Shown here: positions 1 to 64,000 of the stretch, in pieces
How the letters are laid out: each line of letters opens with the position of its first letter
Position numbering within the stretch: the stretch's first letter is position 1
Source of the DNA: Alphaproteobacteria bacterium
GTDB taxonomy: Bacteria > Pseudomonadota > Alphaproteobacteria > GM7ARS4 > G965262615
Length of the DNA stretch: 64,000 nt
Assembly (NCBI GenBank): GCA_965262615.1
Contig: OZ253545.1
Coordinates: 576,001 to 640,000, forward strand
Reading direction: 5' to 3'
Program-made: the position numbers and the translations under genes
Notes under the pieces: generated by a model
The model's input: only the letters and a program-made list of their open reading frames with translations
The model's database searches: none
Told to the model about the DNA's origin: nothing

Positions 1-1242
1 GATGGGGCTTTGTTCGTCGTTTTTGGCGGCGGGGTTGGTGATGTCATTCGCGCCGATGACAAACGCCACTTCGGTTTGCCCAAAATCCTTGTTGATATCA
101 TCCAGCTCAAACACATCATCATAGGGGGTTTGAGCTTCGGCAAGAAGCACATTCATGTGACCGGGCATCCGTCCCGCCACAGGGTGGATGGCGTACCGCA
201 CCGTGATACCCATTTGTTGCAGTTGCTGAGTCATTTCCTGCACCACATGCTGAGCTTGGGCGACCGCCAGTCCATAGCCGGGCACAATGATGACAGAGGC
301 GGCATTTTTGAGGATGAACGCCGCGTCGCTGCCATTGCCCTCTTTGACAGGGCGTTGTTCTTGCGCGGTGGGTGAGGCAACGGTATCATCGCCGCCAAAG
401 CCACCGAGAATGACACTGATGAACGAGCGGTTCATGCCCTTGCACATGATATAGCTCAAAATCGCCCCCGATGATCCCACCAGTGCGCCGGTGATAATCA
501 GCAGGTGATGATCCAACGTGAAGCCGATGCCCGCCGCCGCCCATCCCGAATAGGAATTGAGCATGGAGACCACCACGGGCATATCCGCACCGCCAATGGG
601 AATAATCAGAGTGATGCCCAACACGGTGGCAAGGATGATGGCAATGGCAAAGGCAGCATCATTGTGACCAAAGGCGAACAATCCAATGGCGGCAAAAATG
701 GCAAGAATGAGCAAGCCATTGCACACATGGGTCAGGCGAAAAATAATGGGAGCAGAGGTCATAATTCCTTGCAGCTTGGCAGCCGCAATGAGGGAGCCGG
801 TGAAGGTCATCGCTCCAATGGCACCGCCCAGACTCATTTCTATGGCGGAGGCGGCGGATATATCACCTCCCATCATGACAATGCCATAGGCGTGGGGATT
901 CAAAAAGGCAGCCCATGCCACCAACACGGCGGCGAGTCCCACAAGGCTATGAAAAAAGGCGACCAATTGAGGCAAATCGGTCATGGCAATGGAACGGGCA
1001 ATTCCAATGCCCACCACGCCGCCGCCCAGCAGCATCATCACAATGACAAACAGACTTTGCACCTGCGGCATGGTGAGAGTCACCACAATCGCCAACGCCA
1101 TGCCCACCATGCCAAACACATTGCCGCGCCGCGCCGTCTCAGGATGCGCGAGACCCTGCAGTGCAAAAATAAAGCACAGCGAGGCAATCGCATAGAACAA
1201 GGATGCCTGATCAACAGAAAGTGTGGGGATAGAGGTCATCAT
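1..1242 (-). CDS. pntB: NAD(P) transhydrogenase beta subunit (3' end outside window)
   Basis: Manual translation from ATG at 1242: MMTSIPTLSVDQASLFYAIASLCFIFALQGLAHPETARRGN...; follows pntA1/pntA2; absent from ORF track, presumably because there is no stop inside the window. Confidence 0.93.
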   Translation of the reverse strand, partial: MMTSIPTLSVDQASLFYAIASLCFIFALQGLAHPETARRGNVFGMVGMALAIVVTLTMPQVQSLFVIVMMLLGGGVVGIGIARSIAMTDLPQLVAFFHSLVGLAAVLVAWAAFLNPHAYGIVMMGGDISAASAIEMSLGGAIGAMTFTGSLIAAAKLQGIMTSAPIIFRLTHVCNGLLILAIFAAIGLFAFGHNDAAFAIAIILATVLGITLIIPIGGADMPVVVSMLNSYSGWAAAGIGFTLDHHLLIITGALVGSSGAILSYIMCKGMNRSFISVILGGFGGDDTVASPTAQEQRPVKEGNGSDAAFILKNAASVIIVPGYGLAVAQAQHVVQEMTQQLQQMGITVRYAIHPVAGRMPGHMNVLLAEAQTPYDDVFELDDINKDFGQTEVAFVIGANDITNPAAKNDEQSPI

Positions 1243-1246
1243 GGCT

Positions 1247-1573
1247 TCACTTTTTCTTGACGAACATGGCAAGCATCCGTCTGGTGACAGCAAAGCCGCC
1301 AAAAATATTGATTGCCGCTAAAAAAATGGCAGCCGCCCCAATGACAACCGACAGGGCATCGCCCCCCGGTCCTGCGGCAATGATTGCCCCCACAATGATG
1401 ACGCTGGAGATGGCGTTGGTGACCGCCATCAAAGGCGCGTGCAGAGCGGGTGTCACGCCCCACACCACATAATAGCCCACCAGTATGGCAAGCACAAAAA
1501 CCGTCAGCCCCAAAAGCAGAGGATCGGCGGCGGCACTGCTGAATGTCGTTGTCTCCATTGTATGTGTATTCAT
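1247..1573 (-). CDS. pntA: NAD(P) transhydrogenase alpha subunit part 2 (membrane)
   Basis: VTPALHAPLMAVTNAISS and NIFGGFAVTRRMLAMF motifs. Confidence 0.95.
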   Translation of the reverse strand: MNTHTMETTTFSSAAADPLLLGLTVFVLAILVGYYVVWGVTPALHAPLMAVTNAISSVIIVGAIIAAGPGGDALSVVIGAAAIFLAAINIFGGFAVTRRMLAMFVKKK

Positions 1574-1582
1574 GAGGCTCTC

Positions 1583-2674
1583 CTAAAGAAGGGTGGCTGT
1601 GATGATATCATCCTGGGCATCAAAAGTGATGTCGTGCGATTCATCGCTTGTGAACAACTGGGTGATGAATTGGGTGATGTTGCGTCCCAGCAAAAAGCTG
1701 GCATCATGAGGCATACGCGCGGCGAGATTGCTCCAGCCGATGATGGTGACCTGCTTGTGGGTGACGATTGTATCGGTTTGTGTCAAAGCACAATTGCCAC
1801 CGCCACTGGCGGCAATATCCACAATGACAGACCCTGCGCGCATGGATTCCACCATTTTTTGATCAATGAGAACGGGTGCTTTTTTTTGCGGAATCAATGC
1901 GGTGGTGATGACAATATCCTGCTGCGGAATGTGGTCTCTGAGCAATTGGTCTTGTTTCTTTTTGTAGCTGGCACTGACCTCGCGAGCATAGCCTCCTTGT
2001 TCGTCACTTTGCTGTCCCTCTTGGTCATCGCTTGTGATGAAAGTTGCGCCCACACTGGTGACTTGTTGGGCGGCGGCTGCGCGCACATCATAGGCACTGG
2101 TGATGCCCCCCAGACGGCGAGCGGTGGCAAGAGCTTGCAACCCCGCAACCCCTGCGCCAATCACAAACACTCGTGCGGCTTTGATAGAACCCGCCGCCGT
2201 CATCATCATGGGCAACAGGCGCGGGTAGTGGTGAGCTGCTTCCAAAATTGCCCGATAGCCCGCAAGATTGCTTTGCGAGGACAACACATCCATGCCTTGA
2301 GCCCGTGTGATGCGCGGCAGGCGTTCTAGGGCAAACAATTGCAGCGATTTTTGCCGTGCCACCGCAAGAGCGTCATCGGGTGTTGCCGTGAGCAAGCCCA
2401 TCACAATCGCCCCATCGCGCATGGCTCGCAAATCTGTGACGGATGGCGGCGCAAGAGTCACGATGATGTGTGCGTTTAATCCTTCACTGGCGTTTGTCAG
2501 CAGTTTTGCTCCTGCTTGCTTGTAGGCATCATCCTGATACTGAGCCTGCATCCCACCGCCTTTGACACACACCATCTTGCCGCCCCATCGCTCAAGAGCC
2601 ATCACATTTTCTGGCGTGAGCGCGACGCGCGGCTCGGAATCATCGGATGGATACACAAAAACAGATATTGTCAT
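1583..2674 (-). CDS. pntA: NAD(P) transhydrogenase alpha subunit part 1 (dI)
   Basis: PRITRAQGMDVLSSQSNLAGY, GAGVAGL and GGNC motifs. Confidence 0.95.
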   Translation of the reverse strand: MTISVFVYPSDDSEPRVALTPENVMALERWGGKMVCVKGGGMQAQYQDDAYKQAGAKLLTNASEGLNAHIIVTLAPPSVTDLRAMRDGAIVMGLLTATPDDALAVARQKSLQLFALERLPRITRAQGMDVLSSQSNLAGYRAILEAAHHYPRLLPMMMTAAGSIKAARVFVIGAGVAGLQALATARRLGGITSAYDVRAAAAQQVTSVGATFITSDDQEGQQSDEQGGYAREVSASYKKKQDQLLRDHIPQQDIVITTALIPQKKAPVLIDQKMVESMRAGSVIVDIAASGGGNCALTQTDTIVTHKQVTIIGWSNLAARMPHDASFLLGRNITQFITQLFTSDESHDITFDAQDDIITATLL

Positions 2675-2678
2675 GGCA

Positions 2679-3413
2679 TTAGCGACCTCTGCGCACCACA
2701 GGTTCGCTCGGGCGTTGCCTTTCGGCAGGCTCTTCTTCCAAAAAGGGCACTGAGTCTGGAAGCTGAGACAATGATTTTGAAAAAAATTCGCTCATCATAT
2801 TTATTTCCCGAGACGGTAGGTAAGCTCTTCCATAATTGCGTGCCACTCTGGTTGCTTTTGTGACATAGGGCATCATGATTTTTTCAGAATGCTTTGACAA
2901 CGAACACCCTTGTGCAAAAATGCCTTGCATATCAGGCGGAACATAAGTCCGCCCGTAGCACGACAAACGAAGCACCCCAAAGGCTACAGCTCCCAAAATA
3001 GCAAGCTTCAATGTCAAGCGCAACAATCGTTTCATGATATCGAACGGAAAGCGCAGCACCCGCCAGACAAGACGCCACAGATTAAGAATCAATCGCTGGA
3101 CAGCTGAAAAAAAATTCTTGATTAGAGCAATCACCCGACGCACAAAAGAAACCGCTGCAACTCTGACACTTCTTCTGGGAACATCCCATGCTTCAAATTC
3201 GTCATCATCGTGACGGGAGGGCGTGTCGGTCTTTGGTGGAGGGGGCTTTTTATTGGTGAATCGCTTGCTTTTTGATTGTGCGGGTTCTTGCATCACGCCA
3301 TGCCACCGATGTCCACAATTGTTGCAGCGCATCAGACGCCCCGCCTTGGGAATCAAATCTTCCAAGACAGAAAAGCGCGCATCGCACGAGGGACATATAA
3401 TCACAACCGGCAT
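2679..3413 (-). CDS. MJ0042-type zinc-ribbon membrane protein (ZitP-like position)
   Basis: N-terminal CPSC...RCNNCGHRW zinc finger, hydrophobic segment, divergent from ftsE as in other alphaproteobacteria. Confidence 0.75.
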   Translation of the reverse strand: MPVVIICPSCDARFSVLEDLIPKAGRLMRCNNCGHRWHGVMQEPAQSKSKRFTNKKPPPPKTDTPSRHDDDEFEAWDVPRRSVRVAAVSFVRRVIALIKNFFSAVQRLILNLWRLVWRVLRFPFDIMKRLLRLTLKLAILGAVAFGVLRLSCYGRTYVPPDMQGIFAQGCSLSKHSEKIMMPYVTKATRVARNYGRAYLPSREINMMSEFFSKSLSQLPDSVPFLEEEPAERQRPSEPVVRRGR

Positions 3414-3503
3414 GACTGTAGCTTCTCGTTTGTGACTTGTTTGTCAAGAGACTATTTTCATCTCACCCTTTTTATGGGTCATGAATGTGATACACTGATT
3501 GTC

Positions 3504-4181
3504 ATGAGTGATGTTCAGTTTGCCCATTGCGACAATGTGTCCCTGCGCTACGGCAATAAAGCACCCATTTTGCGCGATGTCACCATGACTTTGCAACGAG
3601 GACACTTTTATTTCCTTACGGGAGAGTCCGGTGCGGGGAAATCAACTTTTTTGAAGTTGCTTTATATGGCTCACCTTCCCACGGCGGGCTCTTTGTATCT
3701 GTTTGATAAGGATGTCAAAACGGCTTCTCGTCATGAGCGTGTTTTAATTCGTCGGCGTTTGGGGGTGGTGTTTCAAAATTTTCGTCTGCTGCACCATTTG
3801 AATGCATTGGAGAATGCCGCCCTGCCGCTATATTTGGCGGGGCACGGCTATGAGGATTCTCTGGCGCGAGCGCGCCAATTTCTCAACTGGGTGGGGATGG
3901 ATGAATATGCCGATGCCTATCCCTCCACATTGTCCGGAGGGCAACAACAGCGCATCGCCATCGTCCGAGCCGTGATTCATAAGCCCGCTCTCATTCTCGC
4001 CGATGAGCCCACAGGAAGCGTGGATAAAAACAGTGCCATGCGATTTTTTCGCTTGTTTGAAGAACTCAATCGCCTGGGGGCAGCCGTGATTGTCGCCACT
4101 CACGATGCCACACTGGTGAAGCAATATGCCTATGATGTGTTGCATTTGCACAAGGGAACACTGCGGTTGCAATCATCATGA
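3504..4181 (+). CDS. ftsE: Cell division ATP-binding protein FtsE
   Basis: GESGAGKST, GVVFQNFRLL, LSGGQQQR, ILADEPTG; upstream of ftsX-like gene; start chosen at MSDVQ. Confidence 0.92.
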   Translation: MSDVQFAHCDNVSLRYGNKAPILRDVTMTLQRGHFYFLTGESGAGKSTFLKLLYMAHLPTAGSLYLFDKDVKTASRHERVLIRRRLGVVFQNFRLLHHLNALENAALPLYLAGHGYEDSLARARQFLNWVGMDEYADAYPSTLSGGQQQRIAIVRAVIHKPALILADEPTGSVDKNSAMRFFRLFEELNRLGAAVIVATHDATLVKQYAYDVLHLHKGTLRLQSS

Positions 4182-5053
4182 GCCTGTCTATCATTCCCTC
4201 TCGCCAGGACGAAGCCCTACGCGTTTTGCGGCGCATTGTGTCGTTCACCATGTTTTTGAGCAGCTTGCTCATTGCCATGATTTTGGTCACATCCTATTTT
4301 ATTGAGGGGGTGCGTTTTGAATTGGCGGGGCAGGTCACCGTGCAAATCGCCACCGAACAGAGCTTGGGAAGCGTCCCCACAAGCACAAAAAAAAATGTCT
4401 ACCAATTGGTCTCTCAGGTGGAGGGTGTGCGGCAGATCTCTATTCTGAGTCTGGCACAGGTCAAGGAATTGATGCAGCCGTGGCTACGCAGCGGCGTGGA
4501 TTTTCTGGATGAACTGCCATTGCCTCTGATTCTTGATATCACTGTTGCGCGCGATTCTTTCAATCCCGATGATATTCGCTCGGTTTTGACGCAAGCGGGC
4601 TATGAGGTGGTGGTGGATGATCATTTGTTGTGGTTTGCTCGTCATTACGGCTTGCTCAATCGCCTGCACCTGTTGTTATTGGCGTTGATGGGTGTGATTT
4701 TCGTTGCTTTGTTATTGGTTGTGGTGCGCACCGCCCATGCATCATTGGCTCTCAATGGCGAGACGGTGTCGGTTTTGCGAATTATTGGCGGCGGCGATGG
4801 TGTCATTGCTCGAGCATTTGCCTCCCACACGCTGATGGTGACACTGCGGTCATGCTTGTTGGGAATTTTTTGGGCGTTGGTGATTCTGGCGGCAATCGTC
4901 TATGGAGACGATTCCGAGCGTCTGCTCTCCTTGCCCAAGCGATTGTTGCAATTGTTTGGCTATGGCATGTTATTGCTCAGTGCGGTCACGGCTTTTGCCA
5001 CGATGGTGACCACATGGATGACCTGCCGTTCGTTATTGCATCGTCAGCCGTGA
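4178..5053 (+). CDS. ftsX: Cell division permease FtsX
   Basis: Four TM pattern, PWL...LPLP and VDDH motifs, ATGA overlap with ftsE. Confidence 0.88.
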   Translation: MSLSIIPSRQDEALRVLRRIVSFTMFLSSLLIAMILVTSYFIEGVRFELAGQVTVQIATEQSLGSVPTSTKKNVYQLVSQVEGVRQISILSLAQVKELMQPWLRSGVDFLDELPLPLILDITVARDSFNPDDIRSVLTQAGYEVVVDDHLLWFARHYGLLNRLHLLLLALMGVIFVALLLVVVRTAHASLALNGETVSVLRIIGGGDGVIARAFASHTLMVTLRSCLLGIFWALVILAAIVYGDDSERLLSLPKRLLQLFGYGMLLLSAVTAFATMVTTWMTCRSLLHRQP

Positions 5054-5068
5054 ATCACGCCCAACACA

Positions 5069-5947
5069 TCAAGCATGACCAAATTCCTGTTGCTTGATGG
5101 CTTGAATGGTGTGATTCATCAATTTCGTGATTTTGCGCAACGCCCCTGCCTCAATTTGACGCACCCGTTCCCGTGAGATGCCATAGTCGCGCGCCAATGT
5201 TTGCAAGGTGGTGGGCTCGTCCTTCATCTGGCGTTCGGTCAGAATGTGCCGTTCCCGCTCATTGAGCTCTCGCATGGCTTGTTTCAACAAGCGTTTTTTC
5301 TTCTCGTCATCCAAGTGGTCAATGACGGTTTCTTCAAGAGGGGCATCATCGCTGGGGAAAATATCCATGTATTGCTGGTCTCCCTGTTCGCCCACGGGCT
5401 TGTGCAAAGACACATCCGAGCCAGAGAGGCGGCGATTCATGTCAATAACATCGGCATGACTCACCCCCATGGTGGTGGCAACACGCGCCACTTCTTGCGG
5501 GGCTAAATCACCGTTATCAGACATTTGCAGCTTCTTCTTGAGAGAGCGCAAGCCAAAAAACAGTTTTTTGCGTCCCGAGGCACTGCCGGTGCGCACGATA
5601 GACCAGTTGTTCAAAATGTATTCGGTCATTGACGCTTTAATCCACCACATGGCGTAGGTGGAGAGACGAAAGCCCAATTCAGGATTGAAGCCATCAATGG
5701 CTCGCAACAAGCCCAGAACTCCCTCGCCCACCATGTCATGATGATCCAAGCCGTAACCACGATAGCCCGCAGCAATCTTCGCCACAAGGCGCATATGGGA
5801 TTCAACCAGACGCTCGCGCGCCTTATAGTCTTGATGATGCAACCAGCGACGAGACAAAGAAACCTCCTCGTCCGCCGTCAGAAGATCATGGCGGGTGAGA
5901 GAATAGCGTTGCATCATCAGGGTTCTCGGGATGGTGGATGGGGACAT
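5069..5947 (-). CDS. rpoH: RNA polymerase sigma-32 factor RpoH
   Basis: GFRLSTYAMWWIKA, RpoH-box-like KKLFFGLR, ISRERVRQIE; SD AAGGAG before MSPSTIP. Confidence 0.9.
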   Translation of the reverse strand: MSPSTIPRTLMMQRYSLTRHDLLTADEEVSLSRRWLHHQDYKARERLVESHMRLVAKIAAGYRGYGLDHHDMVGEGVLGLLRAIDGFNPELGFRLSTYAMWWIKASMTEYILNNWSIVRTGSASGRKKLFFGLRSLKKKLQMSDNGDLAPQEVARVATTMGVSHADVIDMNRRLSGSDVSLHKPVGEQGDQQYMDIFPSDDAPLEETVIDHLDDEKKKRLLKQAMRELNERERHILTERQMKDEPTTLQTLARDYGISRERVRQIEAGALRKITKLMNHTIQAIKQQEFGHA

Positions 5948-6187
5948 GGGACACTCCTTAAAGCAAGTGATGGTCAATCTGTTAGCCTCAACAAGCACTA
6001 ACACCCCATGAGATAGCACAATTGCTATGAAGGCAGCGTGAATGGGTGATATTGAGCCTATTCATGGTTTTTCTTGGGTTTTTCTAGGTTTTTCTTGATA
6101 TTTTTTAGTAACAAAAATCGTCTCAGTGCTCCTTTTTGTCTTTTACTTCTTGTATTTATGTGCGATTATCTATACATTGTGATTGCT

Positions 6188-6868
6188 ATGGATTTGCTGA
6201 TTTTAGGGACAGCCTTATTGGTTTTGTTGTTTCGCTTGTGGAGCTTGTTGGGGGAGCGGTCTCCTGATGAGAAGCCGCCGCGGGGCTTGGCTCCGTTGAC
6301 AATGGCGGAAGATGCCGCCGAGGCGGCACGAGAAGTGTCGGCTCTGGGAGAGCAAGAACAGAAAAGACAAAGCCAGGAGCAAGAACAGACAATTCCTGTC
6401 AAAGATCAGGCGGTGTATGAAAAACATCCTGTGCTCAAGGAGGTTGCCAGCAAAGATCCTCAGTTTTCGTTGGATGATTTTTTCAAGGGGGCACGCTACG
6501 CCTTTGCCACCATCATTGAAGCTTTTACCAATGATTCCCTTCAGACCATTCGTCCTCTCTTGTCACCGAAAGTCATGGCGCGCTTGCGAGAGGCTTTGCG
6601 TGAGCGCAACAGTCACAGACGTCGTCAGGAGACCCATGTGATTTCGGTGGACAAATGTGAGATTGTGGATGTGTCTTTGGAGAAGGGAAAAATTTATCTC
6701 ACGGTTCAATTCTTATCCACGCAAATCAATGCCCTCTATGATACGGTGGGCAAATTGGTTGATGGGGATCCGCAGAAAATGAACAAAATTTCCGATAAGT
6801 GGACATTCGTTCGTCCTTTGCGCGCACAAGATCCCAATTGGACCTTGTCTGATATTCACGCGACTTAA
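6188..6868 (+). CDS. Tim44/TimA family protein
   Basis: N-terminal TM, F..GA..AF..I..AF, WTF.R....DPNW.L C-terminus; upstream of mltA. Confidence 0.88.
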   Translation: MDLLILGTALLVLLFRLWSLLGERSPDEKPPRGLAPLTMAEDAAEAAREVSALGEQEQKRQSQEQEQTIPVKDQAVYEKHPVLKEVASKDPQFSLDDFFKGARYAFATIIEAFTNDSLQTIRPLLSPKVMARLREALRERNSHRRRQETHVISVDKCEIVDVSLEKGKIYLTVQFLSTQINALYDTVGKLVDGDPQKMNKISDKWTFVRPLRAQDPNWTLSDIHAT

Positions 6869-6881
6869 TCATTGGCTACTG

Positions 6882-8042
6882 TTGTTGGTGCTCTTGCTGG
6901 GGTGTGACTCTCGCGAGGGGTGGCAGGAGGGAGATATTTTTAGTGCCCGCCCACTGTCTTTTGTCCAGTTGCCTTTGTGGCTCAAGACCAATGAAGTTTC
7001 CGTTTGGCATGAGGCGATGCGGTCATTTCACTTTGCGTGTGAGGGTCTGGCGCACCGTGATTATCGGGTGATTCTGCCCACGCCACTGCCCACGCCGCCT
7101 GCCGCTCATTGGCGCACACTGTGTGAGGCGGCGGAAGATTTGCTGGCAAACGATTCGTCCTCTTTGCGCTTTTTTTTTGAAGACTTTTTTGTGCCCTATG
7201 AGATTCGTGTCCGCAATCAATCATCACTGCTGACCGGTTACTACGAGCCGCAATTGGCGGGGGCGCGAGAGAAAACCGAATCATTCACCGTCCCCTTGTA
7301 TGGTCGCCCTCACGATTTATTACAGCTCAAGGGTGAGGATTTTGGCTTGGAAGGCATCGCTTTGTGGGGCAAGGCGCATGAGGGAGCGTTTGTTCCCTAC
7401 GACACGCGCGGCGATGTGATGCGCGATGGATTGGAAGGACGCGCACCGCCTCTGGCATGGGTGAGCAATGACACCGATGCATTCTTTTTTGCCATTCAGG
7501 GCTCGGGGCGCATTGTCTTGCAAGATGGAACGGTGTTGCGTTTGGGATATGCGGCGCGCAATGGGCATGTGTATCGTTCGGTGGGGCGCGCCATGGCACA
7601 GCGAGGATTATTGCCATCCAGCCGATTATCGCAACAAGGAATTGGTCAGTTTCTTGAGGAAAATTCGCACCGCACGGTGGAGATTTTGTCCATCAATCCA
7701 TCGTATATTTTTTTCAAGGAGCTCACCCATTTGAATGATGACGAAGGACCTCTCGGCTCATTCGGCGTTCCCCTGGTGGCTGGGCACGCATTGGCGGTGG
7801 ATGATGAGATGCTTCCTTTGGGAATTCCTTTGTGGCTGGTGTTTTCTCATCCATTGAACGATGAGCCCATGGGGCGTATGATGATGACTCTGGACACTGG
7901 TGCGGCGATCAAGGGGGCGTTGCGCGGTGATATTTTTTGGGGCACCGGAGACGATGCTCTGGAGGTGGCGGGGCGAACAAAAACAACCGCATCATTTTTT
8001 GTCTTGTTGCCTCATGCCGAACGATTGGAGAATGTGCCATGA
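6882..8042 (+). CDS. mltA: Membrane-bound lytic murein transglycosylase A
   Basis: TGYYEP, IQGSG, NPSYIFF, DTGAAIKG..R.DIFWG. Confidence 0.93.
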   Translation: MLVLLLGCDSREGWQEGDIFSARPLSFVQLPLWLKTNEVSVWHEAMRSFHFACEGLAHRDYRVILPTPLPTPPAAHWRTLCEAAEDLLANDSSSLRFFFEDFFVPYEIRVRNQSSLLTGYYEPQLAGAREKTESFTVPLYGRPHDLLQLKGEDFGLEGIALWGKAHEGAFVPYDTRGDVMRDGLEGRAPPLAWVSNDTDAFFFAIQGSGRIVLQDGTVLRLGYAARNGHVYRSVGRAMAQRGLLPSSRLSQQGIGQFLEENSHRTVEILSINPSYIFFKELTHLNDDEGPLGSFGVPLVAGHALAVDDEMLPLGIPLWLVFSHPLNDEPMGRMMMTLDTGAAIKGALRGDIFWGTGDDALEVAGRTKTTASFFVLLPHAERLENVP

Positions 8043-8491
8043 GTCATGATGATGAGCGGCAATGCTGGTTGGATGCCGTCAAAAATGTGACACCAATGGA
8101 AAAGGCGCGCCGCGTCTCCATTCATGCTCGTGAAGAAAATTTGACCATCTCACCTCATAAAAATAAAAAACGCCGTTCCTCTTCGGCTCAACCAAAACGA
8201 GCCATTCGTCAAAGGCAATTGAAATTTGACCGCATCATTGACTTGCACGGCTGTTCTCTCAGTGAGGCACAGCATAAAGTCAAACAGACGATTATTCATC
8301 GGCGTCATGAGCGTTGGTTTTTGTTCATCACCGGTCAGGGCAAAAAAGCGGGAGCGGATGATGGATTTCGTGGACAGGGCGTGATTCTCAATCACTTTCC
8401 TCAATGGATGAGAGCATCATCGGTGCGCGCCCATATCATTGATTTTGGCGCGTATGGTGCGGGGGCGTATTATGTTCATGTGAGGCGATGA
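8039..8491 (+). CDS. Smr/MutS2 domain protein
   Basis: IDLHG, ITGQGK, G.GA.YV motifs; follows mltA. Confidence 0.88.
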   Translation: MSHDDERQCWLDAVKNVTPMEKARRVSIHAREENLTISPHKNKKRRSSSAQPKRAIRQRQLKFDRIIDLHGCSLSEAQHKVKQTIIHRRHERWFLFITGQGKKAGADDGFRGQGVILNHFPQWMRASSVRAHIIDFGAYGAGAYYVHVRR

Positions 8492-9291
8492 TGGAACATG
8501 CTTATTACATTCACGATTTGAGCCCCATCGCCATCCAATTGGCGGGGTTTCCCATTCGGTGGTATGGGCTTGCCTATATGGGCGGCTTTATTTTTGTCTT
8601 TGTCATGATGAGACGCTGGACGCGTATGGGAATATCCCAATTGACCAAGCAGGATGTGGATGACTTCATGACTGCCATCATTGTGGGAGTCATTGTGGGG
8701 GGGCGGTTGGGCTATTGTGTGTTTTATCATCCGTCTTATTACATGATGAATCCTGAAGAGATTTTCTTTGTGTGGCAGGGGGGGATGTCATTTCACGGAG
8801 GATTTTTGGGGGTTTTGCTTGGGGTTATTGTGTATCAGCGGCATCGGTCGTTTTCGCTGTGGCACTGTTTGGATCAAGCCGCCGCCACCGTGCCCATGGG
8901 ATTGTGTTTGGGACGAATCGCCAACTTCATCAATGGCGAGCTGTATGGCAGAGTGACCGATGTGTCATGGGCGGTGATTTTCCCTGGCAGTTTGTCGCCG
9001 CGCCATCCCAGTCAACTCTATGAGGCGGTGCTGGAGGGATTGCTGCCGCTGATTATTTTGATTGTGATGGTGGAACGGTATCGTTTTTTGCAAAAAATGC
9101 CTGGGGGTGTGGCATCATTGTTTCTCATTTTTTATGGCGGTGCGCGCATCATTGCTGAATTGTTTCGCGAGCCGGATGCCCATATTGGGTTTGTGTGGAA
9201 CGCCATCACGATGGGACAGCTGCTCTCTGTGCCCATGGTGGCAGCAGGATTCATTTTGTTATGGATACACAAAACCAGAGCTCAGACATAA
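8488..9291 (+). CDS. lgt: Prolipoprotein diacylglyceryl transferase
   Basis: IRWYGLAY, GGMSFHGG, GRIANFINGELYGR, RHPSQLYE. Confidence 0.97.
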   Translation: MMEHAYYIHDLSPIAIQLAGFPIRWYGLAYMGGFIFVFVMMRRWTRMGISQLTKQDVDDFMTAIIVGVIVGGRLGYCVFYHPSYYMMNPEEIFFVWQGGMSFHGGFLGVLLGVIVYQRHRSFSLWHCLDQAAATVPMGLCLGRIANFINGELYGRVTDVSWAVIFPGSLSPRHPSQLYEAVLEGLLPLIILIVMVERYRFLQKMPGGVASLFLIFYGGARIIAELFREPDAHIGFVWNAITMGQLLSVPMVAAGFILLWIHKTRAQT

Positions 9292-10319
9292 AACGCCCGC
9301 TCAATGTGGCTGCCTTCATGGCGCGCGCCGCTCGCAAACAGTCGGACATTGGACGGCGCGGCGATTTTATCACTGCGCCTGAAATCAGTCATGTGTTTGG
9401 CTCGTTGGTGGGACGCTGGATTGCGTCACTTGTCCAACACATGGCACTGGGTCAAGACTGGGCACTGGTGGAATTGGGAGTGGGGCGCGGATGGCTCGCT
9501 TATGATATTATTGCCGAACTGCATCGCCAGCGAATGAATCAATCAATGAGTTTTCATGCCGTTGAGCATCATGACGAATTTTTCGAAGCGTGTGAGCAAA
9601 AACTGGCGCGCCATGCCATGAGTGTCACGCGCCATCATCACGCCGCCAGTTTGCCCGATGACCGCCCTCTTGTTGTCATTGCCAATGAATTTTTTGATGC
9701 CCTGCCCATTCGTCAATATGTCTATGAGAACGACAGCTGGCATGAGCGGTATGTGGCGAATGGAGCGTGTTATGTGTGTGCGTTGTCGCGGCATGGAGAG
9801 GCTCGGCGCGCGCACATCATGGGGGATGCGTCTTTCAAGGAAGGCGATGTTGTGGAGTATTCACCCGTTGGAATGGCATGGGCGCGCGCTTTGGGCAGGC
9901 GCATCAGGCGACAAGGAGGCGTGCTGCTGGTGATTGATTACGGTCATGAGAACGGCGTTGGCGATACCTGTCAGGCGGTGTGTCGCCATGAGACCATATC
10001 GGCTTGGCATGAGGATGTGTTGCGTGGCGAGGCGGATTGTTCGGCTCATGTCAATTTTTCTTTGTTGCGGCGCGCCCTTACCGATTGTGATTGCGCCGTG
10101 ACACCTCTTGTGTCGCAGGCGGATTTTTTGCACCGACTGGGCATAGAGGCGATGGTGGAACAATTGCGGGAGCGTCATCCTCACGAGGAGCGCGCATGGG
10201 TGGGCAGCTATATGCGGCTGTGTGGCAGGCGCGAGATGGGATCTTTGTTTAAGGTGATGGCGAGCTGGGATGGTCGTCATGACAAGATTTTGCCCGCATT
10301 TGGAAATGATCATGGGTGA
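9261..10319 (+). CDS. SAM-dependent methyltransferase, MidA/NDUFAF7 family
   Basis: GDFITAPEIS, VELG.GRG, ANEFFDALP, IDYG, MGSLFKV; start uncertain. Confidence 0.9.
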   Translation: MDTQNQSSDIKRPLNVAAFMARAARKQSDIGRRGDFITAPEISHVFGSLVGRWIASLVQHMALGQDWALVELGVGRGWLAYDIIAELHRQRMNQSMSFHAVEHHDEFFEACEQKLARHAMSVTRHHHAASLPDDRPLVVIANEFFDALPIRQYVYENDSWHERYVANGACYVCALSRHGEARRAHIMGDASFKEGDVVEYSPVGMAWARALGRRIRRQGGVLLVIDYGHENGVGDTCQAVCRHETISAWHEDVLRGEADCSAHVNFSLLRRALTDCDCAVTPLVSQADFLHRLGIEAMVEQLRERHPHEERAWVGSYMRLCGRREMGSLFKVMASWDGRHDKILPAFGNDHG

Positions 10320-10986
10320 TTATCCTTTGCAAGGTGAGAAGTTGGCGCGCTGTTCCCATGTGCGTCATGGCTTTTTTGGACGAGACCACAACGCCAATGA
10401 CATTATGCGGTATTTTTCTGCGGTGCATCGGGTGTGTCAGGTGCACCAATGCCACAGCAGTGATGTGCGCGTCGTGAGCACAGAAGATGACTCGTCCGCT
10501 TGGCAGTGTGATGGCATGGTGACATGGGAGCGAGGCATTGTGCTGGCAGTTCGCACCGCCGATTGCATTCCGTTGTTGCTGGCGGCGGAGGGGTGTGTGG
10601 CTGCCATTCATGTGGGCTGGCGCGGCGCACTTGAGGGCATCATTGAGTCGGCACTGGCGCGCTTCAAGGCGCGAGGCATCGCACCACAGAATTGTCATGG
10701 CGTGATGGGACCCTCAATCATGGCACAGTCTTATGAAGTGGGAGCTGAATTTGAGGCAATGGTGGATGAACAATTTCTCACGCCATCCCCTCATAACCCC
10801 ACGCATTTTTTATTTGATTTGCGCGGCTATGTGATGACATCCCTCAAGAACGAAGGGGTGCACTCTCTTGAGGAGGTGGCGGTGGATACCTATCAAACGC
10901 ATTCTTTGTTTAGCCATCGCCGTTTTTGTCATGGTGGCAAACAAGGGAAAACGGGCACGCAATTGTCGGTGATTGGTCTTGTGTGA
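10306..10986 (+). CDS. pgeF: Purine nucleoside phosphorylase / peptidoglycan editing factor (YfiH/PgeF)
   Basis: RHGFF, TADCIPLLL, AIHVGWRG, YEVG, FSHRR. Confidence 0.9.
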   Translation: MIMGDYPLQGEKLARCSHVRHGFFGRDHNANDIMRYFSAVHRVCQVHQCHSSDVRVVSTEDDSSAWQCDGMVTWERGIVLAVRTADCIPLLLAAEGCVAAIHVGWRGALEGIIESALARFKARGIAPQNCHGVMGPSIMAQSYEVGAEFEAMVDEQFLTPSPHNPTHFLFDLRGYVMTSLKNEGVHSLEEVAVDTYQTHSLFSHRRFCHGGKQGKTGTQLSVIGLV

Positions 10987-11016
10987 GGACGCATCTCTTG
11001 TTATGGCCTTCATGAG

Positions 11017-11979
11017 ATGAAGATTTTTTCAGGCACAGGCAATGAACCATTGAGTCAAGCCATTGCATCCCACTTGGGGTTGCGGCTGGGGGCGATTGCC
11101 ACCAGTCGTTTTAGCGATGGCGAGCTGTTTATTGAAATTTTGGAGAATGTGCGTGGTGAGGATGTGTTTTTTGTGCAATCCACCTCCACTCCTGCCAATG
11201 ATCATGCGATGGAGCTGCTGATTGCGCTGGATGCCTTCAGACGCGGCTCGGCTCGGCGCATCACGGCTCTCATGCCGTATTATGGCTATGCGCGCCAAGA
11301 CCGAAAATCGGGACCTCGCACACCCATCACCGCTAAATTGATGGCGAATTTGATTACCATCGCCGGCGCGCATCGCTGCTTGACGGTGGATTTGCATGCG
11401 GGACAAATTCAGGGATTTTTTGACATTCCGTTGGACAATCTCTACGCCGCACCCGTGATGATTGACGACATTGACAAGCATTATCGTCAATCACAATTGG
11501 TGGTGGTGTCTCCTGATGTGGGGGGCGTGGTGCGGGCGCGCTCATTGGCGAGTCAGCTCAATGCGGGATTGGCGATTATTGATAAGCGTCGTGAGCACGC
11601 ATCGGTGTCGGAGGTGATGCACATCATTGGCGAAGTGGCGGACAAGGATTGTCTCATTATTGATGACATCATTGATACCGCAGGGACGCTGTGCAACGCC
11701 GCCGCCGCATTGCATGAGGAAGGGGCTCGGTCGGTGTGTGCCTATTCTTCTCATGGCGTGTTGTCGGGGGGAGCGGTGGCGCGCATTGAGGCATCGGTTT
11801 TGACGCGCGTGGTCATCACCGACAGCATCAAAGCCAGTGATGCAGTGCTGGCAGCTAAAAAAATAGAAACCATCTCCATCGCCCCCTTGCTCGCCGAAGC
11901 CATTCAGCGTATTCATAGGGAGGAGTCCGTGTCGGACTTGTTCGTCATGAGAAAGCAGGGCAAGAAAAAGGGTAAGTAA
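11017..11979 (+). CDS. prs: Ribose-phosphate pyrophosphokinase
   Basis: [38 protein letters not shown]. Confidence 0.98.
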
Positions 11980-11983
11980 AATA

Positions 11984-12622
11984 ATGAGTGAGATTCAAAC
12001 ATTGACGGCACAGGCGCGTGTTCCTCACGGCAAGGGACAGCTCAGACGGGCGCGCGGACAAGGTCACATTCCAGCCATCATTTATGGTGCGTCTTCTGAG
12101 CCGACTCCCATCACTCTTGAGGAGAAGGTCGTGGGCAAAATTCTACGGCAGGGAGGATTTCTTGCCACGCAGTTTAACATTGAGTTGGACGGCAAGAAGC
12201 ACCATGTGTTGCCGCGCGCGGTGCAGTTTCATCCTGTGACGGAGCGTCTGCTTCATTTGGATTTCATGCGGGTCAGTGCCAAGACGAAAACCCATGTGAT
12301 GGTGCGGGTTGTGTTTATCAATGAGGATTCGTGTCTCGGACTCAAGCGCGGCGGGCTTCTCAATGTGGTGCGTCATGAGGTGGAGCTGGTGTGTGCGGTG
12401 TCTCAGATTCCTGATCATTTGGAGGTGGATTTGCAAAACTGCGACATTGGTGACTCCATTCACATGAGTCAGATTGGCTTGCCGTCTGGTGTTCACCCCG
12501 CCATCAGTGACCGCGACTTTACCATTGCCACCGTTGCCGCGCCCACCGTTGCCACCGAAGTCACGCCCAGCGAAGAAGCCGAAGAAGAAACCGCCGATGA
12601 AGGTGAGCAAAAAGAAGAGTGA
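11984..12622 (+). CDS. rplY: 50S ribosomal protein L25/Ctc
   Basis: IPAIIYG, VQFHPV, HLDF, GDSIH; prs-rplY-pth-ychF synteny. Confidence 0.96.
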   Translation: MSEIQTLTAQARVPHGKGQLRRARGQGHIPAIIYGASSEPTPITLEEKVVGKILRQGGFLATQFNIELDGKKHHVLPRAVQFHPVTERLLHLDFMRVSAKTKTHVMVRVVFINEDSCLGLKRGGLLNVVRHEVELVCAVSQIPDHLEVDLQNCDIGDSIHMSQIGLPSGVHPAISDRDFTIATVAAPTVATEVTPSEEAEEETADEGEQKEE

Positions 12623-12699
12623 AGACTATTATTGACGAGAAGGGGTTGCTCGCACTATATTTAAGCGGGTATCGTATTTTTCATCATAGAGGTGATGAC

Positions 12700-13278
12700 A
12701 TGAATCTTGACGCACTAATTGTAGGGCTTGGTAATTATGGCGAAGCGTATTGTCGCCATCGTCACAATGCGGGTTTTCGCATGGTGCGGGCGTTGATTGA
12801 TGCGCGCGGCTTGCCTGCTCCCAAAATGGATAAGAAGTTTGATTCTTTGATGACGCGCGGCACCATTGGGGATGTGCGCGCCATTGTGCTTCAGCCTCAA
12901 ACCTACATGAATCGCAGTGGTGAGGCGGTCAAGAAGGTCATGGATTATTTTGACTTGGATGTGGAACGCCTGTATGTGATTCATGATGATTTAGACTTGG
13001 CGTGCGGACAAATCAAAGTGAAGAGTGGTGGCGGAACGGCGGGTCATAACGGCTTGCGTTCATTGGATGCTCATGTGGGCAGCACGGATTATCATCGCTT
13101 GCGGGTGGGCATCGGACGCCCTTCCCACAAAGAAGATGTGGTGCGTTATGTTTTGCACGATTTCGCCAAAGAAGATGAAGAATGGCTTGTGCCGTGCGAG
13201 GAAAAAGTCAGCAAGGAGTTTCCTTTGTGGATTACCCAAGGGGATGAGGCTTTGCGTAGGCAATTGCAAAACAGCTGA
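12700..13278 (+). CDS. pth: Peptidyl-tRNA hydrolase
   Basis: VGLGN, RHNAGF, PQTYMNRSG, HDDLD, GHNGLRS. Confidence 0.97.
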   Translation: MNLDALIVGLGNYGEAYCRHRHNAGFRMVRALIDARGLPAPKMDKKFDSLMTRGTIGDVRAIVLQPQTYMNRSGEAVKKVMDYFDLDVERLYVIHDDLDLACGQIKVKSGGGTAGHNGLRSLDAHVGSTDYHRLRVGIGRPSHKEDVVRYVLHDFAKEDEEWLVPCEEKVSKEFPLWITQGDEALRRQLQNS

Positions 13279-14360
13279 TGGGTTTTTCGTGCGGCATTGT
13301 GGGCTTGCCCAATGCTGGAAAATCAACTTTTTTCAATGGTTTGATGACGCGTGCCGCGTCAGAATCCGCCAATTATCCCTTTTGCACCATAGAGCCTCAC
13401 AGAGGACAGGTGGCTGTGCCCGATGAGCGATTGACATCACTGGCGACTCTATCGGCTTCCCAAAGCGTCATTCCCGCCACCATTGAGGTGGTGGATATTG
13501 CCGGACTGGTGCGTGGTGCAAGTGAAGGCGAGGGTCTTGGCAATCGGTTTCTCGCCCACATTCGTGAGGTGGATGCCATTGCCCATGTGGTGCGCTGTTA
13601 TGAAAGTGAGCAGATTGTCCATGTGGAGTCGTCCGTTGATGCGGTGCGCGATGTGGACATTATCAACACCGAATTGATTTTGGCAGACTTGGCAACGGTG
13701 GAATCCATGACGGGCAGATTGCGTAAAAATCAGGACAAAGAAAGTCACGCCGTGAGAGCGTTGCTGGCGCGCTATGCAGCATGGCTCAATGAGGGCAAGC
13801 GAGCAAACCTCATGCCGCTGGAGGAAGCGGAGGAATTGTTGATTAAACACCTTCCCTTATTGACGCTCAAACCTCTTTTGTATGTGGCGAATGTGTCCGA
13901 TGGGGGCGGCGGCGATCATGCGGCGGCTCTGAGCGCGTATGCCTCTGAGGAAGGCGCGTTGTGCGTGTCTGTTGCCTGCGGCGCGGAGGCGGAAATTGTC
14001 GCATTGGAGGAAGACCAGCGAGATGATTATCGCTCCATGCTGGGGCTACAGACATCGGCATTGCAGCTGTTTTTGCAAAAAGGCTATGAACTTTTGGGAT
14101 TGCAGAGTTTTTTCACCTCAGGCCCCCAAGAGACGCGAGCGTGGTCGTATCCTGTGGGGACGGCGGCACCACAGGCAGCAGGATTGATTCACGGAGACTT
14201 TGAAAGAGGCTTTATCGCCGCCGAAGTGGCGCGCTACGAGGACATCATGGCTTGCAACGGCTGGGAAAACGCCAAAGCCCAAGGCAAAATACGCGTTCAA
14301 GGCAAAGACTATATCATGCAGGATGGCGATGTGGTCTTTTTTCGCTTCAATGTGCAGTGA
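13278..14360 (+). CDS. ychF: Redox-regulated ATPase YchF
   Basis: [39 protein letters not shown]. Confidence 0.98.
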
Positions 14361-14392
14361 TGGCGACAAGACAGAGGCTCATCCATCAAGCA

Positions 14393-14448
14393 CCATCAAT
14401 ATGGTCATGAGGGGTTTTCATTGAAGATGAAAATGACTATATTGGTGG
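14393..14448. repeat. Imperfect inverted repeat upstream of the hicB-like gene
   Basis: CATCAATATGGTCAT (14394-14408) pairs with ATGACTATATTGGTG (14433-14447) with two G:T; inner TTTCAT/ATGAAA stem. Confidence 0.6.
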
Positions 14449-14464
14449 GCAATGGAGGTCGCGA

Positions 14465-14818
14465 ATGAGTGGAAATCTTGAGTTGAATACAAAAGCTACG
14501 AGCGGCAAAATCAGTGTTGTCATCGTGAAAGACACGATGGGCTGTGTCGCGATTGGGCTGGAGCATTACATCGCCGCACAGGGTGATACCCCAAAGGATG
14601 CGATGCTTAATTTCGTCAAGACTCTTTATGCCGAGCTGACTTTTTGCTTTGAAAATGACTTGGGAGCTTTTGAGGGTATTGAGCCAGCTCCACAGGAGTA
14701 TTGGGACATGTATCATGCAGGGGCTAAAGATGAATTGGCTTCTGAAAGCAAGCAGGTCTCTCAAGATCAATTAAAGGTTTTTCAATTGCCGATGATTGAT
14801 TGCAGGTTGGCAGCTTGA
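14465..14818 (+). CDS. HicB-like antitoxin (partial RNase H fold)
   Basis: VAIGLEHYIAAQGDTPKDAMLNF resembles HicB tqGdT.eEA..n; SD GGAGG; TGATG coupling to next ORF. Confidence 0.65.
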   Translation: MSGNLELNTKATSGKISVVIVKDTMGCVAIGLEHYIAAQGDTPKDAMLNFVKTLYAELTFCFENDLGAFEGIEPAPQEYWDMYHAGAKDELASESKQVSQDQLKVFQLPMIDCRLAA

Positions 14819-15039
14819 TGGCAAAGCCGCTCATATACAAGGAATTTGAGGCAATTGCCATTAAAGAATTCTCTTGTGAGATTTATAAGGGTGCGATGAT
14901 ACATTTGACGCGCCATCATGAGGGTGTCTTGAAGCGAACGCCAGTTTTGTCGCCCCATGAGAAGATGAACCCTAGAATGATTCAGCAAATGTGCAAGCGT
15001 CTCAAGTTGCCACAGAAGCGATTTGAGGATTATCTGTAG
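14818..15039 (+). CDS. HicA-like toxin (small basic dsRBD-type protein)
   Basis: 73 aa, basic; PLIYKEF...IHL...EKMNPRMIQQMCKRLKL fits the HicA pattern; canonical GSH not conserved. Confidence 0.55.
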   Translation: MAKPLIYKEFEAIAIKEFSCEIYKGAMIHLTRHHEGVLKRTPVLSPHEKMNPRMIQQMCKRLKLPQKRFEDYL

Positions 15040-15045
15040 CAGATT

Positions 15046-15068
15046 CCCATCATTTGATGGGTTTTTTT
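15046..15068 (+). terminator. Rho-independent terminator after the TA pair
   Basis: CCCATC-ATTT-GATGGG followed by T7. Confidence 0.8.
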
Positions 15069-15139
15069 ATGTAGTGTCGTCAAAAGATGGACTTAATTTT
15101 TCGTGAAGTAAAGGAAAATCTAAATTTTTAACAAAAAGT

Positions 15140-15180
15140 GCTTGTGATCAATCAAAAAATGATCGTAGTTTCGGATCGCT
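15140..15180 (+). promoter_or_regulatory. Upstream region of the R-M operon with three clustered GATC sites
   Basis: GATC at 15146, 15161 and 15174, just upstream of SD GGAGG and ATG 15194. Confidence 0.5.
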
Positions 15181-15193
15181 CTGGAGGTTCGAA

Positions 15194-15955
15194 ATGGCAT
15201 CATCACAAAGCTGGCAAAAGATATTCAAAGACTATGATATTTTGAACCATGATTTTAGGTCAGGATACTTCCCTTTGTCCAATGACATGATAAAGGAGAG
15301 TTGCCAAAATTTCAAAGCAACAGGTGAAAAAGAGGTTCGCATCCTATGCAAACAAGATAGCCGTGAGGATGTTCCCGACATCATGCGCGAGCATGGGCTT
15401 TTTTTACTCCCCATCAAAAACGGCTCTTATGTCATCATAAAAGGCGAAGGATACATGGATATTCCAGAAATTGATGAAGTAGCAGAAAACTATCAATCAA
15501 AATTGGGCTTTACGCCTAAATCATCCAAAGTTGGCAATTCAGAAATGCAACATGTTGATTTTGCCTTTGCGACCAGCCTTATCAGAACTTTTATGGCAGA
15601 TGACAGTTTGGTTCTCACCATTAGAGGCAGAAAATACACACCTGAATTTTCTTTTAGAGTGGGGCAACAAAATATCGAAGTAAAAAGCGTTCAAACGGAA
15701 GTGGATGCGGGTTTTGAAGGCAAAGACAAAATTGTTCTTGTAGAAGCTAAAAATTCAAGAACAAAAAATGTGATTATAAGGCAGTTGTATTATCCCTTCA
15801 GAAAATGGGGAATTGAAACGGGCAAAAAAATCCATTCCTTGTTTTTTGAAAAAAGAGGTAAGGCATATTTCATTTGGGAGTATGACTTCAAAGACGAAGA
15901 GGATTACAACAGCATTGAGCTCATTAGAAGCGCAAAATTTGAAATTAAGAATTAA
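15194..15955 (+). CDS. Putative type II restriction endonuclease (PD-(D/E)xK)
   Basis: QTEVDAGFE...LVEAK...IRQLYYPFR nuclease motif; directly upstream of a DNA MTase; AT-rich. Confidence 0.75.
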   Translation: MASSQSWQKIFKDYDILNHDFRSGYFPLSNDMIKESCQNFKATGEKEVRILCKQDSREDVPDIMREHGLFLLPIKNGSYVIIKGEGYMDIPEIDEVAENYQSKLGFTPKSSKVGNSEMQHVDFAFATSLIRTFMADDSLVLTIRGRKYTPEFSFRVGQQNIEVKSVQTEVDAGFEGKDKIVLVEAKNSRTKNVIIRQLYYPFRKWGIETGKKIHSLFFEKRGKAYFIWEYDFKDEEDYNSIELIRSAKFEIKN

Positions 15956-15956
15956 G

Positions 15957-16748
15957 ATGAGCTTGTTTTTTTCAGAAGAAGCCATCAAGCTCTATCAAGA
16001 TGATTGCATTGCTGTGCTTGAACAGATGGAACAAGACGGGGTGCAATGCGATATGATATTTGCCGACCCACCTTATAATTTGTCCAACGATGGCATGAGC
16101 TGTCATGGTGGCAAAAGAGTGAGTGTCAATAAGGGTGAGTGGGATAAGTCAAACGGCTTAATGGAAGATGGGATTTTCACGGCAAAATGGATAGATGCTT
16201 GTCGCCGTATCCTAAAAGATAATGGCACAATTTGGATTAGTGGCACTCTGCATAATATCTATGTTGTCGGCTGGACATTGCAGCAGCTCAAATTTCACAT
16301 TCTCAATGACATCAGCTGGTTCAAGCCGAACGCGCCGCCACACTTGGCGTGTCGTTATTTTGCTCACTCTCATGAAACATTGCTATGGGCAAAAAAGAGC
16401 AAAAAGGCAAAGCACTACTTTGATTACCAACTCATGAAGCAGTGGGATGCCTCGCAAGACATGATAAAAAATGAAAAGAAACAAATGCGAAGTGTCTGGG
16501 CAATTGGCACGACTCCCAAAGCCGAAAAGGAATTGGGCAAACACCCCACGCAAAAACCATCGGAACTTTTGAGACGAATCATCCTTTCATCCACGCAAGA
16601 AGGCGATACGGTTCTTGACCCTTTTTGTGGCAGTGGAACAACGGGAGTCATCGCCAAAAAATATCGCCGCCACTTCATCGGCATTGACACCAACCCCACC
16701 TACCTCAGCCTCGCCCAAAACCGCATCCAAAAGATAAAAGCCGTTTAA
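15957..16748 (+). CDS. Beta-class DNA adenine methyltransferase, DpnA (M2.DpnII)-like, predicted GATC
   Basis: ADPPY, VSVNKGEWDK, WISGTLHNIY, CRYFAHSHET, KHPTQKP, LDPFCGSGTT; motif order and wording match DpnA as recalled. Confidence 0.9.
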   Translation: MSLFFSEEAIKLYQDDCIAVLEQMEQDGVQCDMIFADPPYNLSNDGMSCHGGKRVSVNKGEWDKSNGLMEDGIFTAKWIDACRRILKDNGTIWISGTLHNIYVVGWTLQQLKFHILNDISWFKPNAPPHLACRYFAHSHETLLWAKKSKKAKHYFDYQLMKQWDASQDMIKNEKKQMRSVWAIGTTPKAEKELGKHPTQKPSELLRRIILSSTQEGDTVLDPFCGSGTTGVIAKKYRRHFIGIDTNPTYLSLAQNRIQKIKAV

Positions 16749-16900
16749 CCGACAATGCAATTCATTATTCGACTTTTAGTTTTCAAAAAGTACACACCCC
16801 GTGATTTTTTCTTCTTTAGTACTAGTAAACGAAAAAAGTTATGTTATCTCTTGACAACCTTCTAGGAATTTGAGACAAGTACACCAGTAGCAGGTTGCGG

Positions 16901-16971
16901 TGGAGAGGAGGGGATTCGAACCCCCCGACATCAGATGTAAAGCCGGCGTTGTGCACCATAGCACCCTCCCC
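16901..16971 (-). ncRNA. Non-canonical tRNA-like RNA with alanine identity elements (G3:U70, A73)
   Basis: GGGGAGG/CCTCTCC acceptor stem plus A, then CCG; T arm GGGGG-TTCGAAT-CCCCT; D-like hairpin GTGC-TATGGT-GCAC; irregular anticodon arm. Confidence 0.65.
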
Positions 16972-17039
16972 CCTGCTGCTTATGAACTGTATCGGTTTCC
17001 CCTTGTGGGATGCCGATGCGGTCGCATAATCAATGACCC

Positions 17040-17068
17040 ACCATACCATATTGTTTTTCAAAAGTCAA
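17040..17068 (-). promoter_or_regulatory. Sigma70-like promoter pointing into the tRNA-like element
   Basis: Minus strand TTGACT-17 nt-TATGGT with TG before the -10. Confidence 0.6.
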
Positions 17069-17231
17069 GAACTTTTTCGGATTTTCCACAATCCATTGTG
17101 GGGTGATGCCTCGAGACCTACCATCAGCTGACGCTTGCGAGGGATTTCAATTGACACCAACGCCATCTTTTCCCCACCTTTCCGTCACTTTTTTCTTGCT
17201 TTTTATGAGTTTTTGAGGCATGACATATCTT

Positions 17232-17564
17232 ATGAGTGTTGCGATACGATTAGCACGAGGTGGGGCGAAGAAGCGTCCTTACTATCGCATTGTGGTTGCT
17301 GACAGGCGCATGAAGCGTGACGGCAGATTTATTGAGCGCGTGGGGTCATATAATCCCATGCTGGCGAAGGGGGATGCGGCGCGAGTTGTTCTCAATGAGG
17401 AGCGTATCCGATATTGGCTTGAATGTGGCGCGCAGCCGAGCGAGCGGGTGCAGAGTTTTTTGGCGGCTGCCAAGATGATGCCGCCGCGTGCCGTCCCGAA
17501 ACAGACGGTGCGTCATATTGCGCGCGCCAAACGCAGAGGCGAAGCTGCCACAGCGGCATCATGA
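17232..17564 (+). CDS. rpsP: 30S ribosomal protein S16
   Basis: [20 protein letters not shown]...RDGRFIE. Confidence 0.98.
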
Positions 17565-18135
17565 CATTCCACAAGGCACGGTGTGTTTAGCCACAGTGGG
17601 GCGTCCGTTTGGTGTGCGCGGGGCTTTTTGGCTTGTCTCTTACACTCAGCCTGCTGAAAAGATTTTTTCTTACGAAAAATTGTGCCTATGGTTTCATCAT
17701 GATGGTGAAGTCGTCCCTATCTCTTTGCACCGTCATGGACACGCCAGTCGCAAGACAAGCACCTTAGTGGCGCGCAGCAAGGATGTGACATCACGGGAGC
17801 AAGCCGCAGCATGGCGCAATGCCGCCATCATCATCAAAAAATCCGACCTGCCGCCGTGCCAAGAGGATGAATTCTACTTTCACGATTTAACGGGATTGCG
17901 GGTGCATGACCGACAGGGCAATCATTGCGGCGTTGTGAGTCATTGTTATGATACGGGGGCGGGTGCGGCGATTGTGTCTATTCGCTCGCTGTGCGAAACG
18001 CGCGTTTGGGATGTGCCTTTGACGAAGACCGCGGTGGTGACGGTCAATGTGCCACAGGGATTTTTGGTGGTCGGTGATGCGTGGCGGGAGCCGTTGCCCG
18101 AGAAGGAGAATGAGAAGGACAAGAAGGAGTCATGA
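17488..18135 (+). CDS. rimM: 16S rRNA processing protein RimM (start uncertain, possibly GTG 17581)
   Basis: [11 protein letters not shown]...[11 protein letters not shown]; between rpsP and trmD. Confidence 0.9.
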
Positions 18136-18136
18136 C

Positions 18137-18826
18137 ATGTGGCAGGCAACGGTTCTGACATTGTTTCCAGAGTTTTTTCCGAGCATTTTGGATGCGTCCT
18201 TGCTGGGCGCGGCGCGGCGCAAGAAGCTGTGGAATCTGACGGCGGTGGATGTGCGCGCCTTTGCTCATGATTCTCACGCGTCGGTGGACGACAGACCCTT
18301 TGGCGGCGGGGCGGGGATGGTGCTGCGTGCCGATGTGTTGGATGCGGCGTTGCGTCATCATCATGATTCCTCGCATGGTTTGTATTGTTTGTCACCCCGT
18401 GGACGACTGCTGAATCAATCGTCATTGCAGGCGATGGCGCGCCTTCGCGGCATCACATTATTATGCGGGCGTTATGAGGCTATTGACCAGCGCGTGTTGG
18501 ATCACTGGCGTATTGAAGAGGTGAGCATTGGTGACTATATCTTAGCGGGAGGCGAGGTCGCCGCCATGGTGGTGATTGAAGCCACGGTGCGTCTGCTGGA
18601 TGGCGTGATGGGCAACGCGCACTCTCATACTGAGGAGAGTTTGCAGGGTCACTTGTTGGAATATCCTCACTACACTCAGCCTCTTGTGTATGAGGGACGC
18701 GGTGTGCCTGAGGTTCTGCGATCGGGAAATCACGCCGCAATTCAAGCGTGGCGCAAAAAACAAGCCGAAGACCTCACACGAAAACGCCGTCCAGACCTGT
18801 GGAAAAAGCTAGGAAATTTGCCATAG
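18137..18826 (+). CDS. trmD: tRNA (guanine-N1)-methyltransferase
   Basis: TLFPE, VDDRPFGGGAGM, CGRYE.ID.R, SIGDY.L.GGE, SGNH. Confidence 0.98.
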   Translation: MWQATVLTLFPEFFPSILDASLLGAARRKKLWNLTAVDVRAFAHDSHASVDDRPFGGGAGMVLRADVLDAALRHHHDSSHGLYCLSPRGRLLNQSSLQAMARLRGITLLCGRYEAIDQRVLDHWRIEEVSIGDYILAGGEVAAMVVIEATVRLLDGVMGNAHSHTEESLQGHLLEYPHYTQPLVYEGRGVPEVLRSGNHAAIQAWRKKQAEDLTRKRRPDLWKKLGNLP

Positions 18827-19138
18827 AAATTTCCATTTCTGGCTATCCTTTTAACATTTTAGGGATTTATGTATTTTTTATTCTTTCTATTGAACTGCCT
18901 CTAGTTTTATTATACAAAATAGAGGCAATCCATGTGGATTGTAAAACCCCTAATAGAGTAATCCTATGACAACAGAACCCTTTTACCTTGACGGAACTGG
19001 CAAGCATGGGCACGCCATAAAGCAGTTGAACGCAATCTTGCGCGCTGATGCTTTGATGGAATCGGCGCGGGCGGCGCGCTGTTGGCGATAAGAGGCGAGC
19101 GCGTATAGCGTATGATGATGCGTTATATGGGATGGGCT

Positions 19139-19603
19139 ATGAACAAACTTGTGAAGCAATACGAAGAGGGTTTGCGCGCGTCGCTAACCACTGATGTTCC
19201 CGATTTTAGGGCGGGCGATAGTCTTCGGGTGCATGTGAAGGTCACGGAGGGTGAGCGCGAGCGGGTGCAAATCTTTGAGGGCGTTTGCATTGCGCGGCGG
19301 ATGCGGGGAATTCATAGTTCTTTTACGGTGCGGAAGGTATCCTATGGCGAGGGTGTGGAGCGGGTTTTCCCCTTGCACTCGCCGCGCTTGGCATCCATTG
19401 AGGTCGTAAGACTCGGCAAGGTGCGGCGCGCCAAATTGTATTATTTGCGTGGTTTGAGCGGCAGAAAGGCGCGTATTGAAGAGCGCAAAACGCTTGTTGG
19501 CAAAAGCACAAAAGAAGCTGTGCCGTCCAAAACGGAACAGTCCGCCGCGACAGCCGAATCTGCACAGCAGGCGGGCGATGCGAGCGATGCCACAGACCCA
19601 TAA
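19139..19603 (+). CDS. rplS: 50S ribosomal protein L19
   Basis: [34 protein letters not shown]. Confidence 0.98.
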
Positions 19604-21011
19604 ACAAACACTCTATGACAAAATTTGGCAGCGTCATCTGGTGCATGAGTCCGATGACGGCGTGTGCTTGTTGTATATTGACCGCCATCTGATTCATGAG
19701 GTCACCTCGCCGCAGGCTTTTGAGGCATTGCGTCTCTCGGACAGACAGCCGCGCCGCGCAAAAGCAGCACTCGCGGTGGCTGACCACAATGTCCCCACGC
19801 TCTTTAGGCAAAAAGGAATCATTGAGGATGACGAGTCCCGTCTGCAGGTGGAGGCACTGCGGAATAATTGTCAGCAGTATGATATTCGCTATTTTGACAT
19901 GGATGATGCGCGGCGCGGCATTGTCCATGTGATTGGTCCCGAACAAGGATTCACCCAGCCGGGCATGACCATTGTGTGTGGCGATTCTCACACCTCAACG
20001 CATGGTGCGTTTGGGGCATTGGCGTTTGGCATCGGCACATCGGAGGTGGAGCATGTGCTTGCCACGCAAACATTGCGGACGGCTCGCTCACGCAACATGC
20101 GCATCACGGTGACGGGGGCGCGCGCCGATGGCGTGACGGCAAAAGACATTATTCTTGCCATCATTGGCACGATTGGCACGGCGGGCGGCACGGGGCATGT
20201 GATTGAGTATGCGGGCGATTCCATTGGTTCTCTTGATATGGCGGGTCGCATGAGCATTTGTAATATGTCCATTGAGGCGGGGGCGCGAGCGGGACTCATT
20301 GCTCCCGATGCCACCACCGAGCAGTGGATTAAAGGTCGTCCCTTTGCTCCCAACGATGAACAATGGGAAGCGGCGACTTCCTACTGGCGGCAATTGTATT
20401 CCGATGAGGGTGCAGTGTTTGACAACGAAGTGGCTTTGGATGCCACGCAGATTGCCCCACAAGTGACATGGGGAACAACGCCACAGGATGTGGAGTCGGT
20501 CACCGCTCATGTTCCCGATCCTCATCAAGAGGAGAATCCGCAGCGGCGCGCCGCCATGGAGCGCGCTCTGGATTACATGGGACTTCGGGCAGGCATGGCT
20601 CTCACCGACATTGCCATTGACCATGTTTTTATTGGCTCTTGCACCAATGCTCGCTTGGAGGATTTGCGCGCCGCGGCAGAAATTGTGAGAGGTAAGAGGG
20701 TCGATAAAAATGTGGAGAAACGAGCAATAGTAGTACCGGGTTCTGGCTTGGTCAAAGAGCAGGCGGAAAAAGAGGGGTTGGATCGCATCTTTGTCCAAGC
20801 GGGATTTGAGTGGCGCGAGGCGGGATGCTCCATGTGTCTTGCCATGAATCCAGACCGCTTGGGTCCAGGGGAGCGATGTGCCTCCACATCCAATCGCAAC
20901 TTTGAAGGACGACAAGGGCGCGGCGGACGAACCCATCTCATGAGCCCCATCATGGCTGCCGCCGCCGCCATTGATGGACACATCACCGATGTCAGAGAGC
21001 ACTTGTCATAA
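19587..21011 (+). CDS. leuC: 3-isopropylmalate dehydratase large subunit
   Basis: [40 protein letters not shown]. Confidence 0.98.
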
Positions 21012-21661
21012 TGGAGGCTTTTACGACTCTCACATCTCTTGCCGCGCCTTTGTGGAATCAAAGGACGGACGCGACGCACAATCAGCCGCCCGCATTGCGT
21101 GACAATGTGGATACCGACCTCATCATTCCCAAGCAATTTCTTAAAGTGTTGCAGCGCAAAGGATTGGGGAACGGACTCTTTTATGACTTGCGTCATGATG
21201 ACAAGGGAAACCCAGTCAAAGGCTTTGTGTTGGATGAGCCATGCTACCGAGGCGCGCGCATTTTGTTGGCAGGAGACAATTTCGGCAGTGGCTCATCGCG
21301 CGAGCATGCCGTTTGGTCTTTGGATGATGCGGGATTTCGCTGTGTCATTGCCAGCAGCTTTGCCGATATTTTTTACAATAATTGTTTCAAAAACGGCGTT
21401 TTGCCCATCACGCTGTCACCCGAACAAGTGATTGACTTGGCTGGCTTTGCCGCACACACCCAAGAACCCATCACGGTGGATTTGCCTAAGCAAACGGTGA
21501 CGCGTGCCGATGGTGTCACCTACGATTTCACCATTGAGCCGTTTCGCAAAAAATGTCTCCTAGAGGCTTTGGATGATATAGCTTTGACGAGCGCACACGA
21601 GGCTGCCATCACCGCCTTTGAAAAGACCAATCGCACAGAACTGCCGTGGCTATGGTCGTGA
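21011..21661 (+). CDS. leuD: 3-isopropylmalate dehydratase small subunit
   Basis: [33 protein letters not shown]. Confidence 0.97.
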
Positions 21662-22767
21662 AAAAAGACGGCGCGATTCTTATGCTGGCGGGGGATGGCA
21701 TTGGGGTTGAGGTCATGGCACAAGCGACGCGTGTGTTGCAGTGTTTGAATGAGATGGGCGCGTGTCAGCATCGCTGGCAGCACGAGCTCATCGGTGGGGC
21801 ATCCTACGACCAGCACGGCGAGCCTCTCACTCAAGAGACACTGCGCGCGGCGTGTGCCGCCGATGCCGTCTTGCTGGGCGCAGTGGGAGGCGACCAATGG
21901 AATGACCTCCCCTTTGACAAAAAACCAGAACGCGGTCTATTGGCTTTGCGCAAGGGCATGGAATTATACGCCAATTTGCGTCCCGCGGTGGTTTTTGACC
22001 CATTGGCGAATTCCTCAACTTTGAAAAAAGACATTGTGAAGGGACTGGACATGATGATCATTCGCGAGCTCACAGGCGGCATTTATTTTGGTGAGCCGCG
22101 CGGCATTGAGACTTTGCAAAGCGGCAAAAAAAGAGGCATTAACAGTCTTGTGTATGACTCCGATGAGATTGAACGCATCGGACGCATGGCGTTTGATATT
22201 GCTCGCGTCCGCAAGAAAATTCTTTGCTCGGTGGATAAAGCCAATGTGTTGGAATGCACTCTTTTGTGGCGTGAGGTCATGACCCAATTGGCTGAGGAGT
22301 ATCGGGATGTCACATTGACTCATATGTATGTTGACAATGCGGCGATGCAATTGATTCGCCATCCCGCCCAGTTTGATGTTGTGGTGACCACCAACATGTT
22401 TGGCGACATTCTCTCTGATGCGGCGGCGATGCTGACGGGCTCATTGGGCATGTTGCCGTCGGCATCTTTGGGCGCGGCGCAGGAGGGCAACAAACGACTC
22501 GGGCTCTATGAGCCGGTGCATGGCAGTGCCCCCGACATTGCCGGTTTGAATAAAGCCAATCCTCTTGCCATGATTCTCAGTGTTGCCATGATGCTGCGCT
22601 GGTCATTTGCCGATGAAGGCGCGGCGCGCGCGGTGGAACTCGCCGTTGCCGATGTGCTGCGCGCTGGGCATCGCACGCACGATCTCATTCATGAGGGTGA
22701 TGCCACCGCCTGTTCCACTTCGGACATGGGGGCTCATGTGTGTCGCGCCCTCACACAAAGATTATGA
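21652..22767 (+). CDS. leuB: 3-isopropylmalate dehydrogenase
   Basis: [38 protein letters not shown]. Confidence 0.98.
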
Positions 22768-23789
22768 CGGACACGAAAGGCATCAGTCTGGCTGTGGTGG
22801 GGGCGACAGGCAATGTGGGGCGAGAGATTATTGCCATTGTGCAAGAGAGACAATTGCCCTATCGCCAGCTGTATGCGGTGGCTTCGGCAAAATCGGCGGG
22901 CAGCACCATTCCATTAGAATCGGGCGGCGCGGCGGTGGTGGAGGATTTAGCGTCCTTTGATTTTAGCAAGGCGGATGTGGTGTTGGCATCGGCGGGCGGC
23001 GCGGTGGCGGCGGAATTTGCTCCCAAAGCCGTCCAGCAAGGCGCAGTGGTGATTGATAACTCATCTCATTTTCGCATGGAACAGGATGTGCCTCTCATTG
23101 TGCCCGAGGTCAATGGCGATGATGTGCAGAGATGCGCGCGCGGAATTATTGCCAATCCCAATTGTTCCACCATTCAGATGGTGGTGCTGCTGCACCATTT
23201 GCTTACCTTGTCGGACATTGAGCATCTATCGGTGGCGACCTATCAGTCGGTTTCGGGGGCGGGGCGCGCCGCCATGGACGAATTGTTTGAGCAAACATCC
23301 GCCATCTATAACAATCAACCCATTGAGCGCGCTCATTTTACCAAACAGATTGCGTTTAATGTCATTCCCCATATTGATGTCTTCATGGAGGACGGCAGCA
23401 CCCGTGAGGAGTGGAAGATGGTGGCAGAGACGCAAAAAATTCTGGCGCGTTCCATTTCCATGATGGCAAGCTGCGTGCGCGTGCCGGTCTTTGTGGGACA
23501 CGGTGAGGCGATTCACATTGTTTTTCGCCATGAGGTGGATGAGGATGATGTGCGCCGCGTGCTGAGCAATGCCGCCAATGTGGCGGTGGTGGATCATCGG
23601 GTGGATGAGGGCTATGTGACACCCCTTGAGGCGGCGGGCGAGGATGCCATTTATGTGAGCCGCATTCGCCAAAACCCCAATGACCGCCGCATGGTGGCAC
23701 TGTGGTGTGTCGCCGACAATCTGCGCAAAGGTGCAGCCCTCAATGCCGTACAAATCGCCGAAAACTGGATTAAGCAAAAATGGGGGTGA
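22764..23789 (+). CDS. asd: Aspartate-semialdehyde dehydrogenase
   Basis: [41 protein letters not shown]. Confidence 0.98.
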
Positions 23790-23816
23790 TAACCGCTATG
23801 CCTCTTTGAAGGCTTT

Positions 23817-25577
23817 TTAGCTGGGTAATCCCTGCTTCGTTGCACTTGTCGCAACAGCCACAATGGCATCCAATTTTTCTTTAATTTCATCGTCAATTTC
23901 ATCCTTTGGGATATAGTCCACTAATTCGCAAAATTTATTCTTTTGCATAGTCATCCTAGATATGTTATAATCAACTGAGTAGCACTTGAACACGGGGGCG
24001 AGAAAATCACGACTCGCTTTTATGTCATCGCTCCACGGGCTAGGTTTATCTGATTTTTCCAGCTCGTCTGAGATTTTGGAGATGGCTTTTTCCATAGCCT
24101 CTTTTCTTTTCTCCTTCTCTTGTAAGTCAAAAAGCGGAGCTTCTTCTTCCACCTGTCTGATAGCATAAGCTATGAGCGTTTTTCTCGTACATAGGTAATT
24201 TTCAATTTCTCTTTTTTTCCACATAAGACAGCGAAACGAATCACTTTTTATATCAGTTTCCAGACGGTCAAATAAAGCGATGGCTTCAAGGTCTGGGAAT
24301 GCTTCTTTCAATCCATGATAGTGATCCTTTGCAAGCTTGGGTTGATTGCCGACATAATGGACAAAAACTTTGCTTAATACTTTCATTGCTTCGTTATGTT
24401 GAAGCCGACTTGCAAAAGTCCGTAGAATTTCCCTGTCGGTTGCTCCTTCAAGATACAACACCCATCCCATCTTTTCAGCTTGGAAGTAATCTGCAGAATT
24501 AATGCTAGCCAGTGCTTTTTTCATCTGACTTTTATCTTTTACTGTTAGAGTGTGAGGATTATCCCCTGTGAATGCAATAGCAATGTGTGCGCCAACCGCT
24601 TCCTCTAACAGCACTTCTGAATGACTGGCTGCGATGATTTGGCTTCCGTTACTTTTGGCAATTTTTGTTATGACATCATAATTTTCACGCTGGCGAATGA
24701 TTTCAAGATGTGCGTCAGGTTCATCCAACATGACAATCGCATTTGGATTGGCTTTCATATAAGCCAAAATTAACAGGGTTTGTTGTAGCCCGCGTCCACT
24801 GGATGATAAGTCTAAATCGGTATTATTTTCGCTGTAAGCCATTGTAATTTCTCCTCGCTCGCGAATATGTTGAGGCTCTTTAATTTTGACCTGAAAAAGA
24901 GCCTCCATTTCTTCTGTTACCGACTTCCACTCATTTGGTTTTTCCTCTGCAAGTTGCAAACAAAGATTGCGCAAAACTTCAGCCGTGCGCCCCTCACCAA
25001 TTCTGACATTGACTGCCCCACTATCAATTTTTGTCTCAACCGCCACCAGTCCCGACATGGGAGGCAAGAATGCTATATTCAATTCTTTTGCTTCATCTGG
25101 AACGAGCATATGCTCTTTCCCAGCGTCATCGGTTCGTAAAGGGCGACAGTAAAAGCTTTCTGGATTGAAAAAATCAAATTCCATTCCACATTTCCAAGGG
25201 ATATCATTGGCTTCTCCATCCACAGTGACTTCAATACGCACATTTTTTGTTTTTTGCCTTCCACTTTCCCTTGATACATCCCGCGTGTGAAGATTATTCC
25301 AAAGCAAATTAGATGCTGGATTAGGGATTGCAAAAAGGTCTTTCCTATTAACCGCAACTCCCCGCCCTTTTTTTGCTTTTGAATCTGTTGAACGCTTTGC
25401 TGTCCAGCATTTCAAACCAACATTCCACAAATAGATTGCTTGCATCGCTGATGTTTTGCCAGAATTATTGGGACCCACAAAAACAACTGGATTGCCCAGT
25501 TCAATTTCCACTTTACTCTTGAACCTTTTGAAATTTTGTATTGTGAGCTTGGTCAGCATTTTCAAACTATCGCACAT
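23817..25577 (-). CDS. ABC-type ATPase fused to TOPRIM-like domain (OLD / fused PARIS-like nuclease)
   Basis: Walker A GPNNSGKT, signature-like SSGRG, Walker B MLDEPDAHL, ASHS; C-terminal YLEGATD...REIENYL; AT-rich, opposite strand to neighbours. Confidence 0.8.
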   Translation of the reverse strand: MCDSLKMLTKLTIQNFKRFKSKVEIELGNPVVFVGPNNSGKTSAMQAIYLWNVGLKCWTAKRSTDSKAKKGRGVAVNRKDLFAIPNPASNLLWNNLHTRDVSRESGRQKTKNVRIEVTVDGEANDIPWKCGMEFDFFNPESFYCRPLRTDDAGKEHMLVPDEAKELNIAFLPPMSGLVAVETKIDSGAVNVRIGEGRTAEVLRNLCLQLAEEKPNEWKSVTEEMEALFQVKIKEPQHIRERGEITMAYSENNTDLDLSSSGRGLQQTLLILAYMKANPNAIVMLDEPDAHLEIIRQRENYDVITKIAKSNGSQIIAASHSEVLLEEAVGAHIAIAFTGDNPHTLTVKDKSQMKKALASINSADYFQAEKMGWVLYLEGATDREILRTFASRLQHNEAMKVLSKVFVHYVGNQPKLAKDHYHGLKEAFPDLEAIALFDRLETDIKSDSFRCLMWKKREIENYLCTRKTLIAYAIRQVEEEAPLFDLQEKEKRKEAMEKAISKISDELEKSDKPSPWSDDIKASRDFLAPVFKCYSVDYNISRMTMQKNKFCELVDYIPKDEIDDEIKEKLDAIVAVATSATKQGLPS

Positions 25578-25659
25578 ATTTCATAAATGGACAACGCCAT
25601 TCCACCGATTAATCATTATGACCTTGCGAGGGGACGGTCATCTTGCTAGAAGGTCATCC

Positions 25660-26703
25660 ATGAAAAACTTTCCCAGTCGTTTTTTTGAAGATTATCATCC
25701 CCAATTGGAGATTGACCACTGCGTGCCGCGCACCATCACTGCGGGCGATGTGGCTCTCTATATGGCGGTGACGGGCAGTCGCTTTGCCCTGCACAGCAGC
25801 GAGCCATTGGCACAGGCGATGGGATTTGCCGCCATGCCGGTGGAGGATATTTTGGTGTTTCACATTGCGTTTGGACGCACCGTGCCGGATTTATCTCTCA
25901 ATGCCATTGCCAATTTGGGCTACGGCGAATGTGTCTTTGGTGCGCCTGTTTTTGTGGGCGATACCATCACGGCGCGCTCTGTCATCACGGGGGTGAAGGA
26001 AAACTCCAATGGCAAAACGGGAACGGTGTGGGTTCATTCCACCGCCACCAATCAAAGGGGTGCGATGGTGCTGGACTATCATCGCTGGCTCATGATGCGT
26101 AAAAAAGATGCGCGCGCAAAGCCGCCGCAAACGGTGATTCCATCCCTTGCCTCCCATGTGTCTCATGACAAATTCGTTCTGCCCCAGACGCTGAAACCGC
26201 ACTGGAACACCACCGCCAGTGGCTCGAAGGCTCTGTGGGATGATTATGACATCGGCGAGACCATTCATCATCAGGATGGACAGACCATTGAGGAGGCGGA
26301 GCATCAGATGGTGACGCGTTTGTATCAAAACAATGCGCGCGTGCATTTTAATCAGCATGTGGAAAAAGACGGACGCTTCGGGCGGCGCATCATTTACGGC
26401 GGGCATGTGATTTCTCTGGCGCGAGCTCTGTCGTGCAATGGTCTTGCCAATGGGTGGCGGGTGGCAGCCATTCATGGCGGACGCCACAGCGCGCCCACTT
26501 TTGCAGGCGACACCCTCTATGGATGGTCGTCCATTGAGGACAAACAGCCTCTGAATGACCACTGGGGAGCATTGCGCGTGCGCACCATTGTTGCTAAAAA
26601 TGACGACACAATGATCTTCCCCGCTCGTGATGATCAAAAATGGAAGGAATCCATCGTTTTGGATTTAGACTACAGCGTCCTCATGGCGCGAACGGCGGCG
26701 TGA
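25660..26703 (+). CDS. mch: Double MaoC hot-dog dehydratase, mesaconyl-CoA hydratase-like
   Basis: RFFEDY, PRT, SLNAIANLGY, YGGHVISLARA, PTFAGDT; upstream of sdhC as in Rhodobacterales. Confidence 0.8.
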   Translation: MKNFPSRFFEDYHPQLEIDHCVPRTITAGDVALYMAVTGSRFALHSSEPLAQAMGFAAMPVEDILVFHIAFGRTVPDLSLNAIANLGYGECVFGAPVFVGDTITARSVITGVKENSNGKTGTVWVHSTATNQRGAMVLDYHRWLMMRKKDARAKPPQTVIPSLASHVSHDKFVLPQTLKPHWNTTASGSKALWDDYDIGETIHHQDGQTIEEAEHQMVTRLYQNNARVHFNQHVEKDGRFGRRIIYGGHVISLARALSCNGLANGWRVAAIHGGRHSAPTFAGDTLYGWSSIEDKQPLNDHWGALRVRTIVAKNDDTMIFPARDDQKWKESIVLDLDYSVLMARTAA

Positions 26704-27071
26704 TGATTGATTTTCGCCGTCCCCTGTCCCCTCACTTGCAGATTTATAAGCCGCAGCTGACTTCGGTGCTTTCCATCACCCACCGCATGAGCGGCATGGT
26801 GCTGGGCAAGGGCGCGGGATTGCTCACCATTTGGTTGCTGCTTGTTGCCTTTGCTCCCATGACGGCACAGTGGATTTTAGACTATCAGGAGACATTGGTC
26901 TTTCGTTTGGTGGTGGGCGTGTTTGTCTGGGCACTGATGTATCACGGCTTGAACGGAGTGCGTCATTTGTTTTGGGATTGGGGCAGAGGATTTGAATTGG
27001 GAACGGCAATGGTCACGGGATGGCTGGTGTTGCTCACATCGCTGGCTGCCACCGCATGGGTGATGCTATGA
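26703..27071 (+). CDS. sdhC: Succinate dehydrogenase cytochrome b556 subunit
   Basis: RPLSPHLQIY, SITHR, NGVRHLFWD. Confidence 0.96.
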   Translation: MIDFRRPLSPHLQIYKPQLTSVLSITHRMSGMVLGKGAGLLTIWLLLVAFAPMTAQWILDYQETLVFRLVVGVFVWALMYHGLNGVRHLFWDWGRGFELGTAMVTGWLVLLTSLAATAWVML

Positions 27072-27394
27072 GCGGCGGGCGGCGGCACTGGATTGCCCAA
27101 AGGGTGAGCGCAATTGCATTGCTGTTCTTGATTGTGGCGATGGCATCGGATTTGCCGTCTTTGTCTTCGGTGATGGCATGGCGGGCGTGGCTTGCGTCTG
27201 TGGAGTGGGGCGGCGCAATGATGGCATTGCTTGTGTTGGTGTGGTGGCACTGGCAGCTGGGAATGAGGGTGATTGTGGATGACTATGTGTCCGGTTCCTT
27301 TCTTCCTGTGGTGCGGCGATTGGTGGAGGCAACGGCGGTGATTTCTGCCTTGCTGGGTGTCACGGCGGTGATGGCGATCATGATGGGGGTGTGA
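27068..27394 (+). CDS. sdhD: Succinate dehydrogenase membrane anchor
   Basis: [18 protein letters not shown]. Confidence 0.93.
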
Positions 27395-27395
27395 T

Positions 27396-29174
27396 GTGAC
27401 GGCATATCCATTGGTGCAACATGAATATGATGTGGTGGTGGTGGGCGCGGGAGGCTCGGGATTGCGCTGTGTCATGGGCGCGTCTGAAAAGGGACTCAAA
27501 GTCGCGTGTCTTTCTAAAGTTTTTCCCACCCGCAGTCATACGGTGGCGGCACAAGGAGGCATCAGTGCCGCGCTGGGTAACATGGGAGAGGATGACTGGC
27601 GATGGCACATGTATGACACCGTCAAAGGGTCTGATTGGCTTGGTGACCAAGATGCCATCGCCTTCATGTGTGAGCAAGCACCTCAAGCCGTCATTGAGTT
27701 GGAGCATCTGGGCGTGCCGTTTTCTCGCACCGAGGAGGGAACGATTTATCAACGAGCCTTTGGAGGCATGACAACGCACTTTGGCGAAGGACAGGCGGTA
27801 CGCACATGTGCCGCCGCCGATCGCACGGGACACGCCATTTTGCATAGTCTCTATCAGCAATCTCTTAATCATCGGGCGGATTTCTTTCATGAATTTTTCG
27901 TGCTGGATCTTTTGATGGTGGAGGGTGAGTGTCGTGGCGTGCTGGCGTGGTCACTGGAGCAGGGGGATTTGCATCTTTTTAAGGCGCACGGCACGGTCTT
28001 GGCGACAGGCGGATATGGACGCTGTTACTTCTCATGCACATCGGCTCATATTTGCACAGGCGATGGCGGCGGCATGGTGGCGCGACAGGGATTGCCTTTG
28101 CAGGATATGGAATTTATTCAATTTCACCCCACAGGTGTCTATGGCGCAGGGGTTTTAATCAGCGAGGGGGCGCGCGGCGAGGGCGGTTTTCTCACCAATA
28201 ATAAAGGTGAGCGATTTATGGAGACTTATGCTCCGCACGCATTGGATTTGGCATCACGCGATGTGGTCTCGCGCGCCATCACCATTGAGATGGAAGAAGG
28301 GCGCGGTTGTGGCGCGACGGGCGATTATATGCATCTCAATTTGAGCCATCTGTCCTCATCGGTGCTCAAGGAGCGGTTGCCTGGCATTTCTGAGATCGCT
28401 CGCGTTTTTGGCGGCGTGGATGTGAGCAAAGAACCCATTCCCATTCAGCCCACCGTTCATTACAACATGGGCGGCATTCCCACCAATATCACGGGGCAGG
28501 TTTTGGCATCGGGGGATAAGGATAATATTGTGCCTCAATTGTGGGCTTTGGGGGAGGCGGCGTGTGTGTCGGTGCATGGTGCTAATCGCTTGGGATCCAA
28601 TTCGTTGCTGGATTTGGTGGTCTTTGGCAAAGCCGCCGCCGACCAACTGGCAACCGTCATCAAAAAAGACACAAAGAAAAAAAATGTGCCACAAAAAAAT
28701 GTTGATGAAGCTCTTGCGCGCTTTGACCGTATTCGTCATGGCAAAGGTGAGCAATCCACCGCCCAATTACGGACGCATATGCAGCGCATCATGCAAAAAC
28801 ATTGTCCCGTTTATCGTGATGAGGAAACCATGAAGGAAGGAATCACACAACTTGACCAGTTGGCGCGCAGCTCCGATGCCATTGCCCTCAAGGATCGCTC
28901 TCTCATCTGGAATTCCGATTTGATGGAGGCATTGGAGTATTTGAATCTTTTGCCTCAAGCACTGACATCACTCCATTCGGCGTATCAGCGCACTGAGAGT
29001 CGTGGCGCACACGCCCGCAAGGATTTTCCAAAGCGCGATGATGACCAATGGCTCTGTCACACACTGGCGTGGTGCGATGACAAGGCGCAGCTGCGATTTG
29101 CCAAGAGAAATGTCACTCTTGACCCACAGCATAGGGATATGGCATCCATTCCTCTCAAGCAGCGAGTTTATTAA
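27396..29174 (+). CDS. sdhA: Succinate dehydrogenase flavoprotein
   Basis: [35 protein letters not shown]. Confidence 0.98.
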
Positions 29175-29187
29175 GGAGCGCGACATT

Positions 29188-29964
29188 ATGGTGCAATTGC
29201 GATTGCCCCCGCAAGATCGGGTGACCAAAGGAAACCATCATCACCAAAGCGGCATCAAGCGGCAGCAGGTGATTCATGTCTATCGCTATGACCCCAGCCA
29301 ACAAGACCAGCCGCCACGCATGGACTCCTACACCATTGATGCCGACAAGGTGGGTCCCATGATTCTGGACGCACTCATTTATATCAAAGACCACATTGAT
29401 TCGTCCGTCACCTTTCGCCGTTCGTGTCGTGAGGGCATTTGTGGCTCGTGTGCCATGAACATGAATGGGGTCAATGGATTGGCATGTTTGACACCGCGTC
29501 ACAAGCAAAAGAACATTCATATTTATCCCTTGCCTCACCAGCCCGTGATTAAGGACTTGGTATCGGATTTGACCAATTTCTATCGTCAGTATAGCAAGGT
29601 GCGTCCGTGGCTCATCAATGATGACAAAAAGCCCGCCAAAGAACGATTACAGACACCCGAGCAAAGAGCCGCCATAGAAGGACTCTATGAGTGTGTGTTG
29701 TGTGCGTGTTGTTCCACTTCGTGTCCCAGCTATTGGTGGAATGGCGACCGATTTTTGGGACCTGCGGCATTGTTGCAATCCTATCGCTTTATTGCCGACA
29801 GCCGTGACACCCGCACGCAGGAACGCCTTCGTCAATTGGATGATGACTTTGCTCTGTATCGCTGTCACACCATCATGAATTGTGTGACGGCGTGTCCGAA
29901 GGGTTTGAATCCGTCACGGGCGATTGCCATGATTAAGAAAAAGATCGCATCTCAAGGCACATGA
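29188..29964 (+). CDS. sdhB: Succinate dehydrogenase iron-sulfur subunit
   Basis: [35 protein letters not shown]...CPKGL. Confidence 0.98.
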
Positions 29965-32582
29965 TGACATCACCCTATGAGACAACCATGACCGTTGGGG
30001 GACGGGACTATCATTTTGTGAGTTTGCGCCGCGCTGCCGACTCTCTTGGTGATTCTCTCAAGGAATGTGTGGCGCGCTTGCCTCGTAGCATGAAGGTTTT
30101 ATTTGAGAATATGGTGCGTCATGGAACGGATGAGGCGCAATTGGTGTCATTTTTGCGTCACGGTGATGATTGCAGTGTGACTCTTCACCCTGCGCGTATT
30201 CTCATGCAAGATTTCACCGCTCTGCCCGCTTTGGTGGATTTGGCGGCATTGCGAGATGCGGTGCAGGCATCGGGAGGAGAGGCGCGCCGAGTCAATCCGG
30301 TCATTCCGTTGGATGTGGTGGTGGATCATTCGGTCAGTGTGGATGCCTTTGCCTCGCACGAGGCACAAAAAATCAATGAGAAGAGAGAATTTGAACGCAA
30401 CAGCGAGCGGTATCGCTTTTTGAAATGGGGACAACAAGCCTTTGCCAATATGCGTCTGATTCCTCCTGGCAGTGGAATTTGTCATCAGGTGAATTTGGAG
30501 CACTTGGCACAGCTGGTGGTGGTGCGTGATGAAGGCGACAAGCAATGGCTTTATCCCGACAGCGTGCTGGGCACGGATAGCCATACCACCATGGTGAATG
30601 GTTTGGGCGTTTTGGGCTGGGGCGTGGGCGGCATTGAGGCAGAGGCGGCGATGCTGGGACTGCCCTTGTCTATGGCACTGCCAAAGGTGGTGGGATGTCA
30701 TTTGCAAGGACGGTTGGGCGCAGGCGTGACCGCCACCGATCTCGTGCTCACCGTCACTCAGACACTGAGACAGCACGGTGTTGTGGGGTCGTTTGTGGAA
30801 TTCACGGGGGACGCTCTTGATCATTTGAGTCTTGCCGATCGCGCCACCATTGCCAACATGGCTCCCGAATATGGTGCCACTTGCGGATTTTTTCCCATTG
30901 ATGATGAGACCCTTCGCTATCTTGCCCTCACGGGACGAGACGACAATCACTGCGAACTCGTCAAAGCATACGCACAGGAACAAGGTCTGTGGCATGATGC
31001 CACAGACCTTGCCTTTGATGAAAGGGTTGCGATTGATTGTCGTGCCATTGAGCCCTGTGTGGCGGGACCGACGCGTCCGCAAGATCGGGTGCCATTGGCG
31101 CAAGTGCCGCAATCGTTCGCTGATTTCAGTGGCGCGCCACCATCATCCGAGCCGCCCGCACTGCGGGATGGCGCACTGGTGATTGCCGCCATCACCAGCT
31201 GCACCAACACATCCAATGCCGAACTCATGCTCACCGCAGGATTATTGGCACGCGCGGCGCGCCGTCATGGATTGCAAACAAAGCCATGGGTCAAAACATC
31301 GCTCGCACCGGGCTCGCGCGTGGTGACCGCATATTTGCAAGAGGCGGGACTGATGGAGGATTTAGAATATCTCGGATTTCATGTTGTCGGCTATGGATGC
31401 ACCACATGCATTGGCAATTCAGGACCTTTGTCCGATGATGTGGCACAGACAGTGCGAGGGAAAAATCTGTGTGTGGCATCGGTGCTATCGGGCAATCGCA
31501 ATTTTGAGGGACGCATTCATCCCCAGGTGCAAGCCAACTATTTAGCATCACCGCCCTTGGTGATTGGCTATGCATTGCTGGGGGTGGTGGATGCGTCATT
31601 GCTTGAGACTCCGCTGGGTGTCGGCAGTGATGGGAGCAATATTTTTCTCGCCGACTTGTGGCCCTCATCTGACGAGGTGACCCAATTGCTGGAGCGCACC
31701 GTCACATCGTCTTTGTTTGTGTCGCAATATCGGTCGTTGGAGCAAGGAAATGACGCATGGCAGGAGATGCAGACATCAACGGGACAGCTCTATGACTGGC
31801 ATGATTCTTCCACCTATGTGCGCTCGCCGCCGTTTTTTGAGGATGACGGATTTGTGGCACATGGTTTTTATGGCGCGCGCGCTCTGGCGATATTGGGCGA
31901 TTCGGTCACCACGGATCATATCTCTCCGGCGTCTGCCATTCCTGTGGGGGGTGATGCGGCGCATTACTTACAGCGGCATGGCGTTGTTCCCATTGATTTC
32001 AACTCCTTTGGGGCGCGACGAGGCAATCATGAGGTGATGATGCGGGGCACTCTTGCCAACATTCGTTTGCGCAATCGGCTGGCGGATGGCAAGCAAGGGG
32101 GGTGGACGCGTTATCCTCCCACAACCGACATTGTTTCTATGTATGAGGCGGCTCAGTGGTATCAAGAGCAGGAAATTCCTTTGGTGATTGTGGCGGGACA
32201 TAACTACGGCAGTGGGTCGTCACGAGACTGGGCTGCCAAGGGGGTGCGTTTGTTGGGGGTGCGCGCCGTCATTGCGCGAAGCTTTGAGCGTATTCATCGG
32301 TCTAATTTGATTGGCATGGGGGTGATGCCCCTCACACTGCCTGATGATGTCTCTGTGTCCGACTTGAATCTCACGGGAGATGAGACTTTTGATTGTGACA
32401 TCCCCACCGTTTATCAGCCACGCCTCACAACAGATTTGCGGATTACAACAAACGGTCACACACGCACCATCACGGTGGGTGTGCAATTGCACACACAGCA
32501 AGAAATGGACACCTATCAAAGAGGCGGATTGCTTCCCATGATGCGTGAGAAGATTCTTGCAGACGCGCCATTTCAGCTGTAG
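29961..32582 (+). CDS. acnA: Aconitate hydratase A
   Basis: [59 protein letters not shown]. Confidence 0.97.
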
Positions 32583-32595
32583 CATTGAGGGGGTG

Positions 32596-33033
32596 ATGTC
32601 TAAATCCATTGAACAGTTGTGTTTGGAGAAGGGTCTGCGGATGACGGGGCAGAGGCGTTTGATTGTCTCCGTCTTGTCGGATCATTACGACCGAAGCGGC
32701 TTGCATCCTGATGCCGATGAACTCTATGAACGAGTGATTCAAGTCAATCCGCGAGTGAGTCTTGCCACCATTTATCGCACCTTGCGTTTGTTGGAAGAGG
32801 AGCACATTCTCTCCAGAATAGAATTTGGTGACGGCAGAACCCGTTACGAGAAAGCCAATCGCAAACACCATGACCACCTGATTGATGAGACCACGGGCGA
32901 GGTGATTGAATTTCGCAACGAACAGATTGAATCACTGCAAAAGCAAATAGCCAAAGATTTGGGGTATCGTTTGTTGCATCATAAATTGCAATTGTTTTGC
33001 GAACCTCTGAAACGCAAGAATAGCAAGAAATAG
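32596..33033 (+). CDS. fur: Fur family transcriptional regulator (Fur/Mur)
   Basis: GLRMTGQRR, HPDADE, SLATIYRT, HHDHLID. Confidence 0.9.
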   Translation: MSKSIEQLCLEKGLRMTGQRRLIVSVLSDHYDRSGLHPDADELYERVIQVNPRVSLATIYRTLRLLEEEHILSRIEFGDGRTRYEKANRKHHDHLIDETTGEVIEFRNEQIESLQKQIAKDLGYRLLHHKLQLFCEPLKRKNSKK

Positions 33034-33048
33034 GTGACGGATTAGTTC

Positions 33049-33948
33049 ATGGCGGGCATTTTTTCAATCAATCCAATTGAGAGTGTGAAACGGCATTTGG
33101 GCTTATTGCCTGTGCAGTCGGTTGTTGATTATTCTTTTTTTGATGTGCGTCCTCCGAAGGGTGACATGGCATCTCGGTTGTGCTTTTCGGTGGTGACGGG
33201 GGACTCTTCGCCACTGGTGGATGAGGTGCAGGCGTTGCGCTATCGGGTGTTCTATGAAGAGATGCACGCCAAAGGCAAGCGAATCAATAGACGGTTGCGC
33301 CGTGATCGGGATCATCATGACGCTTACTGTGATCATCTGATTGCTCGCGATGAGGTCAATGGCTGCACTGTGGGGGCGATTCGGCTGCTGCGCCGTGAGG
33401 CGGCTCGGCGCGCAGGTGGATTTTTGACAGCAAAAGAATTCAACATCAAACGCCTGCTCAGTGTGGAGGGCGAGGTGTTGGAGGTGGGACGATTTCTTGT
33501 TCATCCTGCCTATCGCAAAAGCATTGCCATCATTTTACTGTGGCGGGCGTTGGTGGAGTATGTCTCGCACCACCACATTGAATTTTTGTTTGGGTGTGCC
33601 AGCTTTTCAGGAACTGACCCCAAGCAATGGTCTCACCAATTGACATGGCTCTGGAGGCATCGCATGGCGCCACGGGAGATTCGTCCGCGGGCGCGGCGGC
33701 GATTGCGTATTTCCATGAACAAACATAAAAAAATTATGAGCTCGCCTCATGACATGCCCCCATTGCCGCCATTGCTGAAGGCGTATATGCACGCCGGCGC
33801 GTTTGTGGGGGATGGCGCAGTGGTGGATAAAAAATTCAACACCACGGATGTCTGTGTCTTGGTTAAATCGGGCATTGCGGTGGAACGGTATTTGTCTTCG
33901 GGCAGAACTTTGCTTGATTTTGAGCGCAAAGAGTCGGGGGCGGCATGA
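33049..33948 (+). CDS. olsB: Ornithine N-acyltransferase, GNAT (OlsB-like)
   Basis: LRYRVFYEE, D..D.YCDHL, LEVGR, FGCASF.GT, LPPLLKAY, D..FNTTD. Confidence 0.85.
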   Translation: MAGIFSINPIESVKRHLGLLPVQSVVDYSFFDVRPPKGDMASRLCFSVVTGDSSPLVDEVQALRYRVFYEEMHAKGKRINRRLRRDRDHHDAYCDHLIARDEVNGCTVGAIRLLRREAARRAGGFLTAKEFNIKRLLSVEGEVLEVGRFLVHPAYRKSIAIILLWRALVEYVSHHHIEFLFGCASFSGTDPKQWSHQLTWLWRHRMAPREIRPRARRRLRISMNKHKKIMSSPHDMPPLPPLLKAYMHAGAFVGDGAVVDKKFNTTDVCVLVKSGIAVERYLSSGRTLLDFERKESGAA

Positions 33949-34745
33949 TGGTTGTTATGCGTGTGGCGGTGCGGAGCGTTTTGGCGTTCGTGTGGATTGT
34001 GATGGGATGGCTGACTATCTTGGTGCTTAAATTGGTCACAGGATGGCGGACGGTGCGTCATGTGTTGCCATTTTATAATAGGGGGATTTTGTTTTTGATG
34101 GGGGTGCGTTTGCGGGTGCATGGTGACATCTGTCGGCGTGGGGTTGTCTATTGTTGTAATCACTTGTCGTGGTTGGATATTTTGGTTGTCTCCAGTTTGG
34201 TGAAGGCAGCTTTTGTGGCAAAACAGGAATTGACGGCATGGCCCTTGTTGGGCTTGATTTTTCGTATTCAAAATACGATTTTTATCAATCGTCAAAGTAA
34301 AAAGAGTTTGTGGGAAGTTCAAAAGCGCATGCAAAAGGTGTTAGAAGGAGATTATTGTGTTGTTCTTTTTGGTGAGGGCACGACGGGGGATGGTCATCGG
34401 GTGATGCCGATTTTCAGTCCATTGCTCAGGGTCTTGGAAACCGATGACGCACGGCGACACACATGGAGGGTGCAGCCGTTGAGTCTTGCCTACACACGCA
34501 TCAATGATGCGGCAACGGGACGATTGATGCGTCCTCATTTTTCGTGGATTGGCATTGAGGATTTGTTGGTGCATCTGAAACGCTTTTTAGCTCATGGACA
34601 CTCATTGGCGGAGGTGGTGTTTCATGAGCCTCTTGTGTTGCGTCAGGGTGAGGATCGCAAAAGGCTTGCCAAGCGAGTGCACAATCATATGGAACAAGGA
34701 TTGATTGATTTGCATTATCCCCGTTATAACGAGGCACGAGTATGA
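33945..34745 (+). CDS. Lysophospholipid/lyso-ornithine lipid acyltransferase (OlsA/PlsC family)
   Basis: NHLSWLDI, FVAKQE, F.EGTT.DG. Confidence 0.88.
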   Translation: MMVVMRVAVRSVLAFVWIVMGWLTILVLKLVTGWRTVRHVLPFYNRGILFLMGVRLRVHGDICRRGVVYCCNHLSWLDILVVSSLVKAAFVAKQELTAWPLLGLIFRIQNTIFINRQSKKSLWEVQKRMQKVLEGDYCVVLFGEGTTGDGHRVMPIFSPLLRVLETDDARRHTWRVQPLSLAYTRINDAATGRLMRPHFSWIGIEDLLVHLKRFLAHGHSLAEVVFHEPLVLRQGEDRKRLAKRVHNHMEQGLIDLHYPRYNEARV

Positions 34746-36076
34746 CGGGGGACGCGATGAAGCTGCACATTAAAACTTATGGTTGTCAGATGAACAGCTA
34801 TGATTCTTCACGCATGGCGACATCGCTGATGGCGTTGGGCTATTGCTTGACGGATGCGCCGCACGATGCCGACATGGTGCTGATTAATTCGTGTCATATC
34901 AGGGAAAAAGCCGCCGAGAAGATTTATTCCGAAGTGGGACGGTTGCGTCATCATCGGCAGAGCAGTGGCAAGAAAATGATCATTGCCGTCGCAGGGTGCG
35001 TTGCCCAAGCGGAAGGCACTGAGATGATGCGGCGCGCCCCTGCCATTGATATCATTGTGGGGCCCCAGAGTTATCATCACCTGCCGCAGATGGTGATGCG
35101 CTTGTGGCGCAATCAGGCGAGACAGATGGATTTATCATTCCCTCAAGAGAGCAAGTTTGATGTGTTGCCTCAGCAAAATCATGATGGGGTGACGGCATTT
35201 GTCACCATTCAGGAGGGATGTGATAAATTTTGCACTTTTTGTGTGGTGCCCTATACGCGAGGAGCGGAGTATTCTCGTCCCGTTGTTGATATTGAAGCGG
35301 AAGTGAAGAATCTGGTTGCGCAAGGGGCGAAGGAAATCACTTTGTTGGGACAGAATGTCAATGCCTATCATGGCTGTGATGAGCGGGGTGACGAGATTGG
35401 GCTTGCCGTATTGATTGAACGATTGCACACTGTGGATGGTGTGCAGCGTATTCGCTACACCACATCCCATGCGCGCGACATGGATGAGGCTTTGATGGCG
35501 GCGCATCGGGATGTGTCGTCCTTGATGCCGTTTGTTCATGTGCCGTTGCAGTCGGGGTCGAATCGCGTGCTGGCGTTGATGAACCGCCAACACACCACTG
35601 ATGACTACAGACAGATGGTGAAACGGTTGCGGGCGCATCGTGCCGATGTGGCACTGTCATCGGATTTTATCTGTGCGTTTCCGGGTGAGCGAGAGGAGGA
35701 GCATCAGGAGACGCTGGCAATGATTGAGGAGATTGGCTTTGCTCATGGATACGGCTTTTGTTACTCGCCTCGCCCGGGGACACCCGCCGCCACCCGAGAG
35801 TCAGACATGATAGGGCGGGATGTGGCGGACAGGCGTTTGCAGGAATTGCTGCGTGCTTTAGATCGCAGTCAGCGGCGGTTTAATGAGTCGTTTTGCGGAC
35901 GCACGGTGGAGGTTTTGTTTGAAAAACAAGGACGCCATGAGGGGCAAATCAATGGACGCACGCCGTGGATGCAGATGGTATCGTGTGAGGCATCCCACCA
36001 GCTGATTGGCTCGGTGCAGCGGGTGTGCATTGATGAGATTGCGTCTCATTCGTTGCGAGGACATATTGTGTCATGA
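34742..36076 (+). CDS. miaB: tRNA-2-methylthio-N6-dimethylallyladenosine synthase
   Basis: TYGCQMN, GCVAQ, QEGCDKFCTFCVVPYTRG, YSPRPGTPAA. Confidence 0.97.
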   Translation: MTGDAMKLHIKTYGCQMNSYDSSRMATSLMALGYCLTDAPHDADMVLINSCHIREKAAEKIYSEVGRLRHHRQSSGKKMIIAVAGCVAQAEGTEMMRRAPAIDIIVGPQSYHHLPQMVMRLWRNQARQMDLSFPQESKFDVLPQQNHDGVTAFVTIQEGCDKFCTFCVVPYTRGAEYSRPVVDIEAEVKNLVAQGAKEITLLGQNVNAYHGCDERGDEIGLAVLIERLHTVDGVQRIRYTTSHARDMDEALMAAHRDVSSLMPFVHVPLQSGSNRVLALMNRQHTTDDYRQMVKRLRAHRADVALSSDFICAFPGEREEEHQETLAMIEEIGFAHGYGFCYSPRPGTPAATRESDMIGRDVADRRLQELLRALDRSQRRFNESFCGRTVEVLFEKQGRHEGQINGRTPWMQMVSCEASHQLIGSVQRVCIDEIASHSLRGHIVS

Positions 36077-37083
36077 GCAACCGACGGGCGATTCAAGCCA
36101 AAACATTGTTGGAGATTACTCATGAGGATGAGCGGGTTCATCTTCATTTTCATCATGAGTCGTTGTTTCATGTGTTGTGTGGGGTGCATGATGAGCATCT
36201 GGCGGCACTGGAGTATGTTTTTGGGGTGACCCTCATGACGCGCGGCAATCATTTGGTGGTGACGGGAGAGGAGCAAGCAAAGCGCGCGGCGGTGCATCAG
36301 ATTCACGCATGGTATGAGCAATTGCACGATGGGCGCATGAGGGATGCCTCGGCAATGGCGGCGGCGGTGGTGCAGCTCAAAGAGCAGCATCGACATGATG
36401 AGACATCGGCAGATTATGGCAAGCTGGAGAAGATTGGTTCAAAGGCGGTGGGGGCGCGTTCGAGCGGTCAGTCTGTGTATATGGATTTGATGAGAAAAAA
36501 GACGGTGGTGTTTGCCTGTGGTCCTGCGGGCAGTGGCAAGACCTATCTGGCGGTGGCGTATGGTGTTGGATGTCTGTTGCGCGGCGAAGTGGAGCGTCTG
36601 GTTTTGGCGCGCCCGGCGGTGGAGGCGGGCGAACGGCTTGGATTTTTGCCGGGGGATGTCAAAGACAAAATAGACCCTTATTTGCGTCCCCTGTATGATT
36701 GCTTGCGGGCGTTGCTCACCAAAGAGCAGTGGCAGCGTCTGACGGCGCAGGATGCCATTGAGGTTGCGCCTCTGGCTTTCATGCGAGGACGCACTCTGAA
36801 TCGCTCATTTGTTATTTTGGATGAAGCACAAAATGCCACATCGGCACAGCTGCGGATGTGTTTGACACGGCTGGGTGAGGACTCTCGCATGGTGGTGACG
36901 GCTGATCCCTCGCAGATTGATTTGCCACAGCCGCGCCATTCGGGCATCCATGGGGCAGAAGCGATTTTGCGGCATGTTCCTATGGTGGCGTTTGTTCATT
37001 TGACGGCGCGCGATGTGATGCGTCATCGTGTGGTGCGCGCCATTGTTGCCGCGTATCAAAAGGCGGACACCGAAGAATCATGA
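36073..37083 (+). CDS. phoH: PhoH-like ATPase (YbeZ)
   Basis: GPAGSGKT, RPAVEAGE.LGFLPG, APLAFMRGRTL, DEAQN. Confidence 0.95.
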   Translation: MSNRRAIQAKTLLEITHEDERVHLHFHHESLFHVLCGVHDEHLAALEYVFGVTLMTRGNHLVVTGEEQAKRAAVHQIHAWYEQLHDGRMRDASAMAAAVVQLKEQHRHDETSADYGKLEKIGSKAVGARSSGQSVYMDLMRKKTVVFACGPAGSGKTYLAVAYGVGCLLRGEVERLVLARPAVEAGERLGFLPGDVKDKIDPYLRPLYDCLRALLTKEQWQRLTAQDAIEVAPLAFMRGRTLNRSFVILDEAQNATSAQLRMCLTRLGEDSRMVVTADPSQIDLPQPRHSGIHGAEAILRHVPMVAFVHLTARDVMRHRVVRAIVAAYQKADTEES

Positions 37084-37496
37084 TTGCCACCACCATTGTT
37101 TGTGATTATTTGCCATGGCAACGAGTCTTGCCACAGATGGATGTCATTTGTCATGAAGCCGCCACTGAGGTGCGCGCATTGGTGCACACCATGCCATCAC
37201 AGATTGTGATTGCCCTGCTCAGTGACCAGCAGATGCGCGCGCTGAATTTGCGTCATCGCCAGCGCGCCTATGCCGCCGATGTGTTGAGCTTTAGCTATGA
37301 GGACATGGGAGAAATTGCACTCGGATTTGGACGCTTATGGCGAGACTCCAGAAAGGATCGCGTCATGTGCCAATCCTATGTGCGCTGGTTGGTGGTGCAT
37401 GGCATGCTGCATGTGTGTGGTTATGACCATGAGCATGCCGCTGAGGCGCGCCGTATGGCAACAATGGAAAAACGCATCTTGCGGCAATGGCGATGA
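37080..37496 (+). CDS. ybeY: rRNA maturation endoribonuclease YbeY
   Basis: DVLSF, VHGMLH.CGYDH. Confidence 0.93.
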   Translation: MIATTIVCDYLPWQRVLPQMDVICHEAATEVRALVHTMPSQIVIALLSDQQMRALNLRHRQRAYAADVLSFSYEDMGEIALGFGRLWRDSRKDRVMCQSYVRWLVVHGMLHVCGYDHEHAAEARRMATMEKRILRQWR

Positions 37497-37506
37497 AGGA
37501 AGTGTG

Positions 37507-38265
37507 ATGATTAAGAGACTGTTTCATAAAAAGACCAAAGCCAATGGGACAGATGAAGAGAGTAAACTCTTTGCGTCGCTGAGCAATTTTCACGATGAGG
37601 ACATTCGTTTTGTGATTGTTCCGCGCGCCGAGATGAAATCATTGGATATTGTCACATCAGTGGAGGAGGCAAGTGAGTTCATGGCATCTCATCGTTTGAG
37701 TTCGGTGGTTGTGTATCGGGATCGTCTGGACACGGTGGCGGGCGTTTTGACGGCGAAATCGTTGTTGCGGGCACTCAACAACGGGCGCGGCAACACCATT
37801 GCCCCTTATTTGGATTCGTTCATTCCGGTGCCATCCTCCATGAAGCGGGTGGATGCCTTTTACACGATGCTCAATCATCGGGCATCATTGGCGGTGGTTT
37901 TTGATGAGCATGGCGGCGTGGATGGCTGCGTGACACTGCGGGGTCTCATTGATTCGTTGACTCAATCACTGACATTGAATCCCGATGCCGATGTCATCGG
38001 TCGCATTGAGGAACAAGAGGACGGCACATTTGTTGTGGATGGACGGCTGCCACTGGCGGTGGCGGTTGGTCGTTGTGGCTTGGCGGTGAAGGATCAAGAG
38101 CGTGAGGATGTGGATAGTGTGGGCGGACTGGCGGCGTTGATGGCGGGACGCATTCCTGCGCGCGGCGAGGTGATTGATTATAATGATGGCTGGCGTTTTG
38201 AGGTGACCAAAGCGGACAGACGGCGTGTGCATCAGCTGCGTCTTGTGCCACCACAAAAAGCTTGA
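37507..38265 (+). CDS. corC: CBS/CorC-HlyC domain protein (CorC/YbeX)
   Basis: VPRAE, AVV.DEHGGVDG.VT, CorC_HlyC tail; ybeY-corC-lnt synteny. Confidence 0.85.
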   Translation: MIKRLFHKKTKANGTDEESKLFASLSNFHDEDIRFVIVPRAEMKSLDIVTSVEEASEFMASHRLSSVVVYRDRLDTVAGVLTAKSLLRALNNGRGNTIAPYLDSFIPVPSSMKRVDAFYTMLNHRASLAVVFDEHGGVDGCVTLRGLIDSLTQSLTLNPDADVIGRIEEQEDGTFVVDGRLPLAVAVGRCGLAVKDQEREDVDSVGGLAALMAGRIPARGEVIDYNDGWRFEVTKADRRRVHQLRLVPPQKA

Positions 38266-39668
38266 GCATCATGAGGGGCGGGCTTGCCTTTGTGTTGGGC
38301 GGCATCTATAGCCTTGCCTTTGCGCCGTTTCATTGGCTGGCATGGGCGGTGGTGGCATGGGGCGGATTGTATCTGCTGGTGGCGGATGAGGTGTCATCAC
38401 GGGTGATTTTTGGGCGCGGGTGGCTCTTTGGCTTGGGGCATTTTAGCGGCGGACTGTATTGGATTTCACTGTCATTTTTTGTGGATTGGCAACGCACCGG
38501 CTGGCTCGGCGTGCCAGGGGTGGTGGGACTTGCGGCATATTTGGCTCTCTACATGGGCGCGGCGGCATGGTGCTGGCATCGCATCACCAAGGGAGTGATG
38601 GGGCTTGGGTCATTGTTTCTGTGGGCGGGGCTGGTGATTGTCTTTGAGTATGGACGAGGCGTTGTGTTCACGGGCTTTCCATGGAACACAACGGCGGCGG
38701 TCTGGGGCGACTCTTTGGAGATTTTACAATGGCTTGCACACAGTGGCACGGCGGGATTGGGTGTGATGTCATTGGTCGCGTGGATGCCGGTGGCGTTGTT
38801 TGCCCGCCATCCCCATGGAAAACACGCCACGCTCTATGCCGCCGTGCCGTTGGTGTTGCCCTTGATGTATGGATGGGCAGGGAATCATTATTTGAATTAT
38901 GACAAGCGCGCACATTCAATAGAAAGTGAGGCAATAGAAATTGATGCGCAGGTTTTGCTGGTGCAGCCTCACATTCGTCAGGAGGATAAGTGGCGGCGGG
39001 AGCTCGCAAGTGACCACATGGAACGGGTGCGCGCCATGGTGGCATCACAGGTCGGAGATTCTCCCGCTTGGGTTATTTTGCCCGAAGCCGCGTTGTCATA
39101 TGACCTTTATGACAGCCGCGAGGCGCGACGGTATCTCACATCAATGCTGCCAGAAAATTCCTACATGATTGTGGGCACACTGGCGGCACGAGAGAGGCAT
39201 AACATGTTGTTGGTGCTGGATGAGACCGGCGAGATTGTGGGGGCATATCGCAAGAATCACCTTGTTCCTTTTGGTGAGTATATGCCGTTGCAAGACCATC
39301 TGCCTTTTTTGCAACGATTATTGCCCACCATTGCCTCCACGCAAGCTGGGGAAGTCGGTATGACATTGCCTGCCAATACCCTGCCGCCGTTTCATCCGTT
39401 GATTTGTTATGAGGTGATTTTTCCTTTGTCTGATAACGAAAAGGCTCGTTGGATTATCAACATCACCAATGATGCATGGTTTGGCAACAGCACGGGACCG
39501 TGGCAACATGCGGTTCATGCTCGGATGCGCGCCATTGAGGCGAGTCTTCCGTTGGTGCGAGTTGCCAACACGGGTATTTCCTTTGTGAGCGATGGGTTTG
39601 GGCGCATATCCCATGCCATTCCTTTGGGCACGCGAGCGGCACGCACTGTTGCTGTGCCATTGTATTAA
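38262..39668 (+). CDS. lnt: Apolipoprotein N-acyltransferase
   Basis: TGFPW, Y.KNHLVPFGEY.P, ICYE, TNDAWFG, R.ANTGIS. Confidence 0.95.
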   Translation: MSIMRGGLAFVLGGIYSLAFAPFHWLAWAVVAWGGLYLLVADEVSSRVIFGRGWLFGLGHFSGGLYWISLSFFVDWQRTGWLGVPGVVGLAAYLALYMGAAAWCWHRITKGVMGLGSLFLWAGLVIVFEYGRGVVFTGFPWNTTAAVWGDSLEILQWLAHSGTAGLGVMSLVAWMPVALFARHPHGKHATLYAAVPLVLPLMYGWAGNHYLNYDKRAHSIESEAIEIDAQVLLVQPHIRQEDKWRRELASDHMERVRAMVASQVGDSPAWVILPEAALSYDLYDSREARRYLTSMLPENSYMIVGTLAARERHNMLLVLDETGEIVGAYRKNHLVPFGEYMPLQDHLPFLQRLLPTIASTQAGEVGMTLPANTLPPFHPLICYEVIFPLSDNEKARWIINITNDAWFGNSTGPWQHAVHARMRAIEASLPLVRVANTGISFVSDGFGRISHAIPLGTRAARTVAVPLY

Positions 39669-39755
39669 AAAACAATCAAAAGTTGTATATGTGAGATAAT
39701 TCACACAGATTGATTGACCTTTTGCCGCCATACCAACATAATGGACGCTTCGTAT

Positions 39756-39779
39756 GTGACATTTGATGCCTGATGTCAC
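39756..39779. promoter_or_regulatory. Inverted repeat upstream of the HTH gene, possible operator
   Basis: GTGACAT-10 nt-ATGTCAC. Confidence 0.3.
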
Positions 39780-39797
39780 TCACAACAAGAAGGATTC

Positions 39798-40466
39798 GTG
39801 ATGGCTGGCAAAGCAAAAAGACCGACTGGCAAAAATTCTAAGACCATTAACGCCATCATTTGTGATGTGGAAAAAGGAAAAGTTTTGACAGAATTATTGG
39901 AACGCGTTTTTTCTCATAATGAAGAACTCACAAGGATGGATGTGTGTCATGTTGTGCGGGTGGGTGAAGAGCAAATTCGCAAGTATGAACGCGGCAAAGA
40001 CACCATTTCTCCAGAAAAAGCGATGCTCTTTCGCGTTTTTTTTAGTCGCCATGATCATGCCCCTTTGGCTGATGAGTTCATTCGCCGTCTGCGCGAGATT
40101 GAAGATGATTTGATGGCGATTTATACCAATGACAGTTCCATTTTGGTGTTCAAGGATAGTGAAGGGGGTGGCTCTCACATGGGATATTTTGTCCACAATC
40201 TACAGATGCATCTTGGCAGGGACAAGCCTCTGTCTTACGAAGAGTTCTCCGAGCATATTGATAAAAACAGAGCGCAAAAAGAGCAGAAAAACAGAAAGAG
40301 CAGTCAACAAGTCACGCCTGAGCAATTGCGCGCCCTTGCGGAATTTAAAAGCGACGATTCACCCACAAAAGACGAACGCGATACTCTTATAAAAATTATC
40401 AGATTCTCAGGTGTGCCGCTCAAAGAGTGGCGTTATGTTTTTGCGGGGGATGTGTTATCGGTCTGA
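39798..40466 (+). CDS. Divergent XRE-family HTH protein
   Basis: EEQIRKYERGKDTIS resembles QQVQKYERG.NRI; occupies the conserved lnt-HTH-metK position. Confidence 0.65.
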   Translation: MMAGKAKRPTGKNSKTINAIICDVEKGKVLTELLERVFSHNEELTRMDVCHVVRVGEEQIRKYERGKDTISPEKAMLFRVFFSRHDHAPLADEFIRRLREIEDDLMAIYTNDSSILVFKDSEGGGSHMGYFVHNLQMHLGRDKPLSYEEFSEHIDKNRAQKEQKNRKSSQQVTPEQLRALAEFKSDDSPTKDERDTLIKIIRFSGVPLKEWRYVFAGDVLSV

Positions 40467-40510
40467 GTGACCCTTGACGACTCGCCTCATTGCTATACAA
40501 CGGGAGGAGG

Positions 40511-41677
40511 ATGAAAGAGGACTCCTATCTATTTACCAGCGAATCGGTATCAGAAGGTCACCCGGACAAGCTCTGCGATCGGGTGTCTGATGCCATTTTA
40601 GATTTGTATTTGCACCATGACCCTCATGCCCGTGTGGCGTGTGAGACTCTGGCGACCACCAATCGGCTGATTGTGGCGGGCGAGGTGCGCAGTGAGCATG
40701 GTGTCACACGGGCAGAGATTGAGGATGTGGCTCGCACGGCTGTCAAAAACATCGGCTATGAGCAAGAGGGATTTCACTGGCGCACGCTGGAATTTTCCAA
40801 TTATTTGCATGAACAATCGGCAGACATTGCGCGCGGGGTGGATCAAAAAGATGCCCCACAAGGAGCGGGCGACCAAGGCATGATGTTTGGCTATGCCTGT
40901 CGTGACCACAATGATGCCCTGATGCCGGCACCGCTTTATTATGCTCATCGCATTTTGCAATCGCTGGCTCGCGCTCGTCATGAAGGCACAGTGAGCTTGC
41001 TGGAGCCCGATGCCAAGAGTCAAGTGACTTTGCGTTACGAAAATGGCAAAGCCGTGGAGGCGACTTCGGTGGTGGTCTCCACGCAACACGCTGAGGCGGC
41101 ATCCCAGCGGGACATTCGGGCTCTGGTCAAAGACCATGTGGCGGCTGTTCTGCCCGCAGGATGGATGTGTGACGATGACCAATTGTATGTCAATCCCACA
41201 GGGCGTTTTGTGATTGGCGGTCCCAATGGTGATGCGGGGCTCACGGGACGCAAGATTGTGGTGGATACCTATGGCGGTGCTGCGCCTCATGGCGGGGGTG
41301 CGTTTTCGGGCAAAGATCCCAGCAAGGTGGATCGCTCCGCCGCCTACATGGCGCGCTATTTGGCAAAAAATGTGGTCGCCGCCCAACTGGCGACCCGTTG
41401 CACCATTCAGCTGGCCTATGCCATCGGTGTCGCGCAACCTCTGGCGGTGTATGTGAACAGTCACGGCACGGCGCGCGTGTCTGATGGTTCTATTGCCCGA
41501 GCCTTGCAAGAGACGATGGATCTCTCGCCCCATGGTATTCAAACGCATTTGCAGCTGGCGCGTCCCATCTATGAGCGCACCGCCAGCTACGGACATTTCG
41601 GCAGAACGCCTGATGCCGATGGAGGATTCTCATGGGAACAGGTGAATCTCGCCCCCTCATTGGCAGAGCTCCTCTAA
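40511..41677 (+). CDS. metK: S-adenosylmethionine synthetase
   Basis: [35 protein letters not shown]. Confidence 0.98.
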
Positions 41678-42408
41678 TCAAAAGTTATGAATGTCGGCGC
41701 GGGCGCAGCTTGAGCACGCGCGCGCTGTGGCGATGGCACAATCTGCTGCCGCGATACGCCTTGCCCTTTGACCCCGCCACCGCATCGGTTGCCACATGGC
41801 GACAATGGGGGGCATGCCGAAAAAAAATTGCACTGGAAATCGGCTTTGGCAGTGGTGACAGCTTTGTGCGTCTGACACAGCATCACCCCGACACCAGTTT
41901 CATCGGCGCAGAACCATTCAGACAAGGCGTATCGCGTCTGCTGCGGTTGTTGGAGGAAAGTGACGCGTCTCGTCAGCGCGTCACCATTTATCCCCATGAC
42001 GGGCGACAATTGCTCTACACCATGCCCGATGATTTTCTAAGCGCGCTGTTTGTTTTTTTCCCCGACCCGTGGCGCAAAAAACGCCATCACAAAAGGCGAC
42101 TCATCAATGCCACTTTTATGCACCACGCTCATCGTGTGCTCGCTGCTGGCGGTCGTTTTCATGTGGCATCGGATCATGCCTCGTATCTTTTGCAGATTGG
42201 ACGCTTGTGCCATCGTCATGGCGGATTTGAACGCCTGCCGCCTCGTGGGCGCGCCGCAAGGGAATGTCCGTCTTTTTTGCAAGAATCTCGCTATTGGCAA
42301 AAGGCATGTGCCGTGGGGCGCACAAGTCTTTTTTTCTCTTTTGCCGCCGTCAAGACACAATCGTGCGCCGATACAGCACACCGATGGCATCAGCTCGTTC
42401 ATTCATGA
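41632..42408 (+). CDS. trmB: tRNA (guanine-N7)-methyltransferase
   Basis: [26 protein letters not shown]; SD GGAGG before ATG 41632 inside metK. Confidence 0.94.
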
Positions 42409-45223
42409 GGTCATAGAGCTGTTGTTCGGTGGCACAATCGCTTTTGTGTCGCAACAATTGACGCAAAGGCACGCTGGCTTTTTGCCATGTAAACGGCGAA
42501 CGATGACACAAGCGCACCACGCCATCCAATTCATGCCACAGCCGAAAGGCTTGGGTCATGATGCGTGCGTCCTCGGCGGAAATGAGGCGATGGTGGCACA
42601 GCGCATGAAGGCTTTGTTCCAATTGGGGATGGAGAATATCAGGATGCTGTGCCGCGTGGGTGAGCAGCCAGCATTGATGAATGGTGTCAATATCAATCAT
42701 GCCGCCGCGCCGATATTTAAATGACCAAAACGCCTCCTCATTATCACGAGGACACAATTCTTTATGAATTTTCTTTCGCATGGCGTGAGCATCGTGACGG
42801 ATGGCATCGGCATCGCGCTTTTGAGTCAGGGTGTGATGGATAATCTCCTCTATTTTTTTGCGTAAAGCGGGTTTGCCCGCAATGACGCGCGCCTTTGTGA
42901 GTGCCATATGTTCCCACAGGCGCGCCCGTTGATTTTGGTAACGGCTGAAGGATGATAAACTGGCGGTGAGCAATCCTTTGTCGCCTTCAGGGCGCAGGCG
43001 GGTGTCCAGTTGATAGAGGTCTCCCTCGCTGGTGGCAGAAGAAATTGCCGTCATCAAGCGTTGGGCAAGGCGGGTGTAATAGCTGGTGGGCGCAAGGGAA
43101 TCGGCGGGCATTGAGGTGGCATCATCGTGAAGGAAAATGATGTCCAAATCGGACGCACCACTCAATTGCTGTGCTCCCAGTGTGCCCAATGCAATGATCG
43201 CCATTCCGTCATCGGCACGCGTGCCATATTGTTTCACAAAGGGCTTGCTCACCGCTTTGAGTATTTTCTCCAGCAACCCATCGGCAATATGACTGTAGAG
43301 CGGCGCGGCTTGCCTTGTCGTGATGCGATTTTGCAGCAGATGAATGCCCAATTGAAATTTTTTATCCTTTGCCCAAATTCGGGCTTGATTGAGGGATTGT
43401 TCCAAGTCGGCGTGCGGCTTCATCACTTTTTTAATCTCCTCTTTGATGGCGGCGGCGGTGATGGATTGTTCATCATAGAAATGACTCTCTAGGACATTAT
43501 CCAGCAGTTGGGGTCTGCGGGCGAGTCGCTCGGCAAGGCGCGGCGCCGTGCTCATGATGAATGCCAGCAAGCGCAGCAGCGGCGGATGATGAGTCAGCAA
43601 CGCAAACAGCTGCACCACTGCGGGGAGATTTTGAAGAAATAAATCAAACCGTGCCAAAGCTTGATGTTGGTTGTCATGGCGGGCGATTTCTTGCAAAAAA
43701 CTCGGCAAAAGCTGGTCAAACAGCGCGCGCCCACGCTCATCGGACAATGCCGGATAGTGAGCATGATGCCAGTGGCTGATGATGCGCGCCATCTGCTCGG
43801 AATCTTGCATGTTTTGCTGAATGAGCCACTGTTGAATGTCTTCGGTTTTGTTGGCGGTGGTGATGTCTGTTTTGAGCTGTGTGTGTGTTTTTTTTTCATT
43901 GGTGATGTGCTCCACCCGATTGATGTGCTCTGTGAGTTCACGGTGCAAAGCATCACCATTGGCATATCCCGCAAAACAGGCAAACACCTCAAATTCCTCT
44001 TGTTGTGTGGGGAGGGTGTGAGTTTGTTGATGATTCATCATTTGCAGGCGATGTTCCAGTGAGCGCAGGCACAGGTAGGCATTTTTGAGAGCGTCTGCAT
44101 TGTGTGAGGTGATTTTTTTCATTGTGTGCAGTTGGTGCAGGGCATCCAATGAGGCGGCGGCGCGCAAATTTTCATGCCGTCCGCCCCAAATCAATTGGAG
44201 GCACTGAAGGTGTGTTTCAATCGCGCGAATGCCGCCGCTTCCGTGTTTAAGATGATAACCACGCAGGGATTCATCGTGAGGGCGATGATAGCTCTGGGTG
44301 AGGGAGAGGATATCGTCAAGGGCGGTGAAATCCAAATGCCGCCGCCAGATGAACGGTTGAATGTAGGACACAAACGCGTCTCCTCGTTTTGTGTCACCTG
44401 CGATGCAGCGAGCCTTGATGAATGCGGCGCGCTCCCAGTTGCGTCCACGACTTTCATAGTATCGCTCCGCCGCACTCAGCGGCATCACCACTGCGCCATC
44501 GTCAGGGCGCAGACGCAAATCCACCCGCGCCACCATGCCGTCTTCGGTGTTGTCCCCCAGCAGATACACCAGCTGTTGTCCCCACCGCCGAGTTTCTTGC
44601 ATGGCGTGGGCACGATCGCGCCACAGGGGATGGTCATCATCGTAGAAAAAAATCACATCAATGTCGCTGGCATAATTGAGCTCACGCGCGCCCAGTTTGC
44701 CCAGTGCCAACACCACAAAGCCACTGTCTTTTTGTGTGAGAGCCGATTCTTTGTGGTGCAACAGAAAATCAAGACAGTGACGCACGGCAGTTTGGGCAAA
44801 ATCCGATGCGGTGCGCGCACTGGGCACAAGGGGCAACAAGCCACTCACCTCACCCAGTGCCAGAGCCAGCGCACTGTGCTGCTTGTGACGGCGCAGGGCG
44901 CGCATCAATGATTCCGATGATTGCAATTGCTGGGGCGATAAGGGGCGTGTCTGCCGAGCCAGCAGATCATCAAAGGCGGTTTTGATGTCGTGTTGCAGAA
45001 AATCATTCAAAAAAGCCATGTTTGTCATCAACAGGCGGGTGAGAAACGGCGAGGCAGAAAAAATGCTCTCCAATAATGACCGCCAGCAAGAGACTTGTTG
45101 GAGCGAGCATAAAAAGTCATATTCCTTACTGTGACGACACCATTGCTGCCAGTGATAGCGTGCCTGTTCTCGGCGCGCGTTTGCCACATAAAGGGGCGTG
45201 GTGATATGTTCCCATGATGTCAT
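42350..45223 (-). CDS. glnE: Glutamine synthetase adenylyltransferase
   Basis: LGKLGA.ELNY.SDID, RVDLRLRP, WER.AFIKAR, second NT domain SDLD...DTRLRP.G. Confidence 0.95.
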   Translation of the reverse strand: MTSWEHITTPLYVANARREQARYHWQQWCRHSKEYDFLCSLQQVSCWRSLLESIFSASPFLTRLLMTNMAFLNDFLQHDIKTAFDDLLARQTRPLSPQQLQSSESLMRALRRHKQHSALALALGEVSGLLPLVPSARTASDFAQTAVRHCLDFLLHHKESALTQKDSGFVVLALGKLGARELNYASDIDVIFFYDDDHPLWRDRAHAMQETRRWGQQLVYLLGDNTEDGMVARVDLRLRPDDGAVVMPLSAAERYYESRGRNWERAAFIKARCIAGDTKRGDAFVSYIQPFIWRRHLDFTALDDILSLTQSYHRPHDESLRGYHLKHGSGGIRAIETHLQCLQLIWGGRHENLRAAASLDALHQLHTMKKITSHNADALKNAYLCLRSLEHRLQMMNHQQTHTLPTQQEEFEVFACFAGYANGDALHRELTEHINRVEHITNEKKTHTQLKTDITTANKTEDIQQWLIQQNMQDSEQMARIISHWHHAHYPALSDERGRALFDQLLPSFLQEIARHDNQHQALARFDLFLQNLPAVVQLFALLTHHPPLLRLLAFIMSTAPRLAERLARRPQLLDNVLESHFYDEQSITAAAIKEEIKKVMKPHADLEQSLNQARIWAKDKKFQLGIHLLQNRITTRQAAPLYSHIADGLLEKILKAVSKPFVKQYGTRADDGMAIIALGTLGAQQLSGASDLDIIFLHDDATSMPADSLAPTSYYTRLAQRLMTAISSATSEGDLYQLDTRLRPEGDKGLLTASLSSFSRYQNQRARLWEHMALTKARVIAGKPALRKKIEEIIHHTLTQKRDADAIRHDAHAMRKKIHKELCPRDNEEAFWSFKYRRGGMIDIDTIHQCWLLTHAAQHPDILHPQLEQSLHALCHHRLISAEDARIMTQAFRLWHELDGVVRLCHRSPFTWQKASVPLRQLLRHKSDCATEQQLYDLMNERADAIGVLYRRTIVS

Positions 45224-47951
45224 GATGACGCACCGTAACATTTTTTTATCCTTCCTGCGAACAAGCGTGTTGTGTTTCGTGGGGATGGTGGCTGTTGTCG
45301 TTTTTCTTGTGTTGCTGTGGCTGGTGTCACCTCGCCATCAGATTCCGCTTTTGCATTATTTTGTATCCGCTCATGCTCATCAACAGATGGGGGGACAGTT
45401 TTTATCCGTGGGTGGCATTTCTCTGCAAAGGCTGAAGCACGATGCATGGCGGGTGCGGGTGTGGGATGTCCATTGGCTGGATGATTATGGGCAGCGTCTG
45501 ATTCATCTGCCTCAATTGGATGTGATTGTGCGCGATGACCTCACGCCACAACGCATAGAACTTGCTCATGATGATGTCACGGTGATTTTTTCCAGCCAAA
45601 GTCGTGAAGCCAGCACCTATGTTCCGCGCGATATCACCCAGTCGCTTTTGATTTTGCGTGCCGCCCCCGTGAGCTTGATTGTGGATGACACCGTGTTTCA
45701 CATAGAGGACATTCATGAAAAACAGCGATGGCGATTGGATGTGCGACAGGCTCACATCAGAGCGGGCGGTGTCAGTCGTGATGTGCGGGGGTTTGCCGAT
45801 GTGGTGGTGGCGGATGACGCACAGCCTTTTGTCAAGGCAGAGATCACATTGCAGCTGAATTTGAATCAGGATGACAAAGGACAGCAGCTGGATGGTTGGA
45901 TCACAGCACCGACAATTGCCATGTCTCATGCCACTCAATTGTGGCCTCGCGCCGCCGAGACCGATTTGCGTCAATGGATCGCCGAGAATATGAATCAAGG
46001 CTCATTGCGGCAGGTGCACAGTCATTTTTCTGTGCGGTTGCAGAACACTGGCGAGACATTTCTGCAACAGCTGCAAGGAGCGATGCAATTGTCTCAAGTC
46101 AGTTTGACCTATGTGGAGGGGCTGCCTGTCATTGAAGGCATTGATGGCGAGGCACGCTTTGATCGATCGCAAATGGAGATTGTCATCAATCAGGGGCAGG
46201 CGGGGATGGATGCTCATCGTCCCGTGCATATTTCTCATGGGCGTGTGGTGTTGAATCAATTGGACAGCTATCGTGAACGGGCACGGGGAGATGTGCGTGT
46301 GCGTTGTGAGTTGAGGTCGTGCCTATGGTTTTTGGATCATGAGCCGATCGGTTTGGGGGAAATTGCTCACGATGTGAGTCCCGAGAGCAGGGGGCAGATG
46401 AAGGCACAGCTGTCATTTGATATGGATTTGCGTACCGTTGAGGAACTCACGGACAGTGGTTTGCGTGTGCGAGGAGACATTGCCGATGTGTTATTGGTTT
46501 TTGAGGAGACGGTGAGGGCATCATCGGTTGGGTTGGATGTCAATACGCGCGGTGCCCAATTAACTGGTAATGGCACTCTTGGCGATTTGGACACCTCATT
46601 TTTCGCCTTCATTTCGTTTGATGATGCCCCCAGCACATACGGCATACAAGGGGTGCTTTCACCCGACCAAAGAAAGAAAACCCCATATCTGTCCTCTGTG
46701 CTGGCGGCTCTGCCTCATGGCTCTCTGCCCTACCGCATCGCCATTGAAGAACAAGACGATGACATCATCACGGTGGATGTGGATATGAGTGAATTGGTGT
46801 CTCATCCACTGTCGCTGTCGGCAACCATCACGGGGGATGAGTGGCGCGGCATCAGTTTCAATCAATTGGCGGTGCGCGGTGATGCCATTGAGGTGACAGG
46901 ACACGGACAGCTGATGGGCGAGACGGGAATGGTGTCTTTGAACACCGTGCAATTTTTCAATTCTGAAGGAAAGGCTTCATTTGATTGGACTGGCAACATC
47001 ATTCGCACCCGCCTCACCATGAGTTCCCTCGTCAGTGAAGATGTGCATCAGTTACTGGATGCTACCAGAGATTTGCCCACAACGCCCGCCTCTCAAGTCA
47101 AAATGATTGTCACCTTTGATATCCCTTCGGTGCGCTCTCGCGATGATGAGAATCATGCTATTGACGCTTTACGCGGCTGGACGATTGTGTCAGACGGCAT
47201 CATGCAGGATTTTTCGCTGGAGGGGCGTTTGCGTCAGGGGGAGCGGTTGGGTCAGGTGACGATGCGTGTTTTCAGGGAGAAGGCAACGCGCCAATTGCAT
47301 CTGGACACCGACCAAGCGGGAACGCTCTTTGCCGCACTGGGAATGACGGGAAGACTGCAACAGGGAAATTTGACGGTGCGCATCAGCTCTCCTCTGCAAG
47401 AAACCCAATGGACGGGGTCGGTTCTCATGGAGAATTTCACCTGGCGGCATCCGCCGCAGTTTATGGAATTGCTGTATCAGTTGTCATTGGGGGAGCAAAA
47501 GGAAGTGGCGGCGGACTCCTCACAGGTGGCGGTGGAGTCGGACTTGCCTTTTGCCTCTTTGCGCGTGGCACTGCGTGGGGACGGCAGCTCGGTGGTCACA
47601 TTGGATGAGGGACGAGTGGAAACCGATGGTTTTGCCCTCTCCTTTGAGGGACAGCTGGACTATGTGCGCGATCGCATGGCGTTTGGAGGAACATTGACAC
47701 CCTATCAGAATGTCAATGAATTTTTGTCCCATGTGCCACTGCTGGGCGATTTGTTGCTGGGCGGCTCTGATGAGGGACTCTTTGCTCTGCGCTATGGTTT
47801 GAGCGGACGCTTGTCTGACCCCGATGTGGAAATCAATCCTTTGTCGGTATTGTTCCCGGGGGCACTGCGCTATGTGGCGGATGGATTGTCATTTTTGTGG
47901 GGCGGTGTGGGACAAACACGCCTTGAAGAGGTCACCGAATCGCCACCATGA
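45222..47951 (+). CDS. AsmA/YhdP-like (DUF3971) envelope protein
   Basis: N-terminal TM, LWP....R.WI..N, C-terminal P.LG.LL.G...GLF...Y...G...P.V.INPLS.L.PG. Confidence 0.8.
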   Translation: MMTHRNIFLSFLRTSVLCFVGMVAVVVFLVLLWLVSPRHQIPLLHYFVSAHAHQQMGGQFLSVGGISLQRLKHDAWRVRVWDVHWLDDYGQRLIHLPQLDVIVRDDLTPQRIELAHDDVTVIFSSQSREASTYVPRDITQSLLILRAAPVSLIVDDTVFHIEDIHEKQRWRLDVRQAHIRAGGVSRDVRGFADVVVADDAQPFVKAEITLQLNLNQDDKGQQLDGWITAPTIAMSHATQLWPRAAETDLRQWIAENMNQGSLRQVHSHFSVRLQNTGETFLQQLQGAMQLSQVSLTYVEGLPVIEGIDGEARFDRSQMEIVINQGQAGMDAHRPVHISHGRVVLNQLDSYRERARGDVRVRCELRSCLWFLDHEPIGLGEIAHDVSPESRGQMKAQLSFDMDLRTVEELTDSGLRVRGDIADVLLVFEETVRASSVGLDVNTRGAQLTGNGTLGDLDTSFFAFISFDDAPSTYGIQGVLSPDQRKKTPYLSSVLAALPHGSLPYRIAIEEQDDDIITVDVDMSELVSHPLSLSATITGDEWRGISFNQLAVRGDAIEVTGHGQLMGETGMVSLNTVQFFNSEGKASFDWTGNIIRTRLTMSSLVSEDVHQLLDATRDLPTTPASQVKMIVTFDIPSVRSRDDENHAIDALRGWTIVSDGIMQDFSLEGRLRQGERLGQVTMRVFREKATRQLHLDTDQAGTLFAALGMTGRLQQGNLTVRISSPLQETQWTGSVLMENFTWRHPPQFMELLYQLSLGEQKEVAADSSQVAVESDLPFASLRVALRGDGSSVVTLDEGRVETDGFALSFEGQLDYVRDRMAFGGTLTPYQNVNEFLSHVPLLGDLLLGGSDEGLFALRYGLSGRLSDPDVEINPLSVLFPGALRYVADGLSFLWGGVGQTRLEEVTESPP

Positions 47952-49200
47952 GATTTTTTTTCTTGCCGATGGAAATGATTTGTTGCGGCAAATTTTTATC
48001 AAGGCGATGGTGAATGTCGGTGATGGTGACATCGCCTACCTTGATGCCGCCACCCTCAATCAGACGGCGCGCCGCCGAGCGACTGGAAGTCATACCTGAT
48101 TGGGTGAGGACATCAATCACAAGAAATGCGTCATCATCGCCATCGGCGGCGAGGTGATACAGCTGTTTCACTAGATGTTTTGCCAGAGACACCTGAGAAG
48201 ATCGTGCGATCCTGTCGCCTTTTTCAAAAAATTGCTCTGCTAAGGCATAACATTCTTTAGCGGCATCGTCACCGTGACACAGGCGGGTGGCTTCATTGGC
48301 GAGGCGTTTTTTTGCCTCATTGAGATATGCTCCCGTCTTGCGAGTGAGTTCTTTAATTTCATCAAGAGACAATTCCGTAAAGAGGCACAAAAAGCGTTTG
48401 ACATCTTGGTCGTCCACATTGCGCCAGTACTGCCAATAGTCCCACGGTTTCAGATGCTCCCTACTGAGCCAGACTGCGCCATTGGCGGTCTTGCCCATCT
48501 TTTTGCCATCGTGGGTGAGCAACAGGGGGGCGGTGAGTCCAAAGGCTTGGCGTTGTGTGAGGCGGCGAATCAAATCAATCCCCGCCGTGATGTTGCCCCA
48601 TTGGTCTGAGCCTCCCATTTGCAACAGACACTCTGCGCGCTGACTCAATTGATAAAAATCATAGGATTGTAGCAGCATGTAATTGAATTCCAAAAAGCTC
48701 AAATGTTGTTCTCGCTCCAGCCTTTGGCGAATGGATTCGGCTTGCAGCATTTTATTGACAGAAAAATGCCGTCCGATGTCTCTGAGAAATTCAATGTAAT
48801 TGAGGTCATTCAACCAGTCATCATTGTGGATAAAGAGGGCTTTGTTGTTTCCATTGGTGTTGAGAAAGTGGGCGATGATGGATTCAATGGATTGGGCATG
48901 GTGGCGGATGGATTGTTGGTCTTGCAGCGGACGGGTTTCGTCTTTTCCCGATGGGTCGCCGATTTTGGTCGTGCCACTGCCCAACAGGACGATGGGTTGA
49001 TGCCCACACTGTTGAAACAGTCGCAAAAGCATGATGGGAAGCAGACTGCCCACATGCAAACTGGCGGCGGTGAGATCAAAGCCAATATAGGCGCGGCGAG
49101 GCTGACAGAGCCAATCATCCAGTTCGTTGGCATCGGTGCAATCATGAACAAAGCCGCGAGCGGTTGCCTGTTGAAGAAAAGAGGAGCGGTGGGCGGTCAT
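47932..49200 (-). CDS. tyrS: Tyrosine--tRNA ligase
   Basis: YIGFD.TA.SLHVG, GDPSG, QMGGSDQWGN, KMGKT. Confidence 0.98.
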   Translation of the reverse strand: MTAHRSSFLQQATARGFVHDCTDANELDDWLCQPRRAYIGFDLTAASLHVGSLLPIMLLRLFQQCGHQPIVLLGSGTTKIGDPSGKDETRPLQDQQSIRHHAQSIESIIAHFLNTNGNNKALFIHNDDWLNDLNYIEFLRDIGRHFSVNKMLQAESIRQRLEREQHLSFLEFNYMLLQSYDFYQLSQRAECLLQMGGSDQWGNITAGIDLIRRLTQRQAFGLTAPLLLTHDGKKMGKTANGAVWLSREHLKPWDYWQYWRNVDDQDVKRFLCLFTELSLDEIKELTRKTGAYLNEAKKRLANEATRLCHGDDAAKECYALAEQFFEKGDRIARSSQVSLAKHLVKQLYHLAADGDDDAFLVIDVLTQSGMTSSRSAARRLIEGGGIKVGDVTITDIHHRLDKNLPQQIISIGKKKNLMVAIR

Positions 49201-49272
49201 GTCATTCTTTTAGAGATTCTCATGGGCAAAGCCAAGTCTTGTCTTATGGATAAAGAATGTTACTATAGCACC

Positions 49273-49914
49273 ATGACGAGACGACTTGGTATTCTGGTGT
49301 TTTCGGTGACTCTTTTTTGCGCAGGCGAGTCTTCGTGGGCGCAGGTGGAGAAAATCCGCTATGAGCCGCGTGTGCAATGGCAAAAGACGGGGATTTATCT
49401 GTCGTTGCGAGGCGGCGCGTTTTTACATCATGACTCTTCCTCTATCTACGGCGATATTGTGGGCGCGGGCGGCGCAGCTGTGGGATTGCTGCTCAGCTTT
49501 GGTGAGTCTCGCAGAGTGCCTTTGTCATCCATGCGGCTGGAGCTGGAGGGCAGCTATATTGCTCAAAAAAATGTGGGACGCACGCAAAACAGTCGTGTGC
49601 ATCGCTGGAAAGCCAGTGGGTATATGCTTTTGTCATCGCTGTTTTTTGATTTGCGCACGGAACATGCTCTCAAACCCTATGTGATGCTGAGCGGCGGCTA
49701 TCGCGAACCATCGCTGACATTGACTCAAGGCAACAGCCCCATTTTTCATGACCGTTCAGGCTTGTTGGGCGGTGGCGGTGGTGTGGGCGTGTCGCTCAAT
49801 GAGGACGATTCCATCATATTGGACATGGACTATCGCTATCTTCATAATTTAAAAGAGGATGGCGTTGGCACAAGTCACATGACATTCATCGGCGTGCGCT
49901 TTTTGGATTTGTGA
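49273..49914 (+). CDS. Outer membrane beta-barrel protein (OmpA/opacity-like family)
   Basis: Signal peptide, G.Y.S.RGG, R.ELEG.Y, KPYV, DMDYRY, C-terminal GVRF. Confidence 0.7.
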
Positions 49915-49922
49915 GGACGACA

Positions 49923-51611
49923 ATGAACAGCAAAACCATGGGCAGTGATATTGAAATAGCGTCTCAGGCGCGTCTTGTTCCTATGACGGAGCTGGCGCCG
50001 TCTCGTTTGGGCTTGGCGGCGGATGTGATTTCCCCCTACGGACACGATAAGGCGAAAATTCCCTTGAGCACGCTGGAAGGACTCAAGAAAAACAAGGATG
50101 GCACGCTGATTTTGGTGACAGCCATGACTCCCACCAAGGCGGGTGAGGGCAAGACCACCACATCGGTGGGACTGGCGGACGGTTTGAATCACATTGGCAA
50201 GAATGCCGTGGTGGCGTTGCGCGAGCCTAGTTTGGGTCCTTGTTTTGGCATGAAAGGCGGTGCGGCGGGAGGCGGTTATGCTCAGGTTGTGCCCATGGCG
50301 GATATCAATTTGCATTTTACGGGAGATTTTCACGCCATCACCTCGGCGCATATGTTGCTGTCGGCGATGGTGGATAATCATATTTACTGGCGTTCGGCGC
50401 CGCACATTGATGCACGACGCGTCACATGGCGCAGAGTGGTGGATATGAATGATCGCGCCCTGCGCTCGGTGGTGACATCGCTGGGCGGCGTGGGCAATGG
50501 CTTTGCCCGTGAGGACGGATTTGATATCACGGTGGCATCCGAGGTGATGGCGATTTTCTGCCTTGCCACCGATATCAAGGATTTGCAAGAGCGGCTGGGA
50601 CGCATCATTGTGGGCTATGATTATGATAAAAAGCCCGTGCGCGCCGCCGACATCAAAGCCGCAGGAGCGATGACCGCATTGTTGCGAGATGCTTTGCAAC
50701 CAAACTTGGTGCAGACTCTGGAGAATAATCCCGCACTGATTCATGGGGGTCCTTTTGCCAATATTGCCCATGGGTGTAACACGGTGCTGGCGACCAAGAC
50801 GGCTCTCAAATTGGCGGATTATGTGGTGACCGAAGCCGGCTTTGGGGCTGATTTGGGTGCAGAGAAATTTTTCAACATTAAATGTCGCAAAGCGGGGCTT
50901 TCACCCAAAGCGGCGGTGGTGGTGGCGACGGTGCGCGCTCTGAAAATGCACGGCGGTGTGGCTGCCAGTGACTTGGCAAAGGAAAACATTGATGCCGTCA
51001 AGAAGGGATTGCCCAATCTCATTCGTCACTTGGAAAACATTGCTCTTTTTGGCTTGCCTGCGGTGGTGGCGATCAATCGTTTTCCCACTGATACCGAAGC
51101 TGAGATCAAAACGGTGGAGGAAGCGTGTCGGCGCGCGGGCGTGCAAGCCATTTTGGCGGAGCATTGGGCAAAAGGTGGTGAGGGGGCTGTGAATGTGGCG
51201 CGTGCCGTTGTGTCACTGGTGGAAGAGGGCAAGGGCAAGTTTAAGCCTCTGTATCCTGATTCCATGTCCTTGATTGATAAAATTCGCACCATTGTGCAAA
51301 AGATTTATCGCGGTGATGATATTCAGCTTCATGCGGGGGTTGAGGCGAAGCTGCGCTCATTTGAAGAGATGGGCTATGGCGATGTTCCTGTTTGCATGGC
51401 AAAGACTCAATACAGTTTTTCGTCTGATGCGGCGGCGTTTGGTGCGCCGACTGGATTTTCTGTTCCTGTGCGGGATGTGCGTCTGGCGGCGGGAGCGGGT
51501 TTTGTGGTGGCATTGGCGGGGGATATCATGACGATGCCCGGCTTGCCTCGTCATCCTGCGGCGGAGCAGGTGGGCGTGGGCGATGATGGCGCAATTGTCG
51601 GCTTATTTTAG
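49923..51611 (+). CDS. fhs: Formate--tetrahydrofolate ligase
   Basis: [45 protein letters not shown]. Confidence 0.98.
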
Positions 51612-51613
51612 GA

Positions 51614-52156
51614 ATGGCACTCTATCACGCCACAACGGTCTTGGCTGTGCGAACAAAAGAGCAGGTGGTGCTTGCCGCCGATGGACAGGTGACCCAAGAT
51701 GCCACCGTTGTGAAGTCATCGGCGAACAAGTTGCGCTCCTTGGGAGCGGGGCGAATTGTGGCGGGATTTGCAGGCTCTACCGCCGATGCCATAACCTTGT
51801 TTGAACGGCTGGAGGCAAAGATTGAAAGTCATGCCGGACACCTCGATCGCGCCGCAGTGGAAATGGCAAAGGATTGGCGCAGTGATAAATATCTGCGGCG
51901 GCTGGAGGCACTGATGCTGGTGGCGGATGCCTCGCGCATTTTGTTGGTGTCAGGCTCGGGGGATGTCATTGAACCCGATGGTGATGCGGCGGCGATTGGC
52001 TCGGGCGGAGTCTATGCGCTGGCGGCGGCGCGAGCTTTTTTGACCGCAGGAATCACCGATGGCGAGAAAATCGTCAGACAAGCCATGACCATCGCCGCCG
52101 ATTTGTGCGTCTATACCAATCATCAATTGACCGTTTTATCACTGCCTGCGTCATGA
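51614..52156 (+). CDS. hslV: ATP-dependent protease subunit HslV
   Basis: TTVLAVR, DGQVT, GFAGSTAD, LRRLEA, IGSGG. Confidence 0.97.
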   Translation: MALYHATTVLAVRTKEQVVLAADGQVTQDATVVKSSANKLRSLGAGRIVAGFAGSTADAITLFERLEAKIESHAGHLDRAAVEMAKDWRSDKYLRRLEALMLVADASRILLVSGSGDVIEPDGDAAAIGSGGVYALAAARAFLTAGITDGEKIVRQAMTIAADLCVYTNHQLTVLSLPAS

Positions 52157-53454
52157 TGTTTTCCCCGCGTGAGATTATATCGGAATTGAATCGCTTCATC
52201 ATTGGTCAAGAGGAAGCCAAGCGGGCGGTGGCGGTGGCATTACGCAATCGCTGGCGGCGCATGCAGGTGCCGCCACCCATGAGAGATGAAATTCTGCCCA
52301 AGAACATTCTCATGATTGGGCCCACCGGTGTCGGCAAGACCGAGATGGCGCGGCGGCTCTCGCATTTGGATGATGCCCCTTTTGTCAAGGTGGAAGCCAC
52401 CAAATTTACCGAAGTGGGATATGTGGGACGCGATGTGGAACAGATTATTCGCGATCTCGTGGATGTCGCCATCGCTCAAACCCGAGAGCGCACCAGACAA
52501 AAAGTCACCGCACAAGCCGAACTGGCAACAGAACAAAAACTCATTCAGGCGTTGAGTCAAAGCTTCAGCACAGACCCTAAACAATTGCTACAGCAATTAC
52601 GCACAGGAGCTCTGGATGACCAACAGGTGGATGTCAATGTGAAAGAATCACCCGCCGTGCAAATGCCATCATTTGAATTGCCCGGCATGACGGGCGCGCA
52701 CATGGTCAATATGCAAGACATCATTGGTAAAATGATGGGCGGTGATAAACAGCGTCAGCGCAAAATGACCGTCAAGGAAGCCAAAGCAAGACTGCTGGAG
52801 GAAGAGTGCGATAAACACATTGATGAGGATGAACTTCATCGCTCGGCTCTTGAAATCGTGCAAGAGCGCGGCATTGTCTTTATTGATGAGATTGACAAGA
52901 CTTGCCGTCATGATTCGGCACAGCGCGGCGGCGATGTCAGTCGTGAGGGGGTGCAGCGGGATCTTCTGCCATTGATTGAAGGGACGATTGTCACCACCCG
53001 TTATGGCGCGGTGCGGACGGATCATATTTTATTCATTGCTTCGGGGGCGTTTCACGGCGCAAAGCCGTCTGACCTCATGCCGGAATTGCAAGGACGATTG
53101 CCGGTGCGGGTGCGCTTTAAGCCTCTTTCCAGCGATGATTTTTTTCTCATTCTCACCGAGCCAGAAAACAATTTGGTGCGCCAGTATCAATCGTTGCTGC
53201 GAGCTGAGCAGGTGGAGCTGGACATGGATGAGGATGCCATTGTGCGCATTGCTCAACTGGCGGCGGATGTCAATGATCGCATTGAGAACATTGGCGCGCG
53301 CCGCTTGCATGCTCTGATGGAACGGGTGCTGGAGGATATTAGTTTTGAGGCAGGGGATTCGTCTAAAAAGAAGTTTCATGTCACCAAAGCTTATGTGGAT
53401 GAGCGCATGCAAAGCTTCATTGAAGAGCAAGATTTATCCCGTTTTATTTTGTGA
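52153..53454 (+). CDS. hslU: ATP-dependent protease ATPase subunit HslU
   Basis: PKNILMIGPTGVGKTE, GYVGRDVE, VSREGVQRD, ENIGARRL. Confidence 0.98.
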   Translation: MMFSPREIISELNRFIIGQEEAKRAVAVALRNRWRRMQVPPPMRDEILPKNILMIGPTGVGKTEMARRLSHLDDAPFVKVEATKFTEVGYVGRDVEQIIRDLVDVAIAQTRERTRQKVTAQAELATEQKLIQALSQSFSTDPKQLLQQLRTGALDDQQVDVNVKESPAVQMPSFELPGMTGAHMVNMQDIIGKMMGGDKQRQRKMTVKEAKARLLEEECDKHIDEDELHRSALEIVQERGIVFIDEIDKTCRHDSAQRGGDVSREGVQRDLLPLIEGTIVTTRYGAVRTDHILFIASGAFHGAKPSDLMPELQGRLPVRVRFKPLSSDDFFLILTEPENNLVRQYQSLLRAEQVELDMDEDAIVRIAQLAADVNDRIENIGARRLHALMERVLEDISFEAGDSSKKKFHVTKAYVDERMQSFIEEQDLSRFIL

Positions 53455-54418
53455 CCATGTATTCCAGCAAAATAGCCTTATGGCGACCGATGGTGCGTGC
53501 CGAGCCATACGCCATCACCGTGCCAGACAAATCACACAGACGCAAATGACCCCTGTCCAATTGCGCCATAGCCCTGCCGTAGGGGATGGTGAGGGCGGAG
53601 GTTTGTTGCTCAAGATAATCAAGCGGCAGCGACACCGGCACGGCTTCAATGGAGACAAACGCCTCATCTGGAGTGTGAAAGAGTTCATCCCCCATCACCA
53701 GCATGCCATCGTCATAGGAGGCATCATAATTGTGGTCGCCGATGGCGAGGGTGATGTCATGAGCATCCTCATCATCGTGATGGGTGTAGAGCACCATGTC
53801 TCCTGCGGTGAGAGATTGAAATTCGGCATCATCCAACATGACACTGCCCACAATTACGCGCGCATCAATGGTGAGTGGCGGTGATGGGGGCGTGGCGTGA
53901 TTGAGGCAAGAGATTAGATGTGCGAAAAAATCCACATCCGCTTCCTGAATTTCCAAAGTAAAACGATGTGTCTTTTTGTCGTTGCGAGCGGAGGCGGCGA
54001 TGGTGATGGCAGAGTCGGACGGCATCTCGTGTGGCTGCCACTGGCAATCGGTGATATGGATGGGCACGCCCAATTGCTGTTCGCATTCATTGAGGATTGG
54101 CTCGCCGATGGATTCCAGCAGGGCACAACGAACGGTCATGGGGGCGGAACGCAGAGCTTCTTCCACTTGGCTTGGGCTGAGATCGGGATGGTTCGGCAGC
54201 CGATGAAGATGACAATGACATGATTTGTCGCCAACGGTGAGAGAGAGTTTCACAATGCTGGAATTCACAGCATTGGTGGCGAGACTCATCACACCCACAG
54301 AATTAAGCATGATGCCATTCAATCCATCACGCAGGGCATTGTGATGATGCCACCCAGTGGCGGTGGAAGATTGCAACGAGTGCGGGCGATGAGGGGTGGA
54401 TGGCGGCAGAATAATCAC
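53444..54418 (-). CDS. sctQ: T3SS sorting-platform protein SctQ-like (divergent)
   Basis: SpoA-like ARVIVGSVML...FQSLTAGDMVL; position after sctN-O-P. Confidence 0.6.
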   Translation of the reverse strand: MIILPPSTPHRPHSLQSSTATGWHHHNALRDGLNGIMLNSVGVMSLATNAVNSSIVKLSLTVGDKSCHCHLHRLPNHPDLSPSQVEEALRSAPMTVRCALLESIGEPILNECEQQLGVPIHITDCQWQPHEMPSDSAITIAASARNDKKTHRFTLEIQEADVDFFAHLISCLNHATPPSPPLTIDARVIVGSVMLDDAEFQSLTAGDMVLYTHHDDEDAHDITLAIGDHNYDASYDDGMLVMGDELFHTPDEAFVSIEAVPVSLPLDYLEQQTSALTIPYGRAMAQLDRGHLRLCDLSGTVMAYGSARTIGRHKAILLEYMVTK

Positions 54419-55293
54419 GATGGAGTCTCACCCTCGTCCATGAGGTCCAATCCCCGTGAGCGTTGGTCTGGATTGCCCTGTTCTTGTTCTGAGGTGTAGT
54501 TGAGTTGCACATCCACATCCAATCCGCTTTGGCGGGTGAGGAGGTCGGCGAGATTGCTCTGTTCGGTCGCCAGCACATGGTGAGACACGGGGGAGGCGGT
54601 GTTCATTTGCACCATGAGTCCGCCGCCGCGTTCGGTCAGGCGAATTTCGGTCTGAGGCAGCAGGCGGCTATCCACCTTGATACGCACCTCGCCGCCGTGT
54701 GCCTGTTGGCTGCCCACCAAAATGCGCTCCGCCACCTGCGTGAGAGCTGGCGAGATGGTGGAAGCTTGAGCCGTTGCAGTCGCCTGAGGAGTGGTATGCG
54801 GTGCATGGGGCATGGAGGTGGGACGCTCGGCGCTGGTCATGAGCGGTTGTTGTTCAATGGTGTCATGATGACCCTCACGGGAGATTTTTTTGTGATGGTC
54901 TTTATGGGGGTCAACGGTTTGTTGCCCGCGCGTGTCGTCATGATGAATTTTTTGGGAGATTTTCTTGGAGTGCTCTTTCTTTTGATTGTTCACTTGGTGC
55001 TCATCACGGTTGTTTTCCTCTCTTTTACTGACCTCTTCTTTGTCTCGTGGCTTTGACTGGCTTTGAGTCTCTTGGGTGTCATTTGTTGATGTGGGCTCGT
55101 CTCTCATTGTGGAGGATTCATGCGCGGTGCGCCGCGAAGTGGGGCGATGCTCCTCATTGATGAGACGCTGCAGGTGCGCGGCATCTTGTTGCACATTCTG
55201 ATTGGGCGTATTGGTGCGGGCTTGTTGCTGAGTGGTCTCAACAGCTTTTTCATCCATGGCGGGATTTTTTTGCGAATTGATGGCATCAATCAT
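54415..55293 (-). CDS. sctP: T3SS needle-length control protein SctP (FliK-like C-terminus)
   Basis: Disordered N-terminus; C-terminal VAERILV...EVRIKV...LP.TEI.L....GGL.V and QRSRG motif. Confidence 0.8.
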   Translation of the reverse strand: MIDAINSQKNPAMDEKAVETTQQQARTNTPNQNVQQDAAHLQRLINEEHRPTSRRTAHESSTMRDEPTSTNDTQETQSQSKPRDKEEVSKREENNRDEHQVNNQKKEHSKKISQKIHHDDTRGQQTVDPHKDHHKKISREGHHDTIEQQPLMTSAERPTSMPHAPHTTPQATATAQASTISPALTQVAERILVGSQQAHGGEVRIKVDSRLLPQTEIRLTERGGGLMVQMNTASPVSHHVLATEQSNLADLLTRQSGLDVDVQLNYTSEQEQGNPDQRSRGLDLMDEGETPS

Positions 55294-55799
55294 GGGTCTT
55301 TCCTTTGAAAGCGGGTGGTGGCAAATTCATCAAGCTCGTCATCTTCGCGCCGATGGTGCTGAATGGTTTCTTCCTTCTGTATGTCTGTTGCCAATTCGTC
55401 CGTCTTGTTCCGTTGTTTGCGCGCTTTGCGATAGAGCTCGCGCGCTTTTTGCGTTTCTTCTTGGGCTTGTTGGTGGGATTGCTCGGCGGTGTTCTCTTGC
55501 GCGACGAGTTCCTGTTCGTGTTCTTTGAGCCGCTGGCGATGATTTTGCCATGCCTGCCAATCACGCTTGGTGAGCTTTTGTCCCTGAATGTCGGCAAAGA
55601 GAGCATCTTCTTTGGCGGGCATATCCTGTTGCCATGTGAGGCGTTCCTCTTGAGCTTGATCATAGTGTTTTTTGGCATCATCTTCTTGATGCTTGCGCTG
55701 TTGCAGGGCGCGCTCTTTTTTGTCCTCACGAATGTGACGCAATTTTTGCAAGGTGTGCACTTGTTTGAGAAAATTTGCCATCACACAAATTTCTCTCAC
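55290..55799 (-). CDS. sctO: T3SS stalk protein SctO
   Basis: Charged coiled coil, LR..RE..., E..E.DEF near C-terminus; directly after sctN. Confidence 0.8.
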
Positions 55800-57112
55800 A
55801 CAATAGCTTGAAGTTGGGCAAGGGTATCATCAAAAGATATTTGTTCTCTGACTCCTTGTTGGAGAAATTCCTCAATGGCATCATGATGAGCCACGGCGTT
55901 GTCAATGGTGGCATCATTGCCTTCTTGATATTCGCCGATGCGAATGAGCATTTCCACTTCTTTGTAGCTTGCCATCATGGAGCGCATTGTTCCTGCGGCG
56001 TGTTGATGGCTTTTGTCGGTGATGGCAGTCATGACGCGGCTGGTGCTGGCGAGAATATCAATGGCGGGATAATGGTTGCGGGCGGCAAGGTCACGAGACA
56101 AAATTATGTGACCGTCCAGAATGGAGCGGGTTTCGTCAGCGACTGGTTCGGTCATGTCATCGCCTTCCACAAGGACGGTATAAAGGGCGGTGATAGAGCC
56201 TCGCTCGCCCATGCCGGTGCGCTCCATGAGGCGCGGCAGCTCGGCAAAGACCGATGGCGGAAAGCCTCGCCGTGTGGGCGGCTCACCCGCCGACAAGCCA
56301 ATTTCGCGCTGGGCGCGGGCAAAGCGCGTGACCGAATCCATCAAGAACAAAACCTTCAAACCCTGATCTCTAAAATAATCGGCAATGGCGGTTGCCACCC
56401 ATGCGGCTTTGGCGCGCTCCATAGAGGATTTATCCGATGTTGCCACCACCAGTATGGAACGCTTCATGCCTTCTTCTCCCAGATCCCGTTCAATGAATTC
56501 TCGCACCTCTCGTCCGCGCTCACCAATGAGGGCAAGAATTGTGACATCGGCAGATGAGCCTTTGACAATCATGGAGAGCAAGGTTGATTTGCCGCCGCCC
56601 GCTGCCGCAAAAATTCCCATGCGTTGTCCCTCGCCGCAGGTGAGCAAGCCATCAATGGCGCGCACCCCCAGTGGCAGAGGCTCGCTGATGATGCGGCGCG
56701 TCATGGGATTGGGTGCTGCGCCATAGATGGGATAGGAAGACTCCGATTCCAGCGCGCCCTTGTTGTCAATAGGATTGCCCATGCCGTCCAGAATACGCCC
56801 CAGCATGGCATGCCCCACCGACACATGATGACTGCGTCCGGTGGGAATCACCTCAGTGGCATCGGAGATGCCCATCATCGTGCCGATGGGCGTCAGCAGA
56901 GCTTCTCGTCCGTGAAAGCCAATCACCTCTGCCAGCAGAATCTGATCGTGATGGGGTGTCACCAACTGACACAGCTCTCCCACTTCCGCCTGCGGTGTCA
57001 CCGCTTTGATGATTGTGCCCAGAACTTGCGTCACCCGTCCTCGTGAGCGCATCGTTGCGGTGTCATTGATGGTAGAGCCGATGAGGTCGGTGATGTAAGA
57101 TAAATCACGCAT
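55796..57112 (-). CDS. sctN: T3SS ATPase SctN (YscN/BscN type)
   Basis: [72 protein letters not shown]. Confidence 0.97.
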
Positions 57113-57716
57113 CGCTTTGGCGTCCAAATAAATGACCCAAACTGTTGCGAATGGCAGCCAGCTGCACATCCAAACTGGCATCCAGCACTCCTAAGTCGCT
57201 CTCTAAAATGACACTGCCGCGCGCCAAGGATGAATCACGCACAATCTCCACAAAACTGGCATCGGTGATTTCTTTTTGCAGAACGGCTTGGTCTTCTTTG
57301 GCAACCCGCAGGCGGACGCGTTCGTGGTCACGCATCATTTTGAGAGCTTTGCGGACAATGGCGCGCACCTTGTCGCCTTGATCCATATCGTCCAGTATTT
57401 TTTGCAAGGCATCCATCACCAGCTCGGTGACGCTGTCTTCCAGATGATTGATATAATCCACACTGCGCGCCGCGGTGGTCATCATTTGCTCCGCCATTTG
57501 CATCTGTGCTTGTTCAATGGCTTTTTGTTTTTCCTTTTCTTTGATGACGATGGCTTGCGCGCGTGCGGCGCGCAGATGCTGTGCCGCCTGCCGCCGCGCA
57601 TGGCTGATGATGGTCATGCCTTGCGTGGCTTGTGCCAGCATCTTCCGCTTGATGACTTTCGTCTCCGTCCGCAGAAGATACTCTTCCAATGTTTGCTGGT
57701 CTGATGGCTGGGTCAT
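57105..57716 (-). CDS. sctL: T3SS stator SctL (HrpE/YscL/FliH family)
   Basis: AL.KIL...D, D..L..G.VILES.LG..DASL..QL. Confidence 0.88.
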
Positions 57717-58309
57717 GTCAATAAGGCGATGGGTTGATTCATGAGCCGTCCCAAGCGGTGAAAGAACAATGCACAGTTCGCAATGGCAATGGGCTTTGTT
57801 TTTTGCGGTGGTGGCAATCGGCGCAAAAAAACATCGCGCCACTCTCGCGACAAATCATCGGCACACTGGCGCAGCAACTGATAGCCGCGCGCATAGCAAT
57901 CATGACGCGCCGTTTGCGTCATATCTTTAGGCAGAGAAATTCCCAACAGGTCGGCACTGCGCACCACAAACAATCGCAATTCTTGTCCCCACTCTTCATC
58001 AATGGAACGGACGCTGTCGCCATCAATCGTCTGTCTGAGGTGACGCGCCGTCAAAACAGCCCCTCCATAGAGTGCCAGTAAATCCAATGACGGCGGCGGC
58101 AACAGTGCCACATGCTGAGCTGTGTCCAATTGGTTGATGTCACACCACGGCGTGTCATCGGTGGCGCGCAAGAGGTATCTGCCGCGCGCATGGCGCAGAC
58201 AAAAAGCCATGATGGCATCATCGGTATCGTCACGCGCCGCCATCGTGACAAATTGCGTCATGGCAACGGCAAGGGCAGCTGTGTTACGGCTTGTCATCAG
58301 AAACGCCAT
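57713..58309 (-). CDS. sctK: T3SS SctK-like sorting-platform protein
   Basis: Position between sctJ and sctL; ALL....L..LA...GA.......I.G..V pattern. Confidence 0.55.
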   Translation of the reverse strand: MAFLMTSRNTAALAVAMTQFVTMAARDDTDDAIMAFCLRHARGRYLLRATDDTPWCDINQLDTAQHVALLPPPSLDLLALYGGAVLTARHLRQTIDGDSVRSIDEEWGQELRLFVVRSADLLGISLPKDMTQTARHDCYARGYQLLRQCADDLSREWRDVFLRRLPPPQKTKPIAIANCALFFHRLGRLMNQPIALLT

Positions 58310-58904
58310 CGGAAAACATTGTCAGGGGATGGGCGGCAATCAAAACAACGGCAATGTCGGTGTAATCCACATGCGCCAAAGAGCGCGCCACCAAATTTTT
58401 AATGCGCGGCACAAGATCATGAATGTCATAGCGGTCGTCATAGCGAATGAAAACCGCCGCACTGCTTTTGATTTCTTTCTTGTGACTGGTCGCATCATCA
58501 GGCAATGACGAATGAACCCGAGCCGTCAGCACCCCATCAATGGCAGAGAGCGTCTCGGAGAGCTCTTGAGTCAAAGCATAATTGAGGCGCGCTCGCTGTT
58601 CCAATGAGGAAGAGATGCGGCTGTCATTTTTGAACATCTCACTGACGCCATCAAATTGTGGGCGCGGATAGCCTCTGTCTTGAAGCACCGTCATGGCGTG
58701 AGCAAATTGCTTTTCCTCCACATTGATGCCAAATAGATCGCCCTTGACGGTGAATTTTTCCGCATCAATGTGTGCCTCCAACAAGATGGCAAGCATTTCG
58801 TTGGCTTCCTGCTCTTGCAAATCGTGATAGAGTTCGGTCTTGCAGGCAGCAAGGATGATGGTTGCCATCACAAGGGCAGTCAGACGCAGACGGCACGCCA
58901 TCAC
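58284..58904 (-). CDS. sctJ: T3SS inner-membrane ring lipoprotein SctJ
   Basis: Lipobox LAAC, LY..L.E.EANEM, G.PR, QELS.TLS.IDGV..ARVH, SAAVFI. Confidence 0.95.
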   Translation of the reverse strand: MMACRLRLTALVMATIILAACKTELYHDLQEQEANEMLAILLEAHIDAEKFTVKGDLFGINVEEKQFAHAMTVLQDRGYPRPQFDGVSEMFKNDSRISSSLEQRARLNYALTQELSETLSAIDGVLTARVHSSLPDDATSHKKEIKSSAAVFIRYDDRYDIHDLVPRIKNLVARSLAHVDYTDIAVVLIAAHPLTMFSDGVSDDKP

Positions 58905-59305
58905 TGCTCTGCTTCTTTGACTCCCGCCAGTGCGTTTGCCATCGCCACCGCCCAGGGCTCTTTGCCTTCTTTGCGCACCATCTCAACCATGCGCATGGAT
59001 TCCTGACGGCGACCGCCACAATGCAATGCCAGTGCCAAAAAGCAATTGACAGCCTCACTGTCTCGATGGTCATGCAGGTGTGCTTTGCTCAGCAGAGCGA
59101 TGGCTTGTTCCCACTCGCCGCCGTTCATGCGAGCCAGTGCCATGCCCACGATGGGAAGGTCGCTTTTGGGTTTTAACACACGCAAGCCGTCAAAAATTGT
59201 CTCGGCGGATTTTTGATCCCCCATGCCAGCCGCCACCATGCCTGTTTCGCTCAACAGACGGGCAAGGCTCATGGAGAGAGGAGGGAGAGAGCGGTCGCTT
59301 TTCAT
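58901..59305 (-). CDS. T3SS TPR chaperone (YscG/SsaH/CdsG/Bcr4-like)
   Basis: LL.E.G..A...G....AE.IF.GL....P....P..G.AL TPR pattern. Confidence 0.65.
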   Translation of the reverse strand: MKSDRSLPPLSMSLARLLSETGMVAAGMGDQKSAETIFDGLRVLKPKSDLPIVGMALARMNGGEWEQAIALLSKAHLHDHRDSEAVNCFLALALHCGGRRQESMRMVEMVRKEGKEPWAVAMANALAGVKEAEQ

Positions 59306-59320
59306 GGAATCATCCTTTCC

Positions 59321-60118
59321 TTAATAGTGACTCTTTTCAGCCGTTTGATGATGGGTGTCATTGATCTCCTTGATGGTTTGCAACACCGCTTGTTGCATAC
59401 TCCAGATGTTTTGCATGTCTTCGCTGTCTTGGGAGACATATGTTCCCGCTTTGGTGGCGGCGGTTTCATCTTCGGTTTCTTTGGCTTTGGCTTGGGTTTC
59501 TTCGTAGGTAGCCGTGGAGCTGCCCATTTTGCCGCCCGCACTGATGGTATCGCTCACCGCCGTGTAGCGCATCTGCGTGCTTTGCGACAATGCCGCACCC
59601 GCCTGAGCATCCGATGCCCCACGCATCGCTTTCAAACCGCGCGCACCACCCACGCCCTGAGCAACGCCCGCTCCAATCTCCGCCGCACCTTGAACACAAC
59701 CACTGATGAGCTCCATATTTGCCTCTTTCTTGATGTCCTTGCTTTTATCCTTGAGAGAACTCACCTGTGAGGACAAATCCGCTTTGCGCTCTTTGCGCTC
59801 CGATTGATGAGTCGCCAGCTCCGATTGAATCAGCGTCAGAAGCAACGACAGCCAGTCAAACTTGTCGCCGCTATTGAGTGCAGCCATGCGGTTATATGTG
59901 CCGTCTAAGGAATGACCGCCTTTTGTATTGGGCGCGGACAGTGTCACATGGGAGGCTGTCGGCGTGGTCGCCTTGCCACCCGATGTGCTCTCCTCAACGG
60001 TCGTCAGGGGCGTGGCGGTGGTGGGACGATTCTTGCCCACATCACCTTTTTGACCGGTTTTGCGAGTCTCCTGTGTCGCCGTTGTCGGCAGGGGGGGTGT
60101 GCTGATGCTGTTGATCAT
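59321..60118 (-). CDS. sctB: T3SS minor translocator SctB (YopD/BopD/SseD-like)
   Basis: S/T-rich N-terminus, VTLSAP chaperone-binding motif, one Gly/Ala hydrophobic segment, amphipathic C-terminus; SD AGGAG. Confidence 0.75.
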   Translation of the reverse strand: MINSISTPPLPTTATQETRKTGQKGDVGKNRPTTATPLTTVEESTSGGKATTPTASHVTLSAPNTKGGHSLDGTYNRMAALNSGDKFDWLSLLLTLIQSELATHQSERKERKADLSSQVSSLKDKSKDIKKEANMELISGCVQGAAEIGAGVAQGVGGARGLKAMRGASDAQAGAALSQSTQMRYTAVSDTISAGGKMGSSTATYEETQAKAKETEDETAATKAGTYVSQDSEDMQNIWSMQQAVLQTIKEINDTHHQTAEKSHY

Positions 60119-60137
60119 CGTTTTGCTCCTTTGCGGG

Positions 60138-61259
60138 TTACACCATTTGTTCGGCGGTATAGTCTGTGCCTTCATTGAAACTTTGAATCACCTCAAAGGC
60201 ACTGGATCTGGTATCTTGAATCATTTTGCTGGTGCGCTTGATGTCGGTCACCATCTGTTGCTTGTTGGATTCCATCTCCTTGATGGTGGCGTGGGTCTCG
60301 GCTTCATCGGCGCGATCCTTGGTGGCATCGGAGGTATACACCGCTTTGGCAACATCCGCTCCGCCCTCTGACACCATTGAGGTGGCTTGCACAACCGTCT
60401 CAATCAAGCGAGAGACTTGCAAAACCATCGCCGCCGTCTCGGACGCTGTCGCACCACCCGATGCCACCGCAGCGATAATATTCGCGCCAATAATCACCGT
60501 CATCACCACCGCCATCGCCATGTATTGACTAATCTCTTTGGCTTTGTCTGCCGATGTGCCAAAAGCCTCCAGCATTTTGGCAAAGCCCTTGGCGATGCCA
60601 GTCATCATTTTGGTCATCGCGCCTGTCTCGCTCATAATCATCAGTCCCAGACCCACAACCGCCATCGCCAGCATCGGCCAAGCCGCACCACCGGTCGCTA
60701 TGGTCGCCACAACAGCCGCAATCACCGCAACAACCGTGCCAATCCAGCCAAAAATCTTGCTCACCAGACTCGCTTTCTTGCTCTTTTCGGTCTTCTTGAT
60801 GCTGTCTTTGATCTTGGCAATCACTTTTTTGTGTTGTTCTTGCAACGACTTGTCGCTGGATTTGAGCTCCTTTTTTTGCGACTCCATCTGTTTGTCACCC
60901 AACTCATTGCGAAGATGATTGAAAATCGCCGTCAAAATCTGTGAGTCCATCGTCGGCTTATCCAAGTGAGGCATACCCACATAGAGACGCGATGAAGTGT
61001 TGTTTTTTGTGCCGCCTTCTTTGGAAGAATCTGCAACCGTCAGCAAAGGACGAGACAACGATGGAACACCTGCCGATGAGGTTCGGCTGCTTTTGTGAAC
61101 AGTATTGCTCTTGAGATGACTGCTTTTGAGGTTTTTGCCCTTCAGGCTCTTGTTTCGCAAAGTAGACGCGCGTGTTGATGCTCCCCGCACCGTATCATCA
61201 TCGGGAAGATTGCTGGGCGGCAGAGCTCCGCCACTGCCCATGATTCCATTATACGGCAT
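60138..61259 (-). CDS. sctE: T3SS major translocator SctE (YopB/BopB/SseC-like)
   Basis: KIFGWIG.......A...TGGA hydrophobic hairpin, coiled coils, two PxLxxP motifs (PSLSRP, PHLDKP). Confidence 0.88.
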   Translation of the reverse strand: MPYNGIMGSGGALPPSNLPDDDTVRGASTRASTLRNKSLKGKNLKSSHLKSNTVHKSSRTSSAGVPSLSRPLLTVADSSKEGGTKNNTSSRLYVGMPHLDKPTMDSQILTAIFNHLRNELGDKQMESQKKELKSSDKSLQEQHKKVIAKIKDSIKKTEKSKKASLVSKIFGWIGTVVAVIAAVVATIATGGAAWPMLAMAVVGLGLMIMSETGAMTKMMTGIAKGFAKMLEAFGTSADKAKEISQYMAMAVVMTVIIGANIIAAVASGGATASETAAMVLQVSRLIETVVQATSMVSEGGADVAKAVYTSDATKDRADEAETHATIKEMESNKQQMVTDIKRTSKMIQDTRSSAFEVIQSFNEGTDYTAEQMV

Positions 61260-61262
61260 GAC

Positions 61263-61769
61263 TTATTTTTTCCTCTTTTTGCTGGTGCTGCGTTTTTGTT
61301 CATCGCTGATGTGATGCAGCATTTGCTGAGCTTGGGTCAAAAGCGATTGATACTTTTTGCGTCCTTTGGCTTGATGGATGGCGGCATCCAGAGATGTGCG
61401 CGCCGCATCAAAATCCTTCATTTCTATGAAGCAATAGGAGGCATGAAAAGACGGTTCGGGATCGTCAATGTCAAGAAGAGCCATGTAGGCATAAGATTCC
61501 GCCGCCTTCTTGTAGTTCTTTTGCATCTGATAACACGCCGCCAGACCCTTCCAAAAGCGTTTGTCCATGTGTTGATACAAGCACAGATAGCAGAACAATT
61601 TTTGTGCCTTGTCGTAGTCTCCTTGTCCGTAAAAGCTGTGAGCAACGCTGTAGATGGCTTCCAGATCGTCGGTGCTGATGCCCTGCAGCATGGAGAGCGT
61701 GCCACCATTCTTGATGACCTCCAGTCCGTGAGATAAATCGTGTTCGGTGATCTCGTGATGGGTGTTCAT
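61263..61769 (-). CDS. Class II translocator chaperone SycD/LcrH family
   Basis: GGTL..L.GIS...LEAIY..A..FY..G.Y..A..LF..LC, RFW.GL.AC.Q, P.P.FHA..C. Confidence 0.92.
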   Translation of the reverse strand: MNTHHEITEHDLSHGLEVIKNGGTLSMLQGISTDDLEAIYSVAHSFYGQGDYDKAQKLFCYLCLYQHMDKRFWKGLAACYQMQKNYKKAAESYAYMALLDIDDPEPSFHASYCFIEMKDFDAARTSLDAAIHQAKGRKKYQSLLTQAQQMLHHISDEQKRSTSKKRKK

Positions 61770-61781
61770 GATGGTCTCCCG

Positions 61782-62324
61782 TTAGTCTTTGATGGATTGG
61801 ATGATGGTCTCAGCGGTGCGAGAATACATGGATGCCATGTTGGACATTTGCTCGGAGTATTCACTGTGCATATCGGTGAGCTGTTTGATTTCGGTCTCAT
61901 CGGTTTGGCTATTGGTTGAGAGGGTGTCTATTTTACTGCGCACCACTTCGGTCCATTCGTCCCACTTGTCTTTATCAATATCGCCTGAATCGGGAGATTC
62001 GCCGTTGGCTTTGAGCCATGTCTGCACACTGGCGGGCAGGGTTTTTTTATCCGTTCCCGAGGGCTTGCCTGACAACAAAGATTGCAAAACATTATTGGCA
62101 TCTTGCTGTTTGGCGATGCGCTGTTTCATGGATTCACTTTTGGTTTTCAGCTGCGACTCGGCATTGTACATCAGACGAGCATTCACATAGAACTGCAGCT
62201 GCTCAAAAGAGAAGGTTTTGCCATCACTGGTGTGGTAGATGGTATTGCCGCTGGCATCGGTGCCACTGGTGATGGTCACGGGACGAGAGGTGTCACCGGT
62301 GATGGAAAATGGGTTGGACATCAT
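61782..62324 (-). CDS. Bsp22/EspA/SseB-like T3SS tip or filament protein
   Basis: N-terminal helix (ESQLK...MKQR..KQQ.AN) and C-terminal VRSKIDTLSTNSQTD..EIKQL........MSN......II. Confidence 0.65.
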   Translation of the reverse strand: MMSNPFSITGDTSRPVTITSGTDASGNTIYHTSDGKTFSFEQLQFYVNARLMYNAESQLKTKSESMKQRIAKQQDANNVLQSLLSGKPSGTDKKTLPASVQTWLKANGESPDSGDIDKDKWDEWTEVVRSKIDTLSTNSQTDETEIKQLTDMHSEYSEQMSNMASMYSRTAETIIQSIKD

Positions 62325-62379
62325 GCAATCTCCTTACGCTGTCTCTTGTGTTGGTGTGTGATGAGGGGAAATTGTTCCT

Positions 62380-64000: not shown

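What the first reader, a model, noticed from the sequence alone, without database searches (positions are those of the whole stretch)
16880..17068. Compact tRNA-like RNA with alanine identity elements and its own promoter inside a defence islet
Seen (minus strand 16971 to 16901, 71 nt): GGGGAGG GTGC-TATGGT-GCAC A ACGCCGG-CTTTACAT-CTGATGT CG GGGGG-TTCGAAT-CCCCT CCTCTCC A (CCG). The acceptor stem and T arm are intact, with G1-C72, G2-C71, G3:U70 and A73. There is no U8/A9 linker, the anticodon-like stem is 7 bp and irregular with an 8-nt loop, and the variable region is 2 nt. The flanks AGCAGCAGG...CCTGCTACT can extend the stem, and TTGACT-N17-TATGGT lies about 70 nt upstream. Known: G3:U70 plus A73 is the AlaRS identity set shared by tRNA-Ala and the tRNA-like domain of tmRNA; non-canonical tRNA-like genes have been described near TA modules. 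Inference: an expressed, possibly alanylated tRNA or TLD mimic with no normal decoding role, such as a nuclease decoy, RNA antitoxin or ribosome-interacting RNA. It points convergently at the R-M operon.
Basis: partly seen in the sequence, partly recalled or inferred. Interest (0 to 1): 0.75.

Follow-up and report, generated by a model that had tools for sequence, protein, structure and literature searches.

The report
Orphan tRNA-shaped relic beside restriction genes
A 74-base sequence has the intact top half of an alanine tRNA but a scrambled core, sits in a strain-specific scrap of foreign DNA, and is most likely a leftover tRNA gene, not a new working RNA.

Summary
The sequence is real and not chance. 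On the minus strand at 16971-16898 it has a 7-bp acceptor stem (G1-C72, G2-C71, G3:U70, G4-C69, A73) and a canonical T arm. The tmRNA model matches those two parts only (22.1 bits, below the cut-off of 47). ARAGORN and Rfam at gathering level call nothing. The 37-nt core resembles no tRNA of this genome (p about 0.3).

The element lies in a 332-bp "cargo" (16749-17080) between an intact DNA methylase gene and a decayed remnant of another methylase 3' end. All of this sits in a 2.9-kb insert between ychF and rpsP, which are adjacent in 2 of 3 genomes of the same order.

It has no full-length homologue in 40 relatives or in three public collections. It is not linked to the toxin-antitoxin-like pair or to the restriction-modification genes. 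Contigs of one run skip or replace it. The promoter match is at chance level, and no RNA data exist.

The only look-alikes are two 56-57-nt mini tRNA-like sequences in phage-like metagenome contigs.

Best reading (0.55): a tRNA-derived relic brought in with foreign DNA. An alanine-chargeable tRNA mimic remains possible (about 0.25). Interest is modest.

The parts
16898..16971 (-). tRNA-shaped element, 74 nt including CCG: acceptor stem, D-like hairpin, irregular middle arm, T arm, A73
   Evidence: Sequence; tmRNA model 22.1 bits over model ends 1-374; fold z -2.4; no ARAGORN call
16965..16971 (-). Acceptor 5' strand GGGGAGG (G3 = 16969)
   Evidence: Pairs with 16902-16908 in the folds; chance of such a partner about 1%
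16951..16964 (-). D-like hairpin GTGC-TATGGT-GCAC, directly after the acceptor strand, with GG in the loop
   Evidence: Fold; sequence
16925..16946 (-). Middle arm CCGGC...GTCGG enclosing TTTACATCTGAT; no 7-nt anticodon loop
   Evidence: Fold; core not significantly like any of the 44 own tRNAs
16901..16924 (-). T arm (GGGG-TTCGAAT-CCCCT), acceptor 3' strand CCTCTCC and A73
   Evidence: 25/27 identical to own tRNA-Ser(GCT); 24-mer identical in L117, L118 and a tRNA-Leu in L119
16886..16980 (-). Flanking inverted repeat AGCAGCAGG / CCTGCTACT that extends the stem
   Evidence: Fold of 111 nt. A contig of run X1 joins 16904 to 16971, which leaves only this hairpin
17040..17068 (-). Promoter-like TTGACT-N17-TATGGT, 69 nt upstream of G1
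   Evidence: Scan: 9 of 12 matches with a TG extension, but the site count is not above shuffles
16749..17080 (.). 332-bp strain-specific 'cargo' that holds the element and the promoter-like site
   Evidence: Left edge is the M stop codon; right edge is the start of similarity to the locus-2 unit boundaries. Skipped or replaced in other contigs
17081..17200 (+). Decayed remnant resembling the 3' end of a DNA methylase gene, including the direct-repeat copy 17150-17168
   Evidence: Alignment A2. Local alignment to the three locus-2 unit boundaries z 3.7-6.5, 0 of 500 shuffles reach it. Repeat D5 is 17/19 identical
15813..16748 (+). N6-adenine DNA methylase (beta class, CcrM/HinfI-like); the true start is probably downstream of 15813
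   Evidence: Pfam N6_N4_Mtase 4.4e-61; NCBIfam CcrM model 249 bits, below its cut-off
15194..15955 (+). Putative restriction enzyme (DUF6996 + DUF6997)
   Evidence: Pfam; 82 homologues across many phyla, the best 80 of them kept as loci; low G+C of 36-38%
14465..15039 (+). Two small overlapping ORFs (117 and 79 aa), a possible toxin-antitoxin pair of no recognised family
   Evidence: No Pfam or NCBIfam hit; paralogue at C1:217263-217977, 74% identical over 715 nt
13278..14360 (+). ychF, left border of the 2.86-kb insert
   Evidence: Pfam; adjacent to rpsP in G001 and G003
17220..17564 (+). rpsP (S16), right border of the insert, followed by rimM, trmD and rplS
   Evidence: Pfam; synteny

Best explanation
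The element is a tRNA-gene derivative (a pseudo-tRNA) that arrived as a passenger on foreign DNA. It is not a conserved working gene.

Shown: ychF and rpsP were once neighbours. A 2.86-kb insert now separates them. It consists of a toxin-antitoxin-like pair, a restriction-modification pair, a 332-bp cargo and a decayed remnant of another methylase 3' end.

Inferred: a restriction-modification cassette recombined into an older methylase gene together with 332 bp of its donor's downstream DNA. This left the old 3' remnant next to rpsP, and the tRNA-shaped sequence came in on that donor flank.

Inferred: the acceptor stem and T arm are intact while the core is unrecognisable. This suggests a few internal rearrangements of a tRNA gene, not slow point decay. 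The source could be an Ala-type gene, or a Ser/Leu-type acceptor with A3 changed to G.

The alanine identity set is then inherited or incidental. If the element is transcribed, RNase P, the CCA-adding enzyme and AlaRS could act on it. Nothing shows that this happens or matters.
For: 1. Foreign, variable setting.
- In 2 of 3 genomes of the same order, ychF lies 90-140 nt from rpsP; the third has ffh between them.
- G+C falls to 36-44% over the restriction-modification genes.
- Positions 17081-17200 resemble methylase-end remnants that also bound three tandem units at a second locus.

2. No conservation.
- 0 of 40 relatives have a full-length match; only 25-30-nt T-arm matches were found.
- A pattern for the element found 0 hits in genome contigs, viral contigs and metagenome contigs.
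- The cargo matches nothing else among the 255 fetched loci searched (of 270 held; the 15 taken from this genome were left out), apart from T-arm/acceptor stretches.

3. Not coupled to its neighbours.
- 0 of 80 loci encoding homologues of the restriction enzyme carry it.
- The toxin-antitoxin paralogue locus has none.

4. Polymorphic.
- In run X1, one contig (depth 16.2) joins 16904 to 16971 and so skips 66 nt of the element.
- Another (depth 6) joins 16796 to 16981, and another joins 16701 to 17189 with 12 other letters between.
- The contig that holds the element has depth 8.9.
- One 5704-nt contig of run X7 bridges 15437 to 17148 with different content (all).

5. tRNA descent of the shell.
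- The 3' 27 nt are 25/27 identical to own tRNA-Ser(GCT).
- The 24-mer is identical to a tRNA-Leu in L119.
- A phage tRNA-Ala (L224) has the same GGGGAGG strand.

6. The promoter is at chance level and there is no terminator.

7. tRNA gene fragments at the edges of acquired DNA are a documented class (PMC9897764, section 12 read).
Against: - Neutral decay should not spare all 12 base pairs of the acceptor/T-arm stack and a consensus T loop while erasing the core. The core shows no significant tRNA similarity.
- The 5' acceptor strand is present, which ordinary att-type 3' fragments lack. Its chance occurrence is about 1%.
- The full alanine identity set is intact and equals that of the three tRNA-Ala genes.
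- The hairpin next to the acceptor strand has GG in its loop, as a D loop does.
- The ACCG end matches 4 of 44 genuine tRNA genes.
- Two phage-like contigs carry a 56-57-nt mini with the same GGGGAG...CTCTCC-A shell, G3:U70 and an encoded CCA. This hints at a recurring design.
- No donor tRNA was identified.
Confidence: 0.55

Rival explanations
1. It is a working tRNA mimic carried by mobile DNA. The minus strand is transcribed, RNase P cuts at G1, the 3' end is trimmed and completed to CCA, and AlaRS charges it through G3:U70 and A73. The Ala-charged 'top half' cannot decode. It would act off the ribosome or as a mimic of the tmRNA tRNA-like domain, for example as an alanine donor, a decoy for an acceptor-end-directed enzyme, or a ribosome or EF-Tu ligand.
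For: - The 7-bp acceptor plus 5-bp T stem gives an intact 12-bp stack, and the T loop is canonical.
- The identity nucleotides equal those of the three tRNA-Ala genes.
- The tmRNA model matches both ends.
- The CC-G end is used by 4 of 44 real tRNA genes, and a CCA-adding-enzyme homologue scores 102.6 bits.
- Fold z is -2.4.
- The phage-like contigs L117 and L118 carry a mini with the same shell, G3:U70, a hairpin with GG in its loop directly after the acceptor strand, and an encoded CCA.
- Abstracts in the listing state that minihelices of acceptor stem plus T arm are used as AlaRS substrates (PMC11392972). They also state that the tmRNA upper half is cut by RNase P, alanylated and bound by EF-Tu (PMC3985003).
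Against: - It is a singleton: no homologue in 40 relatives or in three collections.
- It is skipped or replaced in contigs of the same run at equal or higher depth.
- The phage mini is not conserved either: 0 of 17 loci with homologues of its neighbouring rIIB-like gene have a tRNA-like sequence there.
- The promoter is at chance level and there is no terminator.
- No covariation is available, because the shared parts are identical.
- There is no U8/A9 and no variable loop, so an L-shaped fold is uncertain.
Confidence: 0.25
2. It acts at the DNA level. A tRNA-like, hairpin-forming sequence serves or served as a recombination or attachment site for cassette exchange at the ychF-rpsP hot spot, in the way tRNA and tmRNA gene ends serve integrases.
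For: - It lies at the junction of variable and conserved DNA.
- The 3' part is nearly identical to tRNA-Ser(GCT).
- The genome has three full tRNA-Ser(CGA) copies 6.2 and 6.9 kb apart that share only about 160 nt. This shows tRNA-anchored acquisition.
- The deletion joint in run X1 lies within the paired acceptor strands, near the base of the stem.
Against: - There is no partner repeat and no intact tRNA at the other end of the insert.
- Only two tyrosine-recombinase hits exist in the whole genome, at 22 kb and 409 kb, both far away.
- The boundaries of the variable segment are the methylase-end repeats, not the element.
- A 5' acceptor strand is not needed for an att site.
Confidence: 0.1
3. 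It is a highly aberrant but decoding tRNA, for example one that reads through a 12-nt loop holding TTTACAT.
For: Its length is close to that of a tRNA. The loop begins TTTACAT, one base from the TTTGCAT loop of a phage tRNA-Ala(UGC).
Against: - ARAGORN calls nothing and Rfam at gathering level calls nothing.
- No 5-bp stem closes a 7-nt loop.
- There is no U8/A9 and no variable loop.
- The genome already has 44 tRNA genes.
Confidence: 0.03
4. It is a chance resemblance, or part of a small protein-coding gene.
For: ORFs of 79 aa (minus strand) and 68 aa (plus strand) overlap it.
Against: - cmscan E is 4.9e-7.
- The chance of a 7-bp partner strand is about 1%.
- The 79-aa ORF has no homologue in the near-length search.
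Confidence: 0.02

Closest known systems
tRNA gene fragments and pseudo-tRNAs at the edges of horizontally acquired DNA (PMC9897764, section 12 read; B. cereus tRNA-Other, PMC3399842, abstract seen in the listing)
   Same: T arm and acceptor sequence nearly identical to a canonical tRNA. Sits at the border of foreign DNA. Not a canonical tRNA and not used for decoding.
   Different: Both acceptor strands are present. There is no direct-repeat partner, no intact tRNA at the other end and no integrase. The core is replaced, not truncated. Unlike tRNA-Other, no phenotype or expression is known.
tRNA-like domain of tmRNA (Rfam RF00023)
   Same: Acceptor stem with G3:U70 and A73, a T arm, a reduced D region and no anticodon. 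The model aligns to both ends.
   Different: Scores 22.1 bits against a cut-off of 47. It has 36 nt where the model has 328: no messenger part, tag frame or pseudoknots. The genome has its own two-piece tmRNA at C1:125475-125777 with a different acceptor sequence.
tRNA-Ala (three genes in this genome; phage tRNA-Ala in L224)
   Same: GGGG...CTCC-A identity nucleotides. L224 shares the whole 5' strand GGGGAGG and a loop one base different.
   Different: No U8/A9, no canonical D stem, no 7-nt anticodon loop closed by a 5-bp stem, and no variable loop. ARAGORN does not call it. Core similarity is not significant.
56-57-nt mini tRNA-like sequences in the phage-like metagenome contigs L117 and L118
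   Same: Same 5' GGGGAG. The 36 nt from CTGAT through the T arm, CTCTCC and ACC are 33/36 identical. Both have G3:U70, a hairpin with GG in its loop directly after the acceptor strand, and a similar tmRNA-model score of 23.5-23.8 bits.
   Different: The phage minis lack the second hairpin, encode CCA, and lie 8 nt after an rIIB-like gene on the same strand. The flanks are unrelated. They are not conserved in 17 related phage loci.
tRNA-like processing signals and mimics (plant mitochondrial t-elements, mascRNA, bacterial YrlA); recalled, not tested
   Same: Acceptor/T-arm mimicry recognised by tRNA-processing enzymes without any decoding.
   Different: No Rfam match to any such family at E up to 10. 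There is no upstream gene on the element's strand whose transcript end it could define.

Membership tests
Canonical tRNA | Cloverleaf with a 7-nt anticodon loop on a 5-bp stem, U8/A9, a D arm and a variable loop | tested here: not met
   ARAGORN found 0 genes in the window. Rfam gathering found none. The fold shows no such arm.
Canonical tRNA | 7-bp acceptor stem stacked on a 5-bp T stem with a GTTCRANYC-type T loop | tested here: met
   Sequence and folds.
tmRNA (RF00023) | Score at or above the curated cut-off of 47 bits | tested here: not met
   22.1 bits.
tmRNA (RF00023) | Messenger-like part with a resume codon and tag frame, plus pseudoknots | tested here: not met
   Only 36 nt lie between the two ends. 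ARAGORN finds the real tmRNA elsewhere.
tmRNA (RF00023) | tRNA-like domain with G3:U70 and A73 | tested here: met
   Sequence and the cmscan alignment.
att-type tRNA fragment left by an integrating element | Near-exact copy of the end of an intact tRNA gene in the same genome | tested here: inconclusive
   25/27 identical to tRNA-Ser(GCT), which lies 542 kb away. A 5' strand is also present.
att-type tRNA fragment left by an integrating element | An intact target tRNA at the other end of the island, in direct repeat | tested here: not met
   No tRNA in the window. No matching repeat in 14000-17400.
att-type tRNA fragment left by an integrating element | An integrase gene in the island | tested here: not met
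   Only two PF00589 hits in the genome, at 22 kb and 409 kb.
AlaRS substrate (tRNA-Ala or minihelix-Ala) | G3:U70 with A73, G2-C71 and G4-C69 (the identity set is recalled knowledge) | tested here: met
   Sequence. Identical positions in the three tRNA-Ala genes.
AlaRS substrate (tRNA-Ala or minihelix-Ala) | A mature 3' CCA end | tested here: inconclusive
   The gene reads CCG. 26 of 44 tRNA genes lack an encoded CCA and 4 end N-CC-G. A CCA-adding-enzyme homologue is present.
AlaRS substrate (tRNA-Ala or minihelix-Ala) | Actual aminoacylation | not testable with these tools
   Needs an in vitro or in vivo charging assay.
Expressed small-RNA gene | Promoter, terminator and transcript | tested here: inconclusive
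   The promoter-like site is not above chance and there is no terminator. Transcription could not be tested.
Conserved structured RNA family | Homologues in several lineages with compensatory base changes | tested here: not met
   No homologue. The only look-alikes (L117, L118) are identical in the shared paired parts.

The most novel reading that the evidence does not exclude
Mobile DNA, here a restriction-modification islet and separately a phage, carries a previously unrecognised class of anticodon-less 'top-half' tRNA-Ala mimics. They would be transcribed, cut by RNase P, completed to CCA and charged with alanine. They would act away from decoding, for example as a decoy or competitor for enzymes that attack or use the acceptor end, or as a minimal analogue of the tmRNA tRNA-like domain.
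Probability: 0.15. Interest if true: 0.75.

Novelty: new member of a known kind. Interest (0 to 1): 0.3.

Why it matters
If it is a relic, it is a clear worked example of how tRNA-shaped debris marks recombination scars in a small genome, and of why such shapes should not be annotated as genes. If the minority reading holds, a chargeable, anticodon-less alanine acceptor on mobile DNA would add a new kind of tRNA mimic to bacterial and phage biology. The two phage minis would make that directly testable by charging assays.

Tried and rejected
- ARAGORN on the window found nothing. Rfam at gathering level found nothing.
- BLAST of the element in 40 relatives found only T-arm pieces.
- The pattern GGGGAGGGTGC..GCAC..GGTTCGAATCC found 0 hits in genome contigs, viral contigs and metagenome contigs.
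- A 22-mer of the 3' end found 0 hits in viral contigs.
- A 23-mer with up to 1 mismatch was tried in 400 genomes of the class. The one other hit has G73, the serine discriminator; it was not inspected further.
100 were tRNA or tmRNA genes called by ARAGORN and 27 were not. Most of the 27 are 3' fragments; only L207 (67 nt) and L230 (64 nt) are short forms with a 7-bp partner.
- Three more viral patterns found only ordinary tRNAs or nothing.
- The phage and plasmid collections matched nothing beyond T arms and the methylase gene.
- Sequencing runs: no RNA holder listed.
- Runs X5 and X6 give no cover over 16813-17074. X5 contigs run on as unlike sequence beyond 16753 and before 17139. No X5 or X6 contig joins across, so this is not counted as evidence.
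- The core was compared with the 44 own tRNAs. The best was tRNA-Ala(UGC) at p = 0.29; tRNA-Ser(GCT) gave p = 0.18. Descent of the core from a tRNA is therefore not shown.
- The 79-aa ORF has no homologue in the near-length search. Longer and shorter lengths were not searched.
- The hicAB identity of the small ORFs has no Pfam or NCBIfam support.
- The 15-nt repeat at 14840 and 16864 (14/15) is judged to be at chance level (my estimate is about 0.25 expected).
- Literature searches listed no paper on anticodon-less tRNA-Ala mimics in bacterial islets. Supplements were not consulted.

Full report
**What is there**

On the minus strand, 16971 to 16898 reads GGGGAGG / GTGC-TATGGT-GCAC / AACG / CCGGC-TTTACATCTGAT-GTCGG / GGGG-TTCGAAT-CCCCT / CCTCTCC / A / CCG.
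- ARAGORN calls no tRNA or tmRNA anywhere in the window. No Rfam family reaches its gathering score.
- With relaxed thresholds the tmRNA model RF00023 aligns to the acceptor stem and T arm only. It puts 36 nt where the model has 328, and scores 22.1 bits (cut-off 47), E 4.9e-7.
- In the whole genome this model gives 13 matches. Eleven are called genes (ten tRNAs and the tmRNA), one is a 17-nt piece, and one is this element.
- The 74-mer folds into a four-way junction with the acceptor and T stems intact: -31.7 kcal/mol, z -2.4, 5 of 200 shuffles as good.
- The flanks AGCAGCAGG and CCTGCTACT extend the stem.
- If only the 3' part were a stray tRNA fragment, a perfectly pairing 7-mer 25-75 nt upstream would be expected in about 1% of cases.

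**What it is not**
- It is not an ordinary tRNA. There is no U8/A9, no variable loop, and no 7-nt loop closed by a 5-bp stem.
- The 37 nt between the acceptor strand and the T arm are no more like any of the 44 tRNA genes of this genome than shuffled versions. The best match was tRNA-Ala(UGC), with p = 0.29 for the best of 44; tRNA-Ser(GCT) alone gave p = 0.18.
- It is not the organism's tmRNA. That is a two-piece gene at C1:125475-125777 with the tag ANDNQVALAA and another acceptor sequence.
- The overlapping 79-aa ORF has no homologue in the near-length search.

**The alanine features**
- G1-C72, G2-C71, G3:U70, G4-C69 and A73 are present. GGGG...CTCCA is exactly what the three tRNA-Ala genes have.
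- The genomic end A-CC-G is not a defect here. 26 of 44 tRNA genes lack an encoded CCA, and four of them (Thr-UGU, Val-UAC, Val-GAC, Glu-UUC) end N-CC-G.
- A CCA-adding-enzyme homologue is present at 102.6 bits.
- That such a top half could be cut by RNase P and charged by AlaRS follows from established work. I recall the work on minihelices. The abstracts of PMC11392972 and PMC3985003, seen in the listing, state the minihelix use and the tmRNA properties.

This shows feasibility, not function.

**Where it sits**
- Pfam gives ychF (13278-14360), two small ORFs of no known family, a DUF6996/DUF6997 protein (15194-15955), an N6_N4 DNA methylase (to 16748), then rpsP-rimM-trmD-rplS from 17220.
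- NCBIfam places the methylase nearest CcrM-type adenine methylases, below the cut-off, and finds nothing for the small ORFs.
- G+C drops to 36-44% over the restriction-modification genes.
- In two of the three other genomes of the order, ychF is 90-140 nt from rpsP with the same upstream genes. The third has ffh between them.

The 2.86 kb between ychF and rpsP is therefore an insert, and no tRNA gene is ancestral to this site.

**Fine structure of the insert**
- A self-search of the genome showed a second locus (C1:214.5-218 kb). It has a paralogue of the two small ORFs, 74% identical over 715 nt.
- That paralogue is followed by three tandem units of about 870 nt. Each starts with a remnant of the methylase 3' end (92.6% over 54 nt; 76-78% over 89 nt) and carries a retropepsin-like ORF.
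- The stretch just before rpsP in the window (17081-17200) aligns with those unit boundaries: z 3.7-6.5, and 0 of 500 shuffles reach the score for the three units. It contains the 17/19 repeat of 16683-16701.

The layout is thus: small ORF pair | R | M | 332-bp cargo (16749-17080) | old methylase-end remnant | rpsP. The tRNA-shaped element and the promoter-like site are the only notable content of the cargo.

**Conservation and linkage**
- No full-length match was found in 40 relatives.
- The element's pattern was not found in one genome per 185,579 species, in IMG/VR, or in JGI metagenomes.
- None of 80 loci encoding homologues of the restriction enzyme, which are spread over many phyla, has it. 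Five have an ordinary tRNA within 4 kb.
- The paralogous small-ORF locus has no such element.
- Only two tyrosine recombinases are encoded in the genome, both far away.

**Population evidence** (contigs of public runs)

In run X1, the contig holding the element (16856-17076, no differences) has depth 8.9. Alongside it:
- one contig of depth 16.2 joins 16904 to 16971, skipping 66 nt of the element and leaving only the flanking hairpin;
- one of depth 6 joins 16796 to 16981;
- one joins 16701 to 17189 with 12 other letters between.

The tool could not say whether other letters stand in the first two gaps, and depths are not cell shares. In run X7 a single 5704-nt contig bridges 15437 to 17148 with different content, including a methylase-like piece in the opposite orientation. 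So the element is dispensable or replaceable among close relatives.

**The only look-alikes**
- The 24-mer covering the T arm and acceptor 3' strand occurs in three metagenome contigs. One is a normal tRNA-Leu (L119).
- The other two, L117 and L118, carry a 56-57-nt sequence: GGGGAG, a hairpin CCGG-AGGTT-CCGG, CCTGATCA(A), the same T arm, CTCTCC, A, CCA.
- This mini has G3:U70, is not called by ARAGORN, and scores 23.5-23.8 bits on the tmRNA model. It shares 33 of 36 nt with the window element.
- The contigs look phage-derived. They have rIIB-like DNA matches to 35 phage records, a Toprim/T7-primase-like ORF and a phosphoesterase.
- Among 17 viral loci with homologues of the neighbouring gene, none has a tRNA-like sequence at that place.
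- Other short alanine-type forms do occur sporadically in viral contigs (L207 at 67 nt; L230 at 64 nt, a tRNA-Ala without an anticodon arm). They are 2 of 127 pattern hits.

**Weighing**

For a relic: the setting is foreign and variable, the element is a singleton, it is linked to neither neighbouring system, it is polymorphic, the promoter is at chance level (9 sites found against 5.3 +/- 2.4 expected), and there is no terminator.

Against simple decay: the top half is perfectly preserved, the identity set is complete, a D-like hairpin has GG in its loop, and a similar mini recurs in a phage.

I put 0.55 on a tRNA-derived passenger relic, formed by a few internal rearrangements and imported on the donor flank of the restriction-modification cassette. 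I put 0.25 on a working alanine-accepting mimic, 0.10 on a DNA-level recombination role, and the rest on minor readings. tRNA fragments at the edges of acquired DNA are well documented (PMC9897764, section 12 read). This case differs in having both acceptor strands.

**Limits**
- No RNA data could be found.
- The alleles behind the joints could not be read.
- The public collections could be searched only by exact patterns, so diverged structural relatives would be missed.
- Supplements of papers were not consulted.

Noticed in passing
G000:C1:214545-217977 (L269 2545-5977): A second copy of the two small ORFs (74% identical over 715 nt). It is followed by three tandem units of about 870 nt (67-93% identical). 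Each starts with a methylase 3'-end remnant and carries a retropepsin-like (gag-asp_proteas) ORF. The array ends next to tRNA-Arg(ACG). It looks like a recombining cassette array without a recombinase.
   Followed up: partly
G000:C1:1427219-1427308, 1433442-1433531, 1440299-1440388: Three full-length tRNA-Ser(CGA) genes 6.2 and 6.9 kb apart. They share only about 160 nt (90-98% identical), with unrelated DNA between them. The genome has no phage-type integrase beyond two Xer-like hits.
   Followed up: partly
L240 about 1302-1530 (Brevundimonas phage vB_BpoS-Kabachok, ON529852.1): An unannotated stretch of about 228 nt between two tRNA-Ser genes. It starts GGGGGCG and ends with a T arm plus GCCTCCACCA, like a compact tmRNA. 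ARAGORN does not call it. The same 27-nt match is unannotated in 7 related jumbo phages.
   Followed up: no
L207 2190-2213 region; L230 674-697 region (viral contigs): Sporadic short alanine-type tRNA-like sequences in viral contigs: a 67-nt form without a D arm, and a 64-nt tRNA-Ala lacking the anticodon arm that lies near normal tRNA-Ala genes.
   Followed up: partly
window 16683-16701 and 17150-17168: A 19-nt direct repeat (17/19) inside the methylase 3' end and in the remnant before rpsP. One X1 contig joins 16701 to 17189 with 12 other letters between, which would remove the cargo and change the methylase C-terminus.
   Followed up: partly
G000:C1:125475-125777: The genome's tmRNA is of the permuted, two-piece type, with the tag ANDNQVALAA.
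   Followed up: no
L032 4335-5705 (G002): One genome of the order keeps ffh between ychF and rpsP, while two others and this genome do not.
   Followed up: no
window 15194-15955: The DUF6996/DUF6997 protein next to the methylase has 53-68% identical homologues from Woesearchaeota to Bacteroidota, Planctomycetota, Patescibacteria and Campylobacterota. It has no solved relative by sequence. It is probably a widely exchanged restriction enzyme.
   Followed up: partly
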